Assembly (NCBI GenBank): GCA_051892935.1
Contig: JBJFGS010000013.1
Coordinates: forward strand, 1 to 20,231
From: Candidatus Coprovivens sp.
GTDB lineage: Bacteria > Bacillota_I > Bacilli_A > RF39 > UBA660
Reading direction: 5' to 3'
Length of the DNA stretch: 20,231 nucleotides
In this document: piece by piece, positions 1 through 20,231 of the stretch
Position numbering within the stretch: the first letter of the stretch is position 1
Layout: each line of letters opens with the position of its first letter
Translations under genes and position numbers: made by a program
Notes under the pieces: model-generated
Told to the model about the DNA's origin: nothing
What the model saw: only the letters and a program-made list of their open reading frames with translations
The model's database searches: none

Positions 1-105
1 ATAATCATTATTAAAACAAGGATATAAATCTCTACCAGCATCTTCTTTTCTCTTTGTTGGAATCTTAGCTCCTTCTCTAATTTTTGCAAACAATAATTTT
101 TCCAT
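1..105 (-). CDS. dut: dUTPase, N-terminal part (runs off window)
   Basis: Not in ORF track. Manual translation MEKLLFAKIREGAKIPTKRKEDAGRDLYPCFNNDY matches the trimeric dUTPase N-terminus and motif I (AGxDL); RBS AAAAGGAGAG upstream. Confidence 0.75.
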   Translation of the reverse strand, partial: MEKLLFAKIREGAKIPTKRKEDAGRDLYPCFNNDY

Positions 106-123
106 GAATATTCTCTCCTTTTA

Positions 124-158
124 AAATAAAAATAAAAGAGACTGAAATATCAATCCCT
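124..158 (-). terminator. Intrinsic terminator-like hairpin directly after promoter motif copy 1
   Basis: Minus strand GGGATTGA-TATT-TCAGTCTC followed by TTTTATTTTTATTTT, then the dut RBS. Confidence 0.6.
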
Positions 159-185
159 TCATAACATAACTTGTTATTTTCGCGT
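158..185 (-). promoter_or_regulatory. Conserved 28-bp promoter-like motif, copy 1
   Basis: Minus strand ACGCGAAAATAACAAGTTATGTTATGAA; identical to 628-655. Confidence 0.75.
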
Positions 186-188
186 ATT

Positions 189-219
189 GAAAACGCAAGA
201 GGCTTTGGAGCCCCTGCGT
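189..219 (-). terminator. Intrinsic terminator after ORF 269-604
   Basis: Minus strand ACGCAGGGGCT-CCAA-AGCCTCTTGCGT followed by TTTC. Confidence 0.6.
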
Positions 220-268
220 AATCAACAATAAATATCAATAAGACTTTATTTTCCGTTTATTTAATATA

Positions 269-604
269 TTAATTTGGCATAGGTATATAACCAGAAATAA
301 TTAATCCTCCGCCGATACTGACTATTATTAACCCACAAATTATTCTATTTTTTGGTTTTGAAAATATATGCTTGCATTCTTTGCAGATTTCTTTAAAATC
401 TCCTCTAGTATTATCGTAAAAGTGTTTCACGCCTCCTTTTACAACATACAAACATTCTTTTTTTAATTCTAGTTTTTCTTTTTCAATATCTAATTGCTTA
501 GTCTTGTAATCTATATAAATATCTTCTCCCAAATTAATAATACCTCCTAAAATATTTAATATAATAATTTTAATTTTAATAAACCATTGTTTTAAAGCCT
601 TCAT
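269..604 (-). CDS. Hypothetical membrane protein (111 aa)
   Basis: ORF with RBS GAAAGGAG; hydrophobic N- and C-terminal segments; bracketed by two identical 28-bp motifs. Confidence 0.7.
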   Translation of the reverse strand: MKALKQWFIKIKIIILNILGGIINLGEDIYIDYKTKQLDIEKEKLELKKECLYVVKGGVKHFYDNTRGDFKEICKECKHIFSKPKNRIICGLIIVSIGGGLIISGYIPMPN

Positions 605-627
605 GATATAACTCCTTTCTTGTTGAT

Positions 628-655
628 TTCATAACATAACTTGTTATTTTCGCGT
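628..655 (-). promoter_or_regulatory. 28-bp promoter-like motif, copy 2 (overlaps helicase stop codon)
   Basis: Minus strand ACGCGAAAATAACAAGTTATGTTATGAA. Confidence 0.75.
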
Positions 656-1873
656 CTGTACCCATTTTGTTTCATTGAATTTCTTTTTATCATTTAGTGC
701 TCTACTTATAGCCAAATCGATACCTGATCTAGTTTTTAAATGATAGTAATACAAATCTGTATAAGGCGTATTCAATCTATCTATTCGTCCGGCTGCTTGT
801 TGCATAACTTTATATGAATAATTTTGTGAATAGAATATAATTGTGTCAGTTTTAATACAATTCCACCCAGCGTTACCAGCTGTATACTGAACTAAATACA
901 CCCAGCTTTTGGTTTCTGGTATTGGCTGATGTTTATGACCATTCCATTCAGCTATTTTCACGTTTTTTCCATAATACAATCCTTTTAGTAATTCAAGTTC
1001 ATAATCGAAATTGTAAAATATAATAACTCTAGGATGTTTTTCAAATATCTCTAAAACAGCTTTAAGTCTAGATTCATCAGAATTAACTATTTTACGTAAT
1101 GCATAACATAAACCACTAGCATTAGTTATCGGTTCATTCTTCCAAATATCCCATCTGTTTTTCATAATATCTTTATAGTTAGAAATATTATATTTTACAT
1201 AAATATCTTCGTGATGCGATATAGTTTTTCTATTAAAATCCATATCTATTAATATACTTCTTCTTAATCTTAATAGTTTTCCAGTATTCAAATATCTTTC
1301 CACCATGGGAAATTTTGAGAATCTAGAATATACAACATGTTCTCGAGTGAATTCAGTTCTATTTTTATAGAATCCATTTGCAATAAATACCGGAATATAA
1401 TCGGTCCAACAATCTCCAGGAGTAGCTGATAATAATATCCATTTATTAACTTTAGTTATTTTTAGAAATGCTTTTACCCAAGCTCCACTTCCACAAACTC
1501 TTTGCTCATCAAATATAAAGAAAGAATCTTTAACTTCACTATATTTTTTAATATTATTCCAAGAATCTACAACTACTTTATTACAATATAAATTCACATC
1601 TGAATGTGTGGATAATAAAAAATGAGATAATTCTCCTTCCCATTCTAATGTGTCACGCTTTTGTGCTGTTGTTATAATATACAAATCTTTTGGCGGATCT
1701 TCCATTGGTATATACTTTCCACCTGTTAGACTACTAATATCTCCTCCTTCTTCTAAGTAATAGTAAGCAAGAGAAGTTATTGATTTACCACTGCCAACAC
1801 CGCCAACTAATATACATCCATTTTTCATATTAGTTAATGCTTCAAGTTGGTGTTTGTAGAGATTAATAGGCAT
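644..1873 (-). CDS. SF2 (DEAD/SNF2-like) DNA helicase
   Basis: Q-motif LYKHQ, Walker A GGVGSGKS, Walker B FIFDEQ, motif III LSATP, motif VI QAAGRIDR. Confidence 0.9.
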   Translation of the reverse strand: MPINLYKHQLEALTNMKNGCILVGGVGSGKSITSLAYYYLEEGGDISSLTGGKYIPMEDPPKDLYIITTAQKRDTLEWEGELSHFLLSTHSDVNLYCNKVVVDSWNNIKKYSEVKDSFFIFDEQRVCGSGAWVKAFLKITKVNKWILLSATPGDCWTDYIPVFIANGFYKNRTEFTREHVVYSRFSKFPMVERYLNTGKLLRLRRSILIDMDFNRKTISHHEDIYVKYNISNYKDIMKNRWDIWKNEPITNASGLCYALRKIVNSDESRLKAVLEIFEKHPRVIIFYNFDYELELLKGLYYGKNVKIAEWNGHKHQPIPETKSWVYLVQYTAGNAGWNCIKTDTIIFYSQNYSYKVMQQAAGRIDRLNTPYTDLYYYHLKTRSGIDLAISRALNDKKKFNETKWVQTRK

Positions 1874-2394
1874 TGTATAACCACCTCTAAATTTTTAGAT
1901 TTTAAATATTCGTTTAACTCCATATAATGATATCCTTTATGAGTTCTTCTCCTTCTTTTTAAACATGCCGAAATATTAGAAGAATTTCCATTAATATATC
2001 TAGCACATTCTGATATGCTTCTAAAAATTTCTCCGGTTTCTAATATTACAACCATCTTTCTTTTCCTATCTGGTTTTACCAAACCTAAAATATAAGCATG
2101 TTTCATGTTTTCTTTTCTAGTGCACCATTCTAAATTGTCAGCGAAGTTATTCTTTTTATTGCCGTCGATATGGTTTACTTCATTTCCTTCGCTTATTTTA
2201 TCCACGAATTCTTCTGCTACCAATCTATGAACTCTTTTTGTGTATCTCTTTTTATCTTTATATAAATAAACTGAATTATAACCGGTTCCATTATCAAATG
2301 GTTTTAATAATTTATAATTTTTTGCATTTATTACACGTCCTCTATTGCTAACTTTATAGTTAGGAAAATCATGAATAGTTCTCCATTCTTCCAT
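1834..2394 (-). CDS. NUMOD4-HNH homing endonuclease with C-terminal NUMOD1/IENR1-like HTH
   Basis: MEEWRTI...YKVSNRGRV (NUMOD4); VHRLVA...VNHIDGNKKNNFADNLEWCT (HNH); FRSISECARYI (NUMOD1-like). Confidence 0.9.
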   Translation of the reverse strand: MEEWRTIHDFPNYKVSNRGRVINAKNYKLLKPFDNGTGYNSVYLYKDKKRYTKRVHRLVAEEFVDKISEGNEVNHIDGNKKNNFADNLEWCTRKENMKHAYILGLVKPDRKRKMVVILETGEIFRSISECARYINGNSSNISACLKRRRRTHKGYHYMELNEYLKSKNLEVVIQCLLISTNTNLKH

Positions 2395-2412
2395 ATTTTA
2401 AACACCTCCATA

Positions 2413-2448
2413 AAATATAAAGGCCAACGCTTGTTAAACGTCAGCCTA
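2413..2448 (-). terminator. Terminator-like hairpin after SSB gene
   Basis: Minus strand AGGCTGACGTTT-AAC-AAGCGTTGGCCT followed by TTATATTT. Confidence 0.6.
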
Positions 2449-2455
2449 AATATAA

Positions 2456-2947
2456 TTAGAATGGCATATCTCCTTCATCTACAGGGGCTTCTTCTTCAGC
2501 ATATTTATAAGCAAATGCGTCTTCTTCGATAGTTACATACATAGTTTTTAAATATGCTTTTATGCCAGTCTTTCCGTTGACTTCCCAATTATAAGGTCTA
2601 ATTATCAAATCAACATTTTTAATTTCAGCATAGTCAAGTGTGTCTATTGATTCTTCATCTAATACTACTTTATTTTTTCTAGTTATCATATAAGCTTTTG
2701 GTGGGATATTAGCAAAGCTAACAGCAACTTGAATGTAATAAGTTGGTTCTTCGTATTCGTCACGAGGTCTAAGAACTCTTACATTCCATCCATCATCAAT
2801 AAGTTTTTGAGCATAATCATTATCGTCAATAACTACACAGAAGTTTCTATTGCCAGCTCTGTTATATCTAGATTCCTTTCCACTAAAGTTTCTGAACATA
2901 ATCCTTGCGTTTTCAATCATTAAATTATCTACTTTTTTATATGTCAT
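2456..2947 (-). CDS. Putative phage single-stranded DNA-binding protein
   Basis: Located between polymerase and helicase; beta-rich core; acidic tail ending DEGDMPF, typical of SSBs. Confidence 0.65.
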
Positions 2948-2997
2948 ATATAAAATCTCCTTTAAATATAATTATTTTTGATTTAAATAAAATAAGA

Positions 2998-5900
2998 CTA
3001 AGAGACAAAAGCCTCAAAGTCCCCATATTGTTTTATAGTTTCTATAGCATTATCAACCATTGCTATATAATATGATTGGTCTATATCTTTAACTTTATCT
3101 AGAGTTTTTACCATTTCTGATTCAAGCCATCTATATCCTTTTGCTCCAGTGGCTGAAGAATATTTTAAGTTTCCTTCTTTATCTTTTCCTTCCCTAAGTA
3201 ACAATCCTCCTCCGAATCCGGGTTTTATAGGACAGAAACTTCCAACTTTACCTATAAAACGATAATTGTGTTCGTTTTCTGGTAAGTTTTCATTTAGGTC
3301 CAAATATAATGATGATGTTACTGATTTCGTTTCACACATATCTTCAAATAATATTTCTTCTTTACTAAATAGTTTCTTGAATACATATGGAATTTGGAAT
3401 TGAGTTCCAGTAGCAGTCCATTTCTCTGGTTTCTTTTCATTTTTTTCTGGAATATATCCATAAAGTTTTTCACAATATTCCTTTCCGGCATATTTTGCAA
3501 TATAAACGGCATCATTAACTAGACACATTCTATCGTAAGTAGCCTCATGTTCAAATGTGTATCCGTATTTTTTACCGAACTTCATAACAAAATCAATTAT
3601 CTCAGGTGTTGCATTTGGGATTTTTATAGAGTCTGTTTTAATATGTGCTACTGTAAATCCCCTTTTTTGAACTTCATGCTTTAAATCAATCATAAATAAA
3701 GCTCCACGTTTAGCAACTATATTATCTTTGTTACGATTATCTCTGAATGGATTTTCAAAACCAGCACTGGTTAAACCATATACTGAATTTATAGCTGTCT
3801 TTAAAGCATTAGCCAATTCTTTAGCCATACCTTCGTCATTTAAATATTTAGCTAACTTACCATCTAATATCTTCTTAGCTTTGTCGTATTCTTTATGCTT
3901 AATATAAATACGTGAATCTTTAATTTCTTTAAATCTAGAAGTAAATTTTGTACCGAATAGAACTTCATCAGTAACACTAGTTGGATGCATTGAAGCAACG
4001 TCCAATAAAGCTACATCACAATATATACCAGGTTCAGCATATACGTAGCCTCCTTCACCAACTTCTTCTCCTCTGTATGTTGATTTTCCAAATTCAAATT
4101 TATATCCTGGGAAATATGGTAATAGACTTCCAGCTTCTCCATGAGTTTGTGACATCATTTCGGGAGCAGCATCGTTTAAGAAATCGTATGTCTCCTCTGT
4201 TAAATTATAAACAGGTTCAGCTAAATTACGATAATTGAATTGATCTTGTGGCTTTCTATTCTTTCCGAATATAATTCTAGTTGTTAAAGAGTTTGTCGTA
4301 TCATTAACACTCATTCCTGCAACATCTGCTAGTATTTGTCTAGCTGTCCAGTCTGCTGATAAATGATTAAATACTGCTTCCGTAGCTATAACATCGTTAT
4401 CACAATATTCAGCAACCTTGGTCCAAAGCTCTTCTGGAACTGGTTCATCCCATGGAAGTCCTAATTCTTGGTGATGAATACCTAGTTCTATTTCAAATTT
4501 CTTTAAACTCTTTTTATTTCCAGCAGATGCAAAGTCATAAACGTCTGTATAAGATACGTTATATGCTTCTCCGAAGAATCCCCCTTCACCTTTGATAATC
4601 TTTTGTGATAATTTATAAAGTTGCTCATTTGTGTATCCCATCATCCTAGCGTATAGAATATGATTATCATATCTGCGACAGTTGAATCCAACTAATCTAA
4701 ATCTCATAATATCTTCTATTTCAGTTGGTGTTGGATTAATCATTCTAACTACTGGTTTTCCTTCACCCTCGAACTTCCAATTAACTAGAAATAAATTAGG
4801 AAACACTTCAACATCATAAAATACAAGTTTTTCATCATCATTATTTATAGCTATTGAATTATCTTCTGATTTAAATTGCATTTTATTTACAAGTTTGATA
4901 CAATAATCTGCTTGATTAGTACTACTTGCAGCAAATGCTAAAACTGCATTACGCATATCTGTAACATCATAATTCAAATCACTAGCATATGCGTCTTCTA
5001 ATATTTTATAAATAAAATCGACACTAGGCTTAGTAGCAGGATGTATTTCTTTGTTAAGGTTTCTTTTTATAATAGTTCTAAGCCCTTTTTCGCTTTTTAT
5101 AGCTTCAAAATTTACCATCTTTTTCTCTCCTTTCAGTGGTAATCCAGAACTAATATTAGCAATTGGAAGATTATTGCATTTAGATAATTTTCTTCTTAAT
5201 GAACTTTTACCAGTAAATACTTTAATTTCAATATGGTCGTCATAGATTCTACTAAGTTGATTTGGATCTCCTCCTGTGTAAATATAATGTAAATGTATCC
5301 CATTACCACTCTTACTCAATTCGGAATAAGTAGGAGGCCATTTACTAGCTTCTTTCAAATTCATCTCAAAGCATTTGTTGCCTTGTTCATCTGGAATATC
5401 AAAATCAATTACTATATGATTTTCTGGAACTTTGACATAATGAAGTTTAGAAGTGTCTAAGTCTGATAATCTAGTTTTAACATTATCCCATTTTTTAGAT
5501 GGCGTTTCTTTAGAACTAGCATATTGAGCTAGACAATTCGAACATTCTTTATCGAATATAGATTCATTATTATCAAATTGAATTAATTTTATATTATCTT
5601 CGTGCTCTTTTTTCTCATCATCAAAATCTTCGAATTTATCAGTACGAAAACCAGAATAATAACTTCTTACTCTAGTATCATCATCAAATTTGAAACGTTC
5701 TTTAAATTCCCAGAAATAGTTCTTAAGTTCTTCTTTAAAAGCTCTCTTAGGATATGGATATGCAACTTTAGATTCTTCACAATAAGTTTTATACATTTCC
5801 CATGCCGCCTTAAGAGTTACTCCATCTTCTTTTTTGAATACATAATAAGAATCGATAATAAAGTTATAGAAATCGTTAGATGCTCCCAACATCGCTACTG

Positions 5901-6927
5901 GAATATAATCATCATAAGCACCTGGATTGTCCAAATATATTTCTTGACAATAATAAGCTATATGTCCAAGTTCAAATTCTATTTGTTTCATAATTCGTTT
6001 GTATTCTTTAGGATTTAATTTGTTACCTGACGGAGATACATCAATTAATCTTCTTATAAGACCTGACTTACCATCAGTAATCTTTACCGGTTTATTAGTT
6101 CCCATAAATAAGAAAGCTTTGAATCTGTTAGAGTATGTTGTTTTAAACTTCTCATTAACAGTCATAAGTTCATGAGAAACCAAACTATTAAGTCTTGTGT
6201 TATCTTCAATTTTTGATAAATCTCCGTCATGTTGAATTGCAACTAGTGGGTTAGTTTTAAATGCTTCTAAAGCAAAAGAATTACTTGATGAGCCAAGAGC
6301 TTTAGCATCAAATACAGAATAATACCCTTCGAATAATTGTTGTATAATATTTAATATTGTAGATTTACCTGTCCCGGCAGCACCATATAATACCATGAAT
6401 TTTTGAATCTTTTTAGAATCACCAGAAACAATTGAACCTATAGCCCATTCTATTTTGTGTCTCTCTTCTTCTGTATATATTACAGACATTAATTCATCAT
6501 AAGCAGATATATCACCTTTTTCTAAAGGATATTTTAATCTTTTACTAGCATAGTCTTTTTTATTAGTTTTAGTATTAGAAAATATAAGATTTTCATCTAA
6601 CATATAGAATGAATCTCTCATCTGTTTCTGACAATATTTATGCCAACTATCTATCATTCCAGATTCAGCATCCCACATGTGTAAAACTTTAACGTTTGAA
6701 TCAAATCTCCCACAATTTTCTTTATAATAAATATCCAATTCTTTATCTATTAACTGTAAAGCATCTTGCTCATCTGTGGACCACAATCCACGCTCCTCAA
6801 TCCAAATGGCATAAAAGTCCCCACCTCTTATCATTAGGTCGGAACTTTTTTTAATTATAAATTTTGGATAGATTTCTATTGTTCCTTTATTACGAATACG
6901 TGTTGAAATCATTAGAAAATCAATCAT
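2998..6927 (-). CDS. Multidomain replicase: SF3 (D5-like) helicase + AEP primase-like domain + 3'-5' exonuclease + family B DNA polymerase
   Basis: Walker A YGAAGTGKS and SF3 motif C FMGTN; AEP-like VIDFD / SKSGNGIHLHY; Exo I FYDVE, Exo II GFNCRRYD, Exo III YCDND; PolB motifs LLDVASMHP, KTAINSVYG, HIKTDS. Confidence 0.85.
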   Translation of the reverse strand: MIDFLMISTRIRNKGTIEIYPKFIIKKSSDLMIRGGDFYAIWIEERGLWSTDEQDALQLIDKELDIYYKENCGRFDSNVKVLHMWDAESGMIDSWHKYCQKQMRDSFYMLDENLIFSNTKTNKKDYASKRLKYPLEKGDISAYDELMSVIYTEEERHKIEWAIGSIVSGDSKKIQKFMVLYGAAGTGKSTILNIIQQLFEGYYSVFDAKALGSSSNSFALEAFKTNPLVAIQHDGDLSKIEDNTRLNSLVSHELMTVNEKFKTTYSNRFKAFLFMGTNKPVKITDGKSGLIRRLIDVSPSGNKLNPKEYKRIMKQIEFELGHIAYYCQEIYLDNPGAYDDYIPVAMLGASNDFYNFIIDSYYVFKKEDGVTLKAAWEMYKTYCEESKVAYPYPKRAFKEELKNYFWEFKERFKFDDDTRVRSYYSGFRTDKFEDFDDEKKEHEDNIKLIQFDNNESIFDKECSNCLAQYASSKETPSKKWDNVKTRLSDLDTSKLHYVKVPENHIVIDFDIPDEQGNKCFEMNLKEASKWPPTYSELSKSGNGIHLHYIYTGGDPNQLSRIYDDHIEIKVFTGKSSLRRKLSKCNNLPIANISSGLPLKGEKKMVNFEAIKSEKGLRTIIKRNLNKEIHPATKPSVDFIYKILEDAYASDLNYDVTDMRNAVLAFAASSTNQADYCIKLVNKMQFKSEDNSIAINNDDEKLVFYDVEVFPNLFLVNWKFEGEGKPVVRMINPTPTEIEDIMRFRLVGFNCRRYDNHILYARMMGYTNEQLYKLSQKIIKGEGGFFGEAYNVSYTDVYDFASAGNKKSLKKFEIELGIHHQELGLPWDEPVPEELWTKVAEYCDNDVIATEAVFNHLSADWTARQILADVAGMSVNDTTNSLTTRIIFGKNRKPQDQFNYRNLAEPVYNLTEETYDFLNDAAPEMMSQTHGEAGSLLPYFPGYKFEFGKSTYRGEEVGEGGYVYAEPGIYCDVALLDVASMHPTSVTDEVLFGTKFTSRFKEIKDSRIYIKHKEYDKAKKILDGKLAKYLNDEGMAKELANALKTAINSVYGLTSAGFENPFRDNRNKDNIVAKRGALFMIDLKHEVQKRGFTVAHIKTDSIKIPNATPEIIDFVMKFGKKYGYTFEHEATYDRMCLVNDAVYIAKYAGKEYCEKLYGYIPEKNEKKPEKWTATGTQFQIPYVFKKLFSKEEILFEDMCETKSVTSSLYLDLNENLPENEHNYRFIGKVGSFCPIKPGFGGGLLLREGKDKEGNLKYSSATGAKGYRWLESEMVKTLDKVKDIDQSYYIAMVDNAIETIKQYGDFEAFVS

Positions 6928-6959
6928 TTCATTTTTGTTCTCCTTTCGTAATAAATTAT

Positions 6960-7502
6960 TTATAAAATATTATCTAAATACCAACACATTTGATACCAAA
7001 TTTCAATATCACACATATCCCTTTTTAAATTATCAACGATGAATAGGCCTCCTTCACCGTTTCTTTTATACTCTCTATAAAGAAATGTCGATACTATTTC
7101 GTCAACCTTGTCAATATTAAATCTAGTATCATTCATCGAATGTAGTCCTAAATTTCTAATCATAATCCAGAACCATTCAGAGGTTCTATTCCCTATATCA
7201 GGGTCTTCCATTATGTGTTCTTCGCATCTAATAGCTAAAGCTATCATCATTTCTAAAACACTACATGGTCTGTCTAAATACCTTGATATTTCATCAAAAT
7301 CTCTGTCATAATCTAATTCACAAGCGAATCTCCACCTCAAGTCAATACCATCAGCAGCTCTGTTAGAGTCATTTGGAATTATGACTACGAATTCTTTATT
7401 ATGAAGAAATGTTAAAAGTTTTCTGTATTTAGTATGCTTTTTATCTTTTGTAAAGTAGCAAAGCCAGTCAAAATATTCGTTAATTATTTTGTCACGTATC
7501 AT
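6960..7502 (-). CDS. Hypothetical phage protein (180 aa)
   Basis: Long ORF with RBS GAGGGGAG, co-oriented immediately upstream of the replicase. Confidence 0.8.
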   Translation of the reverse strand: MIRDKIINEYFDWLCYFTKDKKHTKYRKLLTFLHNKEFVVIIPNDSNRAADGIDLRWRFACELDYDRDFDEISRYLDRPCSVLEMMIALAIRCEEHIMEDPDIGNRTSEWFWIMIRNLGLHSMNDTRFNIDKVDEIVSTFLYREYKRNGEGGLFIVDNLKRDMCDIEIWYQMCWYLDNIL

Positions 7503-7523
7503 GTTTCTCCCCTCTTAATATTG

Positions 7524-8120
7524 TTAGTTATTATAATGTGGAGGTCTCCATACCACATCTGAATAATTTCTTAAATCTCTAAGAATTTCAAAATCGGCTC
7601 TCAATCTATCATTTCTAATGAATACTGAATCGTCTTCATATTCTCCAAAATGATCAGCAAAATCATCGCCTACAACATTAGTTATGTCTTCCACCAAATC
7701 GTCTGTATCATCTGCTAAGAATCCATCAGCATAATAAGTTAAACTGATTAATTCATATCCTTCACAAATTCCATACTCTTCAGGAGGTATAACATAAGGG
7801 TCTTCTCCTTTTATTATAGGTTCTGTTGTTTCTTGATTTGAATTTCTTTCATATTTTCTATCAAGGTCTTCTTCATTACTTAAAGTAGAATAAATGTTTG
7901 CTTTCTCAGAATATTCTTCATATTCGTCATTGTCGCTTTCTTCTTTTTCCGCTTCTTCGTCTTTATTTTCTTTGATTCTTCTTCCAAATACTTCTTTTAC
8001 AGAGTTAATCTCTTCTTGAGCTATTTTTTCAAATTTATCTTTAACTATTGTGTAAGTTATAAATGATCCGATTGCTGCACCAGCTGTAAATATAAATAAA
8101 TTCTTTAAACTATTACTCAT
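7524..8120 (-). CDS. Hypothetical protein, N-terminal membrane anchor and acidic body
   Basis: FIFTAGAAIGSFITY hydrophobic helix; RBS AAAGGAGA. Confidence 0.8.
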   Translation of the reverse strand: MSNSLKNLFIFTAGAAIGSFITYTIVKDKFEKIAQEEINSVKEVFGRRIKENKDEEAEKEESDNDEYEEYSEKANIYSTLSNEEDLDRKYERNSNQETTEPIIKGEDPYVIPPEEYGICEGYELISLTYYADGFLADDTDDLVEDITNVVGDDFADHFGEYEDDSVFIRNDRLRADFEILRDLRNYSDVVWRPPHYNN

Positions 8121-8143
8121 AGTTATCTCCTTTCTTTACGAAA

Positions 8144-8338
8144 TTATTTTTCAGTAAACTTACTATCGTAATATTTATTAGGAATGTATCCTTGTTTCTT
8201 TAAATAGCTTTCAACTTGACTTAGACTATGAAATACTTTTATCACTTCGTTTCTTTTAAATAATAATATATGGTATGATACATGTTCTAAATGCATGTGT
8301 TCTGCTTCTAAATATTCTCCAATTTGTTTCGCATTCAT
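8144..8338 (-). CDS. Hypothetical protein (64 aa)
   Basis: ORF with GAGAGGGG RBS, tightly packed in the operon. Confidence 0.6.
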   Translation of the reverse strand: MNAKQIGEYLEAEHMHLEHVSYHILLFKRNEVIKVFHSLSQVESYLKKQGYIPNKYYDSKFTEK

Positions 8339-8359
8339 AATCGTTAGCCCCTCTCTATA

Positions 8360-8965
8360 TCATTGTGACATCTTACAGGCACTATCAATACTGTCAACTA
8401 TAAGTTGAACTATAGTGTCCTCGTTTTCGAATAACATTTTTCTATCTTTCCAATTATTCACAAAACCTAATTCTAAAAGCACACTATCATGAATATAATA
8501 AGTGTAGTAAGGTGTTTCATAATTTCCTCTATTAACATAGCCAAGTTCTTCTAAATTTTTTAACATAGCATCTGCCATTATCTCAGCCATTTTTCCGTTA
8601 TAATATGCTTCAACTCCAGTTCCTGTATTTGGAGTTTCGCATGAATTACCATGAATACTAATATAATAATCGTAGTCTGTCCTATTAGCTAAAGCTACTC
8701 TATCATTGATACTAATAGGTGTATCATAATCTCTTGTTAATGTTACTGAATATCCCCTGTTCACTAATTCAATAGCAACTTTATCTGTTATTTTATTCAC
8801 CATTTCTCTTTCGTTCCAGTATAAATATGATGCTCCATTATCTTCTATAGTATCTAAATGTGCTAAGTCTAGTAATATCTTTGGTTTATCGTTGGCTTGT
8901 ACCATTTCTCCTAATTGTAACCCTGCTAATATAACTAAAGAACTAGCAATTACTTTCTTATTCAT
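8360..8965 (-). CDS. Secreted N-acetylmuramoyl-L-alanine amidase (Amidase_3 family)
   Basis: Signal peptide MNKKVIASSLVILAGL...VQA; catalytic pattern ILLDLAH, E (NERE), ISIHGN, VLLELGF; RVALAN motif. Confidence 0.85.
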   Translation of the reverse strand: MNKKVIASSLVILAGLQLGEMVQANDKPKILLDLAHLDTIEDNGASYLYWNEREMVNKITDKVAIELVNRGYSVTLTRDYDTPISINDRVALANRTDYDYYISIHGNSCETPNTGTGVEAYYNGKMAEIMADAMLKNLEELGYVNRGNYETPYYTYYIHDSVLLELGFVNNWKDRKMLFENEDTIVQLIVDSIDSACKMSQ

Positions 8966-8984
8966 ACTTAGATACCTCCTTAAA

Positions 8985-9146
8985 CTAATGTTTAAATTCT
9001 TCTTTTTCTATAGTTGAGAACTCATAGTATAAACATGCTCCTATAACAGCTATCAATAAAGATATATGTTTACCTACCATATAATCTTTATCAGTGTTAA
9101 AAAGTTTTTTCATTAATATCATAAAATTATCATATTTTTCTAACAT
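8985..9146 (-). CDS. Small membrane protein (53 aa)
   Basis: Not in track. MLEKYDNFMILMKKLFNTDKDYMVGKHISLLIAVIGACLYYEFSTIEKEEFKH; RBS GGAGGT; fills the gap between neighbours. Confidence 0.6.
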   Translation of the reverse strand: MLEKYDNFMILMKKLFNTDKDYMVGKHISLLIAVIGACLYYEFSTIEKEEFKH

Positions 9147-9475
9147 TGTAGAATACCTCCATTTATAAGATTATCTCTTCTTTCTGCTTCTAGACATCCT
9201 ACATATGTGATAACACCAATCATAGTAAGCATTCCAACTAATGTTTTTGCAATTCTTATCATTGTCATTTTTCTCATATGAGGTTTCATTTGCTTAACGA
9301 CCTCCTTTTTAATTTGTTCGTATTTAACTCTTTGCTCTTCTGTTAGTTCAGTTTTTTCATTTAAAATAGTCTCTTCTTGTTTTTCTTCTTTATTTTCTGA
9401 TATTTTCTTTCCAATAAAATATCCAACAGCCGCAGCTGCTCCTACTAATAAAACCCCTTTTAATAAACCCTTCAT
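9140..9475 (-). CDS. Hypothetical membrane protein (111 aa)
   Basis: Two hydrophobic helices; RBS GAAAGGAGA. Confidence 0.75.
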   Translation of the reverse strand: MKGLLKGVLLVGAAAAVGYFIGKKISENKEEKQEETILNEKTELTEEQRVKYEQIKKEVVKQMKPHMRKMTMIRIAKTLVGMLTMIGVITYVGCLEAERRDNLINGGILQC

Positions 9476-9496
9476 AGTAAATCTCCTTTCAAAGTA

Positions 9497-10039
9497 TTAA
9501 TGTTTCAATGCCTTTATTATTCTCTCTATATCATAGCTACTTAGATCATCTCTATTTTCTAACAACGTTTTTAATATTTCAGCTTCACTATTATATGAAC
9601 TATAAGATGCAAATCCTCTATTAAATGTGTTCCATATTTTGCTATCTAAAGATTCCATACTTTCTAATCGTTTGTCAAAACTATTAATTTTACTATCTAT
9701 ATTTGTTTCATATTTTTTAAAAAAGTCTTCTATCATTTTATTTAATTTAGGAATTTCATTGTTTTTTATTTCATAAATAATATTAGTTATTCTGGTTTTA
9801 GCTTCATTTTCCACACTTTTTTCAATATTTTCAATAGAAGATTTTCTTACAATTTCATTTTTAACATCGTTAGCTATTTGTGTTTTAACTTCATTATTTA
9901 TATTAGACTTGAAATTTCTAATTTCATCGTTTAAGTTTTTCTTATTTTTAACGTTTGAATAAATTGAATATATGCTAATACATAATGATATAATTGATGT
10001 AAAACTAATTGCACCAATTGCTAATCTTTTATTATTCAT
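9497..10039 (-). CDS. Membrane-anchored coiled-coil protein
   Basis: Start moved to MNNKRL (RBS GAAAGGAGA); N-terminal hydrophobic helix followed by heptad-like region. Confidence 0.75.
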   Translation of the reverse strand: MNNKRLAIGAISFTSIISLCISIYSIYSNVKNKKNLNDEIRNFKSNINNEVKTQIANDVKNEIVRKSSIENIEKSVENEAKTRITNIIYEIKNNEIPKLNKMIEDFFKKYETNIDSKINSFDKRLESMESLDSKIWNTFNRGFASYSSYNSEAEILKTLLENRDDLSSYDIERIIKALKH

Positions 10040-10055
10040 AATATATTCTCCTTTC

Positions 10056-10099
10056 AAAAATAAAAACCCTCTCTATCTAAATCCATTGATAAAGAGGGT
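10056..10099 (-). terminator. Intrinsic terminator
   Basis: Minus strand ACCCTCTTTATC...GATAGAGAGGGT followed by TTTTATTTTT, abutting the next RBS. Confidence 0.7.
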
Positions 10100-10157
10100 A
10101 ATAATCAAAGAAATCTCTATAAGAATTTCCAGACCCAATAGAATTGAGTCCGTCTCT

Positions 10158-11084
10158 TCAAGACATTAGGTCCCAAACGTTACCGTCAACGTTGAAGTCT
10201 AATAATATAGTTCTTTCATATCCATTTACGAAATCTCTAGCGTTAGTTTTATTTGCATCGTAAATGCCAAAGTCTACATAATTATCTCCTACTGGATTGT
10301 CTGGGTCATATATCCATCCTACAACTTGTCCAGCTTTACTTCTTGGTATTCCTAGCATATCATAAACTTCATTTAAGAATAAATGTCCTCTGCTTCTTAA
10401 TAAATCATTAGCATATTGTTGTTGAGCTTTAAGGAACATTAAATTATATTCTGGATCTTTTTCCCATCCTGTACATCCGTCATCAAAGAATCTAGCGTAA
10501 TCACTATATCCAGCTAATGGATCACAAACGTTAACTGTTTTAGTTTCTTTTTCTTCTTCTCCATTTTCGTTAACTTTTGACTCTTCAAATTGTTCTGCTT
10601 TGATGTTATATCTTATTTGATGTTCTACTTCTTCGCCAAATCTATCAGCAACGCGTTTTCTATATTCTTTGAAACTCTTATCGATTGTTCCGTATGCTGC
10701 AGCTAATGCTACATTTCTCTTTCTAAGAATATTGTTAGAAGTTATTATACAAGTAAGTGAAGCAGTGCCTAGAATTATTGAAGGTGTATAAAGTTTTACT
10801 AATTTAACAGCAGTTTGAGTATAAGTTATAACTAAATCTTTCTTTGCATCTTCTTCTGAATAATTATCAGAAAATGTTGGATCTGATTTTACTTCGTTAA
10901 TTTTTTCTATATTTTCTTTAGCATCTTCTAAAATATCATTAACTTTAGTTGTAGCTTTACAAGCCATTATTGCACTAGCAACAACGCCAACTGTACCAGC
11001 AACTATTAATATTTCAGGGCTATATTTTTTAACTTTTAGTCCAAATCTATTAGCTTTTAATTTTAAATTATCGTTAATTTTCAT
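10158..11084 (-). CDS. DUF6353-like phage protein, paralog 1
   Basis: SPEILIVAGTVGVVASAIMACKAT N-terminus and FLNEVYDMLG...GQVVGW C-terminal motif shared with 14085-14858 and 15140-15916. Start moved to MKIND (RBS AAAGGAGA). Family name recalled, not searched. Confidence 0.7.
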   Translation of the reverse strand: MKINDNLKLKANRFGLKVKKYSPEILIVAGTVGVVASAIMACKATTKVNDILEDAKENIEKINEVKSDPTFSDNYSEEDAKKDLVITYTQTAVKLVKLYTPSIILGTASLTCIITSNNILRKRNVALAAAYGTIDKSFKEYRKRVADRFGEEVEHQIRYNIKAEQFEESKVNENGEEEKETKTVNVCDPLAGYSDYARFFDDGCTGWEKDPEYNLMFLKAQQQYANDLLRSRGHLFLNEVYDMLGIPRSKAGQVVGWIYDPDNPVGDNYVDFGIYDANKTNARDFVNGYERTILLDFNVDGNVWDLMS

Positions 11085-11256
11085 AAATATCATTCTCCTT
11101 TATTAAATTTTTATTATTAGAATCCATACTATATCCAACTGCTCCTAATAGAATAGTAAATAACACACCGCTAGCAATACCAACACTGGCTAATATGCTA
11201 GTGTAAGGATAATTTACAAATATATCTTTTATTAATTGTAACTTATCGTCATCCAT
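11074..11256 (-). CDS. Small membrane protein (60 aa)
   Basis: SILASVGIASGVLFTILLGAVGY helix; TAATG coupling with the upstream ORF. Confidence 0.65.
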   Translation of the reverse strand: MDDDKLQLIKDIFVNYPYTSILASVGIASGVLFTILLGAVGYSMDSNNKNLIKENDIYEN

Positions 11257-11369
11257 TATCTAGCACCTGCCTTTCTCATAATTATACCGGCCATACCTAA
11301 TCCAATACCTATGCCGCATATAATACCAACAACATTTCCAGTTATATACCCTTTACAAAAATTTCTCAT
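11256..11369 (-). CDS. Gly-rich micro membrane protein (37 aa)
   Basis: Not in track. MRNFCKGYITGNVVGIICGIGIGLGMAGIIMRKAGAR; RBS AGGAGGT. Confidence 0.65.
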   Translation of the reverse strand: MRNFCKGYITGNVVGIICGIGIGLGMAGIIMRKAGAR

Positions 11370-11380
11370 AAATATACCTC

Positions 11381-11482
11381 CTAGTGTGTTGCAATGTAAG
11401 TCATACCAGCACCAAAAATAACACCACTAATAAACGCACCAACGCCCATTACAAATAAAGCTTTTTTCATTTTTTTAGTCAT
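11381..11482 (-). CDS. Micro membrane protein (33 aa)
   Basis: Not in track. MTKKMKKALFVMGVGAFISGVIFGAGMTYIATH; RBS AAGGAGGT. Confidence 0.65.
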   Translation of the reverse strand: MTKKMKKALFVMGVGAFISGVIFGAGMTYIATH

Positions 11483-11484
11483 AA

Positions 11485-11598
11485 TTAGACACAACCTCCT
11501 TGTGCTTTTTTAGCTATCATAATTCCTAAGCCCATACCTAAAATAATACACCCAAAACATATAATAGATGTAGATGCAAAATTTGATTTCTTTTTCAT
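11485..11598 (-). CDS. Micro membrane protein (37 aa)
   Basis: Not in track. MKKKSNFASTSIICFGCIILGMGLGIMIAKKAQGGCV; RBS AAGGAGT. Confidence 0.6.
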   Translation of the reverse strand: MKKKSNFASTSIICFGCIILGMGLGIMIAKKAQGGCV

Positions 11599-11599
11599 A

Positions 11600-11977
11600 C
11601 TATTTCCACTCCTTACCTAACATATAATTTTGATATTGTTCTATAGTCAATTCATTATCTTCTTTTTCTAGTTTTTCAAGGTCTTTAAAATATTCTTTTA
11701 AAGCCTCTTCATATTTCAATTTAAATTCTTCATCTAATTCTTCTTGTTTTTTCAAATACTCAATCAAATGCTGAGCATACCAAATTATCTTTTCGAGATC
11801 TTGAATTCCGTTCTTTCTTTTCCATCTGCATGCATATTTAATAATATTTCCAGTGTCGGTAGCTTCTACTCCTTTTAACTCTTCAGTGAACGCTTCAATA
11901 ACATCAATTACCTCTAATCCGGATTTAGATTGATAGTGAGTTGGGTGAGAAACCATTTTGTCAGTTGATTCATACAT
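11600..11977 (-). CDS. DUF3310 domain protein (T7 gp1.7-like putative nucleotide kinase)
   Basis: VSHPTHY...EVIDVI...GNIIKYACRW..KNGIQDLEKIIWY signature. Confidence 0.8.
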   Translation of the reverse strand: MYESTDKMVSHPTHYQSKSGLEVIDVIEAFTEELKGVEATDTGNIIKYACRWKRKNGIQDLEKIIWYAQHLIEYLKKQEELDEEFKLKYEEALKEYFKDLEKLEKEDNELTIEQYQNYMLGKEWK

Positions 11978-11979
11978 AA

Positions 11980-12627
11980 TTATTCTACCTCCAAATCATC
12001 AAATACTACTGGTATTATTTTTTGTAATTCTTTTAATAATGGAACAGCAACTTCTTTTATTTGAGGGTGAGGTTTACCGGTAACACCCACAGCTCTCAAT
12101 TTGAAGAAATGTCGCCATTCTCTTAAATTTGCAGTCATTACTATTTCAGTCTTAAGACTATTAGGAAGAACAGATCTTGCTTCTTGTGGAGTTGCTCCTC
12201 TATTTAACATTCTTATATAACAGGTTTCGCTATCTTTACAGCAAGTTAACCAATCAATATATTTTGCTATTCTTCTAGAATCGTCATCCAAAGCATCATT
12301 ACTAAAATAACAAGGTTCTATAAATGTCATCTCTCCATTTCCATAGTTGCAATATCTAGTGCTTTCTTGTGCGAAAGAGGCCATCCTATGACGGACTATT
12401 TCATGGGATACACCTCTATCTACAATAAACTTAACACTAAACGAATAATGTTCTAGCATTGCTTCGTGTCCATTTTTAACAAGTGCTTTTACCATTTTTT
12501 CAGCTGAGCCTTCTTTAATTTTATCTTCACTTTTGTAACATACTCTTGCTATTTTTTCTATCTTCTTTAAAACTTCTTTTCCGTCAATATCATCTAATAT
12601 TTCATATCCAGGTTTAATCACTTTCAT
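11980..12627 (-). CDS. thyX: FAD-dependent thymidylate synthase
   Basis: GHEAMLEH, EIVRHRMASFAQESTRY (ThyX motif), EARSVLP, NLREWRHFFKLR, HPQI. Confidence 0.95.
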   Translation of the reverse strand: MKVIKPGYEILDDIDGKEVLKKIEKIARVCYKSEDKIKEGSAEKMVKALVKNGHEAMLEHYSFSVKFIVDRGVSHEIVRHRMASFAQESTRYCNYGNGEMTFIEPCYFSNDALDDDSRRIAKYIDWLTCCKDSETCYIRMLNRGATPQEARSVLPNSLKTEIVMTANLREWRHFFKLRAVGVTGKPHPQIKEVAVPLLKELQKIIPVVFDDLEVE

Positions 12628-12641
12628 TAAAAATCCTCCGT

Positions 12642-12950
12642 CTAAATATAATCTTTAACTAATTTTTTATTTGAATAAATATCTCTTTCAATTTTTAATC
12701 CAAATGGTAATTCAATTTCTTCTAGTTCGTTAAGTGATAAATATCCCCATTCCCATTCAAAAATATGGCAATATCCAAATAAAAGCCAATCTCCGTCTGA
12801 TTGCTTTTCTCCTTCAGTAATAAGCCAAGTTCCGGCTCCACAAGGATTGAAATATTTCACAATAACTTCTGCTTCAAAACCTTTGTCTTCTTGAGAACCT
12901 ATAGGATATTTTTTAAATTTTGTTTCCAACTCTTTGGTCATTAGTTTCAT
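12642..12950 (-). CDS. DUF2958 family protein
   Basis: VKYFNPCGAGTWLITE...LFGY...EWGYLSLNELE...IERD signature. Confidence 0.75.
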   Translation of the reverse strand: MKLMTKELETKFKKYPIGSQEDKGFEAEVIVKYFNPCGAGTWLITEGEKQSDGDWLLFGYCHIFEWEWGYLSLNELEEIELPFGLKIERDIYSNKKLVKDYI

Positions 12951-12964
12951 ATTTATTCCTCCTT

Positions 12965-13561
12965 TTAATTTAAAGGTATTGCTCTTGGTAATTTGATCAT
13001 ATATCCGTCTCTAACTCTTACAACTTGAGCACTCCTAATATCAGTCCAACCATATTTATTATCTGTATAATTTCCTGTAATACCCACCAAATCATATAAG
13101 TCAGCAACACTAACTATTCCATAAGTGTCTATTAATTCGTCCATTCTTGCCAATACATCTTCAGCTTCCCCTCTATTGTCAAGAATTATATCGTCATAAC
13201 TATATCCTCCTCTTATACTAGTAAGTCTCGAACTTCTTTCATCACGTCTATCATAATAGTTCGTATAAGATATTCTTGATGCTGATGATCTCTTTTTACT
13301 AACGCCAGTCTCACCATATAAAATCATATCAATACCGTTTGTAACAATATCAGAAAGAGCTTTTTTCATAGCTGGTATAAGAACTTCCATTACAATATAA
13401 TTCTTCACATTACTAGCATCTTCTGAAATAAAAACATCAGCAAATTTTGTAACTCCACTTTTCTTTTTAGCTTTTACTTTACCTTGAACAACTTTATCCA
13501 CCTTTTTCTTTTCCTCGTTCTCCTTAGATTTATGTGAATTTGATTTATATTCTTGACTCAT
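12965..13561 (-). CDS. Hypothetical phage protein; C-terminus resembles the DUF6353-like motif
   Basis: Start moved to MSQEY (RBS GAAAGGAGA); VSVADLYDLVG...KYGW resembles SLNEFYDLVG...LGW of the paralogs. Confidence 0.75.
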   Translation of the reverse strand: MSQEYKSNSHKSKENEEKKKVDKVVQGKVKAKKKSGVTKFADVFISEDASNVKNYIVMEVLIPAMKKALSDIVTNGIDMILYGETGVSKKRSSASRISYTNYYDRRDERSSRLTSIRGGYSYDDIILDNRGEAEDVLARMDELIDTYGIVSVADLYDLVGITGNYTDNKYGWTDIRSAQVVRVRDGYMIKLPRAIPLN

Positions 13562-13590
13562 TAAAATATCTCCTTTCATATTTTTAATAA

Positions 13591-13629
13591 AAGACAAAAG
13601 AGAAAGTACCTCGTTTGAAGTACTCTCTC
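13591..13629 (-). terminator. Intrinsic terminator
   Basis: Minus strand GAGAGAGTACTTC-AAAC-GAGGTACTTTCTC followed by TTTTGTCTT. Confidence 0.7.
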
Positions 13630-13634
13630 TTCTT

Positions 13635-13766
13635 TTAAACTTGTATAAATCTTATTGATTTAATATAATCTTTGTTCGTTGTTTTAAAATCATAATAATG
13701 TTTCCATTCTCTAAATCTTTCTGTTTTTGTAATTCCATCTTTATAAATAAATTCGACTATTATCAT
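13635..13766 (-). CDS. Small hypothetical protein (43 aa)
   Basis: Not in track. MIIVEFIYKDGITKTERFREWKHYYDFKTTNKDYIKSIRFIQV; RBS AAAAGGAGT. Confidence 0.6.
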   Translation of the reverse strand: MIIVEFIYKDGITKTERFREWKHYYDFKTTNKDYIKSIRFIQV

Positions 13767-13784
13767 AAATACACTCCTTTTTAA

Positions 13785-14018
13785 TTAACAGTCTTCTTCG
13801 TTTTCTTCAGTATTTTCTTCTTCGTTAACTTCTTCATTGTTTTTTGCTTTTAATCTTGGCTTAACAACTTTCTTATATAATAATGTTCCCAATAAAGCTG
13901 TTGCTCCAACAACTAATCCAGCAACCAAACCTTTGTTAAAGTTAGTGTTTGATTCTTCTACCTCTGTTAAAATTTCATCAGCCTCATCAACTAAATTTAA
14001 GTTTGTGTTTTCTTCCAT
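13785..14018 (-). CDS. Small acidic single-TM protein
   Basis: Start moved to MEENT (RBS GAAAGGGG); GLVAGLVVGATALLGTLLY helix; first gene after motif copy 3. Confidence 0.75.
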   Translation of the reverse strand: MEENTNLNLVDEADEILTEVEESNTNFNKGLVAGLVVGATALLGTLLYKKVVKPRLKAKNNEEVNEEENTEENEEDC

Positions 14019-14054
14019 TTTTAAATCCCCTTTCAAATATAAAAATTTTATTCT

Positions 14055-14082
14055 TTCATTAAAGGCCTTGTAAATTTCGCGT
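14055..14082 (-). promoter_or_regulatory. 28-bp promoter-like motif, copy 3
   Basis: Minus strand ACGCGAAATTTACAAGGCCTTTAATGAA. Confidence 0.75.
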
Positions 14083-14084
14083 AT

Positions 14085-14858
14085 TTATAATAAATGCTGA
14101 TAATTATATTTAGGTGATACTGAATAATCTACAACAATACATGGAGTATCATCTTCTGATAGTTGTGTGCTAAATTCTATTTCTACAAGGCTATCATTTA
14201 CATTCCAACCTAATTCAAATCCTAATTGGGTATAAGGTAAACCAACTAAATCATAGAATTCATTTAATGAACAGTACATATCATTCATTAATTTTTTATT
14301 TATAATGTTTTCTGCTTTACGGATTTTATCAATATCTGATTTAAAATATCTTCCAGATATAGCATCGTAGCATAAAGTATTACCTTTTTCGGTTATTATA
14401 ACTTCATTATTTTTGACTGGGTTCTTTTCTATTTTTTCTTTTGCTACTTTATCTCTAACTTCTTGTTCTTTTTTCTCACCAATAGTTTCAATAACTTTTT
14501 CTTTGTATTCGGTAAATGCATTTTCAGAAAGTTTATAAGCGGTTGCTAATACCGCATTTCTTTTAGAATTAACAGAAGTTGCACCTATCAAACATGCAAC
14601 AGATACACCAGTTGTTATAGCTGTTGGAATATAGCATCTCCAACAAGTTTTGATAACATCTTTAGTGGTTAATTCATCAACATTTTCTTCTTCCTTCTTA
14701 TCTTCAATTAATCTTAAAGCTTTAGGAGTTGCTTTTACAGCTAATACAGTGGCTGACAACATTCCTGTTATTCCTAATCCTGTTAATATTTCTGGACTGT
14801 GTTGAGATACACTTGTTTTAACATGATTGATAATTTTTGAAATTCCTTCTTTTTTCAT
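14085..14858 (-). CDS. DUF6353-like phage protein, paralog 2
   Basis: SPEILTGLGITGMLSATVLAVKATPKA; YIPTAI; SLNEFYDLVG...GFELGW. Confidence 0.75.
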   Translation of the reverse strand: MKKEGISKIINHVKTSVSQHSPEILTGLGITGMLSATVLAVKATPKALRLIEDKKEEENVDELTTKDVIKTCWRCYIPTAITTGVSVACLIGATSVNSKRNAVLATAYKLSENAFTEYKEKVIETIGEKKEQEVRDKVAKEKIEKNPVKNNEVIITEKGNTLCYDAISGRYFKSDIDKIRKAENIINKKLMNDMYCSLNEFYDLVGLPYTQLGFELGWNVNDSLVEIEFSTQLSEDDTPCIVVDYSVSPKYNYQHLL

Positions 14859-14876
14859 TCTTAAATCTCCTTTCTA

Positions 14877-14913
14877 AAAAATAAAAAGAAAGAGCCTTTG
14901 TAAAGACTCTCCC
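14877..14913 (-). terminator. Intrinsic terminator
   Basis: Minus strand GGGAGAGTCTT-TACA-AAGGCTCTTTC followed by TTTTTATTTTT, then the RBS. Confidence 0.75.
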
Positions 14914-14921
14914 TTTTGAAG

Positions 14922-15080
14922 TTATTTCTCATTAACTTTTTGAATTGCTTCCTGAACTTTTTCGTCAATAAGTTTCTCCATATTTTTATTGCTAGCCCAT
15001 CCAGTTAAGGCTGTACCAGCCATTCCTAAAATAGTACCTGCAACACTAATAAGTTTAACCATATCGATATCTTTTTTCAT
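14922..15080 (-). CDS. Small single-TM protein (52 aa)
   Basis: Not in track. MKKDIDMVKLISVAGTILGMAGTALTGWASNKNMEKLIDEKVQEAIQKVNEK; RBS AAAGGGG; lies between motif copy 4 and a terminator. Confidence 0.75.
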   Translation of the reverse strand: MKKDIDMVKLISVAGTILGMAGTALTGWASNKNMEKLIDEKVQEAIQKVNEK

Positions 15081-15110
15081 AAACAAAATCCCCTTTTTAA
15101 TTTTAATCTC

Positions 15111-15138
15111 TTCATTAAAGAACTTGTAAATTTCGCGT
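15111..15138 (-). promoter_or_regulatory. 28-bp promoter-like motif, copy 4
   Basis: Minus strand ACGCGAAATTTACAAGTTCTTTAATGAA. Confidence 0.75.
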
Positions 15139-15139
15139 A

Positions 15140-15916
15140 TTAATATTCCATGAAATCCATGGTAGGTTCAAATGGATAATTGATAATATAGCATTCTAGT
15201 CCATCTTCTAATATAACTTTTTCATGTTTAAAGTCTATCCATTGATATCCATATATTGTATAACCTGCATAGCTAGACCATCCGAGAACTTCGCCTAAGT
15301 CAGTAGTTTCTAATCCTAAAAATTGATAAAATTCATTTAATTTAGCAAAATCTCTCAATGCAAAGTTCCTGTTAAAATGATATTCAGCATATTGAACATC
15401 TTCTATAGTTGCTTCAAAATATCTTTCAGAAATAGGTTCGTAAAATAACTTCTTTTCTCTAGGTTGATTTGAATATCCTTTTTCGTAATAATTATCTTTA
15501 GCTATTTCTTTTTTAATTTTTTCATCAGCATCATCACCATATAATTCTTTTACTTTATTTCTATATTGTTTGTATGATTCATCTAGTAACATATAAGCAC
15601 TTGTTAATGTGGCTTGTTTTTGTTTGTTCAACACATTTGCACTTAATATGCAAGCTATTGTAGACATGCCAATAACAATTGATGGAATGTAAGCTGGACC
15701 TGCAACACATATGATTTCGAATTTTGTAAGGTCTTCTCCTTTTTCGTCTTTAGCCTCGTCCAAAAGTCTAAGAGCCTTTGGTGTAGCTTTTACAGCCATG
15801 ACTGATGTCCCTACAACACCAAATGCTCCTATTCCAGACAATATGGTTGTAGAATGATTCTTTAAATATAATTTTGATTTGTAACATATACCGTCTAATA
15901 AAGCTTTTCCTTTCAT
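15140..15916 (-). CDS. DUF6353-like phage protein, paralog 3
   Basis: Start moved to MKGKALL (RBS GAAAGGAG); STTILSGIGAFGVVGTSVMAVKATPKA; KLNEFYQFLG...GEVLGW. Confidence 0.75.
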   Translation of the reverse strand: MKGKALLDGICYKSKLYLKNHSTTILSGIGAFGVVGTSVMAVKATPKALRLLDEAKDEKGEDLTKFEIICVAGPAYIPSIVIGMSTIACILSANVLNKQKQATLTSAYMLLDESYKQYRNKVKELYGDDADEKIKKEIAKDNYYEKGYSNQPREKKLFYEPISERYFEATIEDVQYAEYHFNRNFALRDFAKLNEFYQFLGLETTDLGEVLGWSSYAGYTIYGYQWIDFKHEKVILEDGLECYIINYPFEPTMDFMEY

Positions 15917-15947
15917 ATTATTACTCCTTTCAAATAAAAAATAAAAA

Positions 15948-16018
15948 GGAACGTGTCGGACTCGAACCAACGACACCCGCGTTTTAATGCAGTGCTCTAC
16001 CAACTGAGCTAACGTTCT
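15948..16018 (-). tRNA. tRNA-like RNA / pseudo-tRNA (Phe-like body, aberrant anticodon arm, no CCA)
   Basis: GAACGT-TA-GCTC AGTTGGTA GAGC-A-CTGC ATTAAAAC GCGG-GTGTC-GTTGG TTCGAGT CCGAC-ACGTTCC. D and T arms canonical; 6-bp acceptor; anticodon arm 16 nt instead of 17. Confidence 0.75.
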
Positions 16019-16019
16019 C

Positions 16020-16047
16020 TTCATTAAAGGACATGTAAATTTCGCGT
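16020..16047 (-). promoter_or_regulatory. 28-bp promoter-like motif, copy 5 (upstream of the tRNA-like RNA)
   Basis: Minus strand ACGCGAAATTTACATGTCCTTTAATGAA. Confidence 0.75.
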
Positions 16048-16049
16048 AC

Positions 16050-16409
16050 TTATACTTCTTTTCTATCAAATACAGTTTCCCATCGTTCTCTAGGTATTGG
16101 CTTCATTTTTAAAGCCCACATTATTTGTCTAACAGTTACTGTTGGATACAACTCGTCCTTACACTTTCCTGAATGTTTTTCAAAATATGACTTAAATTTA
16201 GGATTAAGGTAAATATCATCAGTAAGCCATGGATCTATTTCTGACCACCAAGTATGTTTTAATTCTTCGGAATATCGTTGTTGTATCACAGCTAGTCCGT
16301 TATCACCTATTTTAAATAATGTACATCTGTTATAAACAGGATGATTGCAAATATAATTTTCTCCATACATTGATAAATATATTTTTGGTTTATTATAATG
16401 GTATCTCAT
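16050..16409 (-). CDS. Hypothetical phage protein
   Basis: Start moved to MRYHY (RBS AGGAGA); aromatic-rich globular sequence. Confidence 0.75.
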   Translation of the reverse strand: MRYHYNKPKIYLSMYGENYICNHPVYNRCTLFKIGDNGLAVIQQRYSEELKHTWWSEIDPWLTDDIYLNPKFKSYFEKHSGKCKDELYPTVTVRQIMWALKMKPIPRERWETVFDRKEV

Positions 16410-16422
16410 ATTTCTCCTATGC

Positions 16423-16457
16423 AAAAAATAAGAACCCATGTTATTCACACGAGTTCT
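16423..16457 (-). terminator. Intrinsic terminator
   Basis: Minus strand AGAACTCGTG-TGAATAA-CATGGGTTCT followed by TATTTTTT. Confidence 0.7.
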
Positions 16458-16466
16458 AGTTTCTTT

Positions 16467-16748
16467 TTATTTATTTTCAGTAATGTCAACGCCAATATAA
16501 TTTAAAAATGTATCTAAATTCATTACTTGACCACAATTTGGACATATGTACTCTCCGTCTTTCCATTTTATTTCACTATTACAATAATCACAATATACAC
16601 TGTCTCCATCTACGTCATAAACATTTTCGTAAGTTTCATCTATTTCGTCATCTATATAATCTTTAAAGTCATCGTCTTCTAAATCGTCAAAATTTTCATA
16701 GTTTCTGCTATCTTCTTCATCATAAATTTTTTCGTAATCTTTATTCAT
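16467..16748 (-). CDS. Highly acidic protein with C-terminal Zn ribbon
   Basis: Start moved to MNKDY (RBS AAGGTGG); D/E-rich N-terminus; CDYC...CPNC. Confidence 0.75.
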   Translation of the reverse strand: MNKDYEKIYDEEDSRNYENFDDLEDDDFKDYIDDEIDETYENVYDVDGDSVYCDYCNSEIKWKDGEYICPNCGQVMNLDTFLNYIGVDITENK

Positions 16749-16780
16749 TCGCACCACCTTTTCTAAAATTATTCGTATTA

Positions 16781-16808
16781 AGTATAACATCAATAGCAAA
16801 AATATGAA
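16781..16808 (-). promoter_or_regulatory. Possible host sigma-A promoter (extended -10)
   Basis: Minus strand TTCATA-16 nt-TATACT with TGn directly upstream of the -10 box, just after a terminator. Confidence 0.4.
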
Positions 16809-16810
16809 AG

Positions 16811-16852
16811 AAAAAAATAAGAATCAAGAGACCTTGTACGATCTCTCAATTC
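16811..16852 (-). terminator. Intrinsic terminator
   Basis: Minus strand GAATTGAGAGATC-GTACAA-GGTCTCTTGATTC followed by TTATTTTTTT. Confidence 0.75.
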
Positions 16853-16862
16853 CTGAATCATA

Positions 16863-17210
16863 TTATTTAGTAGTTTTAAATTTTTGAAATAAATTTCTAA
16901 ATGTTGTTGATGTAAATGTTCCAGTTTCTTCAAATTTAAATCCTTTATTCATCCATCTAGAATAGAACATCAATGGCAATATAATTCCAGCTACATCTAT
17001 ACCTAATTTTAAATATTGATTTATAACATCTTTGTTCAATTTTTGTTTTTCATCGACTTTAGTGTCTTCATCCATTTTTATTTTGTATAGTTTAGTTAAA
17101 CTTTCTACTGCTCTTGAGTGTTCTTCTCCACCTGGTTCTAAAGTTTTTAGATATTTGATTTCCTCCTCAATCTCCTTACATAATAATTCATTGATATTTT
17201 TTTCTTCCAT
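16863..17210 (-). CDS. Hypothetical protein with C-terminal hydrophobic segment
   Basis: Start moved to MEEKN (RBS GAGAGGGG); cargo of motif copy 6. Confidence 0.75.
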   Translation of the reverse strand: MEEKNINELLCKEIEEEIKYLKTLEPGGEEHSRAVESLTKLYKIKMDEDTKVDEKQKLNKDVINQYLKLGIDVAGIILPLMFYSRWMNKGFKFEETGTFTSTTFRNLFQKFKTTK

Positions 17211-17236
17211 TTTAAAATCCCCTCTCAAATATATTC

Positions 17237-17264
17237 TTCATTATAGAGGATGCTATTTACGCGT
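17237..17264 (-). promoter_or_regulatory. 28-bp promoter-like motif, copy 6 (overlaps stop of ORF 17253-17465)
   Basis: Minus strand ACGCGTAAATAGCATCCTCTATAATGAA; contains a perfect TATAAT. Confidence 0.7.
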
Positions 17265-17465
17265 ATCGTCTACCTTTAATATAATCTCATCGTTGTTCTT
17301 AAGATTATCTAAAGGTATTTTAATTTCGATACTATAAATATCTTTGTCTGGGTTGGTTCTATCAATTTTGAGAATACCGAATATTGGTTTAAATTTATAC
17401 ATCACCTCCCTTAATAAATATCCAGATAGAATTCCAATCACTAAACCATAACAGAAGTCTACCAT
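17253..17465 (-). CDS. Small protein with N-terminal TM helix (70 aa)
   Basis: RBS AAAGGAGGA; FCYGLVIGILSGYLL. Confidence 0.75.
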   Translation of the reverse strand: MVDFCYGLVIGILSGYLLREVMYKFKPIFGILKIDRTNPDKDIYSIEIKIPLDNLKNNDEIILKVDDTRK

Positions 17466-17501
17466 GATAAATTCCTCCTTTACTAAAATATCATTATTTA
17501 A

Positions 17502-17518
17502 TGTAACCTGAGTACGGT
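17502..17518. repeat. 17-bp site, inverted copy of 18303-18319 (candidate operator)
   Basis: TGTAACCTGAGTACGGT vs reverse complement of 18303-18319, TGTAACCTACGTACGGT: 15/17 identical. Confidence 0.55.
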
Positions 17519-17530
17519 AAAATTTAAAAC

Positions 17531-17562
17531 AAAAAAAAGAAAGAGCCTAAATATAGACTCTT
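17531..17562 (-). terminator. Intrinsic terminator
   Basis: Minus strand AAGAGTCTA-TATT-TAGGCTCTT followed by TCTTTTTTTT. Confidence 0.75.
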
Positions 17563-17565
17563 AAT

Positions 17566-17988
17566 TTATTGCCTAGCTTTGTTTAATAACCAAAAGAAGC
17601 GTCTGTAACGATCATAATACATATCTTTTCCGCAAGGTATTTCTAATTTAGTTTTAAGATGATTATATGATAATTCTTCAGTAACCCCTCTTAAGATATA
17701 ATAACCTATTTCATTATCAGCTTCGTAAGCTGTTTTTTCTATAATATCAATTCTGTTCGCTAATAAAGTTTTTGCTATTGCATATTTTTCAGTTAAATTT
17801 GATGGAACATTAGTGCATGCTGGCACTTCTGAATAATTATTTATCTGTGTTCCCATTTCGTCTAATATATTATAAGCTTTTTTCCACATTGGGTATTGAA
17901 GACAAAAATGCTTTAGTTCATAATAACGATGTTTATCAATCCAATATTTATTCTTTTCTGACAATTCTGCACGTAACTTAGTAGCCAT
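17566..17988 (-). CDS. Putative transcriptional regulator (ArpU/RinA- or sigma region 4-like)
   Basis: Start moved to MATKL (TAATG coupling); about 140 aa, helical, with C-terminal HTH-like LSYNHLKTKLEIPCGKDMYYDRYRRFFWLL. Family assignment by resemblance only. Confidence 0.5.
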   Translation of the reverse strand: MATKLRAELSEKNKYWIDKHRYYELKHFCLQYPMWKKAYNILDEMGTQINNYSEVPACTNVPSNLTEKYAIAKTLLANRIDIIEKTAYEADNEIGYYILRGVTEELSYNHLKTKLEIPCGKDMYYDRYRRFFWLLNKARQ

Positions 17989-18233
17989 TAATGTTTTTCC
18001 CCTTTCCACACGTAACCAGTATCTTCCCATAATTTTTTAGGAGATATATAGAAATTTATCCTTCCATATTTAGAATCCATATCCTCTATTTTAGTAACAA
18101 GTTTATGATGCCTTGTTGCTTTTCCAATTGGCAGCCAACCAGCCACGATTCCAGCTCTAACCCAAGATGCATCTTTTCCATAAACTTTTGCAGCTACTGC
18201 TACCGGAACTGAACCTTTTACAAATTCTTTCAT
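17988..18233 (-). CDS. Small HTH / excisionase-like DNA-binding protein
   Basis: VPVAVAAKVYGKDASWVRAGIVAGWLPIG fits a winged-HTH (Xis/MerR-like) pattern. Confidence 0.6.
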   Translation of the reverse strand: MKEFVKGSVPVAVAAKVYGKDASWVRAGIVAGWLPIGKATRHHKLVTKIEDMDSKYGRINFYISPKKLWEDTGYVWKGEKH

Positions 18234-18302
18234 ATAAAATGCCCTCCTTTAGGTATAAGTTTAATACGAAAAATGTTATAGGTAAATATAAATTCTGTAA
18301 GA

Positions 18303-18319
18303 ACCGTACGTAGGTTACA
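18303..18319. repeat. 17-bp site, inverted copy of 17502-17518, inside a TTCTGTAA...TTACAGAA dyad
   Basis: ACCGTACGTAGGTTACA; lies upstream of the HTH gene. Confidence 0.55.
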
Positions 18320-18326
18320 GAAAAAA

Positions 18327-19088
18327 TTAATTAAAATTTATGCCTTCTTGGATATAATTATTTATATTTAAAAAATTACTTTTATTAGATATTGTGTTGT
18401 TTTCATATTTTTCAATTTTGTAGTTTTCTACTCCTAATTTCCTACATAAATCTTTTATGTTGTTTTCTAGAGATGCCATAGCATTATCCATAATTTGTTG
18501 CTCTGTTTTTAAATAGTTCTCGGTTTCTTGTGTAGAAAAATTAGCCATAGCGTTTGTTTCATTAGAAGTAAAATTCTTAGCTAATAAACCGTTATTTTCG
18601 TCTACATACGCTGTTTTATAGTCAATACGAACATCTTCTATTGATAAATTTGTCTCATGTAGTTTTATCTTTAATGCATCATCTTCATACACAACATTGA
18701 TGTTTTTAAAATCGTAAGTAACATTGTAATAGTATTTAGCTGTAAATATGACATCTTTATAGGTTAGTCGGTTCCATATATTTTTGCATATATTTGTTAC
18801 ACTATCAGCCATAACTGCTTTACACTTATTACTAAATCTATAAGACGTTTCTATTGTTCCTCTAGCTACAATCATTTTGTTCATTGATTTAAATGTTTCA
18901 TTGAGTATATTTTTATCTGTGTACATTTCTTTTATCTGTTGTTCAGCATCTTTAATTTGTTTCTTATATTCTTCTATTAGCTCTTGTCTTCTCTGTTCTT
19001 CCTGACGCTTTTGTTGAACATAAGTTGTCGCACCGATTGAAGTAGCACTAGTAATAACCAATAAACCAGCTATAGTTTTTCCTTTCAT
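18327..19088 (-). CDS. Membrane-anchored coiled-coil protein, DUF4230-like
   Basis: N-terminal hydrophobic helix, Q/E coiled coil, then beta-rich domain (YNVTYDFKNINV...LKIKL) and helical end (IMDNA...NNIKDL..LG) resembling DUF4230. Confidence 0.6.
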   Translation of the reverse strand: MKGKTIAGLLVITSATSIGATTYVQQKRQEEQRRQELIEEYKKQIKDAEQQIKEMYTDKNILNETFKSMNKMIVARGTIETSYRFSNKCKAVMADSVTNICKNIWNRLTYKDVIFTAKYYYNVTYDFKNINVVYEDDALKIKLHETNLSIEDVRIDYKTAYVDENNGLLAKNFTSNETNAMANFSTQETENYLKTEQQIMDNAMASLENNIKDLCRKLGVENYKIEKYENNTISNKSNFLNINNYIQEGINFN

Positions 19089-19107
19089 ATTATAAAACTC
19101 CTTTCAA

Positions 19108-19300
19108 TAAAAAATAAAAGAAGAGAGCGTAACCTTCGCGAACCTTCGTCCCCACGCTACTAGTAAACTCCCTCTAGACGTAGCACCGAGTCATTTCTCG
19201 GCACGAATTTACACTTGCTTCGAACCTTCGTCCCTACACTACTAGTATACTGTTCCTAGATGTAGCACCAAGTCTTTTCCTGGCTAAGCTTAATTTTATC
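19108..19300 (-). ncRNA. Structured ncRNA A: two tandem 64-nt domains (19139-19202, 19221-19284)
   Basis: Own motif upstream and T-tract downstream; no ORF; copies 52/64 identical with pairing-preserving changes; GC-richer than surroundings. Confidence 0.7.
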
Positions 19301-19302
19301 TC

Positions 19303-19330
19303 TTCATAATAGGAGATGTAAAAAGTGCGT
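19303..19330 (-). promoter_or_regulatory. 28-bp promoter-like motif, copy 7 (divergent)
   Basis: Minus strand ACGCACTTTTTACATCTCCTATTATGAA. Confidence 0.65.
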
Positions 19331-19534
19331 AAGAAAAAGTAAAAGGGCTTGTATATCACGATAGCGAATCGCTCTCATCTTATCTCAAGGTCATTAACCT
19401 TCTCATAAGCCCCACGGTCAATTCCGCACAACTACCCATATACTCTAACATCGAATCGCTCTCATCTTATCTCAAGGTCATTAACCTTCTCATAAGCCCC
19501 ACGGTCAATTCCGCACAAATGTCAGTTTTTAATC
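19331..19534 (-). ncRNA. Structured ncRNA B: two identical 67-nt domains (19365-19431, 19452-19518)
   Basis: Perfect direct repeat with a 20-nt linker; two hairpins per copy; own motif upstream and TTTTACTTTTTCTT downstream. Confidence 0.7.
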
Positions 19535-19536
19535 TC

Positions 19537-19564
19537 TTCATAATAGGAGATGTTTTTTTCGCGA
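19537..19564 (-). promoter_or_regulatory. 28-bp promoter-like motif, copy 8
   Basis: Minus strand TCGCGAAAAAAACATCTCCTATTATGAA. Confidence 0.7.
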
Positions 19565-19677
19565 AAAAAAAGAAGATGTATGAATCACTGTCTCACTACC
19601 CTTACCTCAAGGTTTTTAACCTTCTCGTAAGTACTATGTCAATTCATAGCCGTTTATCATACTTAATTAATCTTCTT
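19565..19677 (-). ncRNA. Structured ncRNA C: single domain homologous to B
   Basis: CUAUG-AAUUGA-CAUAG and CUUAC-GAG-AAGGU-UAAAA-ACCUU-GAG-GUAAG; closed by GUAUGA/UCAUAC and AAGAAGAU/AUCUUCUU; ends in a T-tract. Confidence 0.65.
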
Positions 19678-19705
19678 TTCATAATAGTAGTTGTATTTTT
19701 CGCGT
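19678..19705 (-). promoter_or_regulatory. 28-bp promoter-like motif, copy 9
   Basis: Minus strand ACGCGAAAAATACAACTACTATTATGAA. Confidence 0.75.
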
Positions 19706-19733
19706 AAAAAGAAAAAGGAGCGGTAAAGCTCCC
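19706..19733 (-). terminator. Intrinsic terminator abutting motif copy 9
   Basis: Minus strand GGAGC-TTTACC-GCTCC followed by TTTTTCTTTTT. Confidence 0.75.
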
Positions 19734-19742
19734 ATTATAGAA

Positions 19743-20168
19743 TTATCTTAATGCTTCTTTAACATTTATAAAATCTGCTATTGTTTCTATGATTGCTTGT
19801 CTATCTGCTTCTTTTTCTTTTAATACTATTTTTGTTGCTTCATCCATACCTTTATTCATAAGGTTAGTGATTTTATTCTCAACTCTACTACGTTTTAGTT
19901 CTTCATTTTTGATAAGCCTATCGATTAATGGACCACCAACTACTCTTTTAACTAATTCTGCAGTTTCACCTTGTTGTATTAATTTCTCTGCCACTCCTTC
20001 GTAAGCTTCTTTGTATAGTTCTTTATCCATCTTAAGAGCTTTGACTTCTTTGGTTTGTAAATAATACAATACACCTAATCCTGTAGAACAAACTATTCCA
20101 GCTGTTGATAGTATTGTTAATCCAACCTTCTTATCTTTCTTTTCTTTTCCGTTAGTTTCATTTTTCAT
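19743..20168 (-). CDS. Membrane-anchored coiled-coil hypothetical protein
   Basis: Start moved to MKNET (RBS AAAGGAGAG); VGLTILSTAGIVCSTGLGVLYYL helix. Confidence 0.75.
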   Translation of the reverse strand: MKNETNGKEKKDKKVGLTILSTAGIVCSTGLGVLYYLQTKEVKALKMDKELYKEAYEGVAEKLIQQGETAELVKRVVGGPLIDRLIKNEELKRSRVENKITNLMNKGMDEATKIVLKEKEADRQAIIETIADFINVKEALR

Positions 20169-20199
20169 AAAAATCTCTCCTTTAATAAAAATAATATCT

Positions 20200-20227
20200 T
20201 TCATTAAAATCAATGTAATTTTCGCGT
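20200..20227 (-). promoter_or_regulatory. 28-bp promoter-like motif, copy 10
   Basis: Minus strand ACGCGAAAATTACATTGATTTTAATGAA. Confidence 0.75.
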
Positions 20228-20231
20228 ATTT

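What the first reader, a model, noticed from the sequence alone, without database searches (positions are those of the whole stretch)
19108..19705. Cluster of three separately promoted phage ncRNAs carrying five copies of an unassigned three-way-junction fold
Seen: about 600 bp with no credible ORF is divided into three units, each with its own 28-bp motif and 3' T-tract. On the minus strand every domain has the same layout: closing stem P1; hairpin P2 with a G-AAWWGA-C loop (CCGAG AAAUGA CUCGG; CCAGG AAAAGA CUUGG; GCGG AAUUGA CCGU twice; CUAUG AAUUGA CAUAG); a bulged hairpin P3; and a purine-rich strand ending GGUUCG, GAUUCG or GAUUCA. Stem sequences differ while pairing and loop are kept, which indicates selection on RNA structure. 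I do not recognise the family. Inference: a multiplied and diversified early phage RNA could be (a) a decoy or antitoxin mimic against RNA-controlled host defence, as with pseudo-ToxI repeats against type III ToxIN; (b) a riboswitch-like ligand or protein sponge; or (c) a cis-acting antiterminator like HK022 put RNA, which has two hairpins separated by one nucleotide, as unit A does.
Basis: partly seen in the sequence, partly recalled or inferred. Interest (0 to 1): 0.88.

Follow-up and report, generated by a model that had tools for sequence, protein, structure and literature searches.

The report
New small-RNA family in gut phages
Three back-to-back mini-genes in a gut phage's early region make small folded RNAs that belong to an uncatalogued, widely copied RNA family whose job is still unknown.

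Summary
On the minus strand, 19106-19706 carries three units. Each has a phage early promoter motif, one or two folded RNA domains, a closing helix with the transcript's own 5' end, and a U-tract.

A, B1 and B2 are clear homologs. C1 and C2 are a second subtype, linked to them only through intermediates. No Rfam family matches.

Homologs occur on 10 other uncultivated phage contigs that share the promoter, usually as two tandem domains per unit. Across 17 copies, 96.4% of cells pair and 17 of 22 pairs change on both sides. No shuffle of 500 matches this.

The constant parts are a 5-bp hairpin with loop G-AANNGA-C and a purine-rich 3' strand. The third hairpin is optional.

Function is not shown. 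I favour stable, trans-acting early RNAs that bind a partner (about 0.4), over cis antitermination or leader roles (about 0.25).

No expression data could be obtained. The family is real and new to the catalogues searched, but mechanistically open.

The parts
19743..20168 (-). Upstream gene (141 aa, N-terminal hydrophobic segment, no Pfam or PHROG family). Its homologs sit next to the A-type RNA in the three closest relatives.
   Evidence: ORF list. No family found. Homologs in L155, L156 and L158 adjoin the RNA.
19716..19733 (-). Intrinsic terminator hairpin of the upstream gene.
   Evidence: Terminator scan.
19677..19706 (-). Promoter motif of unit A (-35 TTTACG, -10 TATTAT).
   Evidence: The same motif occurs in 327 distinct instances in 124 loci.
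19565..19676 (-). Unit A RNA (ends inferred). It has closing helix P0, one three-way-junction domain A (19578-19662) and a U8 tract.
   Evidence: Folds. Models R1 and R2 score 118.9 and 104.4 bits.
19536..19565 (-). Promoter motif of unit B.
19330..19535 (-). Unit B RNA (ends inferred), holding two tandem domains. B1 is 19445-19525. B2 is 19360-19436, with an outer helix pairing 19438-19443 with 19351-19356. A U-rich tract follows.
   Evidence: Identical 67-nt cores. R1 E about 1e-8, R2 74 bits. Layout matches dimers in L217, L230, L258 and L296.
19302..19331 (-). Promoter motif of unit C.
19106..19301 (-). Unit C RNA (ends inferred), holding two tandem second-subtype domains: C1 (19217-19289) and C2 (19135-19207). 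The U-tract is 19106-19121.
   Evidence: Fold. Alignment A6. Model R3 scores 98-100 bits on both.
18327..19088 (-). Downstream gene (253 aa, DUF4230). Its GGAG ribosome-binding site (19098-19101) starts 5 nt after the unit C U-tract ends, so the gene has no promoter of its own.

Best explanation
SHOWN. The stretch holds three tandem RNA genes of an uncatalogued family of small structured RNAs. The family occurs in gut phages that share one early promoter class. Each domain has:
- a closing stem P1;
- a 5-bp hairpin P2 whose loop AANNGA is closed by G-C;
- an optional and variable hairpin P3;
- a purine-rich, Shine-Dalgarno-like 3' strand ending GAUUCG, GGUUCG, GUUCAG or GUGUAG.
Units hold one or two domains. 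The purine-rich start of the transcript can pair with a pyrimidine run just before a U-tract.

INFERRED. Host RNA polymerase transcribes the units at once on infection. The closing helix plus U-tract ends most transcripts and leaves no free 5' end, so the RNAs accumulate. They then act in trans by presenting the invariant P2 loop and the purine strand to a partner. That partner could be a protein, another RNA or a small ligand. The effect would be sequestration or decoying as part of host takeover or counter-defence.

Leaky termination also lets some units serve as 5' leaders of the next gene.

I am about 0.85 confident in the identity as a real RNA family. I am about 0.4 confident in the trans-acting binding mechanism.
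For: STRUCTURE UNDER SELECTION.
- 6 close copies: 96.9% of cells pair, 10 of 22 pairs change on both sides, 0 of 500 shuffles reach this.
- 17 copies from 9 loci: 96.4% pair, 17 of 22 pairs change on both sides, 0 of 500 shuffles reach this. The covariation score is 0.534, against at most 0.096 for slid controls.
- Strand: 27 of 278 cells are G-U.

HAIRPIN ENRICHMENT NOT CONDITIONED ON PAIRING. 23 of 39 GAANNGAC words within 230 nt downstream of a promoter motif have 4 of 4 flanking pairs. Elsewhere it is 16 of 431.

STAND-ALONE GENES. By my reading of the printed sequences, 11 of 16 family units are followed by another promoter motif rather than a gene. 14 of 16 end in a U-tract.

CLOSING HELIX. 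It is recovered by MFE folds in 13 of the 15 unit folds. The two misses are window unit B and L156 unit B.

DOSAGE AND DIVERSIFICATION. There are five domains in the window. One is an exact 67-nt tandem duplicate. Other phages carry 2-6 copies.

NOT CODING. The antisense frame is broken in L156 and L155.

NOT A KNOWN FAMILY. No Rfam hit at any locus.
Against: - No transcript data of any kind were obtained, so promoters, ends and stability are all inferred.
- No partner was identified.
- 5 of 16 units lie directly before a ribosome-binding site, 2 of them without a U-tract (L155 and the second L258 unit). This fits a leader role.
- The units' terminators are not canonical and were missed by the scan.
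- CsrA, the obvious protein that binds GGA motifs, was not found in the 92%-complete MAG, while the control genomes rang.
- No complement of the P2 loop (7-mer) or of the GAUUCG tail exists on the sense strand of the window.
- Both covariation alignments were fitted to the model, and many rows are paralogs, so the shuffle controls overstate significance.
Confidence: 0.4

Rival explanations
1. Cis-acting RNA. The nascent domains act on the transcribing polymerase (processive antitermination, as I recall for HK022 put or Bacillus EAR). Alternatively they form a conditional terminator, setting how much transcription passes the unit's own U-tract and later terminators into downstream early and replication genes.
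For: - The units sit immediately after promoters and immediately before U-tracts.
- The DUF4230 gene has no promoter of its own and must be read through unit C.
- In L155 and the second L258 unit the RNA is a 5' leader without a U-tract.
- The early region is a chain of promoter-gene-terminator cassettes that something must read through.
- The two-domain layout resembles put's two hairpins (recalled).
Against: - 11 of 16 units are followed by a fresh promoter, so the next gene does not depend on read-through.
- I saw no alternative antiterminator pairing that is conserved.
- The genes downstream differ from phage to phage.
- No put or EAR model matched, although I cannot say that such models are in the library.
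Confidence: 0.25
2. Degenerate tRNA-derived elements. They would serve as RNase P/Z processing signals or as decoys for tRNA-targeting host nucleases, alongside the tRNA-like genes in the same cassettes.
For: - tRNA-like genes with 6-nt anticodon loops occupy identical promoter / RNA / U-tract / RBS cassettes in the window (15946-16019) and in relatives.
- The domain order (stem, hairpin, optional hairpin, strand containing GGUUCG or GAUUCG, stem) parallels acceptor, D arm, anticodon arm and T region. This parallel is my own reading.
Against: - The tRNA covariance model and ARAGORN find nothing in 19050-19800, even at E up to 10.
- There is no T stem.
- The P2 loop is not D-loop-like in length.
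Confidence: 0.1
3. Small-molecule aptamers (riboswitch-like). Tandem domains would bind a metabolite or nucleotide signal, either to regulate termination or to soak up the ligand.
For: - Compact junction fold with conserved unpaired purines.
- Tandem arrangement, with P1 continuous with the terminator stem.
- The P2 loop and 3' strand are partly complementary (GAAU with AUUC, GAAC with GUUC). This suggests a pseudoknot or a switch.
Against: - There is no fixed downstream gene class.
- 11 of 16 units precede a promoter.
- P3 is dispensable and the 3' strand varies considerably.
- The loop-tail complementarity is absent in the GUGUAG and GAGACAUAC subtypes.
Confidence: 0.08
4. Mimic of a type III antitoxin (pseudo-ToxI-like), neutralising an RNA-controlled abortive-infection toxin.
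For: - Tandem direct repeats sit behind a promoter and before a terminator.
- One exact duplication exists. As I recall, phage escape from ToxIN went by repeat expansion.
Against: - The repeat period is 82-87 nt, against the 34-45 nt that I recall for known families.
- No similar RNA was found in the MAG or in 150 relatives.
- No ToxN-family match was found in the MAG. The control genomes were silent too, so this point is uninformative.
- The neighbouring genes are DUF4230 or have no family.
Confidence: 0.04
5. A DNA-level element: replication origin, iterons or a packaging site.
For: Direct and inverted repeats lie in a 600-bp noncoding stretch of a replication-proximal region.
Against: - Pairing is strand-specific, with 27 G-U cells.
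- Compensatory changes preserve RNA helices.
- Promoter and U-tract bracket every unit.
- The stretch lies 12 kb from the polymerase gene.
Confidence: 0.03

Closest known systems
HK022 put RNAs and the Bacillus EAR element (RNA-mediated processive antitermination; recalled, not tested here)
   Same: Phage or operon RNA placed just after a promoter. It is built of two hairpin domains and is followed by terminators that downstream genes must pass.
   Different: Here the domain's own closing stem is the terminator stem. Most units are followed by a new promoter. No sequence or model comparison was possible.
ToxI and other type III antitoxin repeats, and phage pseudo-ToxI (recalled)
   Same: Promoter, then tandem RNA repeats, then a terminator. 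Copy number changes by exact duplication.
   Different: The period is 82-87 nt rather than about 36-45 nt. The fold is a junction rather than a short pseudoknot. No ToxN-like partner gene was found.
Rfam RAGATH-22 (RF03098)
   Same: The best Rfam alignment shares a hairpin with a GAAUUxAC loop and a ...GUGAU... tail.
   Different: It scores 17.8 bits against a gathering score of 120.3, with E 0.8. Hits of equal weakness occur in 17 of 151 related genomes, none over the cut-off. I treat this as chance.
Stable phage RNAs of unknown role beside tRNA genes (T4 species 1 and 2 RNAs; recalled)
   Same: Small, structured, abundant phage RNAs encoded near tRNA or tRNA-like genes, with no assigned function.
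   Different: No sequence relation was tested. Here each RNA has its own promoter and terminator and a repeated modular domain.
Candidate structured RNAs catalogued in phages (PMC10690425: abstract, section 2.2 and passages read)
   Same: That survey lists 10,006 candidates from viral contigs. Some are highly expressed gut-phage RNAs 64-86 nt long.
   Different: Its sequences are in supplements that I could not see. I therefore cannot say whether this family is among them. None of the text I read describes this architecture.

Membership tests
Any Rfam 15 family | Match at or above the family's gathering score. | tested here: not met
   The window's only gathering-level hit is a tRNA at 15947-16018. 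In 19050-19800 the best hit has E 0.8. Loci with homologs give only tRNA hits and weak chance hits.
RAGATH-22 (RF03098) | Score of at least 120.3 bits over the 166-position model. | tested here: not met
   17.8 bits. 0 of 151 related genomes are over the cut-off, while 17 of 151 give similar weak hits.
tRNA / tRNA-like | Cloverleaf recognised by the tRNA covariance model or by ARAGORN. | tested here: not met
   No tRNA hit in 19050-19800 at E up to 10. ARAGORN finds only 15946-16019.
Type III antitoxin (ToxI-like) | Tandem direct repeats of about 34-45 nt (recalled). | tested here: not met
   Start-to-start spacing is 87 nt (B1/B2) and 82 nt (C1/C2).
Type III antitoxin (ToxI-like) | An adjacent ToxN/AbiQ-type endoribonuclease gene. 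| tested here: not met
   The flanking genes are DUF4230 or have no family. PF13958 was not found in the MAG, but the control genomes were also silent.
HK022 put-type antiterminator RNA | Acts in cis on RNA polymerase to suppress downstream terminators. | not testable with these tools
   Only position can be read: promoter-proximal and before U-tracts.
Riboswitch | An aptamer coupled to an expression platform and consistently associated with one class of downstream genes. | tested here: not met
   11 of 16 units are followed by another promoter. The genes after the other 5 differ.
CsrB/RsmZ-type CsrA sponge | Repeated GGA motifs in loops, and a CsrA protein in the host. | tested here: not met
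   The P2 top lacks GGA in window domains A and C2, L155, L156 unit A, L158 and both domains of the first L230 unit. PF02599 was not found in the 92%-complete MAG, while 3 of 14 control genomes rang.
phi29 pRNA | Packaging RNA of protein-primed phi29-like phages; Rfam model (accession recalled). | tested here: not met
   No Rfam hit. The phage has a 1309-aa primase-polymerase 63% identical to that of Faecalibacterium phage FP_oengus.

The most novel reading that the evidence does not exclude
These tandem domains are RNA sponges. They would be made in bulk in the first minutes of infection from a dedicated promoter class, alongside tRNA-like RNAs with crippled anticodon loops. They would soak up a host immune component, either an RNA-binding or RNA-cutting effector or its nucleotide signal. 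Duplication and diversification of the domains would then record an arms race. That would be an RNA-only counter-defence arsenal.
Probability: 0.15. Interest if true: 0.9.

Novelty: new variant of a known kind. Interest (0 to 1): 0.6.

Why it matters
Phage-encoded small RNAs with known roles are few, and most catalogued phage RNA motifs are single hairpins or leaders. This one is a modular domain with strong covariation. It is multiplied within and between gut phages. It is expressed from its own promoters in the region that phages use to take over the host, next to unusual tRNA-like genes.

If these RNAs bind a host factor, they would be a new handle on host takeover or counter-defence in uncultivated gut phages. 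If they act in cis, they would add a new RNA class to processive antitermination.

Either way the family gives a defined, testable target: one invariant loop and one purine strand.

Tried and rejected
SCANS THAT GAVE ONLY CHANCE HITS.
- An exact P3 motif scan of IMG/VR gave 4 coding-sequence hits, read.
- The 14-mer GGGACGAAGGTTCG gave 118 unspecific stretches that I did not follow up.
- A first gapped pattern gave 9 stretches with no model hit.
- The genome contigs pattern gave 41 stretches. Only a weak Xenorhabdus hit came out, which I judge to be chance.

PROTEIN-BASED SEARCHES.
- The two flanking proteins found no relatives in IMG/VR when used singly.
- The two-protein alignment found one relative in IMG/VR and none in genome contigs.

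LEADS DROPPED.
- RAGATH-22 was followed and dropped.
- Weak R2 hits in four related genomes lacked the P2 loop.
- GenBank phage records gave no match for four queries.
- The FP_oengus and MT835485 records have no model hit. L155's record could not be searched whole.
- The 20 loci L310-L329 were screened only with my hairpin descriptor, not with the models.

EXPRESSION. The look-up of sequencing runs listed one DNA(?) virome run with a small share of words and no RNA holder. The contigs laid on the stretch are DNA only and leave 19160-19483 without cover.

OTHER CHECKS.
- The antisense ORF was rejected.
- CsrA sponge idea: CsrA was not found.
- ToxN search: uninformative.
- Base-pairing targets of the loop or tail in the window: none.
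- Loop-tail pseudoknot: complementary in the GAUUCG and GUUCAG subtypes but not in the others, so it is left open.
- My automatic P1 finder mis-assigned several domains, including C1, C2, L156 unit B and L158. I used hand readings for those.

TOOLS AND PAPERS.
- A search for 'RAGATH-22' found 0 papers. A six-term search for phage structured RNAs listed 25 of 38 papers. Of PMC10690425 I read the abstract, passages and section 2.2. Its supplements, which hold the sequences, were not available to me.

Full report
WHAT IS THERE

The window is contig C13 (1-20231) of a 1.8-Mb, 26% G+C metagenome-assembled genome. All sizeable ORFs lie on the minus strand. They encode a phage early and replication module:
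- a 1309-aa primase-polymerase, 63% identical to that of Faecalibacterium phage FP_oengus;
- a helicase, an HNH endonuclease and a thymidylate synthase;
- three DUF6353 paralogs.

Between a 141-aa gene (19743-20168) and a DUF4230 gene (18327-19088) lie about 600 nt without a credible ORF.

A 30-nt motif recurs on the minus strand at 19677-19706, 19536-19565 and 19302-19331. It also occurs at 20199-20228 before the 141-aa gene. It reads as a sigma-70-type promoter.

My expression found the motif, or near variants, at eight places on C13 and before no convincing site elsewhere in the genome. One of the eight is the duplicate across the N gap. The expression missed the unit B copy. One copy drives a tRNA-like gene, and others drive small protein genes.

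Each of the three units ends in a U-rich run.

THE FOLD

MFE folds give a closing stem, the G-AAWWGA-C hairpin and a second hairpin for A and C2. Fold z-scores are modest, at -1.8 to -2.2.

If transcription starts a few bases after the -10 element (inferred), the purine-rich start (AGAAGAU, GAAGAGA) pairs with the pyrimidine run just before the U-tract. The whole RNA is then closed by its own ends. I call this closing helix P0.

HOMOLOGY WITHIN THE WINDOW

- A model built from domain A alone finds B2 and B1 at E 1.2e-8 and 3.3e-8. It finds C2 and C1 only at E 1.7 and 4, ranking 10th and 15th of 30.
- B1 and B2 share an identical 67-nt core but have different closing stems. C1 and C2 are 81% identical over 64 nt.
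- C1 and C2 differ by compensated pairs in P2 (A-U to G-C) and P3 (A-U to G-C), as read.

KNOWN FAMILIES

- Rfam 15 gives nothing at gathering level except a tRNA at 15947-16018.
- At E up to 10, the best hit in the region is RAGATH-22, with 17.8 bits against a gathering score of 120.3.
- Hits of equal weakness turn up in 17 of 151 related genomes, and none is over the cut-off.
- ARAGORN finds no tRNA in the region.

RELATIVES

No copy exists elsewhere in the MAG or in 150 related genomes. This holds for R1 (1 of 151, the window's own genome) and for R3 (1 of 151). R2 gave four further weak hits, which lacked the hairpin on inspection.

Pattern scans then found true homologs of the A type:
- L155, a metagenome contig: 56.2 bits.
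- L156 and L159, one 55-kb IMG/VR contig: 79.5 bits.
- L158, a 46-kb IMG/VR contig: 85.8 bits.

In all three, the RNA adjoins a homolog of the 141-aa gene. An extra conserved hairpin, which I call domain X, precedes it.

L156 is syntenic with the window. Three promoter units follow that gene there too.

The six close copies give 96.9% paired cells. 10 of 22 pairs change on both sides, and 0 of 500 shuffles reach this.

THE WIDER FAMILY

A descriptor for the hairpin (four pairs, then G-AANNGA-C) found it in L213, L217, L262, L304, L230, L258 and L296. It occurs mostly as tandem pairs 61-91 nt apart, downstream of the promoter. L217, L262 and L304 carry the same unit on three contigs.

Counting all GAANNGAC words regardless of pairing:
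- Within 230 nt after a promoter motif, 23 of 39 have four of four flanking pairs.
- Elsewhere, 16 of 431 do.

The A-type model R2 detects these variants in 0.86 Mb at E from 1e-6 to 0.3. There are 16 hits at E up to 1, and I doubt two of them (L219 and L268).

The C-type model R3 has a single hit in the same 0.86 Mb, at E 0.44. It falls on a domain of L258 that R2 also hits at E 9e-5. That is the only link between C1/C2 and the rest, and it is weak.

Seventeen copies from nine loci give 96.4% paired cells. 17 of 22 pairs change on both sides. 0 of 500 shuffles reach this. The covariation score is 0.534, against at most 0.096 when partners are slid.

Three cautions apply:
- The alignment was fitted to the model.
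- Many rows are paralogs.
- The rows were chosen by that same model.

Including the window, the family is on 11 contigs. None of these loci gives an Rfam hit other than tRNA. Four queries found nothing in GenBank phage records.

ANATOMY LEARNED FROM THE FAMILY

- The usual unit is P0 enclosing two tandem domains. Window units B and C have this layout. Unit A has one domain, and in L155, L156 and L158 domain X takes the first place.
- P3 is optional. It is absent in L213 and in most L230 copies, short in L217, and long in the window.
- The constant parts are the P2 hairpin and a purine-rich strand that often contains GGAG, GAGG or GGGA. The strand ends in GAUUCG, GGUUCG, GUUCAG or GUGUAG.
- In the GAUUCG and GUUCAG subtypes, the loop start is complementary to the tail (GAAU with AUUC, GAAC with GUUC). 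RNAfold even prefers that pairing in B1 and L213. It fails in the GUGUAG and GAGACAUAC subtypes, so I leave a pseudoknot or a switch as a suggestion only.

CIS OR TRANS

By my reading of the printed sequences:
- 11 of 16 units are followed by another promoter motif.
- 5 of 16 are followed directly by a ribosome-binding site and a gene.
- 14 of 16 end in a U-tract.

The majority therefore look like stand-alone RNA genes. However, unit C must be read through for the DUF4230 gene to be expressed.

PARTNER

No partner is evident:
- CsrA was not found in the MAG.
- The ToxN search was uninformative.
- No sense-strand complement of the loop or tail exists in the window.

DNA contigs of one virome run show fragments of a near-identical phage. 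They also show a relative whose A-like piece lies on the other side of the 141-aa gene homolog, as in L155 and L158.

VERDICT

What it does is not shown.

I put about 0.4 on stable trans-acting binding RNAs and about 0.25 on cis antitermination or leader function. The rest is spread over tRNA-derived elements, ligand aptamers, antitoxin mimicry and DNA-level roles.

Comparisons with put, EAR, ToxI, pRNA and the T4 stable RNAs rest on recall, not on tests made here.

Noticed in passing
window 15946-16019 (-); L124 2935-3006; L158 14334-14405; L125 10933-11000; L155 2501-2568; L296 9398-9468; L213 3790-3858: tRNA-like genes sit in the same promoter / RNA / U-tract / RBS cassettes. ARAGORN calls the three it finds 'tRNA-???' with a two-base anticodon (6-nt loop). 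In the window, the acceptor stem runs straight into the U-tract with no CCA, 11 nt before the RBS of a DUF6353 gene.
   Followed up: partly
124 loci (window, L155, L156, L158, L210-L329): Of 327 distinct promoter-motif instances, 96 had no ORF start within 110 nt by my crude test. Besides this family and the tRNA-likes, they drive several other recurring structured RNAs, for example L214 4566 with L298 8304, L273 2263 with L310 4386, and L211 6140 with L275 6514 and L283 3733. All are closed by a purine start pairing with a pyrimidine run before the U-tract.
   Followed up: no
L155 about 6600-6645 (-); L156 about 3500-3545 (+); L158 about 13462-13505 (+): 'Domain X' is a hairpin with a conserved 17-nt loop (..CUGGAY.GGUGA..) and compensated stems. 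It precedes the A-type domain in three relatives but is missing from the window.
   Followed up: no
L158 about 13340-14830: The polymerase reading frame seems to stop and then resume after a block of cassettes: RNA unit, homolog of the 141-aa gene, a small gene, a tRNA-like gene and one more gene. This suggests a split polymerase gene or a mobile insertion.
   Followed up: no
contig C13 20232-20390 (beyond the window): The 100-N scaffold gap is flanked on both sides by the same run of about 60 nt (promoter and 5' end of the 141-aa gene). The gap is probably an assembly overlap.
   Followed up: no
L156 3811-3940 and L230 about 4926-5060: A nearly identical structured leader of about 130 nt, unrelated to this family, precedes a gene in both phages.
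   Followed up: no
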